DNA of 64,000 bases. It comes from an uncultured virus (IMG/VR IMGVR_UViG_3300046536_000394). Taxonomy: Duplodnaviria > Heunggongvirae > Uroviricota > Caudoviricetes. The notes beneath the pieces are model-generated. The model had not been told where the DNA came from. It saw nothing but the letters and a program-made list of their open reading frames with translations, and searched no databases. Positions 1-64,000 of this stretch are shown piece by piece (positions within the stretch are counted from its first letter, which is position 1; each line of letters opens with the position of its first letter). The stretch lies in IMG/VR virus record IMGVR_UViG_3300046536_000394; one strand, 5' to 3'. The translations under genes were made by a program, and so were the position numbers.

Positions 1-1054
1 GGACGCCGTCGGCCTCGATCACGGAAATGAAGGCTTCGCCGATCCCAAGCGTGGTGACTTCCTTGACGTCGACTCCGCGGTTCGGCCGGAACGATTTGAT
101 CGTTGCCTTGACCATGGTCTGATCGCGCGGGGTGTAGACGCGCAAGGCGTGCTGGATCTTGGAGCCCAACTGCGCAAGGACGGTCTCGGGAACGTCGGCC
201 ACGGATTGGGTGACGAAGATGACGCCGACGCCCTTCGATCTGACGAGACGAACCAAGCGCTCGATCTGCTGGATCAACGGCTTCGGGCTATCGGTAAAAA
301 GAAGGTGGGCTTCATCAAAAACAAAGACGATCTTCGGCTTCGGTAGGTCGCCGGCCTCAGGCAATTTCCGGAAGAGCTCGGTTAGCAGCCATAGCAGGAA
401 CGTCGCGTAAAGCTTCGGCGCCTCGATCAGCTTGTCGGCATGCAAAAGGTTGACGACGCCCTTCATTACGCCGCCTTCGAAGTCGAGTTGCCCGCGCAAC
501 AAATCCAGGATGTCGAACGGCGGCTCGCCGAATAGCATCTCGCCGCCTTGTGACTCGAGCGTCATCAAATTGCGCTGGATCGCATTGATCGAGGATCCGG
601 TCACATTGCCGTATTTGTGCGAGATCTCATCCCGGTTGTCGATCATGTCGACAAGAACGTAGCGCAGATCGTCCAGGGTGAGCATGAAGTCTTTTTCGTC
701 CTCGGCTTTCCGGAAGGCGATCGCCAGCGTTCCCGCCTGGGTCTCGTTAAGCCGCAGCATCGACGACAGCAGTTCGGACCCCATGGCCTGGACAGACGTG
801 CGGATCGGCAAGCCATGCCTGCCAAACAGATCCCAAAATTGCGTTTGGCAATTGGTTGCGATGCCGGAGAGATCGGACTTCACGTCGCTGGCAAATACAG
901 GGATCCCGTTGGCGGAGCATTGCTCCATGATGCGCTGCAGGGTCACCGTCTTGCCGCCGCCGGTGGAACCGGTGACAAGCATGTGGCGGTTGAGGCGTGA
1001 CAACGGAAGCGAGATGACGCGGCCGTCGGCGGTCTTGCCGATATCAATGTTCAT
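1..1054 (-). CDS. DUF853/YjgR-family HerA-like ATPase (runs off the left window edge)
   Basis: Not in the ORF track; translated by hand from ATG at 1054: MNIDIGKTADG...RHMLVTGSTGGGKT (Walker A)...SDVKSDLSG...KLYATFLLWLLTELF..LPEAGDLPKPKIVFVFDEAHLLF (Walker B)...RLVRSKGVGVIFVTQ...VLAQLGSKIQHALR, all DUF853 hallmarks. Confidence 0.9.
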   Translation of the reverse strand, partial: MNIDIGKTADGRVISLPLSRLNRHMLVTGSTGGGKTVTLQRIMEQCSANGIPVFASDVKSDLSGIATNCQTQFWDLFGRHGLPIRTSVQAMGSELLSSMLRLNETQAGTLAIAFRKAEDEKDFMLTLDDLRYVLVDMIDNRDEISHKYGNVTGSSINAIQRNLMTLESQGGEMLFGEPPFDILDLLRGQLDFEGGVMKGVVNLLHADKLIEAPKLYATFLLWLLTELFRKLPEAGDLPKPKIVFVFDEAHLLFTDSPKPLIQQIERLVRLVRSKGVGVIFVTQSVADVPETVLAQLGSKIQHALRVYTPRDQTMVKATIKSFRPNRGVDVKEVTTLGIGEAFISVIEADGV

Positions 1055-1221
1055 TGTTTCGTCTCCGCGTCGCGCTTGGTTATCGCCAGTTTGATCGATT
1101 TGATCACTTCCTTTTCCCGGTCCATCAAGGCCAAGATCCGGTCTAAGTCAGCTTTGTGCCTGTCGAGGCGGGAACGGCTCATTGCGAGATCCGCCAGCAG
1201 TTCGGCTTTAGTGGCCCTCAT
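1051..1221 (-). CDS. hypothetical 56-aa helical protein
   Basis: Hand translation MRATKAELLADLAMSR...ETKQ; ATGA overlaps with both neighbouring genes. Confidence 0.6.
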   Translation of the reverse strand: MRATKAELLADLAMSRSRLDRHKADLDRILALMDREKEVIKSIKLAITKRDAETKQ

Positions 1222-1544
1222 ATTCCCAATTCCTCCTCATCTTCGGAGCATTTTTCCAGGTAGGGGAAAAGCTCATTGGGATCGCGCCGGCTATCGGAGA
1301 CGATGCGCTCCGCCGCCTCCTGGCGAGCCGCAACAATAGCCATGGGATTCGAGCCGAGAATTGCCATGACAACGGGAACCCACGGCGGGATGTTATCATT
1401 GCCCTCCAGCCACGAATGGATGCGCTTTGGGTTGAAGCCAAAGATCCGCGAGAACGTGTTCACGGAAAGGCTTATGGCATCCATGGAGCGGCGGAATTCG
1501 TCGCCCGTCATGCGCTGATATTCGAAACGTCGTGCGTCGCTCAT
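1218..1544 (-). CDS. HTH DNA-binding protein
   Basis: MTGDEFRRSMDAISLSVNTFSRIFGFNPKRIHSWLEGNDNIP fits an XRE-like HTH; overlaps neighbours. Confidence 0.65.
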   Translation of the reverse strand: MSDARRFEYQRMTGDEFRRSMDAISLSVNTFSRIFGFNPKRIHSWLEGNDNIPPWVPVVMAILGSNPMAIVAARQEAAERIVSDSRRDPNELFPYLEKCSEDEEELGI

Positions 1545-1744
1545 GTCTTCCTCCTGGGGAGTGATGAAATCTTCTTGATGACGAAAGCCTCCGGAGATTT
1601 ACGCGTCGGCCAATTGTCCGCCACATAGGTATCCGTGTAGAATTCGCCGTGGACATTGTTCTTGACCTCGCGCACCGCATATTCGCGCGTGCAAGGCTTG
1701 TCGAAGCGGACTTTGAGAACGAATTCGTGCGTCTTACTCCGCAT
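1541..1744 (-). CDS. hypothetical protein
   Basis: 67-aa ORF tightly packed in the operon. Confidence 0.6.
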   Translation of the reverse strand: MRSKTHEFVLKVRFDKPCTREYAVREVKNNVHGEFYTDTYVADNWPTRKSPEAFVIKKISSLPRRKT

Positions 1745-2099
1745 TGTCAGCGTACTCCCTGATCTCGCGCGTCACCTGGCCCAACTCGACCACGGCATTG
1801 GATGCCAGCCAAATCAGGATGTCACGGATTGCATCGATGTCGTTGGCGTAGCCGCTCAACGTGGTTTTCATGTCCTGGACCCCGTCAAGCCGGTAGCGCT
1901 CCGCCAGCAGCTCTTTGACATCCTTAACAGGATTGTAATGCTGCGTTCCGCCGGATCCGGCGATATAGACGTCAAGCGCCTCTTGCTTGCGGCGGTTCGG
2001 GATGGAACGCGCATAGCTGGCGGACTTGATGAGCGCCTGCACATACTCGACTTGCTGAAGGAATTGCTCCAGCGTGGATTTTGGTTTCGCTTCAAACAT
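1734..2099 (-). CDS. hypothetical protein
   Basis: Start MFEAKPK chosen after GAAAGG RBS. Confidence 0.6.
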   Translation of the reverse strand: MFEAKPKSTLEQFLQQVEYVQALIKSASYARSIPNRRKQEALDVYIAGSGGTQHYNPVKDVKELLAERYRLDGVQDMKTTLSGYANDIDAIRDILIWLASNAVVELGQVTREIREYADNAE

Positions 2100-2318
2100 G
2101 GCATTGCCTTTCGTAATTGATCCCACGATTGGGATATGTGGGCGGAGCGTTACTGAAGCGCTCCGCCGGTTATGTGTGCCGGAATTGGCTTTCAATTAGA
2201 GCATGACGGCGGATCTCCTCCTGTTTACTCGCCAGCGCATCTAAGTCCGCAGCACTGGCAATCCGTGGCGCGGCGCCTCTATGAGCGCGACGGGCTAACG
2301 TCGCGCCTTAGAAGAGCC

Positions 2319-2522
2319 CTAACCAAGCTCCGGTTGCGGCCGGCCGTTGAGGTAAACATGGGTCACCTCTATCCCGTAGCCTTCAGCGGAGAATTCCGCG
2401 TCCGGATCAGCCGATTGATTCCACATCTCGGCCGCCAGCTTTTCCGCCTCATCTGCGGAGTCCGCTTCGACCTCGATTAGATACTTCACCGTCTCAATTG
2501 CCGTGACCTGATATTTAGCCAT
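2319..2522 (-). CDS. small acidic hypothetical protein
   Basis: MAKYQVTAIETVKYLIEVEADSADEAEKLA, a common small phage alpha/beta pattern; GAGGAG RBS. Confidence 0.65.
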   Translation of the reverse strand: MAKYQVTAIETVKYLIEVEADSADEAEKLAAEMWNQSADPDAEFSAEGYGIEVTHVYLNGRPQPELG

Positions 2523-2817
2523 GTTCGCCGCACTCCTCTTGCGCCAGATCGAATTCGTCTTTTGCCGTGAATAGCCTTTCAACGGATCCGGAAACTTTCG
2601 CGTTTACCTTGTCACCCCATTCGAAGACGCGAGCCGTTCCGGTTTGCCCCGGAATATTCCAAACGTTGCGAGGATAATCGAGCTGGCAAATCGTAGTGTC
2701 GAATTGCTCCTCAATCCAAACGCGATGCAATTCCAGCGCTTGCGGGATATCGAGCGCTTCGACGTAGTTGGTCAAATCCATGTCACCGCATGTCGCGGTT
2801 ATCAGGTAAATCTTCAT
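2515..2817 (-). CDS. hypothetical protein
   Basis: 100-aa ORF with GGAG RBS, operon packing. Confidence 0.65.
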   Translation of the reverse strand: MKIYLITATCGDMDLTNYVEALDIPQALELHRVWIEEQFDTTICQLDYPRNVWNIPGQTGTARVFEWGDKVNAKVSGSVERLFTAKDEFDLAQEECGEHG

Positions 2818-2877
2818 GGCCTCAATTCTCCAATTGGAAAGGAAGAGGCGGAGCGAATTGCCGCTCCGCCAATTGGA

Positions 2878-4053
2878 CTAGACGCGCATTGGCATAAGAA
2901 CCGCAGTCCAGCCGTCGCGGCCGTAGATGCGAGACGGTGAGCCGGCATCGCGGAAACCAATCCGCAGCTCGCCGCCGCCATGCGTGGCAATTGCCTCCAG
3001 GACGTATTTGCCGTTGAAGCCAATTTCGAATTCGTCACCGCTCCAATGTGCAGGGATATCGGCGGAGGCCGAACCGTTGTCCGGATTGTTGCAATGGAGC
3101 TTTGACTCCGATTTACCCAACGAAAGCTTGAAAGCGCGTCCCTTGTCGGAAGCGATCAATAGGACAGACTTCACCGCTTCAGCCAATTCGTCCGCCTCAA
3201 ACAAAGCGAAGTCAGCACTGTGGACCATATCCGGAATGACGCGCTGATAGTCCGGAAACGTGCCGTCGATTGTTTTCGCCGTGATAACGACGTCGCCGAA
3301 TTCGAATTCGAAGGCAAAGCGGATCCTGCGGCTTTTGCTGTCATCCACCGTCACGGTTACGATACGCGGCGCGTTCTTGCCCTTTAGGAGCGCCTCCATA
3401 AGCTTTACGACACGAGCGGGTACGATGAGGCCAAGCGGCAACGTCGGGAATTCCTCAGGCTTGCCCACGTTCTGCCGGTAAAGCCTATGCCCATCGGTCG
3501 CAACGAAGGTCAAAACGTCCGCCATTGTGTGCACAAATATCCCATTGAGGTAGTAACGCGTTTCCTCGGTTGAGATCGCGCCAGATGTCTTGTGAAAGGC
3601 GTTGTAAAGCGTGGACCCGTCGATATCGAACGACACGGAGTCCAGATCCGGAGCATTCATTATCGGGAAATCCTCCGCCGCAATCGTGGGAAGGCTATAG
3701 CGAGCCTTTTCGAATTCGACCTTCAGATATGTCGGATATTGCTCGAGCGCGACACAATAGGCTTTTGGCGCGTTCTTAAGCAGCTTCAGCACGTTGGACG
3801 CTGCGGCCGTGGTATCGAGCCTGGAATCAACGGCGGCCGCAATCTTCACCTGAATTTCGATATCCAGGTTCGTTGCCGTCATCGTGATATGCGAGCCCGA
3901 ACCCTGAAGGCGGACGTTGTCCAGGACCGGAATTGAATTGCGCGTCTCAACCGCCTTCGTGACGATCTCCATGGCGGCCGTAAAGGCGTCGCGCTCGATA
4001 ACGGCGGATGGGGCGAGCGTGGCGGAAATGGTTGCTGCGTTTTCCATAGTCAT
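2878..4053 (-). CDS. dnaN: DNA polymerase III beta subunit (sliding clamp)
   Basis: RNSIPVLDNV, TATNLDIEI, AISTEETRYYLNGI, VATDGHRL, IDGTFPDYQRVIP, EIGFNGKYV, C-terminal VLMPMRV. Confidence 0.95.
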   Translation of the reverse strand: MTMENAATISATLAPSAVIERDAFTAAMEIVTKAVETRNSIPVLDNVRLQGSGSHITMTATNLDIEIQVKIAAAVDSRLDTTAAASNVLKLLKNAPKAYCVALEQYPTYLKVEFEKARYSLPTIAAEDFPIMNAPDLDSVSFDIDGSTLYNAFHKTSGAISTEETRYYLNGIFVHTMADVLTFVATDGHRLYRQNVGKPEEFPTLPLGLIVPARVVKLMEALLKGKNAPRIVTVTVDDSKSRRIRFAFEFEFGDVVITAKTIDGTFPDYQRVIPDMVHSADFALFEADELAEAVKSVLLIASDKGRAFKLSLGKSESKLHCNNPDNGSASADIPAHWSGDEFEIGFNGKYVLEAIATHGGGELRIGFRDAGSPSRIYGRDGWTAVLMPMRV

Positions 4054-4115
4054 GTTCCTTTTGTGATGCGGTGAACAATTTCACCCATGACGGCCGTTGC
4101 CGGCGGCCGTCGCGG

Positions 4116-4496
4116 CTAGAATTGGGTTCGTTGCGTGGAAAGGGTGATCGCGTCCTGCAGGATTGCGCACGCCTTGTCTGTATTCTCGCCAATGAGATCT
4201 AGCGCGGCTCGCATTGGCGCGAGGATGCCGTCTAGCATTTCGAAGGCGTCGGCCTCCGTGGTAAAGTCACCCAACGCCGCAGCGATCTCGCCGTGCGCGT
4301 CTTCCGTCATCCCATAGATCGTCCAAAAGGTTTCATGCGGGATTGATGCCTCATTAAGCCAGCGCCCTTTATGGAGGAATTCCGCCTTGTCCACGTAGGA
4401 CGTCAATTGCCTTTGCTCGACAAGTCCGCCGTTCGGCTCTTTCACGGTAACGTCAAGCTCGATACACGGCCGGATGATGTAATAATCAAAGCGCAT
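4116..4496 (-). CDS. hypothetical protein
   Basis: 126-aa ORF coupled to the upstream stop; AGGAG RBS. Confidence 0.65.
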   Translation of the reverse strand: MRFDYYIIRPCIELDVTVKEPNGGLVEQRQLTSYVDKAEFLHKGRWLNEASIPHETFWTIYGMTEDAHGEIAAALGDFTTEADAFEMLDGILAPMRAALDLIGENTDKACAILQDAITLSTQRTQF

Positions 4497-5245
4497 TATC
4501 TGGCACTCCTAATTTCGACCGTGCAAAATTCTCGGTTGAGGTATTCGCGGCCATCTTCACCCGTATAGATGCAAGACCATGCGGCATCATCTGCCGCCTT
4601 TTCAGACGCGAGGAAAGCGAGATTTTCCGGAGTCATGATTTCATCAACCTTTGACCCAGGGTCAAGAACGGCAACCCAACGCGTGCCAATGCCATGACTA
4701 TCGCGCGCCGTGATTAGGATCTCGCCATCGGCCCACGTGATAGCTTCGCAACTGGAAATGTCATGGCTGATCATTCCTTTGCGGGCTTTCGTCTTGAAAT
4801 CGACTTTCCATTTGACCTTGGTAACGAAGAATTCGCAACCGGAGCGGCCGCGCACGCATGTTCCGTCGCGAAACATCTGGACATAGCGACGGCCGCCCAT
4901 ATTGCCGCTATAAGCCGCGCCGCGCGCTGAATTGGCGGAGAGCATATAATAGCCCGGAATGTTTTTTGATTGCGTTCCTGTATGGATGTTGCCCGGACCT
5001 GTAAACGCCTGGTCAACAACCGCCGACTCAAAAAGATCGCTGAATTTCCGCGCCTTCGGAAACCACAAAGGGTGACCGGAGCGGCAATGCGGATTGTGCT
5101 TAAGCGTTTGAAAGACATCATCCGCCCACGAATAACCGTCGTACGCGTTGTTTTTCAGCGCGGAGAATTCCGCAAAGGTTTCCGCCGCTGCAAAGGCGGC
5201 CGGATTGTCGCGGATCACGCGAGCGATGTTTTCATAATCTGCCAT
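4496..5245 (-). CDS. hypothetical protein
   Basis: 249-aa ORF with AAAGGA RBS. Confidence 0.7.
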   Translation of the reverse strand: MADYENIARVIRDNPAAFAAAETFAEFSALKNNAYDGYSWADDVFQTLKHNPHCRSGHPLWFPKARKFSDLFESAVVDQAFTGPGNIHTGTQSKNIPGYYMLSANSARGAAYSGNMGGRRYVQMFRDGTCVRGRSGCEFFVTKVKWKVDFKTKARKGMISHDISSCEAITWADGEILITARDSHGIGTRWVAVLDPGSKVDEIMTPENLAFLASEKAADDAAWSCIYTGEDGREYLNREFCTVEIRSAR

Positions 5246-5286
5246 GGTCTCAAGTCCTTTTCCAGATGCGCCACGATTGGCGCGGG

Positions 5287-5619
5287 TTAGATCGTTATGC
5301 CATGTTCAGCGCAAAGCGCTTTCCAGTCCGGCTTGCCGTCGACAAGGCGCGGGCCATACATCATGTTTGTGGCGTCATGCCAGAATGCGCAATTGCGGAA
5401 TATCCAGCCTGCATTGATCGCGGCGGTTTCGTAATCGGCTCGTTCCTCGTCAATCTCAGTCAAATCGACCGTGACGCAATCGCCCTCCGGATCGCTATAG
5501 ACCTGAAAGACGGTTGCCGTCGTTCCTACGCGTTGCATATGCGCGAAAGCTTGGCGCGCGGCATCTTCAGCCGTATCTGCGTCCACGTCGATTTCCCATT
5601 GGACATGATAGTTTGCCAT
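5287..5619 (-). CDS. hypothetical protein
   Basis: Start MANYHVQWEIDVDADTAEDAA after GGAAAGGG RBS. Confidence 0.65.
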   Translation of the reverse strand: MANYHVQWEIDVDADTAEDAARQAFAHMQRVGTTATVFQVYSDPEGDCVTVDLTEIDEERADYETAAINAGWIFRNCAFWHDATNMMYGPRLVDGKPDWKALCAEHGITI

Positions 5620-5709
5620 TGCAGTTTCCCTTTCCAGTTTCGCCACCATTGGCGAGCGTCTTAAGGATGCGCCACGGTTGAGCCGTGGCGACACCTTAGA
5701 ACGCCTTGG

Positions 5710-6603
5710 TTATGCCGCGCGCTTGAACCCCTTCAGGGCGGCCATTTGCTCCGCCATGGCCCATAGCGCCTTATTCAGCTTGATATCGCCATCGATGTTT
5801 TTTACGGCGCGCATAGCCGGCCGGCGGCCGTCGATACGTCCACGCGCGGTCAAATCGCCCTTAATGGCATGTTCTTGGATGACGTTGAATTTCGTCCACA
5901 AGTCCGAACCGCCATCGTCGCGACGGTTCGGCCGCAAGAATTGTTCAGGCTGATAGGCGCGAAATTGTGGCGTTTCCGGTTCGCCTTCAGCCGCTCCGAA
6001 ACGGTACTCGTGTGCAGCGGCCGCCATAATCATTTGTTCGTCGCGATCTAGCGTGATCTGTCCCCAATCCTGAGGCGCTGCTAGCAGCAACTCGGCTGAC
6101 TTCAGGACTTCATATGTCCCTTCAATCACCTTGCCCTGTATGGCCTCCGCCGTGCCAGTGTGACGAACCTTGACGGAGTCGACAGTCGAGATTTGCGACA
6201 CAAGCGAATTTGTGCAGCGAATGCGGAACATGCCGCCCATCAAGTCATATGCGGCGGTTCCATCGTTCGCGTTCTTGAGTAGGATTTCGAAAACCGAATC
6301 GCCCACGCTGAATTTCTGATCCTGATCCAAGCGACGGAAGCGGAGCATATGCTTTGTGAAGTCGCGGCGGGTTTCGTCGCGTGTGCCGCCCTGTTTTGCG
6401 CCAACTGGCGAAAAGCCTTCGGACTGAAGGGCGCGAACGATCTCGATTGTTGGGATAGGCTGGAAACGATCGCTGCGAGAATCGTGCTTATCAACCGCAA
6501 AGATCGAAGGCGCGGCTTTCCTCATTTCGTCTTCCGTCAAAGCACGAGCCGAACCATCGAAACGAGCGGTCTGATTAGCGTAGATAGGATGCATGTAAGA
6601 CAT
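5710..6603 (-). CDS. DUF932 (DUF945) family protein
   Basis: APSIFAVDKHDSRSDRFQPIPT, DFTKHMLRFR, EILLKNANDGTAAYDLMGGMFRIRCTNSLV, DLWTKFNVIQE, IDGDIKLNKALWAMAE. Confidence 0.9.
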   Translation of the reverse strand: MSYMHPIYANQTARFDGSARALTEDEMRKAAPSIFAVDKHDSRSDRFQPIPTIEIVRALQSEGFSPVGAKQGGTRDETRRDFTKHMLRFRRLDQDQKFSVGDSVFEILLKNANDGTAAYDLMGGMFRIRCTNSLVSQISTVDSVKVRHTGTAEAIQGKVIEGTYEVLKSAELLLAAPQDWGQITLDRDEQMIMAAAAHEYRFGAAEGEPETPQFRAYQPEQFLRPNRRDDGGSDLWTKFNVIQEHAIKGDLTARGRIDGRRPAMRAVKNIDGDIKLNKALWAMAEQMAALKGFKRAA

Positions 6604-6736
6604 GGTCTTTCCTTCATAATCGGCGAAATTGCCGGATTAGTGCAGCGCAAAGAAAGAAACGCGACGCTGCACTAACGCAAGAAATTTCGTGCCGTCGGAA
6701 ATTTTCCGGCTGGCAATTGTTTTTAGACCCCTGAAA

Positions 6737-7108
6737 CTAGGGGGTGGCGGCCGCCGTTTTCTCGCCGAAACCGTGGAAACCCGCCGTTTTCGCGCTTTCG
6801 CCCATAGAACCCCGTAGGACGCGTTGCGCGCTTTCGGCCACGGTAGCCGCGTGTTCCTCAGAGATCGCGCCCTTGACGCTCCCCGGCCGCTTTACGCGCT
6901 CCGTTCGGCACGTTGCCACAACTCCGGAGAGGCGAGCCGCTTCGATGGCGTCGACACAATCTTGCATGGTCAAACCATGGTCTGAAATGTCGCTTTCGTC
7001 GCCATGGAACGTGATGAGCGCATAACGCTCGCCAGCAGGAGCGGGAACGGGCAAGGCGAACGATGCCGCAAGGGCAAGGGCGCCGATAATGAGAATGGGC
7101 TTTGACAT
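6737..7108 (-). CDS. hypothetical exported protein
   Basis: Signal-peptide-like N-terminus MSKPILIIGALALAASFALPVPAPA. Confidence 0.55.
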   Translation of the reverse strand: MSKPILIIGALALAASFALPVPAPAGERYALITFHGDESDISDHGLTMQDCVDAIEAARLSGVVATCRTERVKRPGSVKGAISEEHAATVAESAQRVLRGSMGESAKTAGFHGFGEKTAAATP

Positions 7109-7112
7109 GACT

Positions 7113-7256
7113 TCAGCCTTTCGTGACAGAGACGGCGTGCAACCACTTGCCGCCAATGAGAAACACAATCTTGCCGTCGCGGCTGATATGAGAGACCACG
7201 CCCTCGCGCGTCGCGCCGTAGTTCGAATAGGTGACCTTGTCGCCAGCCTTAAGCAT
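7113..7256 (-). CDS. small SH3/KOW-like hypothetical protein
   Basis: MLKAGDKVTY...REGVVSHIS pattern; coupled to the upstream stop. Confidence 0.5.
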   Translation of the reverse strand: MLKAGDKVTYSNYGATREGVVSHISRDGKIVFLIGGKWLHAVSVTKG

Positions 7257-7813
7257 CAGAAGGTTTCCCCTGCAAAGATGGGGTGAAGGTTTTCGCGAGC
7301 GCAGTACACCTTGACGAACCAATCGCGCGCATCAAGGGCGGCCGCCGTGTCGAAGTCGCGAACCCGCATAGGCGCAGTGACGGTTTTCTCGCCTTGCACC
7401 TTTCGGCTGAGATAGAAGTCGCGGCCGTCCTGAAAAACGCGGATGTCTGCCGGCCGTCCCTTCACAGTGCGGAGTTTCGGAAGCTTGCCGACATATGCGC
7501 GTGCCGCGTCGCACGCTTCGTTGAGCATGTCGCGGAAATAACCGTCATGAAGAAACGAAGAGACTTCACCGCTTTTGTAGTGCGAACCGCCAAGGTATGA
7601 CGCGCCAATCTCAACCCCGTTCAACTCGACAGAAACCTTGCTGTCAAAATAGACAAAGTCGCCCGAGTCGATGCCGGCTTGCACTTCGCCGTCTTCGTCG
7701 TCGCCGTTGTAAGGCTCGCTGCTATACTCCGTTACAAGCGAGATATAGAGCGCACCTAAGCGCGCGCTCCAAATAGTGCCCGTGTCATGATGGCGGTTGA
7801 CGTTCCTATGCAT
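7256..7813 (-). CDS. hypothetical protein
   Basis: 185-aa ORF with AAAGGAA RBS. Confidence 0.7.
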   Translation of the reverse strand: MHRNVNRHHDTGTIWSARLGALYISLVTEYSSEPYNGDDEDGEVQAGIDSGDFVYFDSKVSVELNGVEIGASYLGGSHYKSGEVSSFLHDGYFRDMLNEACDAARAYVGKLPKLRTVKGRPADIRVFQDGRDFYLSRKVQGEKTVTAPMRVRDFDTAAALDARDWFVKVYCARENLHPIFAGETF

Positions 7814-7882
7814 GATCGCTTTCCTTTGTTGCGAGCGGTTGAGGATGCGCCAGCGCTGCGGCTGGCGACACCTAAGCCGTTC

Positions 7883-8143
7883 CTACTGCAACCATGCGCT
7901 TCCCGCCCACGCTGCAACGTCAAGGCGCGAACCGTCCTTGAATATGAACGTGCAACCGGTCAAATACTCCATCTCGCTTTCTGCGATCTCGTGTTTCCAC
8001 TCGGCTCGCATGGCGCTTTCGACTTCGTAGACATGCAAGCGGTCACTGCGCTCCGCAAGGATAGGCGTGAACTGCGCCAGCTCCGCAATGGTGACGGCCG
8101 AGTTGAAAATGTCGCCTGAGTTGTCGATAGAAATGCGGGCCAT
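7883..8143 (-). CDS. hypothetical protein
   Basis: Start MARISIDN after AAAGGAG RBS. Confidence 0.65.
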   Translation of the reverse strand: MARISIDNSGDIFNSAVTIAELAQFTPILAERSDRLHVYEVESAMRAEWKHEIAESEMEYLTGCTFIFKDGSRLDVAAWAGSAWLQ

Positions 8144-8223
8144 GGGGTTCGCTCCTTTGTTGCGATGGAAACGGGTTCGTTTCAGATGCGCGGCCGATGG
8201 CGGCCGCGACACTGAAGCGCGCC

Positions 8224-8493
8224 TTAGTTCTGGTTTGCTTCGTTTTCGCCGAAAAAGGCAATGTTGGCGTAAAGCGTGTTCAGCTCCGCCCCGATACCTT
8301 GCGCCTTGAAACGCGAGCCGTCCTTGATGCCTTCCGGAGCTGCGCCCTTGCATGCGGCGGCCAAATGTTCGGAGAGATGCGCCTTGGATGAGCAAACCGC
8401 CTTGAACTGCGAAGGCAAGTCAGCGGCCGGAGCTGCAACGGCGGAGAAGGCGGAAAGAGCGACGAAAGCGGATGAGATGAGAAGAGCGCGCAT
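8224..8493 (-). CDS. hypothetical secreted protein
   Basis: Signal peptide MRALLISSAFVALSAFSAVAAPA; two cysteines; AAAGGAA RBS. Confidence 0.65.
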   Translation of the reverse strand: MRALLISSAFVALSAFSAVAAPAADLPSQFKAVCSSKAHLSEHLAAACKGAAPEGIKDGSRFKAQGIGAELNTLYANIAFFGENEANQN

Positions 8494-8564
8494 AAGAGAT
8501 GTTTCCTTTTCCAGTTTGGCACAATCGCCAGATAAGCCGCGCGTCACTGCGGCTTGCCAAGCGA

Positions 8565-8768
8565 CTATGCATACAAAGGGTTAAAACCGTCTAAAGACCG
8601 GACGAGGGCGGCCATAGCAGCACGCTCGACAAGGCGAGCGGTGCGCGCACGGTCTGTCACTGGCGACGACACGTAGAACGAACCGCCGACGCGGCCGACG
8701 CGCCAATGAACTAGACCGCCGACTTGCTGGACAGAGACGTTCAAGAAAGACTGGAGAAAAGAGAGCAT
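8565..8768 (-). CDS. hypothetical protein, first gene of the leftward early cluster
   Basis: MLSFLQSFLNVSVQQVGGLVHWRVGRVGGSFY after AAAGGAA RBS. Confidence 0.55.
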   Translation of the reverse strand: MLSFLQSFLNVSVQQVGGLVHWRVGRVGGSFYVSSPVTDRARTARLVERAAMAALVRSLDGFNPLYA

Positions 8769-8819
8769 GGAGGCGTTTCCTTTTAAGACCGACTCACAAG
8801 CGAGCCGCGTTGCCTGAAG

Positions 8820-8855
8820 AGAAATGTATACTTTTCTGCGGGAATGCCAAGGGGG
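8820..8855 (-). promoter_or_regulatory. putative leftward early promoter/operator
   Basis: Minus strand TTGGCA...CAGAAAAGTATACAT; 14/15 identical to the element upstream of the ProQ/FinO gene. Confidence 0.5.
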
Positions 8856-9494
8856 TGAAGTGACAAAATGTATAGGTCTATGCACTCCGGCGAAAAGAGT
8901 AATGAAATCAAGCGAAATGCGACGGCCGACTTTTCCGATACATGATGCCGGAAAGACCACGAAACGCGCCCTTGGCCCGCTATGGGCGAAACAACGCCTA
9001 TCCCTGATAAAGCGACGCTCGCCGACTGGACAGACGAGACCGCGCTCGCCGACGCGACTTGCTGCGCTCCGATACTCCGGCAATACGTCCACGTGGATGT
9101 CGCTCGCCGACTCGGCCGCCACGGATACCGGAAAGCGAATAGCCCTATAGGCGTATATGACTAGGCCACGTGTCCACACGAGCCAATGCACGCTGACTCG
9201 CTGCGCCCTTTGACGTCGCCCCGATGAAACGGCAATACGGCATGCACAAACGGATATGATGGCGACACATGACAAGGGGACAGACAAGCGTTGCGCTTGC
9301 GTCGACCCGATCGGCCACGAACCCATATCCACCCTACCCCATAGCCCATATCGGCCATGACCCTTGATGCCGCTCGACATGATCTCGTGTCATAGCGCCT
9401 CGCTGGCGCGCATGTGCCATCGGCGGCCATCAACACCTATGACAGTGCCACGCACGCCGCCAGCGACGCGCTATGGGCACGAAAAGGCGCATTA

Positions 9495-9561
9495 GGGACC
9501 GTTCTGGCAGTGCGGGCACAGCGGAGCGCAGCCTCCCGTTCTGTCGCGCAAATTGAAAATT
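9495..9561 (+). other. putative lambda-like cos (cosQ-cosN) packaging site
   Basis: GGGACCG-N22-GAGCGCAGCCTC-...TGAAAATT parallels lambda GGGTCCT-N23-GGGCGGCGACCT-...TGAAAATT; GpA-type terminase present; gene direction flips here. Confidence 0.55.
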
Positions 9562-9579
9562 GTAAGGGGAGATCATCTC

Positions 9580-9807
9580 ATGCCCCTGGAAACCCTGGAG
9601 AAATCGATGAAATCGCCAATCCTTCAGCATTTCGCTTATGAGCATTTGCCGCCTCATCTCCAGGACGTGTCGGCACCGTTTGGTGAAGTCGCAAAAGGCA
9701 TGGCGGCGATTTTGCCGGCAAATGCGGAGACCGCGACGTGCCTCCGCAAACTGCTGGAAGCCAAGGATTGCGCGGTTCGCGCCGTTCTGCAGAAAGACGA
9801 AGCCTGA
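9580..9807 (+). CDS. small conserved helical-hairpin protein, Acb2/Tad1-hairpin-like
   Basis: FAYEHLPPHLQDVSAPF...LPANAETATCLRKLLEAKDCAVRA; GGGGAG RBS. Confidence 0.7.
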   Translation: MPLETLEKSMKSPILQHFAYEHLPPHLQDVSAPFGEVAKGMAAILPANAETATCLRKLLEAKDCAVRAVLQKDEA

Positions 9808-9986
9808 TGCCTTGCACCTGGTTCGGCGGATTTTCCGACAACGGCCGCTTCAAGGCTTGGCAACTCCATTACGAGGCAAAAGGCGCCTCGAGATGGAAGG
9901 CGACCGATCTCGCCTGGAAGAAATGCCAGAACAAAACGACCTGGCCGCCCGAGTTGCAAAACGGTTGTAAAGCCGCTGCAGCGTAA
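9807..9986 (+). CDS. hypothetical protein
   Basis: 59-aa ORF, TGATG coupling. Confidence 0.45.
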   Translation: MPCTWFGGFSDNGRFKAWQLHYEAKGASRWKATDLAWKKCQNKTTWPPELQNGCKAAAA

Positions 9987-10092
9987 TACGAAAATGGCAC
10001 CCCTCCACCGGGCGGATACAACGTGTTTTTTGGCGATGTCCTTGAAAACGTTCGATCCGCTATCAGAACGTGTATGCCGCACGGAGCTCGAA

Positions 10093-10266
10093 ATGGCCGG
10101 AAACACCAAAACCTACGGCGTATACGCTTGGATCGAAGGCGTGATGGCGAAAATCGGCGAGGTTCGCGGCCGGGATTGCACGATCGCCTTTCTTTCGGCA
10201 AAAGCCAAATACGGGCGGGACGATCTTTGGGTTAAGAACCTGATGAAGGTCTACGCCAAAAACTAA
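10093..10266 (+). CDS. hypothetical protein
   Basis: GGAG RBS then MAGNTKTYGVYAW. Confidence 0.5.
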   Translation: MAGNTKTYGVYAWIEGVMAKIGEVRGRDCTIAFLSAKAKYGRDDLWVKNLMKVYAKN

Positions 10267-10585
10267 TGCGCTCTCGAGGCCGTCACCTCGATTGAGCCTT
10301 CCCCGCTTCCGGAAGCAAAACCGGTTGCCGCGTAATCCTGGATGTAGTTGCCAGGGGGGAGCCAAGTTTCAAAGTGTGCTGGCTCTCATCATTGCCAGGT
10401 CCATCGTTGAGCGAATGAGCGCTTCGACGCGATGGAGCCATGTGGTCCCGCTTGGCGAGTCAAAAATGGGCGCCTTCAATACCCGCAGAGGAGACGCCGC
10501 GAGGGAAATGCCTCGTCGGATTCGTTAGGTCCGGCAAAACAGCGGCCCACTTGCCCCCAGGCCCAAATGGGCTAATCCCAGGAGA
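10267..10585 (+). ncRNA. putative structured non-coding RNA or leader
   Basis: Consecutive stems: CCTGG/CCAGG, GAGCCA/TGGCTC, TCCATCG/CGATGGA, CCGCT/AGCGG enclosing CGAGG/CCTCG and CGGA/TCCG. Confidence 0.4.
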
Positions 10586-10590
10586 ACCCC

Positions 10591-11484
10591 ATGACCACCT
10601 CAGTAATCGTTAATGCCGGCCACGGCTGGCCCGTAGATATGGTCTTCAAGGATCCGAAGACTGGCGACGTCCTCTCGACGCAGCGCCTCGCCGCAGACAC
10701 CAACCAGACCATCCACGTCCACCGCGGCGCCGACGTCCTCATCCATGAAGTTCAGCCGGAAGAGATCGCCGCCGAAAGCTACGATGACGAAGCCTCTGCT
10801 GCTGCCGATCTGGCCGATGCGCAGAAGGTCTCGGAAATCACCGGCGACCCGATCCCGGATCCGCTGATCGACCCCGTTGTCAACATCGACCCGGCAACGA
10901 ACCAGATCATCCCGGATGACGCGCACGTTGCTGATTCCACTGAAGAAACCCCGGTTGCCGCCGCCGTTGCCGTCGATGCCCCGGTTGCCGCAGTTGTCGA
11001 CACGTCGGCCGCTGATGCCGCCGCCGCTCTAGCCGATCAGGAAGCCGCCGATGCTGCTGCAAAGCAGGCTGATGCAGATGCACAGGCCGCCGCGGACGCC
11101 GCTGCTGCCCAGGCGAAGATCGACGCCGATGCTGCGCAGAAGGTAATCGATGACCAGGCTGCGGCCGATGCTGCTGCAGCCGCTCAGAAGCAGGCCGAAG
11201 ATGATGCCGCCGCGGCTCAGAAGGCGATCGACGATCAGGCCGCCATCGATGCCAAAGCAGCATCCGACGCCGCTGCCGCTGCCGCCGCCGCTGCTGCTGC
11301 GATCCCGGTCGAAGTCGTCGTGCCCGAAGTGACGGAAGTCCAGGGTACGGATCCGATCGCCGATGGCGCCCCGATCGCGGACAGCACCACGGTTGAAACC
11401 CCTGTTGCCGACACGATCTCTGATCCTGCATTCGGAACGGATCCAGTCGACGAAGAAGCACCAAAGCTTGACCCGCAGTCCTAA
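10591..11484 (+). CDS. acidic Ala/Asp-rich low-complexity protein
   Basis: CAGGAG RBS; small N-terminal domain followed by DAAAAQK/IDDQAA repeats. Confidence 0.8.
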   Translation: MTTSVIVNAGHGWPVDMVFKDPKTGDVLSTQRLAADTNQTIHVHRGADVLIHEVQPEEIAAESYDDEASAAADLADAQKVSEITGDPIPDPLIDPVVNIDPATNQIIPDDAHVADSTEETPVAAAVAVDAPVAAVVDTSAADAAAALADQEAADAAAKQADADAQAAADAAAAQAKIDADAAQKVIDDQAAADAAAAAQKQAEDDAAAAQKAIDDQAAIDAKAASDAAAAAAAAAAAIPVEVVVPEVTEVQGTDPIADGAPIADSTTVETPVADTISDPAFGTDPVDEEAPKLDPQS

Positions 11485-11636
11485 GGACGGCATGGTCCGG
11501 CATCCCTAAGCGGCCCGGAACATATTCATCTGCACCCAGCGAATTGTTCGCATCACGGACCGTGCAAAGGACAGAGCCCTCGCCAAGCAATCATGCCTGG
11601 CGGGGTTCGACCCTCTCGAAAAGAGGACTTCAACCC

Positions 11637-11744
11637 ATGAATCCGACGAAAGCTATGACGGTGGCCTTGTTGTGCGTTCTTATCGTTGTTTGCATCACTC
11701 TCGGGTTCCTTCCGGCCATCGCGCCGTTATGGAGCAATAAATGA
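11637..11744 (+). CDS. small membrane peptide
   Basis: 35 aa, one hydrophobic segment; overlaps the next start. Confidence 0.45.
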   Translation: MNPTKAMTVALLCVLIVVCITLGFLPAIAPLWSNK

Positions 11745-12172
11745 GCATTCTTGACAAAATCGAGGAAGACACGAAGCGCGGCGTCGCCGAGATCAAAGGC
11801 GGCATCGCTGAAATAAAGGCGGTTCTTTCGCCTGGCGCAGCATCAACGGCGGAGTCGACGGCGCCGGCAACTATCCAGTCCTTTGCGGCTTCGGCGACCC
11901 AAAGCGCCCCTGCCGCCTCTTTATCGGCGCCAAAAGGCGACAACCAGGTTGAAACGGTTGCGGCCAGACTCGAGCAACTGCGCAAGACGATCAATGTTGT
12001 CGGGACGGTTCATTCGTCCTGGGATCATATCGTTGCTGTTGTGACGGCGACGACGACGGATGCCGACGCCGCTTTCGTCAAGGTCAAGGCGCTGATCTCG
12101 ATCGACGCCCCGGTAGCGAAGGGCTTCGATGAGGCTGTCGCCTTCGTGAAGTCGATCGCGGTCAAGCTTTAA
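11741..12172 (+). CDS. hypothetical protein
   Basis: 143-aa ORF with GGAG RBS. Confidence 0.65.
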   Translation: MSILDKIEEDTKRGVAEIKGGIAEIKAVLSPGAASTAESTAPATIQSFAASATQSAPAASLSAPKGDNQVETVAARLEQLRKTINVVGTVHSSWDHIVAVVTATTTDADAAFVKVKALISIDAPVAKGFDEAVAFVKSIAVKL

Positions 12173-12277
12173 GGTTCGGGGGTACGAAACCCGAAACAGG
12201 CGGAGAGCTTCTCCATCCCGGTGCTGCGTGTGGGGAAGCTCTTCGTTTCAAAGATCCACGATGGAAGGAAAAATCCA

Positions 12278-12559
12278 ATGAGCTATTGGTTTTCAGTAAC
12301 GGCGGACACAAAGCAGGAAGCCACCCACAAGATCAGAGAGAAGTTCGACGAAGTTGTCGTGGCGCAGCCGGGTCACGCTGCGGACAGGGAAGCCGCGGTT
12401 GTTGCTGCCCAAACCTTGGTCCGCCTCTTGGCTGATCCCAAGGAAGGCGAGGAAATCGCCGTGAGCATGAATGGCTCGGTTGGCTGGAAGTATGACTCGC
12501 CTGAGGAATTTCTTCATGCGAACGTCACCATCAATACTTCGATGCGCAAAAAGAGCTAA
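12278..12559 (+). CDS. hypothetical protein
   Basis: Start MSYWFSV after GGAAGGA RBS. Confidence 0.65.
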   Translation: MSYWFSVTADTKQEATHKIREKFDEVVVAQPGHAADREAAVVAAQTLVRLLADPKEGEEIAVSMNGSVGWKYDSPEEFLHANVTINTSMRKKS

Positions 12560-12569
12560 TCGGCTCTGA

Positions 12570-12809
12570 TTAGATGCCGAGATCGGTCCGGAGAACGCTG
12601 TTGACCTTTGAGGTCCAGCCTTCTCCGTTGATGCTCTTCAACATGAAGACGACGTCCTGATCGAGGCGCAAACTAACAAGTTTCTTCGGTGATTTCAGAT
12701 CGCCGGTCCCGACGGCAGCTTTGAGCGCATTGATCTGCGCCTTCGTCGGCTTCTTCACCTTCGCCTGCTTCGTGCGTTTCGCTGGAGCGATTTCCTTAAA
12801 CCGGATCAT
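12570..12809 (-). CDS. BrnA-type antitoxin (ribbon-helix-helix), orphan
   Basis: PKKLVSLRLDQDVVFMLKSINGEGWTSKVNSVLR matches the BrnA C-terminal consensus. Confidence 0.8.
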   Translation of the reverse strand: MIRFKEIAPAKRTKQAKVKKPTKAQINALKAAVGTGDLKSPKKLVSLRLDQDVVFMLKSINGEGWTSKVNSVLRTDLGI

Positions 12810-12880
12810 GCCCGAACCCTCGGTTTCCTAGCCGCGCGGCGACTCCACGCATGCCGGAATATAGCGCGGGAGTGTGAAAA

Positions 12881-13474
12881 ATGAAAGTTACGGCAGAAGT
12901 CCACCAATCGAAGGATCTCATCACCTTCCTGCACAAGCTCGGCTCTCCGGAGCTGAAGGCGGCCGCGATCGTCGGGTTGAATGAGCACGCCGGCGAACAG
13001 CGGAAGCAGTCGGTCAACCGTATCGTTGCCTACACCGGGATCCCCAAGGGCCGCGTCGGCGGCAAGACGAAGCTGATCAAGGCATCGGCCTCCGGATCTG
13101 TCAACACTGCGATCATCAGAACGGCCGACGTCGCGATCCCCCTCGCGGAGTACGGAAACGCCGTCTGGACAAGGGATTTGAACCCCTTCGCCGATGGCCA
13201 AATGGGGGGATCAGTTTCAAGCATGAAAGGCGCGGAAGCGACTGGCTGGAATGTCCGCCGGCAATTCCCTGGCGCCTTCATCGCCAACGGCCAAGTCGTG
13301 ATCCGACGGGTTCATTCGGATCCGCGATCGGGCTTGCGCACCCTTTATGCCCCGGTCCTGGCGAATGAGCTGGCGAAACCGGAGCGCCCCAACGTACCCG
13401 CTGCGGAGCGGTATGCAGCTATGGACCTCGAGCGGAGGGTCATGGCTCAAGTCATCCGCGTTTTAGGAACCTGA
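12881..13474 (+). CDS. putative tail completion protein (lambda gpZ-like)
   Basis: Basic 197-aa protein with AIVGLNE...IVAYTGIPKGRV and FPGAFIA pattern, directly before the terminase. Confidence 0.55.
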   Translation: MKVTAEVHQSKDLITFLHKLGSPELKAAAIVGLNEHAGEQRKQSVNRIVAYTGIPKGRVGGKTKLIKASASGSVNTAIIRTADVAIPLAEYGNAVWTRDLNPFADGQMGGSVSSMKGAEATGWNVRRQFPGAFIANGQVVIRRVHSDPRSGLRTLYAPVLANELAKPERPNVPAAERYAAMDLERRVMAQVIRVLGT

Positions 13475-13476
13475 AG

Positions 13477-14124
13477 ATGGCTAAGGCAGCACCCAAAGCC
13501 GTCGATGAGACAGAAATTGCCCCTACGACCCGGGCGAAAAAATCACCATCGACGAAAACCAAGACCAAAAAGAAAGCCCCGGCGAAACCTGCAAAGGCAC
13601 CTGAGGCGCCCTCCAGAGGAGCGTGGATCCATGAATTCTGTACGATCACAGAGCTTTCGATCCTCCTCAACCTCTCGGTTCGCGCGCTTCATGACCAAAA
13701 TGCTCGCGGCGTTCTTGTCCGTGGCGCCAAGGCCGGGACATACCGGACGATCCCGTCGATGGAAGCCTACATCGGGAACCTACGGCTTGCGGCCTCCGGT
13801 CGCGCCAAGGAAGTCCAATCGGTAGCGGCTGAAGAGCGCGGCAAGATCGAGAAGATCGAGCGCCAGATCCGCGAGCTGAAGCTGAAAGAGCTCCAGGGCG
13901 AGATCCTGCAGCTCGATGAGGTCTCTGAGGCTTGGTCGACGTTCGCCGGCCTTGTCAAGCAGGCGTTTTTGACCTTCCCGACGAAGGCTAGAGCCAAGAT
14001 CCCGCATCTGACGGCCCATGACCAGGCGACGCTGACAACGATCGCCAAGGACATGCTCCTGGATATGGCTGCAGAGATCCGCGCGTCCGTCGTAGGGGGA
14101 GATGCCGATGTCCTCAAGAGCTAG
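13477..14124 (+). CDS. terminase small subunit (Nu1-like)
   Basis: HTH (TITELSILLNLSVRAL) plus coiled coil ELKLKELQGEIL; precedes the large subunit. Confidence 0.85.
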   Translation: MAKAAPKAVDETEIAPTTRAKKSPSTKTKTKKKAPAKPAKAPEAPSRGAWIHEFCTITELSILLNLSVRALHDQNARGVLVRGAKAGTYRTIPSMEAYIGNLRLAASGRAKEVQSVAAEERGKIEKIERQIRELKLKELQGEILQLDEVSEAWSTFAGLVKQAFLTFPTKARAKIPHLTAHDQATLTTIAKDMLLDMAAEIRASVVGGDADVLKS

Positions 14125-15943
14125 CGCAGCCGTCAAATCGCTGTTCAAGGACATCTCCGCGGCGCTGACACCGCCGGTGGAGATGAGCTACTCCGAATGG
14201 GCGATCGCCAATTTCAGGCTTTCCGCCGTCGCCTCCGCCGATACCGGGCGGTTTCGCCCCTGGAAATTCCAGCGCGGGATCCTTGATGCCATCGGTGACC
14301 CGCTTTTCCCTCGCGTTTCGGTCATCAAGCCGACCCGAACGGGTTACACGAAGTCGCTTATCGCCGCGATCGGCGCCATTGCCGACAACGATCCGTCGCC
14401 GATCATCCTGTTGATGCCGACGGACGACGACGCCCGCGGGATCATGGTTGACGAGGTCGACCCGGCCTTCAAGGAAAGCCCCAGGCTTCGCGGTCTGATG
14501 AGATCCGGCCGTTTCGACGGTAGGAACACCTTGACGCACCGGTCCTTTGCCGGCGGCGGCTCACTGAAGGCGATCGCAGCCGCGGCGCCACGCAATCTTC
14601 GCCGTCACTCGGCGAAATACCTGTTCTGCGACGAAGTCGACGGGATGAAAATCACCTCAGAAGGTGATCCGTTGAAGATCGCGGAGAAGCGCACGGACTC
14701 CTATCCAGATCGCAAGATCGTGATGGGATCTACGCCAGTTGATGATGCTACCTCCATCATCATCACCCGGTACAACGAAAGCGACCAGCGCGTTTTCGAA
14801 ATTCCGTGCGTTCATTGCAGCGTCCCCTTCGAACTGATGTGGGAACACCTGGACTGGAAGCCTGGCCAGCCGGAGACGGTTGTCGCCAACTGCCCGAACT
14901 GCGGCGTCGAGATCGAGGAAAAATACAAGCCTCAGATGGTCGAGGCCGGCGAATGGCGGGCAACGAAGCCTGAGGTCAATGGACATGCCGGTTTCCGGCT
15001 CAACGCACTGATCTCGATGTTCTCCAACGTCCGATGGGCAATGCTTGTCACGGAATATGAGAACGCCGTGAAGCAGGGCGCCTCGGCCATGCAGGTGTTC
15101 ACGAACACCGTCCTTGGCCAAGTCTATTCGGCCGCGATCGACTATGTAAACGAAACCATGCTGATGGCTCGTTGCGAACCCTTTGGTCTCAGGCTCGAGC
15201 TTGGATCCGGCCAATGGGAAGAGAAGATCCCGGTGGAAGTCGGCTACATCACAGCCGGCGTTGACGTCCAGGTCGATCGCGTCGAAATGACCTTCGTCGG
15301 TCATAGCCCGTCGCATCGCTACATCCTTGGCCATCACGTCGTCTACGGCGGCACCAACCTCGATACGACCTGGGATGAGGTTCATTCGGTCCTGATGACG
15401 AAGTGGCAACATCCACTCGGCGGGACCATCGGCATCGAGGCCGCCGGCGTCGACTCCGGTGACGGTAACAGGACGCAGAACGTCTACGACTTCGTCGAGC
15501 ACACACAGGGACAGAAAATCGTCGCCATTAAGGGCGTCGCCGGTCCCCGCAAGGTGATCGAGGTCTCCAAGGTGAAGCGCAGAAACCGGACAGCCCCGCT
15601 CTATCTGATCGGCGTCGACCAGGTGAAACTCGACATCCTGGCCACCCTTCCGAAGGAAAAAACGGAGTCGCAAGCGTTCCGTTTCAGCAACACGTTGACA
15701 GAGGATTACTTCCTCCAGCTCAACGCGGAACGTCGTGTCCTCGTCTACAAACAGGGCCGCCCGATCGAGCAATTCGAGCGGATCGGCAATCGAAAAGCAG
15801 AAGCGCTTGACACCGTTGTTTACGCCTTGGCGGTCAAATACCTCTGCAATTTCAACTATGAGAAGCGATACCTCGAGCTCAAGGGCGACGCTCCACCAAA
15901 GAGGAGCCTGAAGGACATCGTCTCCAAAATGCACAGGAAGTGA
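14102..15943 (+). CDS. terminase large subunit, GpA family
   Basis: IKPTRTGYTK, YLFCDEVDG, GSTP, CxxC...CPNCG, ITAGVDVQ, VDSGDG, EALDTVVYA. Confidence 0.95.
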   Translation: MPMSSRASAAVKSLFKDISAALTPPVEMSYSEWAIANFRLSAVASADTGRFRPWKFQRGILDAIGDPLFPRVSVIKPTRTGYTKSLIAAIGAIADNDPSPIILLMPTDDDARGIMVDEVDPAFKESPRLRGLMRSGRFDGRNTLTHRSFAGGGSLKAIAAAAPRNLRRHSAKYLFCDEVDGMKITSEGDPLKIAEKRTDSYPDRKIVMGSTPVDDATSIIITRYNESDQRVFEIPCVHCSVPFELMWEHLDWKPGQPETVVANCPNCGVEIEEKYKPQMVEAGEWRATKPEVNGHAGFRLNALISMFSNVRWAMLVTEYENAVKQGASAMQVFTNTVLGQVYSAAIDYVNETMLMARCEPFGLRLELGSGQWEEKIPVEVGYITAGVDVQVDRVEMTFVGHSPSHRYILGHHVVYGGTNLDTTWDEVHSVLMTKWQHPLGGTIGIEAAGVDSGDGNRTQNVYDFVEHTQGQKIVAIKGVAGPRKVIEVSKVKRRNRTAPLYLIGVDQVKLDILATLPKEKTESQAFRFSNTLTEDYFLQLNAERRVLVYKQGRPIEQFERIGNRKAEALDTVVYALAVKYLCNFNYEKRYLELKGDAPPKRSLKDIVSKMHRK

Positions 15944-17628
15944 AAATGGGCCTCAAGGAAGCATACCGGGCGTTTATGAAGCCGTCGGGCGGCGCCCCGA
16001 CGCCGAAGTCCGCTTTCTTCCAGGGCGGCCGGCATGGCAACGGCGGCGGCGCGCTGCTGAATTCGTGGCGCCCGCAGCTCCGTGAAGCACAAGCCGATAT
16101 CGCGCTGTCATGGCACGAGGCCGCGGCACGAAGCGTCGATGGCATCCACAATTCGGGGTTCTTGACCAAGATCCTCGAGACGGAAACCGGATCCGTTGTC
16201 GGCACCGGTCTCCGCTGGCTTTCCAGGCCAGACCCGATATCGCTGAACTGGACGCCGGAAGATGCGTCGAAGTGGGCGCGAATGGTCGAGAAGCGCTTTC
16301 GCGCCTGGGGACAGAACCCGGCCGAATGCGACGCCTCCGGCAAGATGACCTTCGACAAGATGCAGCAGGCCGCTTTCGCCTCCTACAAGTGCTTCGGCGA
16401 GATCCTGGCGATGCAGCCGTTGATCCGCCGGCCCGGTTCGTTGCGCCTCGGGCGTGTTTTGATGCTGCCGCCGACCCGGTTGTCGCATCTGTCGAACGGG
16501 ACCAACATCGTCCAGGGCGTCAAGGTCGACGATTGGGGTTTCCCCCAGGAGTACACGATCCGCAAATTCTCCGCCCTCCTCGGATGGCAGGAACAGCAGT
16601 TCGCCGCCAACGATCGCGATGGCCGCCCGCAAGTGCTTCACATCTTCGACTCCGCCCTGGCGACGACTCGAGGGATCTCGCCGATGGCGAACATCCTGAA
16701 AGTAGTTCGCCAAGTCGACCAGTACGCCGATGCGACGCTGACTTCGGCTCTGATCCAGACGATCTTTGCCGCGGTTATCAAGACCAACATCACCGGCCAA
16801 GGCGCCTTCGACGGTCTGATGACCAAGCAGGACGGCAAGGGCACCGGCATGTTCGACCTCGAGGACTTCGCGGAAGCGCAGCGCCAATGGTACGACGGTT
16901 CCTCGATCGACCTCACCCAACACGGTCGCATCGCGCAGCTCTTCCCGAATGATGAGTTGACCTTCACGGAGGCAAAGCAGCCCGGGCAGCAGTACGACGC
17001 CTTCATGGGGTGGCTGATGCGAGAAGTCGCTGCAGGCTGCGGCGTCACCTATGAGAGCGCAACGGGCGACTATCGCGGCGCTACTTACTCATCGATCCGC
17101 ATGGCGGGCGCTGAAGCTTGGCTCACGGTTCTACGCCGTCGGGCCAATCTGATCATCCCGTTCTGCGAAGCGGTTAAGTCGACCTGGCTGGACGAAGAAA
17201 TCCAGACCGGGCGCATCCCGTTCCCGGGCGGGTATTTCGCCTATATCGCCAACCGCGACGCCGCGAACATGGGTTCCTGGTCCGGACCATCGCAGCCTCA
17301 GGCCGACGACTTCAAAGCGGCGCGCAGCCATGAAGTCCTTCACAAGATCCAAGGCACCACGCTGTCGGAGATCTCCGCAGCTTACGGCCGCGATTGGGAT
17401 GAGGACATGCGCCAACGCGCCGAAGAGAACCGCTTGGCAGATGAGCTCGAGATGCCGCGTCCCTGGATCCAGGCCATCGTCCCGCAACCGGAAACGGCCG
17501 ACAAGGTCGCGGAGCTGGACAAAGAGCTCGCCGCGAAACCAGACGCTCCGGTCCCGGGAAAGAAAGTCGGCGCCCCGGCATCATCCGCTTCGGCAGACGC
17601 CGACGCGGAGCTCGAAGAGGAGACCTAA
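15940..17628 (+). CDS. portal protein, lambda family
   Basis: VVGTGLR, CDASGKMTF, QGVKVDDWGFP, TRGISP, TGDYRGATYSSIR. Confidence 0.93.
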   Translation: MKMGLKEAYRAFMKPSGGAPTPKSAFFQGGRHGNGGGALLNSWRPQLREAQADIALSWHEAAARSVDGIHNSGFLTKILETETGSVVGTGLRWLSRPDPISLNWTPEDASKWARMVEKRFRAWGQNPAECDASGKMTFDKMQQAAFASYKCFGEILAMQPLIRRPGSLRLGRVLMLPPTRLSHLSNGTNIVQGVKVDDWGFPQEYTIRKFSALLGWQEQQFAANDRDGRPQVLHIFDSALATTRGISPMANILKVVRQVDQYADATLTSALIQTIFAAVIKTNITGQGAFDGLMTKQDGKGTGMFDLEDFAEAQRQWYDGSSIDLTQHGRIAQLFPNDELTFTEAKQPGQQYDAFMGWLMREVAAGCGVTYESATGDYRGATYSSIRMAGAEAWLTVLRRRANLIIPFCEAVKSTWLDEEIQTGRIPFPGGYFAYIANRDAANMGSWSGPSQPQADDFKAARSHEVLHKIQGTTLSEISAAYGRDWDEDMRQRAEENRLADELEMPRPWIQAIVPQPETADKVAELDKELAAKPDAPVPGKKVGAPASSASADADAELEEET

Positions 17629-17934
17629 ATGGCGATCGACTATTCGATCTTCGCCGCGGAGCCTTACGACCCATGCGCCGCTCTTGCGGTTCTACGGCCG
17701 GTCTACATGCAGTTGCGCGTCGAGGGCGGCGTCAAGCGGATCAAGTTCCGGGATCGGGATACCGAATTCTCGCCTCCGGACATCGGTGACGTCGCCGCCC
17801 TGATCGCGCAACTCGAGGCCGATTGCTCCGCCCAAAACGGCACAACAAGGAAGCGCTTTGCCATCACGGCGGGCGCGCGCGGACCCTGCGGCCCTGGCGG
17901 CTGGTGGGGCACCGGCGGAGGGGGATGTCCATGA
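17629..17934 (+). CDS. head-tail joining protein (gpW-like)
   Basis: GVKRIKFRDRDTEFS...LIAQLE pattern; size and position. Confidence 0.7.
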   Translation: MAIDYSIFAAEPYDPCAALAVLRPVYMQLRVEGGVKRIKFRDRDTEFSPPDIGDVAALIAQLEADCSAQNGTTRKRFAITAGARGPCGPGGWWGTGGGGCP

Positions 17935-19181
17935 CGAAACACTTCATCGACTTCGCCGCCGCCTCCGGGTGGGCGATGTGGCCCGATGCCGTCGACAACC
18001 TCGTCTCGATCGCTGAACGCGCCAATGAGACCACGCCGGAGCTGCTCGAGGCATATCGGGCGCAAAGCGTGGAAAAGGGCGACCGCCTCAAAGCTCGAGA
18101 CGGTGTCGGCCTCCTCTACGTCGAGGGACCGCTGTTCAAGAAGGCGAATTTCATGACGGCGATGTCCGGTGCGACATCGTATGCCACGCTCGCCAAGGAT
18201 CTCCAGGTCGCGCTCGACGATCCGTCGATCCACTCGATCGCAATGCTTGTCGACAGCCCCGGTGGAGAGGCAAGCGGCGCCGATGAATTCGCGGCCGCAG
18301 TTCATGCCGCCAACAAGATCAAGCCGGTGACCTCCTTCGTCTCCGGAATGGGCGCCTCGGCGGCCTACTGGATCGCGGCGGCTGGCGGCAAGGTTTACCT
18401 GTCCGAAGGCTCGATGGTTGGTTCCATCGGCGTCGTTCTAGGCATCACAGACACCTCCGCTTCTGATGAAAAGCGCGGGGTTCGGAAACTGCAATTCGTG
18501 TCATCGAAGTCGCCGAACAAGCGACCCGACCCGACCACGGAGGCAGGAGCCTCGCATATCCAAGCCATGGTTGATGCGCTTGGGGATGTCTTCATCAACA
18601 AGGTGGCCTCGTATCGCAAGGTCACCGCAGAGGACGTTGTCGCCAAGTTTGGCGCCGGCGGAATGAAAATCGGGGCGGATGCCGTCGCTTCAGGAATGGC
18701 CGATGGTATCGGGCAGTTCGAAGGCGTCCTCGCCACCATCATCCAGGACGGTAAACGCCGGACTGCAAACCAACGCTCATACGGAGGGCTTTCCATGGCC
18801 GACGAAACCACCATAGACGCCGCTGCGATCGAAGAAGCGGCAGCAGCAAAAGCACAGGCTCGCATGAAGGCGATCCTTGCATCCGACGCCGGGAAGGCCA
18901 TGCCGACCCTCGCTTCGCACCTCGCTTACGAGACGAAGATGTCGGCCGAAGACGCCGTCAAGATCCTGACCTCTGCCAAGGCAGACGCTCCGGAAGCTCC
19001 CGCCGTCGTCGTCCCGCCCGCCGTCGATCCCGCTGCCGCCGCCGCCGCTTTCGAGGCATCCAAGCGCGACGCCGGCGCCCTCGGTCTTGGCCAACCAGGT
19101 CAGACCGGCGCCGAAAAGCCCGACGCTGCAGCCAGTTGGGCTAAAGCCGTCAAGACCGTCAACGCTCGCATCGGCGCTTAA
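17931..19181 (+). CDS. S49 head maturation protease with C-terminal scaffold
   Basis: VDSPGGEA, GASAAYWIA, VGSIGV, GMADGIG. Confidence 0.93.
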   Translation: MTKHFIDFAAASGWAMWPDAVDNLVSIAERANETTPELLEAYRAQSVEKGDRLKARDGVGLLYVEGPLFKKANFMTAMSGATSYATLAKDLQVALDDPSIHSIAMLVDSPGGEASGADEFAAAVHAANKIKPVTSFVSGMGASAAYWIAAAGGKVYLSEGSMVGSIGVVLGITDTSASDEKRGVRKLQFVSSKSPNKRPDPTTEAGASHIQAMVDALGDVFINKVASYRKVTAEDVVAKFGAGGMKIGADAVASGMADGIGQFEGVLATIIQDGKRRTANQRSYGGLSMADETTIDAAAIEEAAAAKAQARMKAILASDAGKAMPTLASHLAYETKMSAEDAVKILTSAKADAPEAPAVVVPPAVDPAAAAAAFEASKRDAGALGLGQPGQTGAEKPDAAASWAKAVKTVNARIGA

Positions 19182-19214
19182 TCGCAGCCATTCCGCAACA
19201 GGAGTTCTTTTTCG

Positions 19215-19877
19215 ATGACCGTATTTACTGAATCCGCCCGTTGGGGTGAAGCCATCATGAGCGAGGCAAACTTCCACTTGTCTCGCGACAATGGCATCGT
19301 CGCTCTTTCGCAGACCGTGCTTATGAACGGCTTGGTGTCCAAGCTGGCGATCGTCGCTGGTGTCGACGTCACTCAGTCGTTCACCGGCACTGGCAACGGC
19401 GTCATGACCCCGGCCTCCCCGGCTGTGAACAGCATGGTCCAGGACGGAAACTACCGTCTGACGTGCATCACGGTTGCCGCCAACGCCGGCACGTTCCTTG
19501 TCGAAGATCCAAGCGGCAAGAGCTTGGGTGAAGCCCAGGTTGGTGTCCTTTTCAACAAGGAAATCAAGTTCACGATCGCCGACGGTTCGACCGACTTCGT
19601 GCTTGGCGACCAGTTCCTCTTCCAGGTCGCGGCCAACGCCGACGACTTCCAGTACGTCGCCTTCAACCCGGCCGGCACCGATGGTTCGCAGAACCCCGTC
19701 GGATACTCGCCTTATCCGGTTGTCACCGATGGTGTGAACACGAAGAAGATCTCCGTTCTCAACGCGAGTTGCGAGCTGAACGGTAACTGCATCGCATGGC
19801 CGGCTGGCATCACTGCGGCGCAGAAGCAGGACGCCATCCAGGCGCTCGGCGTCAAGAACGTCAAGGTCCGCTTCTAA
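19215..19877 (+). CDS. head decoration protein
   Basis: IMSEANFHLSRD, NPAGTDGSQ, WPAGITAAQK; between protease and capsid. Confidence 0.85.
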   Translation: MTVFTESARWGEAIMSEANFHLSRDNGIVALSQTVLMNGLVSKLAIVAGVDVTQSFTGTGNGVMTPASPAVNSMVQDGNYRLTCITVAANAGTFLVEDPSGKSLGEAQVGVLFNKEIKFTIADGSTDFVLGDQFLFQVAANADDFQYVAFNPAGTDGSQNPVGYSPYPVVTDGVNTKKISVLNASCELNGNCIAWPAGITAAQKQDAIQALGVKNVKVRF

Positions 19878-19960
19878 CCCGCGGGACTTCCCCCACCCAC
19901 AACCCGTCACGCCCAACATAGCCCCGTCACGCGCGGATTGGCTGAGGAGAAATTACGTCA

Positions 19961-21001
19961 ATGGCCGACATGTTCGACATCTTCAATCAGGACGCCTTCC
20001 GCGTCACCTCCATGGCAACCGCCATGAAGGAAATCAAATATGTACCAAGCTACATCTCGAGCTTGGGCATCTTCCGGGAACAGACCGTCAACACGACGGA
20101 CGTTGTCATCGAAAAGGACGCGGATCAGCAGATCTTCGTCGTCGGCTCCAGCCCTCGCGGCGGCGTCGGACAGACCTTCGGCAAGAACCGCCGCCAGATG
20201 CGCAAGCTCTCGGTTCCCCACTACCAGGTCGACGATGCGATCTACGCTGATGAAGTTCAGCAGGTTCGCGCCTTCTCAGATCCGGTCGCAACGGAGATGC
20301 TGCAGTCCCGCATCGCCCGCCGCGCCGGTGAAGTTTCTCAGTCCTTCGCACTGACGGAAGAGAAGCAGAAGCTTGCCGTTGTTACCCAGGGCAAGGTTTT
20401 CGACGCCGACGGCACGCTGATCTATGACTTCTACGCCGAGTTCGGCGAAGCGGCCCCGGTCGAAATCGCCTTCGACCTCGACAACGCCTCCCCGGCCCGC
20501 GGCGCCCTCCGGAAGCTTTGCGCCTCCGTGGTTCGCGCCATGGGGACGACCCTCGACGGTATCCCCTTCTCCGGGATCCTGGCGATCTGCTCGGACACCT
20601 TCTACGACGCGCTCACCACGCACAACGAAGTCGAGAAGACGTTCGTCAATTGGTCCGAAGCGGTCAATCTGCGCGCGCCAATCGTCGGCACCGGCCAGAA
20701 CGGCGGCATTTGGGCCGAATTCAAAATCTTTGGTATCACCTGGGTTAACTACCGTGGTGGCCAGAGCGTCGGGATCACTACCGACAAGGTGTACTTCATC
20801 CCGATTGGCACCCCGGATCTCTTCCGGTCCGTCTATGCGCCGGCTGACTACATCGAAACCGTCAACACTGAAGGCCAGCGTTTGTATTCGAAGGTATTCC
20901 GGATGCACAACGACAAGGGCATGAACATGGAATTCCAGTCGAACGTACTGCATTACTGCGTTCGTCCTCGGGTCATCATGTCCGGCCGCAAAGGGTCTTA
21001 A
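19961..21001 (+). CDS. major capsid protein (lambda E family)
   Basis: DIFNQDAF, SPRGG, APADYIETVNTEG, QSNVLHYCVRP. Confidence 0.93.
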   Translation: MADMFDIFNQDAFRVTSMATAMKEIKYVPSYISSLGIFREQTVNTTDVVIEKDADQQIFVVGSSPRGGVGQTFGKNRRQMRKLSVPHYQVDDAIYADEVQQVRAFSDPVATEMLQSRIARRAGEVSQSFALTEEKQKLAVVTQGKVFDADGTLIYDFYAEFGEAAPVEIAFDLDNASPARGALRKLCASVVRAMGTTLDGIPFSGILAICSDTFYDALTTHNEVEKTFVNWSEAVNLRAPIVGTGQNGGIWAEFKIFGITWVNYRGGQSVGITTDKVYFIPIGTPDLFRSVYAPADYIETVNTEGQRLYSKVFRMHNDKGMNMEFQSNVLHYCVRPRVIMSGRKGS

Positions 21002-21031
21002 CGGCTAAAGTCTGAAACCGGAGAGAGCCCG

Positions 21032-21469
21032 ATGTCCACCTTCCGCAGCCTCTACGAACCGCGCACCTCTGAACGCATCGACGCCTTCTATGGGGACCAA
21101 ATCCTCATCGAGCGGATGACGAAGGGATCGTATTTCGGAGCGGTTGCGGATGGATCTCGGGCTCCTCTTGTTGTCACCGGCATCATCGACGTCAACCCAG
21201 TAACGGTGACGCTGAAAGTCGAAGGCAGCTATGACGGGTTGGTTCCGCAGCTCGCCGGTGAAAAGTACCATGTCAGCTTCGACATCAAGAAGTTTCCGAC
21301 AACGTCCGATTTGCCGAAGCCGGATGACTTGCTCACCGCGGTTATCGTCACCGGCATCATTGGATCTCCGGTCTACACCCCGGACCCGAATTTCCCGAAA
21401 CTGCGGGTGACGCGCGTCGATCCTGACGGGATCAACCGCATCATCTGCGTATGCTCGAGGGCGCAATGA
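21032..21469 (+). CDS. putative head-tail joining protein
   Basis: Position after the capsid gene; beta-rich 145 aa. Confidence 0.55.
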   Translation: MSTFRSLYEPRTSERIDAFYGDQILIERMTKGSYFGAVADGSRAPLVVTGIIDVNPVTVTLKVEGSYDGLVPQLAGEKYHVSFDIKKFPTTSDLPKPDDLLTAVIVTGIIGSPVYTPDPNFPKLRVTRVDPDGINRIICVCSRAQ

Positions 21470-22260
21470 GCCTCGTATCGCAAGCATTGGTCATCGCGAC
21501 CGAGAAAACGCTTAATGGCGCAACGTGGGCCGGTTCAAGGGTGCTTAGGCAACCTATCGACCCCATCGCTGAAGTCCTTCGTGAGAATGGCGGAAACCAG
21601 ATCCCGGTTATCGCTGTTTACGTCGAGGCCGCCACCTTCGATATCGAGGGCAGAGCGACCCAGGGCAACAAGGGCCAGCTCGATCTAAAGGTGTTCGTCT
21701 ACATCGCCCCAGGGGTCACAAAGATCGACGACGGCACCTATGATTTCGTCATGGATACGACGTCGGCCGGGTTAACGCTCGACATCATGGGCCGGCAAGT
21801 CGACGCCGCGCTGCACACATCGCTTTCCGCTTGGCTGGAGATCTGGCGCAAGATCGTGATCTCAGTCTCGAAAAAGATCGAGAAGTACGCTTTGATCCAG
21901 ATCGAGACCGGTGTCCGCGTCCCCGCGCTGGAGATCCTCTACTCGGTCCATACCATCCCGGATCCCGACTTCGGCGTCGCGGTCGACGGCATGATCGCCT
22001 GGCGGATGATCGACGCGCAACTGCGCACCGAAGGCGCCGACGGCATCAAGCTGGCGGATCTCTTCAAGTCGCTGATCGAAACCCCGGCTGGCCTTCAGCC
22101 CTACCAGACCTTCGTCAACAACGCCGGCCTCACCGCTGCGGACTTCGCGTCTACAGGTCTGGCGCCGGTTCCCGGATCGACGGACCCGACGACTGGCGGC
22201 ATGCCTATCCTCGAGGACGTCACGATCACGGTGACAGGAACAGGAACGGAGCCGCTCTAA
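21466..22260 (+). CDS. virion protein, possible tail terminator
   Basis: TWAGSRV...PIDP...PVIAVYVE pattern; synteny. Confidence 0.55.
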   Translation: MSLVSQALVIATEKTLNGATWAGSRVLRQPIDPIAEVLRENGGNQIPVIAVYVEAATFDIEGRATQGNKGQLDLKVFVYIAPGVTKIDDGTYDFVMDTTSAGLTLDIMGRQVDAALHTSLSAWLEIWRKIVISVSKKIEKYALIQIETGVRVPALEILYSVHTIPDPDFGVAVDGMIAWRMIDAQLRTEGADGIKLADLFKSLIETPAGLQPYQTFVNNAGLTAADFASTGLAPVPGSTDPTTGGMPILEDVTITVTGTGTEPL

Positions 22261-22817
22261 TGGCACTAGTCCAGGCCGCCGACGTCTCCGAATTGCTGCG
22301 CGACGTGATGATCCGCTTCCTCGAGTCGCAACGTCGCCAAGCTGGATCCGAGATGTCCGGCAAGGTTACCGACGTCGACACCACGAAGCATCTCGCGCGC
22401 ATCGAGATCGGCAAGGATGACGACGGCAACCAGGTGAAGTCGCCGTGGGTTCCCTATGCGCAGATCGCGGGCGACCTGAAATTCCACCAGCCGCCCGTCA
22501 AAGACCAGTTGATGACGCTCCGATCGGAGAATGGGGATGTCGAGCAAGGCACGCTTCATCCATCGGGCTTCACCGACGCGAACCCGTCGCCATCGACTGA
22601 TGCGGCAACCAACGTCATGACCTTCGGATCCGTCAAGGTGACGATCGCCAAGGACCATCTCCTCCTCGAGGTTGGCGGTACGTCCTGGAGGTTCTCGGCC
22701 GACGGGAAAGATCAGACCGGCGGCTACTCGAAACACGACGGGCATTCCGTCGACAAGACACATAAGCATAGCGGCGTCGTTCATGGCGGCGAGCTGACAG
22801 ACCCACCCGCAAACTGA
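22260..22817 (+). CDS. baseplate spike (P2 gpV-like)
   Basis: GKVTDVD, SPWVPYAQIAG, C-terminal THKHSGV iron-binding HxH; true start at 22260. Confidence 0.9.
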   Translation: MALVQAADVSELLRDVMIRFLESQRRQAGSEMSGKVTDVDTTKHLARIEIGKDDDGNQVKSPWVPYAQIAGDLKFHQPPVKDQLMTLRSENGDVEQGTLHPSGFTDANPSPSTDAATNVMTFGSVKVTIAKDHLLLEVGGTSWRFSADGKDQTGGYSKHDGHSVDKTHKHSGVVHGGELTDPPAN

Positions 22818-22827
22818 GGAGCCAATC

Positions 22828-23037
22828 ATGGCCAAGTACACAGTTCTTATCGAAGGCAAGATGGTCGCCGGCCTGAAGAGCCCCGGCGTCGGCAATACCA
22901 TCGAGATGACTGATCTCCAGGCGGAGCATCCGCTGCGCATCGGCGAAATCGAGCTCTACAAAGCCCCGAAGGCGGAACCCGCCGCTGTCGACGCCCCTGG
23001 AAAAGCTCCGGATCCCGTAGCGAAGCCGGCGGTTTAA
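22828..23037 (+). CDS. hypothetical virion-associated protein
   Basis: GAGGAG RBS, 69 aa. Confidence 0.6.
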   Translation: MAKYTVLIEGKMVAGLKSPGVGNTIEMTDLQAEHPLRIGEIELYKAPKAEPAAVDAPGKAPDPVAKPAV

Positions 23038-23040
23038 TCG

Positions 23041-23421
23041 ATGGCCGGGGTTGACCAGGTCACCGGTGGGGTTCTCGAGGGATGGGATCATGTCCAGCAG
23101 TCGCTTGGGGTGATCTTCTCGACGCGTCAAGGTGACCGCGTCATGCGCGAATGGTTCGGCAACCCCGGCCTGAAGCTTCTCGGGAAACCTCAGAATGAGC
23201 CGACGGTTTTGATGTGGTTCAACATCATGTGGATGCTGACAGAGCTCTTTGAGCCTCGCTTCAAGATCATCCAGTTCGAAGTGAACGACCTATCGCAGCT
23301 TGGGTTCGGCAACTTCACCCTCAACGGGGAGTACCGGCCGTATGCTCACCTCGATTGGGTCCAGGCTCGAGCGTTCGTTTCCGTCAACGGCACCACGGTA
23401 ACACTTAGCGGAGCGGATTAA
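23041..23421 (+). CDS. baseplate wedge protein (gpW/gp25)
   Basis: HVQQSLGVIFSTRQGDRVMREWFG, FEPRF. Confidence 0.9.
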   Translation: MAGVDQVTGGVLEGWDHVQQSLGVIFSTRQGDRVMREWFGNPGLKLLGKPQNEPTVLMWFNIMWMLTELFEPRFKIIQFEVNDLSQLGFGNFTLNGEYRPYAHLDWVQARAFVSVNGTTVTLSGAD

Positions 23422-24299
23422 TGGCGATCGACCTTTCCTCACTGCCGGATCCGCAGATCATCGATCCGCTGGATTACGAGACCATCGTTGCGGATGCGAA
23501 GACGACGTTCGCAACGCTATGGGCAGCGGTTCGCGCCGCTAACCCAGGACTCAATCTGCCGGCCTATGACGTCTCCATGCTGGAAACGGACCCGGTGGTT
23601 GTCACCATCGAGGCACAGGCGTATCGCGAGCTCGCCATCCGCTCTCGCATCAACGATGCCGCCAAGAGCAACTTGCTGAAGTTCTCCTGGGGCGCCGATC
23701 TCGACAACCTGGCCGCCGATCACGACGTCACCCGGTTGACCGGCGAAACCGACGATGCCTTGAAAGAGCGCATCATCCTGAAGGATCAGGGCTCATCCTC
23801 GGCGGGCCCTGAAGACTGGTACAAATATTGGGCGCGCACCGCGGATGTCCGCGTCAAGGATGTCTCGGTTTTCCGGGCGACCTTGGGCCCCGCGCTCACC
23901 ATCGGGATCCTGTCGACCGACAATGGCGGCGTCCCGACTTCCGATATCTTGGCGAATGTGCTTGCCGTTGTGAACGCTTCGAATATCCGCGGCATGAACG
24001 ACGTGCTCTCCGTTGTCGCCTCGACGACGCAGACCGTCAACATCAATGCCGATATCTGGCTGTTGCCGGATGCGCCGCAGACTGTCTTCGACGGCCTCTC
24101 CGGCGTGCTGGCCATTGCCTGGGTTACGGAAGGCGGCATCGGCTTCGATCTCAATCTGAACTGGCTCTATGCCAAGCTGTCGCCATCTGGCGTTTCGAAG
24201 GTCCATATCAACGCGCCAACGATCGACACCGTGGCGCCGGATGTATCGTCGATCGCGCTCGGGACGATCACGCTTAACTACATGGGAAGATCCCGTTGA
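23421..24299 (+). CDS. baseplate J protein
   Basis: IDLSSLPDPQII, AYRELAIRSRINDAA, GADLDNLAA, ETDDALKER, SAGP. Confidence 0.93.
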   Translation: MAIDLSSLPDPQIIDPLDYETIVADAKTTFATLWAAVRAANPGLNLPAYDVSMLETDPVVVTIEAQAYRELAIRSRINDAAKSNLLKFSWGADLDNLAADHDVTRLTGETDDALKERIILKDQGSSSAGPEDWYKYWARTADVRVKDVSVFRATLGPALTIGILSTDNGGVPTSDILANVLAVVNASNIRGMNDVLSVVASTTQTVNINADIWLLPDAPQTVFDGLSGVLAIAWVTEGGIGFDLNLNWLYAKLSPSGVSKVHINAPTIDTVAPDVSSIALGTITLNYMGRSR

Positions 24300-25372
24300 C
24301 CCTTGAAACGATACTTCCAACCAATGCGACGGACTATTTGCTCACCCTCGAGCAAGCGCTTGATATCACGACGCCAACCGCTGCTGCCGTCGCCTACATG
24401 CATGGTTGGAAGTATCATCGGCCGATCGCCGCCGATCTCGCCCCGTTCCTGATCCACGAATACGGCTTGGGCCCGATCTCGGCATATTTCACCGACGTCA
24501 ACGCCCTGATCGACCAGGGGCGGGAATGGCAAGAGATCCGCGGCACCCCGCAGGCTGTTATCGATGCCTTGGGGTGGATCGGCTACAGCTCGCCCGCCGT
24601 TCTCGACCAGGTGCTCGGTCGACTCCGCTGGCATCTGTACCAGATCAACATGGGCGCCTTGCCGCTGCCGAATGAGCCGAAACTGCTGGCGGATGCCGAG
24701 TATCTCGCCGACGTCTCCGATCGGGCGCGTTCCGAGTTCTGGCGCGGCTTCTACGGTTACGATGTCCGCGGCTTGACCTGGGGCCGTTCGAAGTGGGGAC
24801 GCTCGATATGGGGCGACAGCTCCGGCGTCGTTCTCCCGCCTGGAAAGGTGAAGTGGTCGCACGGCCGGCAATGGCAGGTTTCGATCACGGCTTCCGGCGG
24901 CGATGAGACCGCGCTCGGGGTCAACTACCACAATGGCGACCCGCTGACATGGTTGCCGACACTGACATGGTCGACCCCTGGCATCGGCTGGAGCGGCGTC
25001 ACCGATGCCGTCGCGCTCAAAGCGTGGCTGATGGCGCGGAAGGTGGCGCATATCGGTTTCTACGATTCGACGGGAACGATCATCGCTTACGCCCCTGTCT
25101 TCATGGCCCCGACCAGGATCGGCACGACACCGGCAACGGTGCGCTATCAGATCCGGACCGGCTTCGGCGTCGGCTTCGGGTCAACCGTTGCCTCGGTTTC
25201 CATGGTTTTCGGCGGCGTCCCCGCTGCCGGGGTGAAGCCCGGGACAAAATGGCTGCTGCCGTCTCAGATCACATTCCCTTCGGGGCAGATCAAAGTTGGC
25301 ACCGCCGCACTCGCTTTGAAATTTCAACAGACATTCCGTGAGTTCGTGAACGTGGATTTGGTGCTGCCGTAG
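24296..25372 (+). CDS. tail/baseplate protein I
   Basis: ILPTNAT..LEQA, RGTPQAVIDALGWIG; follows gpJ. Confidence 0.85.
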   Translation: MTLETILPTNATDYLLTLEQALDITTPTAAAVAYMHGWKYHRPIAADLAPFLIHEYGLGPISAYFTDVNALIDQGREWQEIRGTPQAVIDALGWIGYSSPAVLDQVLGRLRWHLYQINMGALPLPNEPKLLADAEYLADVSDRARSEFWRGFYGYDVRGLTWGRSKWGRSIWGDSSGVVLPPGKVKWSHGRQWQVSITASGGDETALGVNYHNGDPLTWLPTLTWSTPGIGWSGVTDAVALKAWLMARKVAHIGFYDSTGTIIAYAPVFMAPTRIGTTPATVRYQIRTGFGVGFGSTVASVSMVFGGVPAAGVKPGTKWLLPSQITFPSGQIKVGTAALALKFQQTFREFVNVDLVLP

Positions 25373-25437
25373 CCTCCAGGCCGCGGAACGCGCTCCTCGT
25401 CTCTCTACGGCCCGACCAGCGGCGATAGGATCCCTAA

Positions 25438-28400
25438 ATGACCGACGGCACCAACGTTTTCGACCCAACCTTGTTTCCGCAGTACGACGCGGTCCGCGAT
25501 CGCCGGCCGATACGCCCGCAAATCGAGCGCACCTATTACCCGGAAGGCGCTTTTGCACAGGGCGCCGATGTCAATGAAGGTTTCTCGATCGAGGTCGACA
25601 AGCGCAAAGCAATCGGCAACCTGATCGCGTCCGACGGTGACCGGCTTTCCGGCGGCGACATCGTTGTCAACGTCGGCGCCTCGACCGTGTTCATCTCCGA
25701 TGGCGAAGTCTACGCCCAGGGCGGCCGTCGCTCCATCGCTGCGAAAACGCTGACGGCTGTCCCGATGACCGGAGCCGTTACCTTGGGGTTCCGTCGCGTC
25801 GAAACCATTGTGACTTCAGACGATGACGCCATCTATCTCGGATTGGTCGCCGCGGCCGTCGAAAGCTACGGCGAGCCCGGGGCGATCCGGACGATCTGGA
25901 CGTTCTCTTGGGCCTTCGACACCGATGGTGGCACCGGCGATTTCTTCGCCTACGTCCACATGAAGGACGGAGTCGTTGTCGCGCAGAGCGCCCCTCCAAC
26001 TCTGTCTGGCGTCCAGCAGCAGATCGCGGTCTACGACTACGATGCCCACGAAAACTACGTGGTGCGCGGCTGCAATGTGTCCGCACTCGGCAAGACTGGC
26101 TCCTCCCAGGTGTTTTCGATCGCTGAAGGCGTCGCCAACATCATGGGGTTCAAGGCAACCCGCAATTCGGCGAACCTGTTCAACCAGGTCGAAAACCCGG
26201 ATCTCGGGACCGTGAGCTCGGAGCCAAGCACCTTTGCCGATGGCGGCACCGGAACCGCGGTTATCACGACGCGCCGCTTCCCGATCGCGGCCGTCAATTC
26301 GGCCATCGTGACGAAGCAGCGAACCGTTACGATCACCAAGGGCGTCAACGGTTCTGTCGACGCGCTTCCGGATAGCGGCGTCACCACGATCCTTTCGGTT
26401 GTCCAGGGCGGCACAACGTACACGGTTCCGACCAGCTACTCCCAAGTCGGCGACGCCGTTGACTGGACCTCAGGCGGCGCGCAGCCGACGACGGGATCGT
26501 CCTACCAGGTCACCTATCAGTACCTCGTCGCGGTCACCCCGACGGCTGTGACACCAACAACGATCACCTTGACCGGCGGCGTCACCGGCTCGACCGTTCT
26601 TCTGATCTATACCTACAAGTTGCCTAGGATCGATAAGATCGGCCTCGATCAGGACGGCAACGTCGTCTACTTGACCGGGGTATCGGCACAGACGAGACCG
26701 CAGCCTCCTCAGGTTCCGACCGTGATCCTGTCGCTGGCAACGATCACCAATGACTGGCTGAACACCCCGACGGTGAAGAACGACGGCATCCGTGCCTATC
26801 CGTTCCCGCTGATCGACCGGATGTACAACAAGCTGCTCAACCTCCTCAACGAGGTCACCCTGCAGAAGCAGAGCTTGGACATCAACGTCCGTAGCGCCGG
26901 CAACGCCAACGGCGTCTTCAGCGACCCGTTGACCTCCGACGTCTTCCGCGACGCCGGCTATGGGCAGAACGGCGCCGTCTTCAATGGATCATTCCAGATC
27001 CCGATCGCGCCGACGTTTCAGCCGATCTCTGTCTCCGGACCTCTAATGCTGGACTTCCAGCAGGAAACAGTGATCTCGCAGACCTTGATTTCAGGGTGCG
27101 CGCAGATCAACCCGTATATGTCGTTCTCCCCGCTGCCGGCGATCATGACGATCACCCCTGCAGAGGATTATTGGACGCAGCAGCAGACGGTTTGGCTGTC
27201 GGAACAGACCCAGGTATTCGGTTCCGGCAACACGGAGCGAGTCGTCGACACCACGGTTCTTTCCTCCGTGGCATCGGCGCCGATCCGCTATCTCCGCCAG
27301 ATCACCGTCGGGTTCACCATCTCGAAATTCGGGCCCGGTGAAACGCTGACAAAACTCATCTTCGCCGATCATGACGTCACCCCGGCTGGCCTCGTTGCCA
27401 ACGGTTCCGGCATCATCACCGGTTCCTTTGTCATCCCGGCCAACGTTCCTTCAGGCTCAAAGCTTGTTGTCGCAACCGGAGGCTCCGGAGCGGTATGCGC
27501 CGCCACGTTTACCGGACAGGGCATGCTCGAGATAACAGAGCTGCAAACGGTGACGTCGGTCCAGCGCTACCAGGTCAACCCGCCTGCTCGTATCGCCGTC
27601 GCTCCGGTCAAAGCGTCGTCGGATCCTGCGGCCCCGCCATCCTTCGTCTATCGACGTGGCGGTCCGGACCCGCAGGCGCAAAGCTTCGTATTGGTGGACG
27701 GCCGGCACATCAGTTCGGTCGACATCAAGTTCTGCGCGATCGGCGACGTCACGAAACCAGTCATCGTCGAGTTCGTGACGATGGAGAACGGCTTCCCGAC
27801 GCCCGTTGTAATCGCGCAAGCCGAAGTCAACATGGCGACGGTGTTCCTGAACCAATGGACCACCTTTGTTTTCCCGGTGCCGTTCTATTTGCCGGAGAAC
27901 CAGTTCTTCGCCTTTGTCGTCAAGACGAACGATCCGACGCACGCGATCTCCGTTGCCGACCGCGGGCAGTTCGATGCGATCAACCAGAAATGGATTGCCT
28001 CGCAGCCTTATACGGTTGGAACCAGGTTCTCGTCATCCAACGCGGAAACCTGGACCGTCCACCAGGACTCAGACATCACCTTCCGTCTGAACTGCGCTGT
28101 CTTTAACCCGGTATCAAAGACCGTTGCTCTTGGCGTTTTCGCTGTGACCAACTGTTCCGATCTCATCATGCGTGGCGACATCTTCCTGCCCACGGACGCA
28201 ACATCGGTTGCCTTCGATGTCACATTTGGTTCCGAACCAACTGTGCGGGTGTTGCCAGACCAGGTCTTGGAGCGGACGTCGTTCTTCACCGGCAACGTGA
28301 CGATCAAGGCGATCTTGTCTGGATCCACCACGTTGAGCCCGGTTGTCGGCAAGGATCTGCTGGCCATCTTCGGCACCATGCAGGCCAACGGTGTCTATGT

Positions 28401-28677
28401 GTCCGATGCTTGGGCCATGGGAACCGCGATCAAGCTTGATGCCGTGATGTCCTTGAAGCTGCCGGTTGGCTCCTCGCTTCTTGTTGAGGCGGACCCAACC
28501 ACAAACGTCTGGACCACGCTGCCGCAGATCGCCGCCATTGCGATCGACGGCGGCTACACGGAAACGACCTTCGAAAAGACGCCGTACACCGCGCCACTTG
28601 GCAGGCTCCGGCTAACATTAACCGGGACACCGGCGGCTCGGCCGACAGTGGCCGATCTGCGCGCGTGGACGATTTAA
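25438..28677 (+). CDS. large baseplate/fibre protein (DUF4815-like)
   Basis: 1079 aa; YVVRGCNV, YKLPRID, GVFSDPL, INPY, DPQAQSF, SSNAETWTVHQDSD. Confidence 0.8.
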   Translation: MTDGTNVFDPTLFPQYDAVRDRRPIRPQIERTYYPEGAFAQGADVNEGFSIEVDKRKAIGNLIASDGDRLSGGDIVVNVGASTVFISDGEVYAQGGRRSIAAKTLTAVPMTGAVTLGFRRVETIVTSDDDAIYLGLVAAAVESYGEPGAIRTIWTFSWAFDTDGGTGDFFAYVHMKDGVVVAQSAPPTLSGVQQQIAVYDYDAHENYVVRGCNVSALGKTGSSQVFSIAEGVANIMGFKATRNSANLFNQVENPDLGTVSSEPSTFADGGTGTAVITTRRFPIAAVNSAIVTKQRTVTITKGVNGSVDALPDSGVTTILSVVQGGTTYTVPTSYSQVGDAVDWTSGGAQPTTGSSYQVTYQYLVAVTPTAVTPTTITLTGGVTGSTVLLIYTYKLPRIDKIGLDQDGNVVYLTGVSAQTRPQPPQVPTVILSLATITNDWLNTPTVKNDGIRAYPFPLIDRMYNKLLNLLNEVTLQKQSLDINVRSAGNANGVFSDPLTSDVFRDAGYGQNGAVFNGSFQIPIAPTFQPISVSGPLMLDFQQETVISQTLISGCAQINPYMSFSPLPAIMTITPAEDYWTQQQTVWLSEQTQVFGSGNTERVVDTTVLSSVASAPIRYLRQITVGFTISKFGPGETLTKLIFADHDVTPAGLVANGSGIITGSFVIPANVPSGSKLVVATGGSGAVCAATFTGQGMLEITELQTVTSVQRYQVNPPARIAVAPVKASSDPAAPPSFVYRRGGPDPQAQSFVLVDGRHISSVDIKFCAIGDVTKPVIVEFVTMENGFPTPVVIAQAEVNMATVFLNQWTTFVFPVPFYLPENQFFAFVVKTNDPTHAISVADRGQFDAINQKWIASQPYTVGTRFSSSNAETWTVHQDSDITFRLNCAVFNPVSKTVALGVFAVTNCSDLIMRGDIFLPTDATSVAFDVTFGSEPTVRVLPDQVLERTSFFTGNVTIKAILSGSTTLSPVVGKDLLAIFGTMQANGVYVSDAWAMGTAIKLDAVMSLKLPVGSSLLVEADPTTNVWTTLPQIAAIAIDGGYTETTFEKTPYTAPLGRLRLTLTGTPAARPTVADLRAWTI

Positions 28678-28688
28678 GGGGCTGATCA

Positions 28689-30266
28689 GTGACCATCATT
28701 GACAACAGGACGGTGCATCGGAACTACCCGCTTCCGAACAACGCCAATAATCTTTTGGATGACGTCGCCCGCCTCATCTCCGCAATGGTGGGCGTCGATG
28801 TCGATATCGACGCCCTCTACGCTGCGGTTGCTGCGGCGACGTCACTGAATAGCCCGATCTTCACCGGGAACCCAAGGGGGCCAACCCCGACGGCCGGTGA
28901 CAACAGCAGCTCGCTAGCAACGACGGCCTTCATCGTGACGGCCCTCACCAACTTCCTTACATCGCCAAACTTCCTTGTCTCCCCAACGGCGCCGACGCAG
29001 ATCGTTTCCGACAACAGCACGAAGCTTGCAAACACCGCGTTTGTCGCTCGTGCCGTTGCCAATCTCGTCAACTCATCGCCGGCTAGCCTCGACACCCTGA
29101 AGGAGCTCGCCGACGCGCTTGGCGACGATGCCAATTTCGCAACAACGATCACAACGTTGATCGCGACGAAGCTGGCGCTATCCGGCGGGACGATGTCGGG
29201 TGACATCGCCATGGGCGGACACAACATATCCGGTCTCGCGCAGATCAACGGCGCCGGCATCAAAGGTCCGCGCAGCCCGGTCATCAATGGCAACTTTGAT
29301 ATTTGGCAGCGAGCTCTATCGTCGAGCGCGAATGGGTTTGGCTCTGCTGACCGCTCCGCTGATCTTCACAATGGGTCAACCAAGGTTCATTCGCAGCAGG
29401 CATTTACCCTGGGGCAAACAGCCGTCCCCGGCAACCCGAAGTTTTTCTCTCGCACCGCGGTAACTTCCGTCGCCGGAGCCGGAAACTACGTCCTGAAGTC
29501 ATGGCCGATAATGGACGTCAACACGTTCGCGGGGAAGACGGTCACCGCGGTCTTTTGGGCCAGATCATCTGTGGCGCAAAACATGGCGTTCGATATGCGC
29601 CAGTATTTCGGCACCGGTGGCTCTCCATCCGCTGATGTCACCGCGATCGGGGCGCAGCGGCTAGCCTTGACGACGTCATGGCAGAAGTTTGCGTTAGTCA
29701 TCAGCGTGCCTCCAATAAGCGCCAAGACACTAGGATCGAATGGCGACCACTCGCTGATCCCGACGATGTGGTTTGACGCCGGTTCCAACTTCAACGCGCG
29801 CACCGGATCACTTGGGCAACTGTCAGGAACCTTCGATATATCCAGGTTTGATCTAATTGAGGGTGACGTCAGTTTGGAGCCGGATCCTCACACCAATGAG
29901 GATTTCTTTGAAACCCTAAGGAGATGCCTGCCTTACTGCGAGAAATCGTATGAATACGGGGCTTTCCAGGGGGCTAGCGGGAATGGGGTACAGTTTGAGA
30001 CATCCTTGGATGTGCAGACTTTCCATGGAGCCGGTTACACTAGGTTTGCTGGCCGAAAAAGGACACCCCCAACCGTTTCATTGTGGGCAGCAACAACGGG
30101 AACGTCAGGCGTCTTTTATAATTTTTCAGCTGCGGCAAACCAGGGGAATATTGCTATCTCGAGCGTAAGCGAAACTTCTTTTCGAGCTTATTGCGGAAAT
30201 AACGCAATGACGGCAAACAACCTTTTTGGCTTCCAGTGGCTAGCGGAAAGTGAGTTAGCGCCATGA
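28689..30266 (+). CDS. tail fibre protein
   Basis: SPIFTGNPRGPT, DNSTKLANTAFV, LDTLKELADALGDDANFATT, INGNFDIWQR, LRRCLPYCEKSY. Confidence 0.92.
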   Translation: MTIIDNRTVHRNYPLPNNANNLLDDVARLISAMVGVDVDIDALYAAVAAATSLNSPIFTGNPRGPTPTAGDNSSSLATTAFIVTALTNFLTSPNFLVSPTAPTQIVSDNSTKLANTAFVARAVANLVNSSPASLDTLKELADALGDDANFATTITTLIATKLALSGGTMSGDIAMGGHNISGLAQINGAGIKGPRSPVINGNFDIWQRALSSSANGFGSADRSADLHNGSTKVHSQQAFTLGQTAVPGNPKFFSRTAVTSVAGAGNYVLKSWPIMDVNTFAGKTVTAVFWARSSVAQNMAFDMRQYFGTGGSPSADVTAIGAQRLALTTSWQKFALVISVPPISAKTLGSNGDHSLIPTMWFDAGSNFNARTGSLGQLSGTFDISRFDLIEGDVSLEPDPHTNEDFFETLRRCLPYCEKSYEYGAFQGASGNGVQFETSLDVQTFHGAGYTRFAGRKRTPPTVSLWAATTGTSGVFYNFSAAANQGNIAISSVSETSFRAYCGNNAMTANNLFGFQWLAESELAP

Positions 30267-30712
30267 TGACTGTTATCGGGTTCACCGACTCCGGAATGAT
30301 CAATATAGACATCGATGGGATAACCAGCTTCGTCCCCGATGATGCCCGCAACACCCATCGTCAAGAGATCGCCGCCTGGGAAGCGGAAGGCAATACGATC
30401 CCGCCCTACATTGCCCCGCCTCCGCCGGTTCCGGATCAGATCAGCGATCGGCAGTTCTTCCAGCAGCTCTCGATCATGGGTTTGATTACCCAGGCGGAAG
30501 CGTTGTCCGCTGTTCAAGTCGGGACGATACCCGCCGCGATGGAAACCTTCATCGGCTCTCTTCCGTCTGACAGCCAGTTCAGCGCGCGGATGGTATTGAC
30601 CGGAGCGACCACATTCCAGCGCTCGCACCCGCTTGTCGCAATGTTCGGCGCCGCCCAAGGGATGACGTCGGCGCAGATCGACGCACTATGGATCGCCGCC
30701 TCGGCGCTCTAA
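30263..30712 (+). CDS. tail fibre assembly/chaperone protein
   Basis: WEAEGNTIPPY, VPDQISDRQF, FQRSHPLV, QIDALWIAA. Confidence 0.75.
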   Translation: MMTVIGFTDSGMINIDIDGITSFVPDDARNTHRQEIAAWEAEGNTIPPYIAPPPPVPDQISDRQFFQQLSIMGLITQAEALSAVQVGTIPAAMETFIGSLPSDSQFSARMVLTGATTFQRSHPLVAMFGAAQGMTSAQIDALWIAASAL

Positions 30713-30774
30713 ACTGAAGCCCACCCCAAGCCGGCGCCTCGCCGATAATTCCCAACCACATAGGAGAAAACTCG

Positions 30775-32250
30775 ATGACGCAGGTCATGGGTATCAAAAT
30801 GCTGCGCGACGGTCTTTCGCCGCAGTCCGTTATCGGCGCAGACATGGCCGTCATCGGCGTCGTCGGCACCGCCCCGCTCGCCAATGCGACGCTGTTCCCG
30901 CTGGACACGCCTGTCCTCGTCAACACCAATGATGCCGTCATGGTCGCCGCGCTTGGCTCCACCGGCACCCTGGCTGATGCCATCAAGGCGATCTCGGCGC
31001 AGATGAACAACACGGCGGCCGCCAAGGTTGTCGTTTGCCGCGTCACGTACGATGCGGTCACCGCCAACCAGATCACGAACCTGCTCGGGTCCGAAGGCGC
31101 GGGCACTGGCATCTGGTCGCTGCTCGAGGGTCCGCAGACCCTTGGTCTCACCCCGCGCCTGCTCGTTGTGCCTGGCTTCTCGTCGCAGACTGAAAACGGC
31201 GTCGCCTCGATCGCGATCAACACCCCGGGTATCAACTACACCGCTGACTTCCCGGTCACCGCAACGGGCGGCGGCGGCACCGGTTTCGCCGGCATCGCAC
31301 ACGTCGCCGATGGGGCCATCCAGTCGATCGAGATCACCAACCCGGGCAAGAGCTACACGACTCCTCCGACCCTCGTGCTCACCGCAGGATCCGGCACCAC
31401 TGGCGCCGCAACTGCAACGCTTGGCGCCGTCGGCAATCAGATCTGCGCAACGATGCCAACCATCGCCGGCCGTCTGAAAGCGAAGTGGATCCCGGAAGGC
31501 CCGACCACGTACTCGGCTTGGCTCACCTGGCTCGGCACGCTGCCCCGCGACATGAACACGCTGCACCCGCTGCAGCAGAGCGCACTAGTAACGGTTGCCG
31601 GTTCCACGGTATCAAAGCCGCTGTCGCCCTACGTCGCCGCTCTCTACGCGCAGCAGGACAATGCCAACGGCGGCATCCCTTCGCACTGCGTCGCCAACCA
31701 GCCGATCCTCGGTATCGTCGGGGTGTCACCCGCGATCGTCCTGGACATCACCAACGATTCCAGCCCGGGGATGGCGGCCATCTTCAACCACGCCGGTATC
31801 GTGGTGAAGGGTGACAGCTCCGATGGTGCGTTGTCCGAAGGAGGCTTCACCTTTTGGGGCACGGACACGCTGTCGTCGGATACGCAATGGCTCTTTGCCA
31901 ACGTGGTCCGCCTCCGCGACTACATGGAATTGTCGCTGACCCGCACGCTGCGGTTCTACCTCGGCAAGTTCAACCTGACGCTCCAGACCGTCCAGGCCGT
32001 TGTCAACACGATGGAGACCTTCCTCTCCAGGCTGCGGGCGGACAATCACATCATTGACTTCCGGATCGGCTTCGACCCGAATTCCAATGACCCGGCGTCG
32101 CTCCGCCTCGGTTTCCTCACGCTTCAGTTCGAAGCGGAAGAGCCGGCCCCGTTGCGCTTGCTGACCATCAGCTCGCGTCGTTACGCAGATGCTTTGACGA
32201 CTCTCGTGTCGAACATCTCGATCGCTCTTGGAACCCTCGCCGCCGCCTAA
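30775..32250 (+). CDS. contractile tail sheath protein
   Basis: VIGVVGTAP, TPRLLVVPGFS, GGFTFWGTD, WLFANVVRLRD. Confidence 0.93.
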   Translation: MTQVMGIKMLRDGLSPQSVIGADMAVIGVVGTAPLANATLFPLDTPVLVNTNDAVMVAALGSTGTLADAIKAISAQMNNTAAAKVVVCRVTYDAVTANQITNLLGSEGAGTGIWSLLEGPQTLGLTPRLLVVPGFSSQTENGVASIAINTPGINYTADFPVTATGGGGTGFAGIAHVADGAIQSIEITNPGKSYTTPPTLVLTAGSGTTGAATATLGAVGNQICATMPTIAGRLKAKWIPEGPTTYSAWLTWLGTLPRDMNTLHPLQQSALVTVAGSTVSKPLSPYVAALYAQQDNANGGIPSHCVANQPILGIVGVSPAIVLDITNDSSPGMAAIFNHAGIVVKGDSSDGALSEGGFTFWGTDTLSSDTQWLFANVVRLRDYMELSLTRTLRFYLGKFNLTLQTVQAVVNTMETFLSRLRADNHIIDFRIGFDPNSNDPASLRLGFLTLQFEAEEPAPLRLLTISSRRYADALTTLVSNISIALGTLAAA

Positions 32251-32280
32251 TCCGCGCGTCGCCTTTGAAATTGGAGAAAC

Positions 32281-32829
32281 ATGGAAATGGCCGGAACCAT
32301 TCTCAATCTCGACACCGCCAACTTGTTTGCCGGTGACGACGATCCGAACAGCTCACAGTTCCTGACCTTGAATAGCATCAAGTGGCCGGATCTCGATGAG
32401 AAGATGAAGGCTCACAACCCGGGCGGCGGCGTCATGGCCGTTGACGTCGGGATGCGTTCCCTCGACCCGATGACGCTTAGCTTTAAGCTCGCCGGGATAC
32501 AGCCGGATGTCATGAACCAGTTCATGAACGGCTCGCCACGCCGCAAGAAGTACACGATACGCGGCAACTTGAACGACCTCAAGACACAGGCCGATATCCC
32601 TGTTCTCGGGGTTATCGAGGGCCGGATGATCTCGGTTAAGGTTGGCGAGTTCACCAAGGACAACGGCCTCGACACCGACTACATGATCAAAGAGGTTGTC
32701 TCCTACTCGCTCTTCATCGACGGCGTCGAGAAGCTCTATTTCGACCTCTTTGCCGGCCCGCGTGGGGTTCGCATCGACGGCGTTCCGATCTTCAATGACG
32801 TCGCCCGCAACATCGGATTGGGTGTCTAA
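32281..32829 (+). CDS. major tail tube protein
   Basis: P2 FII-like (HNPGGG, VIEGRM, RIDGV); follows sheath. Confidence 0.88.
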   Translation: MEMAGTILNLDTANLFAGDDDPNSSQFLTLNSIKWPDLDEKMKAHNPGGGVMAVDVGMRSLDPMTLSFKLAGIQPDVMNQFMNGSPRRKKYTIRGNLNDLKTQADIPVLGVIEGRMISVKVGEFTKDNGLDTDYMIKEVVSYSLFIDGVEKLYFDLFAGPRGVRIDGVPIFNDVARNIGLGV

Positions 32830-33188
32830 TGACCGACAAAATCGCAGCACAGACAACGCAGTCGGCGAACCCGCCGGCTGCAGAGGAAGGCCCGAAGCTG
32901 GCCAAGATCGTCACCACGAAGGAGCGCGAGCGGTTCATCGATCTCGAGTATCCGGTGGAATACGATGGCACGCTCTACACGTCGGTCCGCATCCGCCGCG
33001 TCACCGGGACCGACATCGAGGACTACGCGGCAAAGGTTGGCACTCCGGAGGCGGCTCCTATCCCGCCAACGATCGATTGCCCCTTCGCGGTTTGGAAGGC
33101 GATGGACGCCGATGACGTCGAGACGGTTCTCGAGGCTTCGATGGATTTCTTGCCCCGGCGTATGAAGACGGCGGCCGACCCGATCTAG
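32829..33188 (+). CDS. tail assembly chaperone (gpE-like)
   Basis: LEYPVEYDG...VRIRR...MDADD; precedes tape measure gene. Confidence 0.85.
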   Translation: MTDKIAAQTTQSANPPAAEEGPKLAKIVTTKERERFIDLEYPVEYDGTLYTSVRIRRVTGTDIEDYAAKVGTPEAAPIPPTIDCPFAVWKAMDADDVETVLEASMDFLPRRMKTAADPI

Positions 33189-33352
33189 CGATTTGGCGGC
33201 AATACGTCGGTCTCGTCAGTGCCACTTTCTCCACCCCTATCGACGTTGTCATGGGGTGGGATTGGCTGAAAACGCTGGAGTGGTACATCGAAGCCTACAA
33301 CACGAAAATCGTCGATGTCTACATCCAGGCTCGGCTATCAATGAACAGGTGA
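33143..33352 (+). CDS. -1 frameshift extension of the tail chaperone (gpE+E'-like)
   Basis: -1 frame open from GGATTTC at 33143 to TGA 33352: ...WRQYVGLVSATFSTPIDVVMGWDWLKTLEWYIEA... Confidence 0.65.
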   Translation, partial: GFLAPAYEDGGRPDLAIWRQYVGLVSATFSTPIDVVMGWDWLKTLEWYIEAYNTKIVDVYIQARLSMNR

Positions 33353-33355
33353 GGA

Positions 33356-35518
33356 ATGGCAAAAGTCCTAATCGGTGAGCTCCTCCTTAAATTCAAGGAT
33401 GAAAGCGGACCTGGAGCGAAGAAGGCCGCGGCCGAGATCTCGGGTTCCCTCGGGAAGATCGAGTCGGCCGCGAAGCGTCTCAATGAGTTGCCGTGGGGTG
33501 GAAAGTTTACGCAGCAGCTCGACAAGCTCGGCGCAAAATCCGCGGATCTCGTTAAGCTTAGGGAAGCGTGGGATCGCCTCTACACCGATATCGAGACCCG
33601 CAACCTTTCGAAGGCGCTGAAGAAATCAGAGCTCGGCAATTGGAAGAACGCCACCCTGCAGCATTTCGTCCAGCAGCAGCAGGCGATGCGCTCCGAACTG
33701 GACCTCTCCGAGAAGAAGGCGAAGTCCTGGAAGCAAAGCATCAAGGCCATGACCGAAGTCGGCTTGGTCTCCCTCGGCGCCTACACCGGCGCCTATATGG
33801 GCGGCGTCGTCCTGAAGAGCGGGTTCGAAGCTTCCGCCGATTGGGAACGTGAGAAATACAGGCTGGCGCAGACCGGCTACAGCAAGGCCGACCAAGACGC
33901 TGCGATTAAGAATTCGCAGGACATCACGATGAAGTATCCGCAGATCTCCGGAACGCAGGCGCTCGAGCTGACGAAATCGGCGATCGCGGCAACTGGCGGC
34001 ACCGCGGAAGGTCTTAGTATCGCGAAGCTCCTCGCCCAAGCCCAAGCGGTTTACCAATCGCAAGGCAAGGACGTGAACGTCGGCAACGAGATGGCGCAGT
34101 TCACCAAGGGCGGCGAATTGACCGGCCTCATCAAGCCTGGCCCAGGCGGCACCGATCGGTTCAAGACCGCCCTCGATAACTGGCTCAAGTTTTCGCAGAT
34201 CGAAGGCCAGTATATGAGCATGTCGGACTTCTTCGCGATGTCCAGGCGGGCCAAGGGCGCCTTCTCCGGCGCCAATGATGACTTCATCGCGTTGCTACCG
34301 CATTTTGGCGTCGAGATGACGGGCCCAGGCGCGGGTACAGCGTTCAGCTCGCTCAACAACACGTACCTCAACAATGCGCCTGGCGTCGGCTTCGGCAAGG
34401 CCCAAAAGGCGGAGCAAGAGCGGATTGGTATCCGTGACGACAACGGGCTTATCGGCCGGCGCGAGTTTCAAGCGAACCCCGCGGCGTGGACCTTGAAGTA
34501 CATGATCCCCGCGCTGCAGAAGGCCGGGGTCAATATCGACGATCCCGGTGACGTCCAGGCCGAAATGCGCAAGATCATCGGCAACGCCAACGCCGCCAAT
34601 ATGCAGGGGATCATGGTCAACCAAAGGGCCATGATCCAAAAGGGCATTGATCAGCGCTCCGGCGCCGTCGGCGCGGATACCGCAGATCAGGCCCGTTACA
34701 TGGATCCTTATTCCGGATGGATGGGCTTCATCAACTCGCTGAAGAACCTGGCAGCGGCCGTGGGCGAAGGCCCAATGGGCGCAACCATCAAGGGCCTCAA
34801 CGGGATAACGGACGCGATCAACCGGATGCAATCGGTCTGGCGCGACGGCGGCGCTCTTGGCAAGGCTGAAGTCGGCGGCGGCATCATGGCCGGCGGCTAC
34901 GGCGCTTACAAGCTGATCGCTGGCGTCTACGCTCTCGCCACGGCCGGCCCCGCCTTGAACGCATCTGCGATCGCCCTTGATGGCGCCGCAGCAGCGCTTG
35001 TGGAGGCGGCAGGGGTTGAAGCTGCCGGCGGTCTTGCGGGCGGCAAGAACGGCCCCAAGGGCGGCCTTTTGGGATGGGGTATCTATGGCGCAATGGTAGG
35101 CGGCATCGATTCGCTGTTCCGTCCAGGTGCAGGATTGACCGGTGCGCCGCGCTGGCACTTCGGAGTCGACGACTTGCTTCGGAACATCATCGCCAAGTCC
35201 GGAGCTGGACAAGGCGCGGGAACGCCGACTTCAGTCCTCGACGCTCAACGAGGCGGCGCAGGATCGAACCCGCTACAAAGCGCCATCGACCACGCCTCCG
35301 CATTGGGCGGCGCCCTTAATGTCAAAGCGAAGCCAATGGTTGACGTCTCATCCATTGAGGCGGCGATCGGCAAGGCGAACCAGCTCGTCAGCATCCTCGG
35401 CGTTGCGCAGAGCGCGGCTCGAGCCTCGACCAACTTCGATCTGCCATCGACAACGGGCGCCGGATCCGTCGGCCGTGAAATGAATAGAAACCTCGCCGAC
35501 CATGGAGTCGTACCGTAA
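33356..35518 (+). CDS. tail tape measure protein
   Basis: 720 aa, Ala/Gly-rich, helical; between chaperone and gpU. Confidence 0.88.
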   Translation: MAKVLIGELLLKFKDESGPGAKKAAAEISGSLGKIESAAKRLNELPWGGKFTQQLDKLGAKSADLVKLREAWDRLYTDIETRNLSKALKKSELGNWKNATLQHFVQQQQAMRSELDLSEKKAKSWKQSIKAMTEVGLVSLGAYTGAYMGGVVLKSGFEASADWEREKYRLAQTGYSKADQDAAIKNSQDITMKYPQISGTQALELTKSAIAATGGTAEGLSIAKLLAQAQAVYQSQGKDVNVGNEMAQFTKGGELTGLIKPGPGGTDRFKTALDNWLKFSQIEGQYMSMSDFFAMSRRAKGAFSGANDDFIALLPHFGVEMTGPGAGTAFSSLNNTYLNNAPGVGFGKAQKAEQERIGIRDDNGLIGRREFQANPAAWTLKYMIPALQKAGVNIDDPGDVQAEMRKIIGNANAANMQGIMVNQRAMIQKGIDQRSGAVGADTADQARYMDPYSGWMGFINSLKNLAAAVGEGPMGATIKGLNGITDAINRMQSVWRDGGALGKAEVGGGIMAGGYGAYKLIAGVYALATAGPALNASAIALDGAAAALVEAAGVEAAGGLAGGKNGPKGGLLGWGIYGAMVGGIDSLFRPGAGLTGAPRWHFGVDDLLRNIIAKSGAGQGAGTPTSVLDAQRGGAGSNPLQSAIDHASALGGALNVKAKPMVDVSSIEAAIGKANQLVSILGVAQSAARASTNFDLPSTTGAGSVGREMNRNLADHGVVP

Positions 35519-35937
35519 TGCTCGCAGCTCTCGGACCCGTAGTTTTCGACATCCGCGTTGATCTGCAGTCGATCTCGGAAACCGAGAAAAGCAGCTTTGC
35601 GAAACACGAGATCCTTGGCGGCTCGCCGATCTATGAGCCCGTCGGGGAAGAGGAAGGGAAGATCACGCTGAAAGGCACGCTCCTCCCCTACTTCCTCGGC
35701 GGCCTCAATGGTCTCGCCGCGATCCATCAAGCCCGCCTGCAGAAGCTACCGTTGCCGCTGATGCGGGGTGACTTCCAGCCGCGATCGTGGGTGCTCATCG
35801 ACTCGATCACTCGCGAAGATACGGAGCTCGATGCCGGCGAAGGTATCGGACACAGCATCGAATACACGGTTGAGCTGATCAAAGTCGGGACGCCTGACAT
35901 CTCTTCGGCGGCCTCCATCCTCCGCCTCTTCCTCTGA
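35518..35937 (+). CDS. tail protein gpU-like
   Basis: MLAALGPVVF, ITLKGTLLP, LMRGD...WVLIDSI. Confidence 0.88.
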   Translation: MLAALGPVVFDIRVDLQSISETEKSSFAKHEILGGSPIYEPVGEEEGKITLKGTLLPYFLGGLNGLAAIHQARLQKLPLPLMRGDFQPRSWVLIDSITREDTELDAGEGIGHSIEYTVELIKVGTPDISSAASILRLFL

Positions 35938-35947
35938 AGGAGCCGTA

Positions 35948-36184
35948 ATGGCAGACGCAACCATCCTGACTGAAACCGTTGGGGTGCAGGGTCTCACCCT
36001 GGCCGCGGCGATCTGGCGCAAGTTCAAGAAACAGCCGCAGGGCTTCCTCGAGAAAGTCCTCGACCTGAACCCGGGCCTCTCCGGATCCGACATCCTCGCC
36101 GTTGGAACCGTTATCAACTTTCCGCTCGAGGAGTTGACGGCTCCGGCGGGCAAGGATCCGAACGTCGTCAGATTGTGGGATTGA
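35948..36184 (+). CDS. tail protein X
   Basis: EKVLDLNPGL...GTVINFP...VRLWD. Confidence 0.9.
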   Translation: MADATILTETVGVQGLTLAAAIWRKFKKQPQGFLEKVLDLNPGLSGSDILAVGTVINFPLEELTAPAGKDPNVVRLWD

Positions 36185-36188
36185 AACC

Positions 36189-37202
36189 ATGGGCTTCATG
36201 CTCGCAACGCAGTGTCAGGTCATCATCCAGGGGACCGACGTTACCTCGCGGTTCGACCCGCATCTGAAGTCGCTGAAGATCACCCGCACCCACGGTAAAG
36301 CTGCGGACGAATGCACGATCGACCTCGCAGATCCCGACGGTTACATCCTGCTCCCCCAGGAGCGCGCGACGGTTCTGGTCAACATCAACGGCCAGCAAGC
36401 CTTCAAGGGCTTCGTCTCCGATGTCGATTACAAGTTCGGCAAGGAAGGGCGCGAGCTGTCGCTGACGGCCTCGAGCGTCGACCATGGATCAAAGGTCAAG
36501 GAACCGAAGCTGAAGCACAAGGACGGAGGATCCCTCCAGGACGCCGCCTCGGAATTCGGCAAGTCGGCTGGATTGACCACGCACGTCGCCGGCTCGATCA
36601 CTTCGGTCCAGCGCGGCTATTGGCTACAGCAGAACGAATCCTTCATGGCCTGGGGGCAGCGGATCGCCAATGAAGTCGGCGCGTCCTGGAAGATCATCGG
36701 GACCGACGCCTACATGGTGGCGATCTCCGAAGGGATCTCGATCTCCGGCAAGACGCTGCAGGCGATCACGGCAACATACGGCATCAACCTGCTTTCGGGA
36801 TCGGTGTCACCAATCATCTCGAGGCCGAAGTTTTCGGACGTCAAGATCTCCTACTTCGATCGCGCCAAGGGCGAGAAGGTGGAGGAGACCGTCCCGACCG
36901 GCATCGATGACGTCGACACCGCTCTCCGGACCGTCATCACGGCGGCGGACTCAAACCAGTCGAAGCAAAAGGCAAAGGCCCATGGCAAGCATTCGAAGCG
37001 GGAAAAGGGATCGGCCTCCATCGTCATCCTCGGCGACGTCCGCGCGGAGCCTGAGGCCATTGTCACCCTGGCAGGAATTCGTCCGGGGATTGACGGTGAA
37101 TACCGCATCGGGTCCGTTTCCCACGACATCGGCAGGGGCGGCTTCACCACGAACCTTTCACTCAAAGAGCCCCAGGGCAAAGCAGGAATCGACAAGCGAT
37201 GA
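36189..37202 (+). CDS. baseplate hub / late control D protein
   Basis: ADECTIDLAD, QQNESFM, GIRPGIDGEYRIGSVSH, GGFTT. Confidence 0.9.
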   Translation: MGFMLATQCQVIIQGTDVTSRFDPHLKSLKITRTHGKAADECTIDLADPDGYILLPQERATVLVNINGQQAFKGFVSDVDYKFGKEGRELSLTASSVDHGSKVKEPKLKHKDGGSLQDAASEFGKSAGLTTHVAGSITSVQRGYWLQQNESFMAWGQRIANEVGASWKIIGTDAYMVAISEGISISGKTLQAITATYGINLLSGSVSPIISRPKFSDVKISYFDRAKGEKVEETVPTGIDDVDTALRTVITAADSNQSKQKAKAHGKHSKREKGSASIVILGDVRAEPEAIVTLAGIRPGIDGEYRIGSVSHDIGRGGFTTNLSLKEPQGKAGIDKR

Positions 37203-37825
37203 TTAACCGCAAGATCTTCACGGACACACTGAGGAAGTCGATCTTCTCGACCGGCTACACCGTCAACCAGATCGGCGGCATCGATGCGATCTTGACGAAG
37301 TGGGAAGCCTCCGGACTCGCCGATCTGCGCTGGCTCGCCTACATGATGGCGACGGCCTATCACGAGACGGCCCGCACGATGCAGCCGGTTCGCGAGACCC
37401 TCGCGGCGAACGACAACCAGGCCATCGCTATCCTGGAGCGCTCCTTTGCTCGAGGCTCGATGCCGTGGGTGAAATCTCCGTACTGGCGCCTCGATGCCGA
37501 CGGCAAGTCCTGGCTCGGTCGCGGCTTGGTCCAGCTCACGTTCAAAGCCAATTACGAAAAGCTGGCCGCCTTGATCGGCGTCGACATCGTCAAAACCCCG
37601 GCGCTTGCCATGAACATGGATGTCGCTCTCGATATCCTCTTCGAAGGCATGACAAAGGGCGCCAGCAACCGCGGCGACTTCACCGGCGTCTCCCTCGAGG
37701 ATTTCTTCAACGACAAGGTCTCGGACTGGACCAACGCCCGCAAAATCATCAATGGCCTCGAGTCGGCCGGCGTCATCGCAGGCTACGGCCAGACGATATA
37801 TGCCGCGCTCAAACTCGCCGCATAA
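37199..37825 (+). CDS. endolysin, GH19-like
   Basis: LAYMMATAYHET..TMQPVRE, GRGLVQLT..ANY, ARKIING. Confidence 0.88.
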   Translation: MINRKIFTDTLRKSIFSTGYTVNQIGGIDAILTKWEASGLADLRWLAYMMATAYHETARTMQPVRETLAANDNQAIAILERSFARGSMPWVKSPYWRLDADGKSWLGRGLVQLTFKANYEKLAALIGVDIVKTPALAMNMDVALDILFEGMTKGASNRGDFTGVSLEDFFNDKVSDWTNARKIINGLESAGVIAGYGQTIYAALKLAA

Positions 37826-37834
37826 GGAGCTACC

Positions 37835-38140
37835 ATGACCAGCAATTGCAACGTTGTTCTCTCCAAGCGATCGCCTGGAGTTATCGTCCTGTCCTTGGTC
37901 ACCGCTGCGATCGACGACATGGATGACGTCACCGTCGGCGCATCCGCCGCGAACATCGGCATGACGGCAACCGGATCCGACCAGATTTGGGAAGTCACCC
38001 CTGATGTCGATGTCCGCGCGCTGTGGAGCCCTGGCGGATCCACGGCCGTAACGGCGACAACCGGCCGAAAGCTCAAAGCCGGCGTCCCCTACACCTTCGC
38101 TGCCGTGGCCGGTCAAGGCTGCAGCATGATGTTGGCCTGA
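37835..38140 (+). CDS. hypothetical small beta-rich protein
   Basis: TAAGGAG RBS, 101 aa, inside the lysis cassette. Confidence 0.65.
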   Translation: MTSNCNVVLSKRSPGVIVLSLVTAAIDDMDDVTVGASAANIGMTATGSDQIWEVTPDVDVRALWSPGGSTAVTATTGRKLKAGVPYTFAAVAGQGCSMMLA

Positions 38141-38142
38141 CG

Positions 38143-38409
38143 ATGAAGGGGCTCCTGCAGTACCTCAAGACCTCGACACTGAAACGCGAGGCGTCGTCCC
38201 TTCTGATGCTGTGGCTCCTCACCATGGCTACAAGAGCGTTCTGGAATGCGGACGTCGCGACGCAGATCACCATCCTCGGAATGTTTATTCCGTTCGCCTT
38301 CGCGGCTTTCGCTGGCGCGTTTACCATGGATTGGGTCTCAAAGCAGACCACCATGGGCGGGCCGCCGACAAATGATATCGCGGTCAACCAGGATAAGGTT
38401 GCATCATGA
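38143..38409 (+). CDS. putative holin
   Basis: 88 aa, two hydrophobic segments, between endolysin and spanins. Confidence 0.65.
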   Translation: MKGLLQYLKTSTLKREASSLLMLWLLTMATRAFWNADVATQITILGMFIPFAFAAFAGAFTMDWVSKQTTMGGPPTNDIAVNQDKVAS

Positions 38410-38942
38410 GCGTGATCTTCACCTTCGTTCTAGTGGCGCTCAAAGGCGCCCTTGTTGCCATCGGCGACTTCTTTGCCGCCGTCTACAAGGCGTTCGGAGC
38501 CATCGGTATCGTCTGCGTCGGCCTGATCATCACAAACATCGGAACCGTCACCTATTACGAGGGGATCCCGTTGATCAGGCACGTCTGGTACATCGGCGAT
38601 CTCCCCATCGTCGGCCGGCTCGCGATCGGCGAGGCGCAGCGCAGAGTGAACGCCGCGGTCCTATCGGCGCAACACGCATACGCCGTTGCCATGGAAATCA
38701 CCGCCAGAAGGGCGACGTTGGACACGGAGGCGAAAAGTCAGGCCGCAGCACTCGTTGTAGCGTCCGGCTTCAAAGAGCTCCTGGCGCGCTCGCAGAAAAC
38801 CGAAGACCTGAAAACGAAGGAATTGAAAGATGTGCTTGCTAAAGCGGCGGACAGCCGTCGTGCTGCTGGCGATCCTTGCGGCCGCATTGATGCTGCCCGC
38901 GTTGACCTCCTGCGGAGTCACGGATTCAAGATCGTTAACTGA
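38406..38942 (+). CDS. i-spanin (Rz-like)
   Basis: N-terminal hydrophobic segments, coiled coil, C-terminal Cys; overlapped by a lipoprotein gene. Confidence 0.7.
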   Translation: MSVIFTFVLVALKGALVAIGDFFAAVYKAFGAIGIVCVGLIITNIGTVTYYEGIPLIRHVWYIGDLPIVGRLAIGEAQRRVNAAVLSAQHAYAVAMEITARRATLDTEAKSQAAALVVASGFKELLARSQKTEDLKTKELKDVLAKAADSRRAAGDPCGRIDAARVDLLRSHGFKIVN

Positions 38943-39171
38943 CAGCGCAACGCAGATCGGCAAGCTGCGGGCGAAGCGCCAGCTTCCGGAGAAGCCGCTG
39001 GATTGCGCCATCGAGGAAACAGACGTTGTCGTCGACCTCAACGATCTCTCCGGCGCGCTGCTGCTCGAGGGCGATAAACTCCACCGGCAAAACGCGAGAA
39101 CGCGCCGATGCATGGGCGTTGGAGGGTTCTACGACCGGGTTAAAGCTTCCCAGGAAAGGGCGACGCAATGA
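38830..39171 (+). CDS. o-spanin lipoprotein (Rz1-like)
   Basis: Signal peptide with lipobox LTSC; starts inside the Rz-like gene in another frame. Confidence 0.75.
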   Translation: MCLLKRRTAVVLLAILAAALMLPALTSCGVTDSRSLTDSATQIGKLRAKRQLPEKPLDCAIEETDVVVDLNDLSGALLLEGDKLHRQNARTRRCMGVGGFYDRVKASQERATQ

Positions 39172-41567
39172 GATCTCTGAATTCATTGAGGATGGGCAAG
39201 CTCACCCAAAGATCCGGCGCATTGGCATTGCAGAACGTCGCCGCGCGCGGCTGGATCATGAACGGCACAGCGACCCCAAGTGGGGTCAAGACCCGCTACA
39301 AAGGCATCTATCGGTTTACGATCGGCGCTGGCGGAGCAAAGTCACTCAGCCCGGTGTTCTCCAACTTCTGGATCAACAATGCAGTCACCCGCGAGGTGAC
39401 TCCGGCGTCGTCCTACACCATTCGCAAGGCATCGATCTCGTTCAACAACGTTGTCGTTCCGCTCTACTTCAACGGCTCGCGATCGGTTGTCGTTCCTGCC
39501 GGCACGGTCGAGCTAAAGCCAGACCTCGTTACCCCGGCGATGTTCGGTCGCACTGACTTCCCCCCAGGCTTCGTCGCCTTCGTCAAGGTCTCCATCGATA
39601 TCGCGAGCGCTGCTGTCGTCGCTGCCCACCCATCGCCGATGTACCTCGGCGGGGAGAGCCTGCTGGCTTACGATCCGGCCAACGATGTCGACGACATCGA
39701 TCTGAATAGCTGGACCATCCCAACCGGCGCTGACCAATGGATTGCCTTCCCAGGTCCGATCATGCTTGTCGGCGAGGCCGCGCTGCCCATGACTTCCGTC
39801 GTCGGTATCGGCGACTCGATCATGGACGGCTCCGTGGACAATTCGGGTGACGGCTCTTCCGGCGGCGGCTGGCTTCGCCGCGCGACATACGCGGCCGGAC
39901 TGCCGTTCTTTGGCGTCACGCGTACGGGAGACAAGGCGCAGTTCGTTGCCGGCAGCAATGCCAAGACCAAGCAGCTCATGAAATACTGTCATGCGGCTGT
40001 CGTTCAGCTTGGCAACAACGACATCCGAGACGGGCGTACCTATGCGCAGTTTCTCGCCGATCTTAGGACAACCTGGTCCATGCTCCGCGCTGGCGGCATC
40101 CAGTACGTCACCCAGGCTCAGCAGCTATCCGAGACGACATCGACCAATCAGGCCACGACGATTGCAGGGCAGAGCATCACGACAAACTTTGGCGCGGCCG
40201 GCGTCCGCGACCAGATCAACACCACGATCGTCGCGCTCGACGGCGGCAATATCGATGACCAGATAGACATCCCATCCGTAGTCCAGTCTCTCGGAAAATG
40301 GGACGTACCGAAGTTCAACTCGACGCTGGCAGCAGCTACGACGGCCTGGAGCGGCTCGATTAGCACTGTCCTTGCGCCGCTGCCCGGCGACTTCCTATCG
40401 TTCGACCCAGGCACGCCCGCCAACCAGGACGTCGCCTATACCCACGTCAATACGGTCTCCGGCAGCGGACCCTACACGGACACGATGACGGTAGGGCCGA
40501 CCAAAGACCATGCCTCCGGTGTCGCGGTCGCCACATCCAACTCTGGCGACGGCATTCACCCGCAGCAGGCAGCGCATATCGCCGCGGCTACCAAGTCGGC
40601 CTCGCCCATACGCCGCATCAAGGCGATCAAGACACCTTGGCTCAACGCCGCCAAGTCATTCGAGATCGACTTCGTCAACCGTCGAGCACAGTCAGGCGGG
40701 CTCATCGTCCCCGTGTCGACGCTGGCCTCCTGCGTCAGGGCCTCGTCTGGCAAGGCATATGATGGGCAGTCCTGGTACGATATCGTCGCCAACGCCTTGC
40801 GCTACGTCGACGGTGGAGGTCTGCATGTCGAACCCGCTACGACCAACAACAACCGCAATAGCTCTGGAGCTGGCGCAGCCGCCCCAAGCACCCCTCCGAA
40901 CCTATGGGGCCTGAACACCGGCACAGGCATAACCTATGCTGACTACGCCAAGGGCGTCGAGAATGGCATAGACTTCGTCGATATTCATGTGCAGGCGACC
41001 ACCGCGGCTACCGGCACGACATGGGATGTCGAAAACACCATCACTACCGTTGTCGGGGACATATGGACCAACACAATGTTCCTCGCCCTGTTCGGCGCGA
41101 ACACGTCGGGCATCTCTTCGATCGTTCTAGCAGCGCGCGGGGGCAACGTCAGCAACACCGGCACAGAGTTTCCGCAGGGGGCGAATATCAAGCCCAACTT
41201 GAGCCGGAAGATGTCCAGGCAGACTAGCGGCCCATTGACGCTATCGAACGCCACTACCGTCAAGGTAAACCAGCGGCTCAACCTAAACCTCACTGCAGGG
41301 GCGGGGGGGGACTTCACCATCCGCGTCGGCTGGCCGCAGATGGAGAAGGCATCGTTTTCCACGTCCCCGATCGCCACGACTTCAGCGGTAGCATCTCGCG
41401 CAGCCGACGCTGTCACGATCGCCTTGCCGACCGGCACGCACACCCTGACCTTCACCTTCGATGACGCCTCTACCCAGGCAGTCGCCGGTCTGTCAGGAAA
41501 CTACACCATCCCGACCAACCTGAATCGACAGATCATCAACTCGATCTCGGCAGTGCGTACAGCGTAA
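39168..41567 (+). CDS. SGNH/GDSL esterase fused to a spike-fibre-like domain
   Basis: VGIGDSI (block I), QLGNNDI (block III), DGIHP (block V); C-terminal RASSGKAY...GLHVEPATTN...QME..S.STSPIAT....SRAAD. Confidence 0.8.
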   Translation: MRSLNSLRMGKLTQRSGALALQNVAARGWIMNGTATPSGVKTRYKGIYRFTIGAGGAKSLSPVFSNFWINNAVTREVTPASSYTIRKASISFNNVVVPLYFNGSRSVVVPAGTVELKPDLVTPAMFGRTDFPPGFVAFVKVSIDIASAAVVAAHPSPMYLGGESLLAYDPANDVDDIDLNSWTIPTGADQWIAFPGPIMLVGEAALPMTSVVGIGDSIMDGSVDNSGDGSSGGGWLRRATYAAGLPFFGVTRTGDKAQFVAGSNAKTKQLMKYCHAAVVQLGNNDIRDGRTYAQFLADLRTTWSMLRAGGIQYVTQAQQLSETTSTNQATTIAGQSITTNFGAAGVRDQINTTIVALDGGNIDDQIDIPSVVQSLGKWDVPKFNSTLAAATTAWSGSISTVLAPLPGDFLSFDPGTPANQDVAYTHVNTVSGSGPYTDTMTVGPTKDHASGVAVATSNSGDGIHPQQAAHIAAATKSASPIRRIKAIKTPWLNAAKSFEIDFVNRRAQSGGLIVPVSTLASCVRASSGKAYDGQSWYDIVANALRYVDGGGLHVEPATTNNNRNSSGAGAAAPSTPPNLWGLNTGTGITYADYAKGVENGIDFVDIHVQATTAATGTTWDVENTITTVVGDIWTNTMFLALFGANTSGISSIVLAARGGNVSNTGTEFPQGANIKPNLSRKMSRQTSGPLTLSNATTVKVNQRLNLNLTAGAGGDFTIRVGWPQMEKASFSTSPIATTSAVASRAADAVTIALPTGTHTLTFTFDDASTQAVAGLSGNYTIPTNLNRQIINSISAVRTA

Positions 41568-41586
41568 TCTCCTGGAGGAATGGCCT

Positions 41587-41775
41587 ATGAAACTGGCTGA
41601 AGCAACGATGGAGGAAATCACGGTTCGCGCTGTGATCACTCGCGCCGACGGTTCCGTCGAGGACTGCGGCACCATCGCTCATTGGCAGCGCGACGAACCA
41701 GAAACCCCTCTTTCCAAAAGATGGATTGGGGTGCTGAAGAATTTCTTTTCACCCCCTGACATGAAGGACGATTGA
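41587..41775 (+). CDS. hypothetical protein
   Basis: GGAGG RBS; AVITRADGSVEDCG. Confidence 0.6.
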   Translation: MKLAEATMEEITVRAVITRADGSVEDCGTIAHWQRDEPETPLSKRWIGVLKNFFSPPDMKDD

Positions 41776-42155
41776 CTATGGTTGCTCGCGTACAGAATGG
41801 CGGCTTGGCCCGCATCACGACATTGCTTGCCGCCGCTTCGTGGTGGCTGCAATGGGGAACCGGTTCGGCCGCTGCGGCGACCGCCAACGTGGTCACAACC
41901 ACGACAACAACTGAGGCCCGCGCCTCGGCGACGCCGTCACAGGTCACCGGAACCGTCACCAATGACACGCTCCGGCTGGCCGCCACGCTCACAGCGGCCG
42001 GCGCCCGGGCGATCACCGAAGTCGGCGCCTTCGATGCCGCCGGGGCCTCTTCGCCGCCGACCGGTGGGAACATGGACATCTACGGCGACTTCACCGTGAT
42101 CAACTTGGCATCCGGCGATTCCATCGCGTTCACGGTGGATACCCGCTTCTCATAA
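41772..42155 (+). CDS. small fibre-base structural protein
   Basis: WGTG, ITEVGAFDA..GGNM, F.VINLASGDSIAFT pattern typical of phage fibre-associated proteins. Confidence 0.7.
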   Translation: MTMVARVQNGGLARITTLLAAASWWLQWGTGSAAAATANVVTTTTTTEARASATPSQVTGTVTNDTLRLAATLTAAGARAITEVGAFDAAGASSPPTGGNMDIYGDFTVINLASGDSIAFTVDTRFS

Positions 42156-42164
42156 GGGGCGACA

Positions 42165-44501
42165 ATGACATACACGTTCACCAACACTGAGGCATCGGCC
42201 TACGTTGCCCGGATGACGGTGACGCCTTCGGACCCGAGATGCGCCCTCATAGACAACTATGTGGGCGCTCTCAAAACGGCGGGCATCTGGACCAAGCTCG
42301 ACGCGCTTTACATCCATGCGGCGGCCGACCAACAGTCAGCTCTCCTCAACGCGGTCCAGAACGCGTACAACGAGACCATTGTTGGCACGGTCACGTTCAC
42401 CACGGATCGCGGCCTCAAGTCCTCGCTTCAGTCCGGCGCCAACTATCTCACGACGGGGTTCAACCCCACCTCGGCATCAAGCCCAAAGTTCACTCAGAAC
42501 AGCGCCAACAAGTTCGGTTGGGGCCTCGAGACGACGGTTCACCCGGCCCCGGTATGCGGATCCGCGACGACACAGCTAAGCTACATCTTCCCGGCTTGGG
42601 GTGACGGCAACGGTTACACGACTCTGAACGGGCCTGAATTCTCCATTGCATCCACCGATGCCTCCGGACTTTGGGCGACGTCACGCGTGGCCTCAACCGG
42701 ACACTCGACCTACAAGAACGGCGCTCTGTTGGGCCTGTTCACCGGCACGTCGACTGGCGTAGACAATTCGATCTTCCAAGGGTTGCGTGATGCCAATACC
42801 ACCAACACCTTAACCAACAACCTCGCGATATGGGGATTTGGTTCCGGCCTGACTGGCACGGAAGAGACGGCGCTATACAATGCGACGTTGACCTATCTCC
42901 AAGGCGTCGGAGCGGTTGCCGGCGGCGCGACAACGACACCAAAGACGGTCTCCCCTACGCCGACCGGAACCGTCACCATTACTCGATCGGTCACCAAGAA
43001 GTTGGCGCCGACCTCCACCTCGACCGTGGCGTTGGCTCGATCAGTCGCCAAGAACGTTGCGGTCACATCTGCCAGCGCTGTTGCCGTCACCAGGCGGGCG
43101 GCAAAGGGCATCGCAGCGACATCGACTTCTGTCGTCAGCTCGGTTCGGTCGACCATCAAGTCGATCCTGGCAACAAGCGCTTCGGCGGTCACCGCGACGG
43201 CGTCACGCGCTTATCTGCGGACGATTACGGTGCTTTCGACAAGCGCGGTTTCCCAGGTCAAGGGATCCGCGAAGTCCGTCGCCTCGGTTTGCGCGTCCTC
43301 TGTCACCTGGACAACGGTTCGGGCTTATCTGAAAGCGATTGCGGCGACATCGTCCAGCGTCGTGACGCAAGCCAAAGGCGTGAAGAAGTCCATTGCGGCA
43401 ACGGCCTCTGGATCTGTCGTAGCCGCTGCCAGCCGCGCTACAATCAAGGCCATATCGATCGTGTCGACCACCGCGGTATCGTCCACCCGCGCGGCCGGCA
43501 AGATCCTGGCTGCGGCGCTCGCCACAACGTCGACCATCTCGCCAAGGCAAGCGCTGTCGAGGTCAATCTCGGTCCTGTCGACAAGCGCTTCATCTGTGGT
43601 CAAGGGCGCCACCAAGAAGATCGCCGTGCTGTCGTCGTCGGTCTCGTTGGCGTCGGGGATCCGTGTCGCCATCGTTTTTGTCTCGGCTGCTTGCGCATCG
43701 TCGGTGACGAAAGCTGCCCGGGTATCGAAGAACGTCACGGTGGCCAGCACCTCGAGCGTCCTGGCGGCGAAGGCGATCGCTAAGCGTCTAGCTGTTTCGA
43801 TCGCTTCCGCGGCCTCGCTATCGTTGACCAAGGCTTACCTGCGAACCGTGTCGGTAGCCGCTACGTCGACAGCAACGATGTCCAGGGCAACCGGCAAGGC
43901 GATCTCCGCTTCGGTCTCCAGCTTGGCATCGGTGGCGAAGCGTGCCGCCATTGGCGTGTACGTAACCGCGACGTCGGTCTCTTCGGCACTCTCGGATCGC
44001 TCGCAGAAGCTCTATGCGGCGGCCGTCGCTGTCGCAGCTCATACGTCCGTCGTCTGGAGTTGGGCAATCATTCGCCTCGGAACGGTCACGCCGCCGGAGC
44101 GGATCGCCCATCTCGCCCGCGAGGATCGCGTAGCAACGGTTCCGGCAGAGGTTCGGATCGCCTGGATCGCCGCCGAAAACAGAACGGCCATAATCACCAC
44201 AAATCGAGGATCAGATATGACTAGCATTGCGACCTGGCCTATCAAAGATCCCGATGAGGTGAAGGACTACGCCGCGGAATGGTCCGCTCTTCTCGGGCCC
44301 GATACCATCGCCACCTCCACCTGGACCCTTTCCTCCGGATCCGGTCTCGCCTTGGGCGCTCAGTCGAACACAGACAAGGCAACAACGATCTGGTTTTCAG
44401 GCGGGGTGGATGGAGCGAACTACGTTCTGGTCAACCGGATCACAACCGCGGCCGGCCGGACCTTCGACAGATCCTTCGCGCTTAAGGTCCGAACGCTGTG
44501 A
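42165..44501 (+). CDS. repeat-rich fibre protein with C-terminal fibre-adaptor domain
   Basis: N-terminal LKTAGIWTKLD globular domain; about 20 Ser/Thr/Ala repeats of 18-20 aa; C-terminal KDPDEVKDY...NRITTAAGR. Confidence 0.75.
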   Translation: MTYTFTNTEASAYVARMTVTPSDPRCALIDNYVGALKTAGIWTKLDALYIHAAADQQSALLNAVQNAYNETIVGTVTFTTDRGLKSSLQSGANYLTTGFNPTSASSPKFTQNSANKFGWGLETTVHPAPVCGSATTQLSYIFPAWGDGNGYTTLNGPEFSIASTDASGLWATSRVASTGHSTYKNGALLGLFTGTSTGVDNSIFQGLRDANTTNTLTNNLAIWGFGSGLTGTEETALYNATLTYLQGVGAVAGGATTTPKTVSPTPTGTVTITRSVTKKLAPTSTSTVALARSVAKNVAVTSASAVAVTRRAAKGIAATSTSVVSSVRSTIKSILATSASAVTATASRAYLRTITVLSTSAVSQVKGSAKSVASVCASSVTWTTVRAYLKAIAATSSSVVTQAKGVKKSIAATASGSVVAAASRATIKAISIVSTTAVSSTRAAGKILAAALATTSTISPRQALSRSISVLSTSASSVVKGATKKIAVLSSSVSLASGIRVAIVFVSAACASSVTKAARVSKNVTVASTSSVLAAKAIAKRLAVSIASAASLSLTKAYLRTVSVAATSTATMSRATGKAISASVSSLASVAKRAAIGVYVTATSVSSALSDRSQKLYAAAVAVAAHTSVVWSWAIIRLGTVTPPERIAHLAREDRVATVPAEVRIAWIAAENRTAIITTNRGSDMTSIATWPIKDPDEVKDYAAEWSALLGPDTIATSTWTLSSGSGLALGAQSNTDKATTIWFSGGVDGANYVLVNRITTAAGRTFDRSFALKVRTL

Positions 44502-44638
44502 AAACCGGCTTGGTCTATATCGCCTTGATGATTTCACTGGCGGGCCTCCTCGGACTCGAGTGGAATTCCATCCCGGAAGAAAGCGGGCGGCTGCATATGG
44601 CCGCCATCTCCACAACCTCTCAACGCATAGGGGATTGA
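44498..44638 (+). CDS. possible 46-aa membrane peptide
   Basis: GTG overlapping the upstream TGA; MKTGLVYIALMISLAGLLGL. Confidence 0.35.
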   Translation: MKTGLVYIALMISLAGLLGLEWNSIPEESGRLHMAAISTTSQRIGD

Positions 44639-44698
44639 CAACATGCCGAATTTTGCAGGCTACGTAACGTTAGCTCTCATGCATCGGGGTGATTCGGC

Positions 44699-44941
44699 AT
44701 GGACAAACTGATCGAAGCGACGATATCCTCCATCAACGCGTCTGGTGTCGCCGCCCCCCTCGTCTTCGTTCTCATCTGCGGGTGCAGCGTTTTGTACGCA
44801 ACGTGTCGTCGCCTCTTCACGTTGTACCAGGCCGCAATGGAAGCTCGCATCGTCGAGAAGGAGGCCGTCTTGAAAACCGTTGCCGAATTCAGAACATCCA
44901 TAGATCGTCTCTCAGACACCCTTCGGATGGGCGCAAAATGA
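44699..44941 (+). CDS. single-TM coiled-coil protein
   Basis: Hydrophobic GVAAPLVFVLICGCSVLY then helical tail. Confidence 0.6.
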   Translation: MDKLIEATISSINASGVAAPLVFVLICGCSVLYATCRRLFTLYQAAMEARIVEKEAVLKTVAEFRTSIDRLSDTLRMGAK

Positions 44942-45144
44942 GAGTTCCGATTTGGAAGCTCATATTCTGGAAGCAGCCGATCGAGGCTGAAGAAGACGAC
45001 GACGTCGCCCTGGCAATCAAGGCGGCTATCCGGGAAGTGCAGAAAGCCCATTCAGAGCTCGACAAGACAATGGATGCCTTGCTCGAAAACAACCAACGAC
45101 TGAGAGTCCAACGTGGCAAAGCTCATCTTCACCCGCCTCATTAA
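44938..45144 (+). CDS. small coiled-coil protein
   Basis: ATGA coupling; MRVPIWKLIFWK... Confidence 0.55.
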   Translation: MRVPIWKLIFWKQPIEAEEDDDVALAIKAAIREVQKAHSELDKTMDALLENNQRLRVQRGKAHLHPPH

Positions 45145-45667
45145 ACTGAGATCGAACACGACTGTCCTGTGGATGGTTCTGCCGTTCGTAATGTTTTGGT
45201 CGATCTCCCTGTTCACTCCAACCGCTTTACTGATCCAGGTCTTGAACTGCATCCTGATCGCGATGGCGGCCGGGGTGGCGGCAACCTATTTCCCTACGGT
45301 ACGGGAAGGGGTGAGATCCGGCGAGATGCCGCGCTACACACACTTGGCTGTCGGTATTTTCTTCGGCTGGATGGCGCTTGTCATGGCGAGATCATGGTCC
45401 GGCATCAGCCGGGTCTATCCGGAATGGACGTGGATGAAGGACAGCAGCTTCGTTGCCTTCTACATCTTCACGTCGATCATGGCGGCCGTGTTCCACATCT
45501 CCGCCCCAGGAGCGATCAACGGGGTGATCCCAACGAAGAACTGGATCCACATCGGCATCGCCGTGATGATCGGGGTTCTAATCGGGATCATCGCAACGTT
45601 CCTGGTGACCGGGATCAACCTCGCCGATGCGGCGGAATATGGCGGCGTGCTGCCGTCTATGTCTTAA
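45113..45667 (+). CDS. multi-pass membrane protein
   Basis: About five hydrophobic segments in 184 aa. Confidence 0.75.
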   Translation: MAKLIFTRLIKLRSNTTVLWMVLPFVMFWSISLFTPTALLIQVLNCILIAMAAGVAATYFPTVREGVRSGEMPRYTHLAVGIFFGWMALVMARSWSGISRVYPEWTWMKDSSFVAFYIFTSIMAAVFHISAPGAINGVIPTKNWIHIGIAVMIGVLIGIIATFLVTGINLADAAEYGGVLPSMS

Positions 45668-45670
45668 AAG

Positions 45671-45708
45671 CAAAAGGGCCGCTGGATTATCTCCGGCGGC
45701 CCCATTTC
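45671..45708. terminator. intrinsic terminator between convergent operons
   Basis: GGGCCGCTGGA/TCCGGCGGCCC stem with AAAA before and ATTTC after. Confidence 0.75.
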
Positions 45709-45925
45709 ATTCTGACTTTTCTCGCTTGTCGAGCTCTTCCTTGCCCCATCGATCGCGGATCTCGACCCTCCGGCACGATGGAGCCATTATGAAGGAAGAC
45801 GCCATGGTCTCCGCGACGGTTCTCCATTCCGTCCAGCCGCAGACCGTCAACTCCCCCTCTATCGGATACCCAAAACACGCGACCTCGTAGCGCTGGCCTT
45901 TATCGCCGGTTGGCTTCATCGTCAT
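45707..45925 (-). CDS. hypothetical protein
   Basis: MTMKPTGDKGQRYEV; coupled to the upstream stop. Confidence 0.6.
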   Translation of the reverse strand: MTMKPTGDKGQRYEVACFGYPIEGELTVCGWTEWRTVAETMASSFIMAPSCRRVEIRDRWGKEELDKREKSE

Positions 45926-46107
45926 CACGCAAAATCCCCAACGCGGATCCCTTGATCCTCGAGGGCCGCACTGATCTGCCGCAAGGTGTCCGTGATCAGT
46001 TGCTCGAGGCGCTCCATCTCGACTGCGTTCTTGAATGGATCCTCGGCGGCCAGCTTCTCCCACTGTGCTTTCCACTCATCTGTCTGTGCGTAGTATTTGT
46101 CGATCAT
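45925..46107 (-). CDS. hypothetical protein
   Basis: 60 aa, overlaps neighbours. Confidence 0.6.
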   Translation of the reverse strand: MIDKYYAQTDEWKAQWEKLAAEDPFKNAVEMERLEQLITDTLRQISAALEDQGIRVGDFA

Positions 46108-46343
46108 CGCATCGATACTCCTTCAACTGTGATTATCGTTCCCTCTGTCTTAACCGAGAATTTGCTGTCGGCTTGGTTGTCGAGGAAGATGATGGTCTCC
46201 GGATATCCCCACCGGATGCTTATCCGATGCCGGGCGATCCCGGCCTTCATCAGCGCCCTCAGGCGATCCTCTATGGCCTCGTTATAGACCCGGGTAATTT
46301 CAACCTGCATAGACCAAAGCTTGCTCTCGAGCGTGTCCGTCAC
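46104..46343 (-). CDS. hypothetical protein
   Basis: GTG start overlapping the upstream stop. Confidence 0.55.
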   Translation of the reverse strand: MTDTLESKLWSMQVEITRVYNEAIEDRLRALMKAGIARHRISIRWGYPETIIFLDNQADSKFSVKTEGTIITVEGVSMR

Positions 46344-46546
46344 TCCATCATCTCCCGCTTGCATGGTCCGTCGCACCAAAAATGGATAACCTGTTTCTTC
46401 CCGACAAGCTTTCCGTGGACTCTGCCGTCGCACTTCGAACACTTCCCGGAGTCGACGGACAAGCCTTTCTTCAGCATCCGCTCTTTCATTTTCATGCCGG
46501 CGAAGACGCACGCATCCATCTCCTTCCAGGTCGCGCCGTCCCTCAC
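46340..46546 (-). CDS. small zinc-ribbon protein
   Basis: CSKC...HFWCDGPC. Confidence 0.6.
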   Translation of the reverse strand: MRDGATWKEMDACVFAGMKMKERMLKKGLSVDSGKCSKCDGRVHGKLVGKKQVIHFWCDGPCKREMME

Positions 46547-46926
46547 TTCACGATCCTCAATCCTGGAGGCGGATTGCCACGGTAAGCAAGGATCTCGCGC
46601 TTCACCGGCTTTACACGGATCTGGATATGGATGAAGGCGTCGGCCTCTCTCGAGGGGATCTCGACGTGATCGTATTGCAGGTGCTCTTCGATATCCTTTT
46701 CCATGATGCCACGCTGGATCTCATAGGTTAGATCGGCGATGAGGCGCTCGATCCGTTCCTGCCGGATGTTCATTGGAACGACCAACTGGAAGCGCTTGTC
46801 GAATTCCGATTTTCCAAGGTAGTGGGGTTTCCCGCCGCTCTCGAGCTTAAAGGAAACCATGAAGCCATCATCAGAAATGATGACGTAGGTTTTACCGTCT
46901 GCTGTGTTGAGGTATTTATCTGCCAT
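46543..46926 (-). CDS. hypothetical protein
   Basis: Start MADKYLN after GGGAG RBS. Confidence 0.6.
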   Translation of the reverse strand: MADKYLNTADGKTYVIISDDGFMVSFKLESGGKPHYLGKSEFDKRFQLVVPMNIRQERIERLIADLTYEIQRGIMEKDIEEHLQYDHVEIPSREADAFIHIQIRVKPVKREILAYRGNPPPGLRIVK

Positions 46927-47168
46927 TAGGCGCTCCCTGCTTTGACTCGGATCACTGGCCGCCGGTATTCGATGACCTGTGTCTTCGGATTTTGATGAGC
47001 GATAACCCAATAGGATTTGCCCGTTTTGGAGCTACCGTCCTGGATGACCAGCTCGCGGCGGAAAGTGGTGACGCGACCTGGGAAAAACTTATCCGCGAGG
47101 GTGAAGGCTGGCAGCGCTTCGAACGCCGCCAGTGTCATCTCCTCTCTTGCGAGCTGATCGAACCCCAT
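46926..47168 (-). CDS. hypothetical protein
   Basis: 80 aa, operon packing. Confidence 0.6.
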   Translation of the reverse strand: MGFDQLAREEMTLAAFEALPAFTLADKFFPGRVTTFRRELVIQDGSSKTGKSYWVIAHQNPKTQVIEYRRPVIRVKAGSA

Positions 47169-47172
47169 TGGA

Positions 47173-47529
47173 TTAATTCCACACGATGCGGTCGAACAGC
47201 ACCGCGGTCCCGTAGATCGCCGGAATGCTCTCCGGATCTTCCTTGGGGTGGCGCTTCAACCAATTGTTGCGATAGATCGCCGTCGCGGCTTCGTTCCGCG
47301 GCAACTGTTTTCTGACGCCATGCTCATCAACGAACATGTCGGCCTGCTTCCCTTCATGCAGAACGCTGACGTGCTCGAGGTTGCAGCCAGGCCCCAAGAG
47401 CGGAAGGATTAGCGACTGATGGTGGGTGAGCCCGGGCTCCTCTGGCCAAAGGATGGTCCCCTTTGAGCTGGAGCCGTCGGCGTTGTAGACGGTGAAACCC
47501 GTCATGATTAGATCTTCGTCCATTGTCAA
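47173..47529 (-). CDS. hypothetical protein, DUF3846-like
   Basis: MFVDEHG...LPRNEAAT...IYGTAVL. Confidence 0.6.
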   Translation of the reverse strand: MTMDEDLIMTGFTVYNADGSSSKGTILWPEEPGLTHHQSLILPLLGPGCNLEHVSVLHEGKQADMFVDEHGVRKQLPRNEAATAIYRNNWLKRHPKEDPESIPAIYGTAVLFDRIVWN

Positions 47530-47912
47530 AATGCTCCTGCCATGATGATGGCTGTTGCGGGATCCACGGCGGCGTCACCAAACTCCGTGAAGAGACCCCA
47601 AATGATGAGGCAAGCGAGGTGCGGGTTAATCCGCTGGCCTCGCCAGAACGCGGCTTCGTCCATCGTGTGCTGTTCGTCATGCAGCGACTTCATCATCGGC
47701 AGCGTCCAGCGATCGCCGGCCTTGGACTGTCGGGCACGGCCGTAGTGACCGTAATCCCGGTTTGGGAAGGAGACGTGGATCCCCTCGACGTCGACCTGGC
47801 GACGCGTGATGATGCACGGTAGCCGGTGGATGAATTTGGTGTAGGACGGCTCCTTCTTCGCGGTCTGTTTGACGAAGTAGGGATCTGCGGTTTTCTTAAT
47901 CATCGATGCCAT
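47526..47912 (-). CDS. DUF968-like (HNH-related) protein
   Basis: Y.KFIHRLPCII...H...KAGDRWTLPM...HDEQH..DEAAFW. Confidence 0.7.
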   Translation of the reverse strand: MASMIKKTADPYFVKQTAKKEPSYTKFIHRLPCIITRRQVDVEGIHVSFPNRDYGHYGRARQSKAGDRWTLPMMKSLHDEQHTMDEAAFWRGQRINPHLACLIIWGLFTEFGDAAVDPATAIIMAGAF

Positions 47913-47913
47913 T

Positions 47914-48252
47914 TTAGTAATCCTCCTCAGTCAAGTCCGGAACGCCTGAAGCGTCGATGCCGACGGATGTCAGCAGATCGCGCAATTGATCTTGTGAGTG
48001 ATCGAACCAGCGATCGCGAATGAAGAGCTTTTCTCCCTCTCCCCGCACGAAGAATTTGCATTGACGTCCATGGACGTAATCCATGTACACACGATCAACC
48101 GGGCGCCCCATGGCGATGATCGCTTTTGCGTCTTCCGTCGAAAGCTCGCCCTCCTGAAAATGCAGCCCGCCCATTCCAACCGGCCTGCTCCTGGCGTAGG
48201 CACCTTTGACGAGGGCGATAAGGTCTACGCCGGTTACTTCGATATTTGCCAT
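47914..48252 (-). CDS. hypothetical protein
   Basis: AAGGAG RBS; SRPVGMGGLHF, YMDYVHGR. Confidence 0.65.
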   Translation of the reverse strand: MANIEVTGVDLIALVKGAYARSRPVGMGGLHFQEGELSTEDAKAIIAMGRPVDRVYMDYVHGRQCKFFVRGEGEKLFIRDRWFDHSQDQLRDLLTSVGIDASGVPDLTEEDY

Positions 48253-48632
48253 TAGTAAGGTCTCCTTCTGTTGATTGGGATCATGTCGGCGGCATCCATC
48301 CAGCGCATCCACCGCCTCGGGTTGATATCGAAGCATTCGTGATCGAGGACGACGGAAAGCGTCCTCATAGCGCGGATGTAACGCTCCGGATCCTGGTCAA
48401 GCGCCAAGAACATAACAAACGCCATGGTCTCTTTGCGCATGAACCTGAAAACGTTCGGCATCTTCTGCAGCTCGATGCCCTTCTGATGCGCGAGATCAAA
48501 CATCAGCCGCGCCGTGTAGTCGACGCTCCTCGACGTCGGGCAGATGTAGAGAACCATTTGCGGTCCATCCATCATCTCGAGGACGTCGAGGAGCTGGCGT
48601 GTCGTGCGGCCCGATCCGCGTCCTCCGTTCAT
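48252..48632 (-). CDS. hypothetical protein with P-loop-like N-terminus
   Basis: GRGSGRTT...VVLDH. Confidence 0.55.
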   Translation of the reverse strand: MNGGRGSGRTTRQLLDVLEMMDGPQMVLYICPTSRSVDYTARLMFDLAHQKGIELQKMPNVFRFMRKETMAFVMFLALDQDPERYIRAMRTLSVVLDHECFDINPRRWMRWMDAADMIPINRRRPY

Positions 48633-49561
48633 CGGCGTAGAACCGGGAAGGCATCGTGGACGACGCCGTTGATGGTCCGGCCGCTACGTCCCTTGCCAAC
48701 CTTGCGCACCGTGGCGCCGTCCGGGAATTTGAAATGATCACCCGGTCCCTCGACCTCGGAAACCGATACCCACTCGCCATTTTGCTTGTGGTGATATGGA
48801 ACCCTCCATTGAGCGCACTGATCCCGCAGCGATCGGAATGCCCCCGGATGCGTCGGACGCGCTCTGTGCGCTCCCTGATCGGTTTCTCCGCCTGTTATCA
48901 CCCAATCGATGTAGTGAATAAGAGGCGGTTCCGTCGGTTTGCCCTGGCAACCGCACTCAAATCCACCGCAGCACCGTTCCGGGCCTCCAGGGAAGAGCGA
49001 CTCCGGATACTCCAGATCGAGGTGCTCGAGGAGCGGCTCGCAGGACAGAAACGCGAACAGAGCATCGTTGTCGTGCTTGGCCCTGATGAGATGCGGGACA
49101 TTGAGATCGGCGCGCTTTTGATCCTCGATCGTTGTTCCGATCGCAGCGTTGCTTGGCAAGCCGCCGGCCTCGAGCGCCAGCTTCGTGATGAGCTGCGGCC
49201 GCTTCGTCAGCAGCAGATAGATGAGGCGAGGCGTGTCCCTCATCACCTTGAAGGCGTCGGCCCGCCACTGCGGATCCCACTGGTTGTCGAAGACGTCGGA
49301 AAGACTCGAGCAAAACACGAATGGCCGTGTCCCGTCGCGCTCCGCCTTGCGGTTCCATCTCGCCGGATCATTCCAGGTATGCGCAGATGTCCGGACGCGC
49401 TCGCCGGCGCCGGCCCCAGGCTTGCCCCAATCGACGCGATGATAGCGCTTGTCCATCAGGTTTTCAGCGTAGCAGCCGTCGCATGCCGGCGAGACCTTGG
49501 CGCACCCGATCACAGGATTCCAGGTGTGGTCGCACCAACTGATATGTGTCACTTCACCCAT
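48629..49561 (-). CDS. phage Gp37/Gp68 (DUF5131) family protein
   Basis: ISWCDHTWNPVIGCAKVSPACDGCYA, VFCSSLSDVF, LLTKRP, FLSCEPLL, DWVITGGE. Confidence 0.92.
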   Translation of the reverse strand: MGEVTHISWCDHTWNPVIGCAKVSPACDGCYAENLMDKRYHRVDWGKPGAGAGERVRTSAHTWNDPARWNRKAERDGTRPFVFCSSLSDVFDNQWDPQWRADAFKVMRDTPRLIYLLLTKRPQLITKLALEAGGLPSNAAIGTTIEDQKRADLNVPHLIRAKHDNDALFAFLSCEPLLEHLDLEYPESLFPGGPERCCGGFECGCQGKPTEPPLIHYIDWVITGGETDQGAHRARPTHPGAFRSLRDQCAQWRVPYHHKQNGEWVSVSEVEGPGDHFKFPDGATVRKVGKGRSGRTINGVVHDAFPVLRR

Positions 49562-49562
49562 T

Positions 49563-49781
49563 TTATTCGGTCCCCCGTATAGCCATGATCTTGAGTTTGT
49601 TTTGGGCGGCGATCTTGCGCATAGAGTCGATCGCCTTGCCGATATCGGGCGCCTGCTGCGGGATCAACGCATCCGCAACAAGCTTCTTTGTGAGATCGTG
49701 CATCGCCGTCTTCAGGCTGACATGCGGGCGACACCTCAGATACCAGTTGAGGAAGTCGATCTGGCGTTGCGCGTCCATCAT
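49563..49781 (-). CDS. hypothetical protein
   Basis: 72 aa, operon packing. Confidence 0.55.
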   Translation of the reverse strand: MMDAQRQIDFLNWYLRCRPHVSLKTAMHDLTKKLVADALIPQQAPDIGKAIDSMRKIAAQNKLKIMAIRGTE

Positions 49782-49960
49782 AGTGTTTCCATCTTCGCGA
49801 AGACGACAACGGCGGTCCAGACGACAACGGCGACAGCAACCCCGTAGATGACGAGGGAGAGCGGCGTATCAGCGTTGTACAATTCCCTGAATGTAGCCAT
49901 GACCGACAGCATCAGGCCGGTGCGCGCCAGCCACGCGTTCTTTTTCGTGAGCTTCATCAT
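49778..49960 (-). CDS. small membrane protein
   Basis: Two hydrophobic segments. Confidence 0.55.
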   Translation of the reverse strand: MMKLTKKNAWLARTGLMLSVMATFRELYNADTPLSLVIYGVAVAVVVWTAVVVFAKMETL

Positions 49961-50145
49961 AGGGCACCTATCCAGATGAGGGTGATCACGAACAGGATGG
50001 TTAGCCCGATGAGGCCGACGGTCCCGGTGACAACGGAGACGCCCATGGCTGTGTCGTTATCCGCCCCAGGGCGCGACCTGAAGGTGGCGCGGAGCGAAAG
50101 AACGGTGACAACAATGAGCGCGGCGACAATGAGATAGATCAGCAT
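49957..50145 (-). CDS. small membrane protein
   Basis: Start MLIYLIVAALIVV; two TM segments. Confidence 0.55.
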   Translation of the reverse strand: MLIYLIVAALIVVTVLSLRATFRSRPGADNDTAMGVSVVTGTVGLIGLTILFVITLIWIGAL

Positions 50146-50146
50146 T

Positions 50147-50437
50147 TTATATCCCCATGGCCCTTTCGATGGCCTGTTTCCTGATGATGGCCCATGACTT
50201 ATCGAGGAGCCTGGCGAGCCTGGCCGCTTCGATCCGCTTCTTAGACCCGGCCGGGAATTCCCAAAACGCGGTCTTGCCGAAGCGTTTGATGTAGCGGCGC
50301 AAAAGCATGCTATCGCGCCGCCGCATGTATTTGGGGACAAGCGGCCAATGGCGGCCGCAGATCCATTCGGCGCCGCCTTGTGTCAGCGTCTTCGTCCGCC
50401 GGCAATGCGGGACGCAGCATGGGGTCCGATCCGTCAT
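50147..50437 (-). CDS. Cys/His zinc-finger-like phage protein
   Basis: CCVPHCRRT...WICGRHW. Confidence 0.65.
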   Translation of the reverse strand: MTDRTPCCVPHCRRTKTLTQGGAEWICGRHWPLVPKYMRRRDSMLLRRYIKRFGKTAFWEFPAGSKKRIEAARLARLLDKSWAIIRKQAIERAMGI

Positions 50438-51210
50438 GGATAGAGCCGATCGATGTTGCCATCGAGGACGGTGAATGTGTAGACCAGAACCCAGGGGTTA
50501 AATCCCCACTGGCCAGATCCGTGAATCGTATCCCAAAGAGCGGCATACATTTCGCGCGCCGTTGGCCTCGACAAGACCGGGAAGTTAGGATCCGGATGCT
50601 CGGCCCCCGGGACGATGTAGCCTTTCCATTTCTCGGAATAGACGACGCCTTCCGCCTTGGCATCTTCCTCCGTGATGTCCTGGAGCCGCTCGACGTTGAT
50701 ATCGTCGATCAGCAAGGTGAGGCGCGAGACGACTCGAGGCATATGCATCGCTTGGCGAAACTTGCCGTAGGGCGCCATCTCGTGATCGTCATCGTCCAGG
50801 AAGAACCCCCGATCTGGAGCCTTGCCGATCGACAAGCCGCCACCGGCCTCGTAGCGGATCGCGGCGCCACGGCCGCCCGCCAGCAGGTTCTTCGGCATGT
50901 GATCCTCGCACGTCTTGTCGAACGAGGCGAACGTCCTCCAGGGTTCCCGCACGTAGAAGGCGTCGCCGATCTCTTTGCTTGGCTCATAGAGCTCCGTAAG
51001 GATGGCGCCGCCGCCGACGGCAGATGCGCCGAAACGGAATGCCTTATGCGGATAGCGCGAGTCCCCGGGGACCACGGTCATATCGACATCGCCCTGGCAA
51101 TAGCCATTGTGGAACGGCTGCGGCGATAGGAGTCGACGGCTTTGGTTTTTCAGCTTGGCGCGAAGCAGGTTCACGTTCGGAGCTGTGAATGTGATCGGAT
51201 GCTTCCTCAT
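50434..51210 (-). CDS. ASCH-like phage protein
   Basis: PITF...KNQSRR, GDAFYVREPW, AMHMPRVVSRLTL, VERLQDITEEDAKAEG, W..NPWV. Confidence 0.8.
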   Translation of the reverse strand: MRKHPITFTAPNVNLLRAKLKNQSRRLLSPQPFHNGYCQGDVDMTVVPGDSRYPHKAFRFGASAVGGGAILTELYEPSKEIGDAFYVREPWRTFASFDKTCEDHMPKNLLAGGRGAAIRYEAGGGLSIGKAPDRGFFLDDDDHEMAPYGKFRQAMHMPRVVSRLTLLIDDINVERLQDITEEDAKAEGVVYSEKWKGYIVPGAEHPDPNFPVLSRPTAREMYAALWDTIHGSGQWGFNPWVLVYTFTVLDGNIDRLYP

Positions 51211-51485
51211 CGGCCCTCCTCCGCAGCCAGCATCTTGGAGAGCTCGATCGGCAACAGCTTCTCCATCGACTTCCGGTAAACCTTGCGGCCATGGGGATCA
51301 TCGATCGATGCCAGAAACGATGCCTGGAGCCGCACGAAGGCAGCAACAAAGGCGCGCGGATCCGGCTGGCGCCCTTGCTGCTTCACCTTGCGGGTGATTT
51401 CCGAAAACACGGTGGAGAACCCGGCGATGAGCTCTTCGGTCTGGACGTCCATTTCGGACTTTTTACGCTCGCTTGCGGTCATCAA
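51207..51485 (-). CDS. hypothetical protein
   Basis: 92 aa, overlaps neighbours. Confidence 0.55.
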   Translation of the reverse strand: MMTASERKKSEMDVQTEELIAGFSTVFSEITRKVKQQGRQPDPRAFVAAFVRLQASFLASIDDPHGRKVYRKSMEKLLPIELSKMLAAEEGR

Positions 51486-51931
51486 AACTCGTACTCCCCT
51501 TCGGGTTCACCATTGCCTCTATCGACGCGCGGCGGACTCAAGACTTCCTCAAGCACGGCCTGCAGCCTGTCGCCCGTCGGCGCCGATGCCGGGAGATCCG
51601 ATAGGGGCGGCCTATCCTCGATCTCATCGAAGTCCGGATCCGGCCGGCTCAAATCGCCAAGCGCCACGGTATGGAATTGGTCGAAGCTCATGACCCAGGC
51701 GACATCGTGGTTCTTGTCGATGCCGATGATGACGCCTTTCAAATCACCGCCATCCCAAACGACCAAGTCGGCGATCTCGAAAGCTGCGCGATGCATGACG
51801 GCGTCGGTTTGATTGATGTAGATGTTGGACGATCGCGGCATCTCGACTTTCATCTGGCCGCCCTCTTTGTCGACCCACATGACCTCGCCAAGAACCATGA
51901 CGAGATCGCCCTTTTTGAACAAATCAGCCAT
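51482..51931 (-). CDS. hypothetical protein with tandem SH3-like units
   Basis: FKKGDLVMV and FEIADLVVW; AAGGAG RBS. Confidence 0.6.
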   Translation of the reverse strand: MADLFKKGDLVMVLGEVMWVDKEGGQMKVEMPRSSNIYINQTDAVMHRAAFEIADLVVWDGGDLKGVIIGIDKNHDVAWVMSFDQFHTVALGDLSRPDPDFDEIEDRPPLSDLPASAPTGDRLQAVLEEVLSPPRVDRGNGEPEGEYEF

Positions 51932-52241
51932 TCGCCGTCTCCTTGAATTCCCCATGCAGGGTTTTGATGCGCGGTAGCGAGATCACTACGCTGACCTGTC
52001 GAGACCCGTTGTCGCGAACCTTGTTCAGCATAACTTTCTCGGCAGTAGCCTCCGGCCGGGAACGTCTATTGTCCTCCCGGCTGGACTGGTCGCGGATCCT
52101 TCCTTCGTAGATCCGGTGGCGGGCGGCGGCGACGACGTCGCGCCCCACCTCGAGCTCTTTGGCGATCTGGCCAGTATTCTTGCCGGCCTCAAAGAGCTCC
52201 CGGATTTTTCCGTCCGGTGGCGGGATCTGCTTCTTCCTCAT
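51924..52241 (-). CDS. HTH DNA-binding protein
   Basis: IRELFEAGKNTGQIAKELEVGRDVV. Confidence 0.65.
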   Translation of the reverse strand: MRKKQIPPPDGKIRELFEAGKNTGQIAKELEVGRDVVAAARHRIYEGRIRDQSSREDNRRSRPEATAEKVMLNKVRDNGSRQVSVVISLPRIKTLHGEFKETANG

Positions 52242-53485
52242 TTCGCAGCCGCCTTCTTCACCGGCAGATCCTTGTCGTCGAAGCCGGCGAGCCCGTTGAT
52301 GTATTTGCGCATCGGCTCCGGCTTCTTCCGATCCATGACAACATCCATGCAGGTATCGAAAATGGCCGATGCCTTCTCGCGGATCTCCATGGCAACGTTG
52401 TCCGACGGATAGGTGGCGAGGAAGCCGTTGCGCTGCGCCTTTAGGACGAGGACGTCGCCGCCTGGGTTCGTCGCCGCCCAAAGTGACGTTGTCAGGTTGC
52501 GCAGCCATTCCCAATCCATGACCGTCGGGCGGCCATTGTTGGCGACGGGGAGATCCTTCTTGACCTCCTCCTTCTCGGCAATATCAGGGGACGACTCGGC
52601 AATAGGGGTGTCCGTGTCGTCCCCGGTGGAGGGCTCTTCATTGGAGATGGAGTGGCCCTCCTCTTCCGCGGCTGAAACGCTCACGGAATCTGAATTCGAT
52701 TTGGTCTCATCGACCTTTTCGCCATTGGTATCGGCGTTGATGCGATCGCTATCGAAGCCGTCGGTCTTTCCCGATTGCGCTGCGCGGAGCCGCTCGAGGA
52801 CGGCGGACCCGGAGTGCGTCGTCCGCGCCGGGGTGACGTCGCGCATCGTCTGCTGCGGCTCGTATTCGTCGGCCGCCATGATGCCAAGCATTGCGCCTGG
52901 TTCGTGCAGGCGAGCCCACTCGCGGGCGCCACGGTTGAAAAGCATCTTCCGCCAGTCCGACGGCTTCGACCACGCTGAATTCGCTCCTGTCGTCTTCCAG
53001 TTGTTGACGTTGCCATCGACGTAGCGGCCCATGGACCCGTCCTCGAGCACTTCGAAGACGCGGACAGCCAGATCTTCATTTGGCGTGGCGATGCCGACCT
53101 GGGTTTCCTTCATCTCCGGATCCCACTTGCCGAAGGCGTGCTTCAGCTCGACGGACAGCACCGTATTGAGAACGGCGGCCACAAGCTTGCCTTCGAACAT
53201 CAACTTGCCGCGCACGATCGATGTCGCCTGCGAAACCGAGAATGGGTCCAGCTTCCAGTTGAAGGAGATGTTGGCGATCAGAAAGCAGTTCGCCTTGATG
53301 ACGTCGAACGACAATTCGGTTTTCGGATCCGTGGTCATGTCGAACCGGAGCGACTCCGGTATCAGCGACGACATCGCCATGACATCTGCGATCGCCATGA
53401 TTTGGGTGAAGTGGCCGACGTCCAGCAGCGGGTTCGTGCGGGCGATCGGGAAGAACTGTTCTTCGGTTGCTACTATTTCGTTCAT
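52238..53485 (-). CDS. RecT-like ssDNA annealing protein with acidic C-terminal extension
   Basis: ANCFLI...WKLDPFSVSQATSIVRGKLMFEGKLVAAV...MLFNRGAREWARLHEPGAMLGI; adjacent to RecE-like nuclease. Confidence 0.8.
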   Translation of the reverse strand: MNEIVATEEQFFPIARTNPLLDVGHFTQIMAIADVMAMSSLIPESLRFDMTTDPKTELSFDVIKANCFLIANISFNWKLDPFSVSQATSIVRGKLMFEGKLVAAVLNTVLSVELKHAFGKWDPEMKETQVGIATPNEDLAVRVFEVLEDGSMGRYVDGNVNNWKTTGANSAWSKPSDWRKMLFNRGAREWARLHEPGAMLGIMAADEYEPQQTMRDVTPARTTHSGSAVLERLRAAQSGKTDGFDSDRINADTNGEKVDETKSNSDSVSVSAAEEEGHSISNEEPSTGDDTDTPIAESSPDIAEKEEVKKDLPVANNGRPTVMDWEWLRNLTTSLWAATNPGGDVLVLKAQRNGFLATYPSDNVAMEIREKASAIFDTCMDVVMDRKKPEPMRKYINGLAGFDDKDLPVKKAAAK

Positions 53486-54417
53486 GGGTGAAATCCATCC
53501 ATTGCTAGGGCTTTGACGAGGCGATCGCGTTCGAATTTCTTCATCCGGATCGATTGGTTTTCCCGGGTGTAGACCGCGACCCCGGGCCATTCGCCGGTGT
53601 CGAGACCATGCCGGATCTTGTGCAGTGCGTAGTTGACGGTGGCGATGCCGATGAGGATGTCTTCCTCATCCATCACCCTGAAGTCGCTGTCGGCGTAGTC
53701 CTTAGACAGCGTGTAAAACAGCGTGAAGGAGTGGAACGGGATCTGCAGCAAGTCGCAAACCATCTTGGTCATCGCCGCCTGCAGGTAGTAACCCATGTCG
53801 CCGATCTGCTTCTCGAGGAAGTCCGGATCCATGGATGATGTCGTCTTCACGTCGCCGAAGTCGCCATCGGCGGCGCGCACGTCTGGCCTCGAGCGCAGCC
53901 AGATCCCGGTACGTGGGCATCTGGCAAACATCGAGATTTCGACGTCGCCGTTCAACCCGCCGGCCTGGACGAACGGATGCTTCGACGCATCATCGGCCAT
54001 GCGCTTGATCTGCTCGAGCTGTTCCGTCGACAAGGTGACGAGACCGGACTCCGCCATGCGCTTGAACCAGTTCTGCCAGACGCGCTTGTTGCCATGATAG
54101 GTCTCGCCTTCGACCTTCTCCGGGATGATGACAAACTTGTCCTTGAAGACTTCATCACCCAAAAGGATGGCGTGGACCGCCTTGCCGAAATCCATCTCGC
54201 GCGATGAGGGGCGCTTGATGCGATTCGGATTGCCGGCGTAATGCTGGAAAAACCGTTTCGGCGTGCCATTGGGCGGCGCCAGATGCTTGACGCTGGACTT
54301 CGAAACAGACGGTCCGGAGAGGAGCGTGGTGTCGTTGTGATAGACCTCGAGCGGGATGCCGCGGTAGAGACCCGGCTTCGTGATCGTGGTCCCCTCTTCC
54401 CAATCTATAATCTCCAA
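53482..54417 (-). CDS. RecE/exonuclease VIII-like PD-(D/E)XK nuclease (DUF3799)
   Basis: PGLYRGIP...YH, MDFGKAVH, LRSRPD, DVKTT, YYLQAAM, GEWPG. Confidence 0.88.
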   Translation of the reverse strand: MEIIDWEEGTTITKPGLYRGIPLEVYHNDTTLLSGPSVSKSSVKHLAPPNGTPKRFFQHYAGNPNRIKRPSSREMDFGKAVHAILLGDEVFKDKFVIIPEKVEGETYHGNKRVWQNWFKRMAESGLVTLSTEQLEQIKRMADDASKHPFVQAGGLNGDVEISMFARCPRTGIWLRSRPDVRAADGDFGDVKTTSSMDPDFLEKQIGDMGYYLQAAMTKMVCDLLQIPFHSFTLFYTLSKDYADSDFRVMDEEDILIGIATVNYALHKIRHGLDTGEWPGVAVYTRENQSIRMKKFERDRLVKALAMDGFHP

Positions 54418-54498
54418 AGAAGTATTCCTCGTGTGTTGATGCAGCAGGCTGCAACGGCGAATATCGCCGCGCAGATGACGAAGAGGGCGGAAGAGCTT

Positions 54499-54693
54499 TT
54501 ACAGCTCCTCCAGATCATGCCGGACATCAGCAGGAACCCGGCGGACTCGACGATCAGGAGCGCGGTGGCGATCTCGATTAAACCGCTCTTCATATCGCGC
54601 ATACTTCCTCCTGTTCCCTTTGAGGTACATCCCGATGCCGACGGCGCCGGCGATACAAAAACCAAACCAGACCGAAAGCCCGAAGACGATCAT
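54499..54693 (-). CDS. small membrane-anchored protein
   Basis: Hydrophobic N-terminus; ATGA overlap; an overlapping hydrophobic ORF ending at 54405 may also be real. Confidence 0.4.
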   Translation of the reverse strand: MIVFGLSVWFGFCIAGAVGIGMYLKGNRRKYARYEERFNRDRHRAPDRRVRRVPADVRHDLEEL

Positions 54694-55955
54694 GCGATGA
54701 CAAGCCCAACATTGCGGATCTTGCTGTCGAGGATGGCAGTGACGATCGCACCGGCAGCTTCAGACCGGCTCTTCGTTGCCGCCATAACCCCTGTGATGTC
54801 GTCGCAGATTTCCTTGAAGATGCGTTCCGCCTCATCCTTGCGGATCCGCTGGCGTTCGGTCTCGGCTTCAGCGGCCGCCCGGGCGTCGGCATCTTCCTTC
54901 TCGAGGCGCTGGCGTTCGTTCTCGGCGGCGATGTCGTCGTCGATCTTCTTCTGTGCTGCGGCCTGCCTGTCGGTTTCCTCCTTCTCGAGGCGGTCCCGTT
55001 CAAGCTTGTCGGCGCGCTCCGTGGCGTCGAGGGCGTCCTGCTCCGCCTTCTTCACCCGGGCGTCGGCGTCGGCGATCGCCTGCAGACGCTCTTCCTCGGC
55101 CTTGTCTGCGGCGGCGGCTTCATCCTTCTCCACGTAGAGCTTGCGGAGCGCGCCGTTGTAGGCTTGCGTCGCCTGATCGCGGAGATCGCCATAGCTGGCA
55201 TCGATCTGCATGCCATCGAGCGCCTTGAAGCGGGCCGCCAGTTCGGCCTTCTCGCCATCCAGGAAGCCGTTGCCGATATCGATGATGACGCGGATCGAGT
55301 CCTTGGCCGCCTGTTCGCGCTCCGCCTTGTCGGCCTTGTCGCGGAGAGCGGCGAGCTCGAGCCGGTTCGTTTCGGCCACTGCGGCTTCAGCTTCAGCGTT
55401 GATCGCCGCCGTCTTCGCCCGAACCAGGTTCGTATAGGCGGCTTCGATGACGAGTTTGGCCTCATCCTCGAATTCGTCATAGGTCGACATCTCATCCGTC
55501 GGCAGCGAGTCGATGCGAACCTGGATCTGTGCCGACGTCTCGCCGAAGTTGACCTGGCCGGCGAGGCGGGCGGCCTCGATCTTGGCCTGGAGGCGTTCCT
55601 TGCGGAGCTTTTCGGCGTCCTCGAATTTCGTCAGCGGATCCCGGACCGTCTTCTGGCGGGTCTCGAGCTCATCCCAAATCTCGGAACGATCGGCGTTGAC
55701 CTGGTTGACAACAAGCTGCGCCTCTTCCTTGCGCTTCGCTCCGGCCTCATCGATGCGGTTCTTCAGTGAGGCAAGGGCGGCGGCCGTCGACTTCAGGACG
55801 TCGCGCTCCTTCTTCGACTCAATGGTTGTCGGAACGTCCTTCAGAACGACGTCGAGCTGCTCGAGGAACGCGGTACGGGCATCCTTACCGAGATCGGGGT
55901 GGAAGAGCTGCAGAACCTTTGCAGGCTCCAATGTCATGATTTCAAGTTTAGCCAC
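54690..55955 (-). CDS. long coiled-coil phage protein
   Basis: Glu/Ala/Arg-rich heptads; VRDPLTKFE motif. Confidence 0.75.
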   Translation of the reverse strand: MAKLEIMTLEPAKVLQLFHPDLGKDARTAFLEQLDVVLKDVPTTIESKKERDVLKSTAAALASLKNRIDEAGAKRKEEAQLVVNQVNADRSEIWDELETRQKTVRDPLTKFEDAEKLRKERLQAKIEAARLAGQVNFGETSAQIQVRIDSLPTDEMSTYDEFEDEAKLVIEAAYTNLVRAKTAAINAEAEAAVAETNRLELAALRDKADKAEREQAAKDSIRVIIDIGNGFLDGEKAELAARFKALDGMQIDASYGDLRDQATQAYNGALRKLYVEKDEAAAADKAEEERLQAIADADARVKKAEQDALDATERADKLERDRLEKEETDRQAAAQKKIDDDIAAENERQRLEKEDADARAAAEAETERQRIRKDEAERIFKEICDDITGVMAATKSRSEAAGAIVTAILDSKIRNVGLVIA

Positions 55956-56065
55956 TGTGTTATCGCCTTTCGAGCCGGAGGTAAGCTGAGATGCAGACGC
56001 GCGCCTGATCCATGAATTCTTTCTTGATCGCCGGCCGCATGTTGCGCCAGCGGGTGTCGGCCCAC

Positions 56066-56257
56066 TTAGGATCCTTCACTTGGGCCCAAAACTCCCACAT
56101 CGCCTTTGCCGCGGGCTCGATCGACTTTTCTTCCATCAACCAGTTCCTCGTATTCGTTCCGATATTGCTGGCGCAGCTCGGCGTTGGGTTCGTTGACTAA
56201 CAGCCATTCCAATTCCTTGATCTGGCCGGCGATCGGGAGATGCGAGTTACGCTTCAT
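56066..56257 (-). CDS. hypothetical protein
   Basis: 63 aa, overlaps the upstream gene. Confidence 0.45.
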   Translation of the reverse strand: MKRNSHLPIAGQIKELEWLLVNEPNAELRQQYRNEYEELVDGRKVDRARGKGDVGVLGPSEGS

Positions 56258-56489
56258 CTGGCTTCTTCTCCGCTGGCGGGGTTAGAGTTGTCCAGCCGCA
56301 CATGATGGCTATGGCGCAAACCCTTGCGAGGCCATGGCCGAGACTGACGTCCCCGAAGGCGGCCTCGACCAGGCCGGCACAGCGTTCGCGTTCGGCCCGA
56401 AGAGCGTTGAGATGATCGGCGTTCGTGATGTAGTGGCCACCCAATTGCTCCTCCATCTTCCCGCACATATGAGGCGAGTAGCGCTTCAT
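56247..56489 (-). CDS. hypothetical protein
   Basis: Start MKRYSP; RAERERCA motif common in phage early proteins. Confidence 0.55.
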   Translation of the reverse strand: MKRYSPHMCGKMEEQLGGHYITNADHLNALRAERERCAGLVEAAFGDVSLGHGLARVCAIAIMCGWTTLTPPAEKKPDEA

Positions 56490-56779
56490 TCCGGAAACTC
56501 CGGAGGGGCATCGAACATCGGCGCCCAGGCGTAGAGATCGCGATCGGTTTTGATGCCGGCCCACCAACCCGTCGGGTGCTGCTTCGTCGGTTCCGTCCGA
56601 TACGTCGGGATCCACTTCATCACCCCGGCATCGATGACGGCGCCAAGGATCGGCTCCGACTTGAACGACGTCGTTGTCCGTGTCCCGCCCTTGCCGTCCG
56701 GCCCGGTATGAACCAGCGTCTTGCCTCGAGGCGCGTTCTCGACGTCGTAACGCCACATGAAAATAACTGTCCTGCTCAT
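56486..56779 (-). CDS. hypothetical protein
   Basis: WRYDVENAPRG...AWAPM. Confidence 0.6.
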   Translation of the reverse strand: MSRTVIFMWRYDVENAPRGKTLVHTGPDGKGGTRTTTSFKSEPILGAVIDAGVMKWIPTYRTEPTKQHPTGWWAGIKTDRDLYAWAPMFDAPPEFPE

Positions 56780-57363
56780 AAAACTATCCATCCCCGTTGT
56801 AGTGACAGCGCCACGGCGGCCGTCGTGTTTCTGACGTTGAGCTTGTGGCGGATCGCCGTGTTCAAATGAACCATCGAGCTAGCCGACCTCTTCATGACGC
56901 GCCCGATCTCCGCGTTGGTGTGGCCATGCGCCGCCAGCGAAAGAGCCTCAGTCTCGATGACGTTGAGCGGAGAGCGCATCTTCGCATCTATCCTATCCAA
57001 CGCCTTCGAAACCAACTGGATCGCGTCCAGGATATCGTTGCCGCCGTCTGGTTTTGGAGAGCGAAAGGCGAACCGGAGCTGGCGTGCTGCATCGATCAGC
57101 GTGAGATCCCCAACCGGCGCGACGCGCTCCATCATGTCAAAATCTTCGGCGAGGGCTTCGGCGCATGCCTTCCAGCCGTCACGCCATCCAGCCTGCCGGC
57201 TTTCGTGCTTCGGTATGTTGGCGTAGGATTTCAAGATATCGCGCCATCCTGGCGGAATTGGTGGTTTCGTCATCTCGACTTCCTCGTGAAGTGCATTCGA
57301 TAGCAGCCCTTGGCAAATTTCGATGGCTCGAATGGCTCTCTCACCAATGATGTCCCGGTCCAT
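56776..57363 (-). CDS. protein with C-terminal LuxR-type HTH
   Basis: LNVIETEALSLAAHGHTNAEIG...HLNTAIRHKLNVRNTTAAVA. Confidence 0.85.
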   Translation of the reverse strand: MDRDIIGERAIRAIEICQGLLSNALHEEVEMTKPPIPPGWRDILKSYANIPKHESRQAGWRDGWKACAEALAEDFDMMERVAPVGDLTLIDAARQLRFAFRSPKPDGGNDILDAIQLVSKALDRIDAKMRSPLNVIETEALSLAAHGHTNAEIGRVMKRSASSMVHLNTAIRHKLNVRNTTAAVALSLQRGWIVL

Positions 57364-57463
57364 TGCATTCCATTCTCTTTTGCGAGGGCCCTGGCCGCGT
57401 CGCGTTCTGCATTAGAAGCCACTACGACTTCAGCACGATCGTCGCTTATCCTGAGGCACAGCG

Positions 57464-58144
57464 TCATTTCGCATCGCGCTCGCGGATCCGGCGTTCGAAG
57501 TCGGCGATTCGTGCGTCGTCTTGCGCTTTGCGGCCGCTGGAATGATACCAGTTGTCGCTCATCGAAGCGGCGTATTGGTAGTATTTCAGGCGCTCCAGCT
57601 CTTCCTCGAGCGTCGGCATCGGGACGAAGTCGTCCGGGATCCCCATCTTCGCAGCGGGCACCCCCATGACATCGGCCATGTGCTTGCGGTTCATCTCCGC
57701 CCACTGCTCATAGGAAAGTACAAGTGGATCGGCAGTCGGAGCGCCAAACAATGCCTCGCCGACCTGGACCGGTCCCGCGGGGTCTCGCTTCGGATTAGGA
57801 ATGCGTTTGCCGGCATTGAGGAGCTCGATACACGCCTTGGCGTACTCTGCGGCGTCATCGTCCACGAAGCCGGAGAACATGCCTGCGAGCCCTACCCTGA
57901 CGGCGCCCTTTCGGCATGCCTGGAAATAATGGATGCCGGTGACGTAGTCGGTCATGAAGGCGGAGATGTGCCGATGCGACAGACCCGGGAATTTCTCGCG
58001 GGCATCCTTCAGCAGATCTCTCTTGATACCAATTTTCAGGGGACGCTTTGCAAGCCCTGGGGCGACGAAGCAATTCGGATACTCGTGCACCATAGCGGTG
58101 CGGAGCTGGTTCATTTCCAGCTTAGAAACCCGTTTGCGGGACAT
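57464..58144 (-). CDS. ProQ/FinO-domain RNA chaperone
   Basis: EYPNCF...RPLKIGIKRDL...YVTGIHY...GAVRVGLAG...V....AEYA is the FinO-domain signature; start MSRK after GGAG RBS. Confidence 0.88.
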   Translation of the reverse strand: MSRKRVSKLEMNQLRTAMVHEYPNCFVAPGLAKRPLKIGIKRDLLKDAREKFPGLSHRHISAFMTDYVTGIHYFQACRKGAVRVGLAGMFSGFVDDDAAEYAKACIELLNAGKRIPNPKRDPAGPVQVGEALFGAPTADPLVLSYEQWAEMNRKHMADVMGVPAAKMGIPDDFVPMPTLEEELERLKYYQYAASMSDNWYHSSGRKAQDDARIADFERRIRERDAK

Positions 58145-58169
58145 TGATTCCATCTCCAAGGAACGATGG

Positions 58170-58215
58170 ATTATGTATACCTTTCTGATTAGAAAGCGCA
58201 ATAGGTATACGAATA
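58170..58215 (-). promoter_or_regulatory. putative leftward promoter with GTATAC boxes
   Basis: Minus strand TTGCGC-N16-TATACA in AT-rich DNA; two GTATAC palindromes. Confidence 0.55.
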
Positions 58216-58259
58216 AAAATATACAATTTTATCGACCTGGGATTAATCCCTATTGACGA

Positions 58260-58835
58260 GGGTGCGTCTAAGCCCGAAAAGAAAAAGCCCACGGAGGGAA
58301 AAGATCCGACCGTGGGCTCTGTGAGCAAAAACTGCCTGCCAAGACAATTGACGAGATTTATAAGGGAAAATCCCTGATCGTTCAATAGTGAAGCGGCTCA
58401 CAGAGGCTTAAAAGCCCGGAAATGATGGGTCCGCTCGGTGGTTCCCGCCATTGTTTTGAAGCTTTGAGGCTTGAGTGACGCGGTTTCCAAGTGATTCGCC
58501 CGCGCTGCCGATCTTTTCCGGACCATGAATTGCTTTGCGGTGCTGATGCCTGGCTCATCAGACGGAATCGATCAGGCTTAGACCCCCTGCCGGGAACACC
58601 GCTTTTGCAAGGCGCCGGGAAACTCAACCAGATTATACCGAAGCCAAGACACGGCTTTCGCTCGTATTGCCCATAAATGATCGTGACGAGATCGATAAAA
58701 AGACTGGCAATGTTAGACGCAGTAGCGGCTGCGAAATCAAACCGAGGTTGAGATTAGGATGATTCCACGGATGCTTGGTGCTGAAGGGCTGCACCGGAAT
58801 AGACCGCGTCTCGCTGTGTTAGAGACGGTCTAAAA
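58260..58835. ncRNA. putative large structured non-coding RNA (strand uncertain)
   Basis: No credible ORF; several 9-10 bp perfect helices and a 10-bp loop-distal pairing. Confidence 0.55.
58277..58318 (-). terminator. possible intrinsic terminator on the minus strand
   Basis: AGCCCACGG/CCGTGGGCT stem followed on the minus strand by TTTTCTTTT. Confidence 0.5.
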
Positions 58836-58867
58836 TGATACCTGTACCCAATCGATAGAATAATCAT

Positions 58868-58920
58868 AAAAAGGTATACATTCCGCTTGCACCACTAACC
58901 CGGAATACGTATACATTTAT
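58868..58920 (+). promoter_or_regulatory. putative rightward promoter with two GTATACAT boxes
   Basis: TTGCAC-N17-TATACA at 58887-58915, upstream of the cro-like gene. Confidence 0.6.
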
Positions 58921-58947
58921 GTGACGGCTTAATCAGTGAGAGTTAGA

Positions 58948-59190
58948 ATGCGAATCAAACATACCGCTACAGACCTGGGAGATCGGACCGGTGTCGCCGC
59001 TTTGTCAGCGACGCTTTTCCTCAACGAAGTCGCGGAGAAATTGGGGCTTTCGCACATTGCTGTTCGCAAGTGGTCACGCATCCCCAATAAGCATCTCGAT
59101 GCCGTACACGAGATGTCCGATATCCCGCTCCACATCCTCCGGCCTGATCGTTTCGACATCAACGGGCCAATCGAAAAAACCAAATCATAA
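58948..59190 (+). CDS. Cro/YdaS-like HTH regulator
   Basis: EVAEKLGLSHIAVRKWSRIP...IPLHILRPD. Confidence 0.82.
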   Translation: MRIKHTATDLGDRTGVAALSATLFLNEVAEKLGLSHIAVRKWSRIPNKHLDAVHEMSDIPLHILRPDRFDINGPIEKTKS

Positions 59191-59194
59191 AGCT

Positions 59195-59430
59195 TTCCCT
59201 GCAACCGTCTTGACGCTTGGGCAGGGGCGACACCGTGCGGAGAAATTAGGCGACGATCCGGATTAGATACCCGGGAAATGGAGAGGGGCCGGTGGAGAGC
59301 TCACCGGTGCAGGGTTCCCAGGGTAAGCACATTCCCCCTGGGATGGAATTCATAACTCACCAAAATCGTCGCAAGTCGCCCATTTGTAGCACCGCGGGAA
59401 ACCAGAAAATGAAACACTTTTCTCCGATGG
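59195..59430 (+). ncRNA. putative multi-branched structured RNA or leader
   Basis: Nested helices CGGAGAAA/TTTCTCCG and GCGACGAT/ATCGTCGC enclosing three hairpins. Confidence 0.5.
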
Positions 59431-59453
59431 AGATTAAGAAGGGAAGCAATAAA

Positions 59454-60215
59454 ATGGCGAAGAAACCCGCCCCAGGCGCAGGCCACAACGGGACCGGACT
59501 TACCGAAGATCAGGAAAAGGTCTTTGTTGTCGAGCTTCAGAATTTCACGGATGCCGAATCCTCCATGGCGGAGAAAAAGGGTTCGATGTCCGGCATCATG
59601 AAGCGCCTCGAGTCCGCCGGCTTCACCCCGGAACACATCAAGTGGGCGAAGCGTCTGAAGAAAGAAAACGTCGCGTCCATCATCGGCGATCTGAAGATGA
59701 AGATCGGCATCGCGCGCTTGCTCGGCCACGCCGCCGGTCGCCAGCTCGATATCTTCGACGATCGCACCCCGCTCGAGGACGCCGCCTATCTCGAGGGCTT
59801 GTCCGACGGCAAGATGGGCGTCGCCAATGCGAACCCCTACGGCATGGATACCGCAGCCGGCCAGCGTTGGCAGCAGGGCAGCAACGAAGGCCACACGCTC
59901 CGGAACGCTTGGCTGAACGAAGCCATCAATGGCAAGCCTCCTGCAGCCGAAATCATCAAGGGCGACGCCGATGTTGAAGATGAGACCGAAGAAGCTGGCA
60001 ACGAAGCCGAAGCTGTCGCGGCTGTCGAAGTTGTTCAGGAAGCGCCCGCCGTGGCCGATATACCCTTCGCGGATGCCGCTGAAGACGCTGACACCGGCAA
60101 TTTGGGGCGGGGAGATGGTGTCGAGCGCGAAGAGGGCGCCGTTCCGGTGGAAGTAGCGCCGGCCGCCGCATCCGACGATTGGGACAACGAGACCCCGCCG
60201 CCTCGTGCGGCATAA
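59454..60215 (+). CDS. GapR-like N-terminus plus Rmf-like motif and acidic tail
   Basis: GHN...AGFTP...KRLKKE...ARLLG resembles DUF2312/GapR; AYLEG...NPY...W..G..EG resembles the Rmf/CrpP fold. Confidence 0.6.
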   Translation: MAKKPAPGAGHNGTGLTEDQEKVFVVELQNFTDAESSMAEKKGSMSGIMKRLESAGFTPEHIKWAKRLKKENVASIIGDLKMKIGIARLLGHAAGRQLDIFDDRTPLEDAAYLEGLSDGKMGVANANPYGMDTAAGQRWQQGSNEGHTLRNAWLNEAINGKPPAAEIIKGDADVEDETEEAGNEAEAVAAVEVVQEAPAVADIPFADAAEDADTGNLGRGDGVEREEGAVPVEVAPAAASDDWDNETPPPRAA

Positions 60216-60331
60216 GAATTAACCGGGCACCCCAAACGGCCGGTTAGTCAGTGCGTCAGGGGTGGATCTTAACGTCCGCATCGTGAGTCCACCCCTCCGC
60301 TACCCAAATTACCTCCCCTACAAGCGATCAG

Positions 60332-61126
60332 ATGACAAAAGCCATTTTCAAATCGGAAGCGGAGCTTTGCCGCGCCTTCATTTCGCAGCTCCCAAAGGGC
60401 TGGACCGCTTATGCCGAGTCTTGCAATTTCGATATCGTCCTGGCGCATGCCGACGGGACACAGATCGGCATCGAAGCCAAGCTTACCTTGAATGCAAAAG
60501 TCATCCTCCAGGCCGTCGATCGCACCACGAAGTATCGGGAAAAGGGGCCGGATTTCCGCGCCGTGCTTGTTCCGGCCGGGACAGCCGGACACGAGATGAA
60601 GGCAATTGCCAAGCTCCTCGGGCTCACCACGATCGAGATGAAGTCGAAAGAGCTCTATCTCGAGACAAAACGGAAGTACATGGAGAACGACAAGTTCACG
60701 CCGCACCTTCCCCTCGATCCTCGATCCGCATGGCGGGCCAATGATTACTGGATCGACTGCGCGCCGATCGACCGCCTGAAGCTGCCGGAATACGTTCCGG
60801 ATGTCACTGCCGGCGCCTCCGGCCCCTCGCAATTGTCCGAGTGGAAAATCAAGGCGATCAAGATCTGCGTTCTCCTCGAGAAAATTGGTTATGTCACCCC
60901 GATGGATTTTGCCGAAATCGGCATCGACCGCGGCCGCTTCGTCACCATGGGGTGGATCAAAATGAACCCGGAGAAGCGCGGCCACTATCTCCCAGGTTTC
61001 TGCGCCCTGGATCTCCGCCGCGCCCATCCGCGCAATTACGTTGAGATCGAAGCCCATTTCGAAAAGTGGAGGCCGAAAAAGGGCATCCCGCAGACTGTCA
61101 TCACCATTGAAGGGGAAACGGTATGA
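60332..61126 (+). CDS. PD-(D/E)XK-like phage protein
   Basis: AES..FDIVL...QIGIEAKLTLNAKV..QA. Confidence 0.65.
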   Translation: MTKAIFKSEAELCRAFISQLPKGWTAYAESCNFDIVLAHADGTQIGIEAKLTLNAKVILQAVDRTTKYREKGPDFRAVLVPAGTAGHEMKAIAKLLGLTTIEMKSKELYLETKRKYMENDKFTPHLPLDPRSAWRANDYWIDCAPIDRLKLPEYVPDVTAGASGPSQLSEWKIKAIKICVLLEKIGYVTPMDFAEIGIDRGRFVTMGWIKMNPEKRGHYLPGFCALDLRRAHPRNYVEIEAHFEKWRPKKGIPQTVITIEGETV

Positions 61127-61614
61127 GCATGTTTGAAGAGGCTTCGTTGAGATCCATGGCGTGCAGCGAATCGGCTCTCGCCATTGGGATAGCTGCGGAG
61201 CACTTGGTTTGCGCTGATTTGATTATCAAGGGCTACAAGGCTTTCTCCAGCGATCAAACCTCGCCGTACAACATCGTCGTCGATATGGGCGATCGACTAC
61301 TGCGGATCCAGGTAAAGGCGACGTGCTTCCCAAAGAATTTGAACGCGAACGGTAGGTCTAGCCGGATCGGCTACGGGTTCCATGTTCGCAGGCGCGGCAA
61401 GTTTCAAGATAAGCGTCTCGACGAAACGCATTGCGACCTGGTCGCCTTCGTGGCGATGGATATTTGCAAGATTGGATACCTACCCGTCGGCGAGTGCGGG
61501 CAGACATTCCAGGTCATGGGTCCGGGGTTTGAATTCAAAGGGAAAGTCAAGCGTAGCCGGATCGTTAGCATCGACAAGATGCCGTTCTCTGAAGCCGTTG
61601 CGAGGTTGCCATGA
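61123..61614 (+). CDS. PD-(D/E)XK endonuclease of the group I intron-associated type
   Basis: GIAAEHLVCADL..KGY...PYNIVVD...RIQVKAT...CDLVAFV. Confidence 0.75.
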   Translation: MSMFEEASLRSMACSESALAIGIAAEHLVCADLIIKGYKAFSSDQTSPYNIVVDMGDRLLRIQVKATCFPKNLNANGRSSRIGYGFHVRRRGKFQDKRLDETHCDLVAFVAMDICKIGYLPVGECGQTFQVMGPGFEFKGKVKRSRIVSIDKMPFSEAVARLP

Positions 61615-62204
61615 ACCACGCCGGTCCTCTTTTTAGCAATTGGCCATTCCAAGGTCTCGAGCCGAACGGCTACGATTTCCTCATGTGCGATCCGCCGTGG
61701 CGCTTCGAACTGCGATCGGAGAAGGGCGAAGAGAAGTCCGCCCAATCGCACTACGAGACCATGTCGCTCGAGGAGATCAACGAGCTGCCGGTCATGGATC
61801 TAGCCCGCAAGGACACGCTGCTATGGCTTTGGGCAACGGCCCCGATGCTGAACCAGCAATTGACCACGGTGCGCGCCTGGGGCTTCCGCTACTGCACTGA
61901 AGGCGTTTGGGTGAAGATGACGAAACACGGCAAGATCCACTTCGGAACCGGCTACGGGCTTCGTGGATCTCACGAGCCTTTCATCCTCGCCAAGCGCGGC
62001 AACCCCAAACTTACGAAGTCGACCAGGTCCGTCATCATGGGCAAGGTTCGCGAGCACAGCCGGAAGCCTGAGGAGGCTTATGAGGCCGCCGAAAAGCTGA
62101 TGCCTGGGGCGACTCGAGCCGATCTCTTTTCCAGAACCAATCGGCCAGGATGGACAGCCTGGGGCAAGCAAACCGGCAAATTCAACGTAGAGGAAGCGGC
62201 ATGA
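61611..62204 (+). CDS. MT-A70 family adenine methyltransferase
   Basis: CDPPW, HYETMS, LWLWAT, WGF.Y, GTGY, REHSRKP, DLFSR..RPGW.AWG. Confidence 0.93.
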   Translation: MNHAGPLFSNWPFQGLEPNGYDFLMCDPPWRFELRSEKGEEKSAQSHYETMSLEEINELPVMDLARKDTLLWLWATAPMLNQQLTTVRAWGFRYCTEGVWVKMTKHGKIHFGTGYGLRGSHEPFILAKRGNPKLTKSTRSVIMGKVREHSRKPEEAYEAAEKLMPGATRADLFSRTNRPGWTAWGKQTGKFNVEEAA

Positions 62205-62785
62205 AAATTATGTGTTTGGACCCTGCGAGCAAGCTCGGTTGGGCAGTTCATACCATCGGCGACACCTTCAGCGGCGTCGAGCTCGGGACAATCCACCTCG
62301 AGGGCAAGGGACCATTCGCCAAGGTCAAGGCGGTCCGGAAATTGCTGCCACCGCTGATCAAGAAATACCGTCCGGATTATGTCGCCTTCGAATCGCCGCT
62401 GCAGTTCATTCCGAAATACGAACGGACCAAGACCGACATCTTCGGCGAGGATGAGACGACGTCGACCATGAACGCCGGCACAACGCTGATGCTGAACCGG
62501 ATCTCCGGAGCGGTCCAGTGCGTCATCGAAGGCTTCGATATCCCCTGCGAGGAGGTGTTCCCGATCTCCTGGCAAAGCGTCATCGATAAGCGGATACCGA
62601 AGAAAAGCGCCAATGGCGACAAGATCTCGGTCAAAGAAAGGATCCGGATGATGTGCGATCTGAACCGCATCGTCGGCGGCAACCAGGACGCCAAAGACGC
62701 CGCCGTAATGTGCATATGGGCGGCGCAGAAAAGTCAAATACTCAAGCAAATCATGAACCATGGGATGGAGCTAGACCTCGTATGA
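62201..62785 (+). CDS. RuvC-like Holliday junction resolvase
   Basis: IMCLDPA..LGWA, PDYVAFESP, NQDAKDA. Confidence 0.8.
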   Translation: MKIMCLDPASKLGWAVHTIGDTFSGVELGTIHLEGKGPFAKVKAVRKLLPPLIKKYRPDYVAFESPLQFIPKYERTKTDIFGEDETTSTMNAGTTLMLNRISGAVQCVIEGFDIPCEEVFPISWQSVIDKRIPKKSANGDKISVKERIRMMCDLNRIVGGNQDAKDAAVMCIWAAQKSQILKQIMNHGMELDLV

Positions 62786-64000
62786 CGCAAGACGATTTGA
62801 ACGAACGCGCACCCGCCAACGCCTACGGCACGAACCGCGAGATGCCGAACAACATTGAAGCCGAACAGGCTTTGCTCGGCGCCTGCCTCATCAACAACGC
62901 CGCCTACGGCCAAGTGAATGAATTCCTGAAGGCCCAACACTTCTACGAGCCAATCCACCAGCAGATTTACGAAATCATTGGGGAGATCATTGTCGGCGGC
63001 AAGCGCGCCAACACCGCGATCGTCAAGAGCTTCATCAAATCGGACAAGCCGATCGGCGATATGACGGTATCGCAATATCTGGCTTCGCTGACCTCGAATG
63101 CCGTTTCCATCATCAACGCTCCGGATTACGCCCAAGCGATCCACGCCCTGGCGCTGCGCCGCGAGCTCATCGATGTCGGGACCGAAATCGTCAACACAGC
63201 GTTCGAATCCGGACCAAGCCATGACCCGAAGAAGCAGGCGGATGAGGCCGGCCAAAAGCTTTACCGGATGACGCAGACCAACGATGGCACAATCCAGACC
63301 TCCTATTCCGGTTCGGAGCTGACGAACGCCTACCTGAATTCGCTGTCGCGGGATCCGGCGAAACGTGGCAATCGCGGCGTTCCCATCGTGCTGCGCGAGA
63401 TCCAAACCGTGCTTTCGGAAGAGCGTTTTGAGCCAACGAACGCCTATAGCCTCGTGTCGAGCTCCGGCGAGGGAAAAACCAGTCTAACGATGCAGATCAT
63501 CGAGCACGCCGCAAGCCTGGGGCATCCCGTCGCGTTCTTCAGCTTCGACCAGAACAGCGTCCAATGCGTCCAGCAGATGGTTGCGCAGCGGATCGGCCTC
63601 GAGGTTCGCCGCCAGAAGGCCGGAGATCTCAACGATCGACAATATGAGGATGCCGCATCGGAAGGCATCAGGATCGGCCGGTTGCCCTTCAAGGTGTTCG
63701 AATGCAATTCGATGTTCGACACTATGGAAAAGCTGATCCCCAAGGCGGTTCAGTTCGTCAAGGACTGCAGCCGCAACCCGGCGACGGAAGGCAAGACGCC
63801 GCTATTCGTCTTCGACCACATGTCGGCGATCCCACCAGTCAAGGAAGTCCGCAACGCCGACGAAGGATCCAAGGCGCTGTCGATCGGCAATTACGGCAAG
63901 GCGTTAGGCAAGATGACGCAAGGTGCAACGCTCTTCCTGCAACAGCGCTCCGGATCTGGCGTCAAGCGGATTAACCCGCGGCCGATCCCTGCAGACCTTT
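62782..64000 (+). CDS. dnaB: DnaB-like replicative helicase (runs off the right window edge)
   Basis: Not in the ORF track; ATG at 62782, MPNNIEAEQALLGACL, HFYEPIHQQI, Walker A SSSGEGKTS, VAFFS, FVFDHM. Confidence 0.88.
   Translation, partial: MTQDDLNERAPANAYGTNREMPNNIEAEQALLGACLINNAAYGQVNEFLKAQHFYEPIHQQIYEIIGEIIVGGKRANTAIVKSFIKSDKPIGDMTVSQYLASLTSNAVSIINAPDYAQAIHALALRRELIDVGTEIVNTAFESGPSHDPKKQADEAGQKLYRMTQTNDGTIQTSYSGSELTNAYLNSLSRDPAKRGNRGVPIVLREIQTVLSEERFEPTNAYSLVSSSGEGKTSLTMQIIEHAASLGHPVAFFSFDQNSVQCVQQMVAQRIGLEVRRQKAGDLNDRQYEDAASEGIRIGRLPFKVFECNSMFDTMEKLIPKAVQFVKDCSRNPATEGKTPLFVFDHMSAIPPVKEVRNADEGSKALSIGNYGKALGKMTQGATLFLQQRSGSGVKRINPRPIPADL

Follow-up and report, generated by a model that had tools for sequence, protein, structure and literature searches.

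A large structured RNA predicted at the tail of the immunity operon in phages of Rhizobiaceae and Brucella

What lies in the switch region of a phage where a CI repressor gene would be expected and none is found? The question arises for an uncultured Caudoviricetes virus (IMG/VR IMGVR_UViG_3300046536_000394), of which a stretch of 64,000 nucleotides, hereafter the window, was analysed. In this DNA an 803-nt gap separates a ProQ/FinO-domain gene (57464..58144, minus strand, 226 aa) from a Cro-like helix-turn-helix gene (58948..59190, plus strand, 80 aa). A sequence-only reading had placed a large pseudoknotted RNA in the gap and suggested that, together with the FinO-domain protein, it might replace protein repression or silence mRNAs. 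Its identification of the first leftward gene as a FinO-domain protein was borne out by a match to Pfam PF04352 (E 9.7e-17, 61.4 bits vs a cut-off of 27), with the FinO domain at residues 11-106. Only four homologues of this protein were found in a large protein database, two of them at 38% identity, and its C-terminal part is conserved among these few (alignments A2/A3). The Cro-like protein gave weak Pfam hints only (P22_Cro, E 0.025; YdaS, E 0.047) and is 41% identical (E 7e-19) to a protein of the related locus L046 that matches YdaS/Cro at E 3.9e-7.

The gap contains no repressor ORF, as had been noted: none of its three ORFs (81, 87 and 61 aa) has a Pfam match. A coding gap was ruled out by this lack of Pfam matches together with the conserved core in relatives, through which no reading frame stays open. 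We also searched by tblastn with 16 proteins encoded upstream in relatives, S24/HTH repressors included. The best match on 901 nt had an E value of 0.025, and the same proteins gave nothing at E≤1e-3 in the whole window. A decayed cI in the gap was ruled out by this absence of a protein remnant. The phage lineage of the window is without a repressor and without an integrase: neither an S24/HTH repressor nor an integrase was found in the window, and the nearest complete relative (G001/G430; 66,331 bp with direct terminal repeats) matched neither S24 nor integrase.

Comparison with related phages shows that the gap is filled by a predicted structured non-coding RNA gene of ~570 nt on the minus strand (~58845->58277), upstream of proQ, on the same strand and divergent from the Cro-like gene. 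The sequence-only reading gave neither a strand nor a terminator for the RNA. On inspection of the sequence, a canonical intrinsic terminator was seen on the minus strand only (58277..58318), consisting of a hairpin (58318->58286) followed by UUUUUCUUUU (58286->58277), 133 nt upstream of the proQ start. This terminator was found in 33 of 33 aligned family members, carrying a U.G wobble in L003; the promoter/terminator scan did not report it because its loop is longer than 8 nt. The minus strand is also indicated by strand-specific wobble pairs, as the opposite strand would have C.A at these positions: G.U occurs at pair 168/173 in 42 of 47 sequences and at pair 65/93 in 16.

Two domains can be distinguished in the predicted RNA. 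The 3' domain, ~300 nt, is common to the whole family, and its conserved core (58405..58567) is matched by our covariance model R1 with a cmsearch score of 112.8 bits (E 7.8e-27), which is a training-set score, the window having belonged to the R1 training set. Within this core lie hairpin H1 with the conserved loop AGCCAGG (58561->58543), the ARM hairpin loop GGAAAAGAUC (58519->58510) and a near-invariant 25-mer, UGGCGGGAACCACCGAGCGGACCCA (58450->58426); conserved loops of the RNA read AGCCUGG and GAGCAGAC. A long hairpin of variable sequence (58317..58405), closed by CUCUGUGAGC/GCUCACAGAG (inverted repeat I8), leads to the terminator. The 5' domain (58577..58845), with several covarying hairpins, is limited to a subfamily of 13 sequences. 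RNAalifold predicted 31 pairs in it, 21 of them with compensatory changes, so that the hairpins, earlier traced to 58832, go on with covariation to ~58845.

All the complementarities on which the sequence-only reading had built its fold are present: I6 (58266-58277/58572-58583), I3 (58286-58299/58305-58318), I8 (58317-58326/58396-58405) and I7 (58297-58306/58510-58519; 10 nt, perfect). The helix GTCTAAGCC/GGCTTAGAC, thought to close a domain of 320 nt, fell away on comparison. It occurs only in the window and a near-identical relative, its mean cognate pairing across 33 family members was 5.30 vs 4.85 for non-cognate arms, and its 3' arm would be missing from the terminated RNA because it lies beyond the terminator U-tract on the minus strand. 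The 10-bp "pseudoknot" held up as a kiss between the terminator loop GAUCUUUUCC (58306->58297) and the upstream ARM loop that covaries across relatives. Cognate loops paired at a mean of 6.65 vs 5.49 for non-cognate loops, a difference reached by 0 of 5000 permutations. This comparison shows a predicted kissing interaction of 6-10 bp, which may form within or between molecules.

A near relative offers a direct view of how the fold is kept. Between the window and the 94%-identical L001 there are three compensatory events, by which the terminator hairpin, the 58317-58405 hairpin and the 10-bp loop pairing all stay paired. In the closing stem of the 58317-58405 hairpin, G->A is accompanied by C->U within a patch with 17 differences per 100 nt. 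The same three pairings are kept by compensatory changes across the family, in which a counterpart of the 58317-58405 hairpin occurs with other sequences. The terminator stem covaries as well: 13 of 33 sequences show, for example, CG<->GC, and its inner part shows CGG/CCG<->AGC/GCU. DNA contigs over this region reproduce only the L001-like variant, and a search for the region among RNA sequencing runs returned none.

For the family as a whole, shifts in H1, ARM and P3 made the MAFFT alignment A5 unsuitable for counting pairs by column, and we therefore built the covariance model and realigned the sequences. Helix P3 is ambiguous and was omitted from the outer pairs of the model because its register varies by subgroup. 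On both sides, 22 of the 28 modelled pairs change. In the R1-aligned family 90.8% of cells were paired vs 77.0% in shuffles, and the covariation score was 0.341 vs 0.121, which 0 of 500 shuffles reached; this alignment was fitted to the model, which favours structure, a bias mitigated by the slid controls (0.03-0.06). Base pairs are thus kept by compensatory changes beyond controls, as is generally expected of a structured non-coding RNA.

Could the gap nevertheless be something other than an RNA gene, such as a decayed repressor, an element acting as DNA (an origin, or a site of packaging or recombination) or a chance collection of complementarities? GC drops in the gap to 0.44-0.56, as in many regulatory DNA regions, and the folding z-scores are modest. 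Single-sequence folding is not decisive, since z is modest on both strands (-1.98 minus, -2.73 plus) and as a predictor cannot tell the strand. The extensive compensatory changes, the strand-specific G.U pairs and the canonical terminator argue against a non-RNA reading, as does the lack of any protein remnant or conserved frame, and we regard it as extremely improbable. On comparative grounds, the large pseudoknotted non-coding RNA proposed earlier appears to be real.

The RNA belongs to a family that sequence comparison places in temperate phages and prophages of Rhizobiaceae and Brucella. The more than 50 members recognised come from 38 viral contigs, from Brucella phage BiPBO1 and from prophages of Rhizobiaceae, and a cultured phage is among the carriers. 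A degenerate core pattern of 25 nt matched the 38 viral contigs and 0 of 401 genomes in an order-level sample, which served as a chance control. Model R1 gave 51 matches in 76 sources, and from outside its training set it recovered BiPBO1 (149.7 bits) and genome loci L076-L084. RNA copies were found by blastn in 10 of 400 family-level genomes, and by R1 in 3 of 151 genomes, one copy each. The counts of 0/401 at order level and 10/400 at family level indicate that the family is sporadic and its host range poorly sampled.

This family is apparently uncatalogued. Rfam 15 held no family matching the RNA at gathering score, and cmscan thus lent it no family identity, including none for ROOL, GOLLD or c4. 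Scanning window positions 56500-60500 returned two sub-gathering matches only, RT-2 (18.5 bits, E 0.28) and mir-9413, both of which we rejected as chance. Nothing reached gathering score in the ProQ relatives, and the typical members L014, L015, L019, L023 and L052 had no match within the RNA element. Blastn found no match for the gap among GenBank phages and none for a typical family member among plasmids, and a literature search turned up no description of the family.

Where the RNA sits in relatives bears most directly on its role. Of the 32 RNA-bearing records, 24 also have an S24 repressor gene, each time co-oriented with the RNA and 0.4-4.5 kb upstream of it. The RNA therefore forms the tail of the immunity operon and is followed directly by the early-left promoter. 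In nearly all family members a block of promoter plus operators comes after the terminator. In the relatives, then, the leftward immunity operon ends with the RNA, and the early-left promoter/operator block comes next. For the genes that follow the RNA in relatives, PHROGs and Pfam gave no informative function. Two lineages keep the RNA without an upstream repressor gene, that of the window and L001 and that of L046. In line with the earlier reading, which put it where a CI repressor would be, the RNA sits where relatives carry a repressor gene; in the window it directly abuts the divergent promoter region.

Reading of the sequence yields candidate promoters on both sides of the RNA gene. The candidate early-left (proQ) promoter (58174..58201, minus strand) has -35 TTGCGC, a 16-nt spacer and -10 TATACA. 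It overlaps a GTATAC box, one of two palindromic operator-like boxes at this promoter (58173-58182 and 58203-58210; inverted copy I2, a 12-nt perfect inverted copy). At the other end, a candidate promoter for the RNA (58863..58891, minus strand; -35 TGCAAG, 17-nt spacer, -10 TATGAT) would stand back to back with the cro promoter, for which the candidate on the plus side has -35 TTGCAC (58887-58892), a 17-nt spacer and -10 TATACA (58910-58915). Two further boxes match here (58872-58881 and 58907-58916), one of them in the spacer of the candidate RNA promoter. A consensus promoter scan reported no minus-strand promoter upstream of the RNA, and we infer its promoter, 5' end and expression from the sequence itself. 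The underlying pattern, GTATACNT, has 9 matches in the window vs 0.79 expected, a number reached in 0 of 100 shuffles. The four operator-like boxes flanking the RNA gene point to a DNA-binding protein as regulator.

The ARM sequence GAUCGGC is possibly complementary to a conserved early-left leader motif, GCCGAUC, in relatives. The GAUC within this complementarity is palindromic, and the window is without that leader.

The constant position could mean that the element is purely a cis-acting 3' UTR and terminator, stabilising the repressor mRNA and blocking read-through into the early-left operon, with no function in trans. The RNA is always at the 3' end of the repressor-side operon, directly before the early-left promoter and operators, its terminator is present in every aligned member (33/33), and at many loci it begins right after the upstream ORF. 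Against this, a multi-helix fold of 300-570 nt with a near-invariant 25-mer and conserved loops goes far beyond what a terminator or stabiliser needs, and the RNA is retained in the repressor-less lineages (window/L001 and L046). In addition, some members of a second RNA family, described below, occupy the same site without a terminator. We consider a purely cis-acting element unlikely, though it deserves to be kept in mind.

Alternatively the RNA, alone or with ProQ, might replace CI, in the manner of the P4 CI RNA or the P1/P7 c4 RNA. Such RNA-based immunity would fit the lack of an S24/HTH repressor and an integrase in the window and in its complete relative, and the fact that the RNA takes the place of the repressor beside the divergent promoters. 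The S24 repressor coexists with the RNA in 24 of 32 relatives, however, and the operator boxes on both promoters of the window point to a protein regulator; these two observations contradict the earlier proposal that the RNA replaces protein repression. Moreover, the RNA has no Rfam c4 match, by inspection it has no conserved complementarity to an early leader in the phage of the window, and the absence of an integrase may simply mean a virulent lineage. We hold this explanation to be very unlikely.

A dedicated pair, in which the ProQ protein is the cis-encoded chaperone of the RNA, binds its terminator and with it silences phage or host mRNAs, was a tempting inference from the window. At every inspected ProQ-clade locus with upstream DNA (the window, L001/L048, L046, L037 and L003 for this RNA family; L002, L005 and L068 for the second), ProQ lies directly downstream of an RNA terminator, and L001, L003, L037 and L046 share the layout of the window, the RNA gene with its terminator adjoining proQ. 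Excerpts of two published studies have FinO-domain proteins engaging terminator hairpins (PMC9977716, PMC9674577). ProQ was also found in 2 of 8 RNA-bearing records that lack S24 vs 1 of 24 that have it (one-sided Fisher p ~0.15, hand-computed).

Over the family, just 3 of 32 phage records with the RNA also contain ProQ, or 1 of 17 when only records of at least 90% completeness are counted, so that the proposed pair is weakly supported. The RNA precedes the early-left promoter whatever follows, with diverse genes downstream, and its features are alike with and without ProQ. No antisense gene overlaps the RNA in the window, nor is an antisense target evident. In other phages a second, unrelated and likewise uncatalogued RNA family sits at the same position upstream of ProQ, some of its members at this site without any terminator, and ProQ is found at 3 of its 24 loci. 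The shared position suggests that these phages have a slot in which an "RNA cassette" can be exchanged. ProQ is thus an occasional neighbour of the RNA and not an obligate partner; the adjacency reflects synteny, since the RNA invariably comes right before the early-left promoter and the early-left genes sometimes begin with ProQ. Taken together, a dedicated pair seems to us rather improbable.

We favour, as the probable explanation, an autonomous structured phage RNA family at the tail of the immunity operon to which ProQ is incidental. The RNA would be transcribed from the repressor-side (P_RM-like) promoter and therefore presumably made in lysogens together with the repressor. Once folded it may be a compact, nuclease-resistant particle whose 3' end is shielded by the docked terminator hairpin, and it could act autonomously as a trans-acting regulator or a protein-binding scaffold, while its terminator would also insulate the early-left operon from read-through. 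In the lineage of the window, since repressor and integrase genes are absent, the RNA may be driven directly from the divergent switch region flanked by the GTATAC boxes. ProQ would simply be the first early-left gene; it may well bind the terminator of the RNA, which would itself be independent of any phage ProQ. A bolder version is a long shot: large globular phage RNAs of a new class, transcribed from the repressor-side promoter, whose ARM and terminator loops would lock the monomer or link head-to-tail multimers. Such RNAs would serve as trans effectors of lysogeny or immunity and, in repressor-less lineages with ProQ, would act with it as the chief component of the switch, standing in for CI as an RNA-based factor.

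In bacteria and phages, structured RNAs several hundred nucleotides long are rare and, to our knowledge, each well-supported class of large structured RNA has opened new biology. The present family is notable for its more than 50 members, its strong covariation and its fixed place in the lysis-lysogeny switch region, and its terminator is unusual in that the loop is built into the RNA fold. Its constant position predicts expression in lysogens and an effect on immunity, induction or read-through. Phage ProQ, always found behind a terminated structured RNA at the inspected loci, offers a natural system for studies of recognition by FinO domains.

Among known systems, ROOL and GOLLD RNAs are associated with prophages. 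The RNA of the window resembles them in being a large multi-helix RNA (~570 nt here) with strong covariation, borne by phages or prophages and without an assigned function. ROOL and GOLLD are homo-oligomeric ornate RNAs according to excerpts of a preprint (bioRxiv 10.1101/2024.12.08.627333), and the complementary loops predicted here could likewise act within or between molecules. Unlike ROOL and GOLLD, to neither of which it has an Rfam match, the RNA of the window belongs to a family borne by phages of Rhizobiaceae and Brucella, is fixed in the immunity region and is ended by an intrinsic terminator of its own, the loop of which takes part in the fold.

The sRNA partners of FinO, RocC and FopA have about one tenth of the length of the window RNA. 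As in FinO-FinP, RocC-RocR and FopA-Inc, a FinO-domain gene adjoins an RNA gene ending in a terminator hairpin and U-tail, the structure that FinO-domain proteins bind according to the excerpted text of one study (PMC9977716), with engagement of terminator hairpins also in that of another (PMC9674577). In contrast to those pairs, no gene overlaps the window RNA in antisense, 29 of 32 records have a member of its family but no phage ProQ, and the RNA and proQ, between which lies a promoter/operator block, appear to be transcribed as separate units.

RNA immunity factors are known in the P4 CI RNA and the P1/P7 c4 antisense RNA. Like these, the window RNA is a phage RNA from the immunity region with internal complementary segments; it differs in that it has no Rfam c4 match, most relatives keep a protein repressor, and its internal complementarity appears to be a covarying structural loop-loop contact rather than target-site pairing. 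The immunity operon of lambda has the layout cI-rexAB-tImm, before O_L/P_L. The RNA of this family resembles the tail of that operon in being downstream of and co-oriented with the repressor, terminated, and directly before an O_L/P_L-like block. It departs from lambda in that the phage of the window has no repressor gene and in that the cargo is a large structured RNA, not protein genes.

The 803-nt gap between the ProQ/FinO-domain gene (57464–58144, minus strand; PF04352 at E = 9.7e-17, scoring 61.4 bits where the cut-off is 27) and a small helix-turn-helix gene (58948–59190, plus strand) encodes an RNA belonging to a family of large structured RNAs whose strand, 3′ end, fold elements and position in the genome are defined. 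The PF04352 match bears out the earlier assignment of the first leftward gene to the FinO-domain proteins. The helix-turn-helix gene has weak Cro/YdaS hints in Pfam, and its product is 41% identical (E = 7e-19) to that of the divergent gene at the relative locus L046, itself a YdaS/Cro match (E = 3.9e-7). The GC content of the gap is 0.44–0.56, and that of its flanks ~0.6. As the sequence-only reading had it, the switch region holds no repressor ORF: ORFs in the gap had no family match in Pfam, tblastn found no repressor remnant, and no reading frame through the RNA core is conserved among relatives.

All complementarities listed in that reading are present in the window at the positions it gave, and most elements are maintained by covariation. 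In a model-fitted alignment of 47 distinct rows, 90.8% of paired cells were standard pairs compared to 77.0% in shuffles, and 22 of 28 model pairs were altered on both sides. The covariation score was 0.341, compared to 0.121 in shuffles, and was reached by none of 500 shuffles; it fell to 0.03–0.06 when partners were slid by 1–3 columns, a control that matters because the alignment leans towards the model. Outside the model, both the terminator stem (CG to GC) and its inner stem (CGG/CCG to AGC/GCU) covary, in 13 sequences each, and the variable hairpin equivalent to 58317–58405 is found throughout the aligned family. For the 5′ domain (58577–58845 of the window plus 12 subfamily members), 21 of 31 predicted pairs show compensatory changes. 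The helix that had been thought to close the domain fared differently: it occurs only in the window and its close relative L001, beyond the U-tract.

L001, an IMG/VR contig 94.4% identical to the window over 7.7 kb, differs at 29 positions within the gap, and three pairs of these changes are compensatory: CACGG/CCGUG to CAUGG/CCAUG in the terminator stem, ...GAGC/GCUC... to ...GAAC/GUUC... in the 58317–58405 stem, and GGAAAAGAUC/GAUCUUUUCC to GGGAAAGAUC/GAUCUUUCCC in the proposed 10-bp pseudoknot. The L001 variant was also seen in rhizosphere metagenome contigs. The pseudoknot is thus kept by compensatory changes, and takes the form of a kissing contact between the terminator loop and a second loop, since its upstream partner forms the loop of another, small hairpin whose stem covaries (CCG/CGG, CCU/AGG, CCA/UGG). 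Kissing pairs include GAUGAU/AUCAUC, GGUGAU/AUCACC and GGGUUGAUC/GAUCAACCC. Over 26 distinct combinations, cognate arm and loop formed on average 6.65 contiguous pairs compared to 5.49 for non-cognate ones, a mean reached by none of 5000 permutations.

The strand of the RNA follows from two observations. A canonical intrinsic terminator, consisting of the hairpin 58318→58286 (GCCCACGG...CCGUGGGC) followed by UUUUUCUUUU, lies on the minus strand, 133 nt before proQ begins; our consensus promoter/terminator scan missed it because its loop exceeds 8 nt. In addition, pairs that are G·U on the minus strand (C·A on the plus strand) occur in 42 of 47 sequences at model pair 168/173 and in 16 at pair 65/93, and the terminator at locus L003 carries a U·G wobble. 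The RNA is therefore on the proQ strand, upstream of proQ, and ends before it. Candidate promoters, as judged from sequence alone, lie between the terminator and proQ (TTGCGC, 16-nt spacer, TATACA) and, for cro, at the far end of the RNA gene (TTGCAC, 17-nt spacer, TATACA). Two palindromic GTATAC boxes accompany each and resemble the operator sites of a DNA-binding protein. GTATACNT occurs nine times in the window (0.79 expected); its sole site away from the switch region, 8824–8833, falls in the divergent intergenic region 8396–8981 and may mark another promoter under the same regulator.

At L003, one of the loci that encode a ProQ homologue, the upstream DNA is homologous to that of the window and has a 25-mer in common with it. 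The degenerate form of this 25-mer matched 38 viral contigs and no genome in an order-level sample of 401. Of the 38 loci, 32 could be aligned over ~290 nt, a stretch that runs from the hairpin bearing the conserved AGCCUGG loop to the terminator; L031, L032, L033, L035, L039 and L040, having little in common beyond the core, were excluded. A covariance model of the 163-position 3′-domain core, trained on 33 sequences, gave 51 matches (48 full length) across 76 sources, and reached beyond its training set to Brucella phage BiPBO1 (149.7 bits) and Rhizobiaceae genome loci (L076–L084). Within the family of an Allorhizobium MAG, blastn found the RNA in 10 of 400 sampled genomes and the model matched 3 of 151, in single copy each; the RNA is therefore sporadic and prophage-borne, and no host core RNA. 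Rfam 15 contains no family matching the window or typical members. We found no description in the open full-text literature; an earlier one may exist outside it.

The sequence-only reading had paired the RNA with ProQ. ProQ homologues are rare (four in a large protein database), and ProQ accompanies the RNA in 3 of 32 RNA-bearing records (1 of 17 at least 90% complete), lying within 1.5 kb of the core at 3 of 38 loci. It is slightly commoner in records lacking an S24 repressor domain (2 of 8) than in those bearing one (1 of 24), a difference that is not significant when calculated by hand (one-sided p ~0.15). In the ProQ relatives L002 and L005, proQ is preceded by another conserved structured RNA, distinct from the first (L002:3540–3890, L005:1040–1390), which lies upstream of an early-left promoter/operator block. 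This second family (core CCUGAAGGCNGGAGCCGGGAUGGGACA) is present in 22 viral contigs (L053–L074, ~position 1500 in each) and two genome loci, and occupies the same genomic position as the first. The covariance model matched neither the 22 contigs nor L002, L005 or L006, and an Rfam scan of L002 and L005 gave no match. L055 and L071 of this second family end in the terminator module of the first (loop UCGGAUC(A/G)UCCCG, ~250 nt after the core), which suggests, from sequence, that the terminator and kissing-loop hairpin are exchanged as a module between the two families. ProQ follows the second RNA in 3 of 24 loci. Being scarce behind both families, ProQ is an occasional first early-left gene, and the RNA slot precedes the operon regardless. 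Where present, however, ProQ is always directly behind a terminated structured RNA; this constant position keeps the binding idea alive and is not a demonstration, and the ProQ–RNA pair is a minority possibility. In the C-terminal part of ProQ (57464–57700 in the window), beyond the FinO domain, the homologues share a conserved motif (QYAASMSDNWY...) with no Pfam match; the 124-aa ProQ of L037 lacks it.

At nearly every locus, phage-specific inverted repeats surround a –35/–10 pair 3′ of the terminator, a block that by its sequence is the putative early-left promoter with operators. At many loci of both families (among L014–L051 and L053–L074, e.g. L014, L015 and L061), a hairpin with the conserved leader motif ACGAAGAAGC...GCCGAUCUGG follows this promoter by ~100–160 nt, near the 5′ end of the putative early-left transcripts, and may serve in antitermination or regulation; the motif is not in the window. 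Divergent RNase H genes adjoin the RNA at L003:239–1027 and L030:1927–2643, and a tRNA-like sequence lies downstream of it at L015:2200–2290 (weak tRNA-Sec match, 30.1 bits, E = 0.017, below gathering).

Upstream genes on the RNA's strand encode S24 or HTH repressors, Arc-like proteins and assorted accessory products (Pfam). S24 domains occur in 24 of 32 RNA-bearing records (12 of 17 at least 90% complete) and tyrosine integrases (E ≤ 0.001) in 20 of 32 (10 of 17). In the window, L001 and L046, the S24 gene is absent and the RNA directly follows the divergent cro-like gene. The 61 non-structural ORFs of the window include RecE/RecT-like genes, DnaN, an MT-A70 methyltransferase and RuvC, with no integrase or repressor by Pfam or PHROGs; its nearest relative found, whose complete genome measures 66,331 bp and carries direct terminal repeats, matches neither PF00589 nor PF00717. 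This lineage may have arisen from temperate ancestors and become virulent. A BrnA-like antitoxin gene lies at 12573–12809.

RNA-based immunity we regard as a minority possibility. In our preferred reading, the repressor-side promoter would drive the RNA, the terminator hairpin would stabilise it by docking, and the RNA would insulate the early-left operon and act autonomously; the chief competing reading is a 3′ element that acts purely in cis. All 24 S24 genes are by coordinates on the RNA's strand, 0.4–4.5 kb upstream. The gene order of BiPBO1 is repressor gp68, gp67–gp63, the RNA (annotated merely as the 44-aa hypothetical gp62) and the DNA-binding protein gp61. Together, these positions and this order thus place the RNA at the tail of the repressor-side immunity operon.
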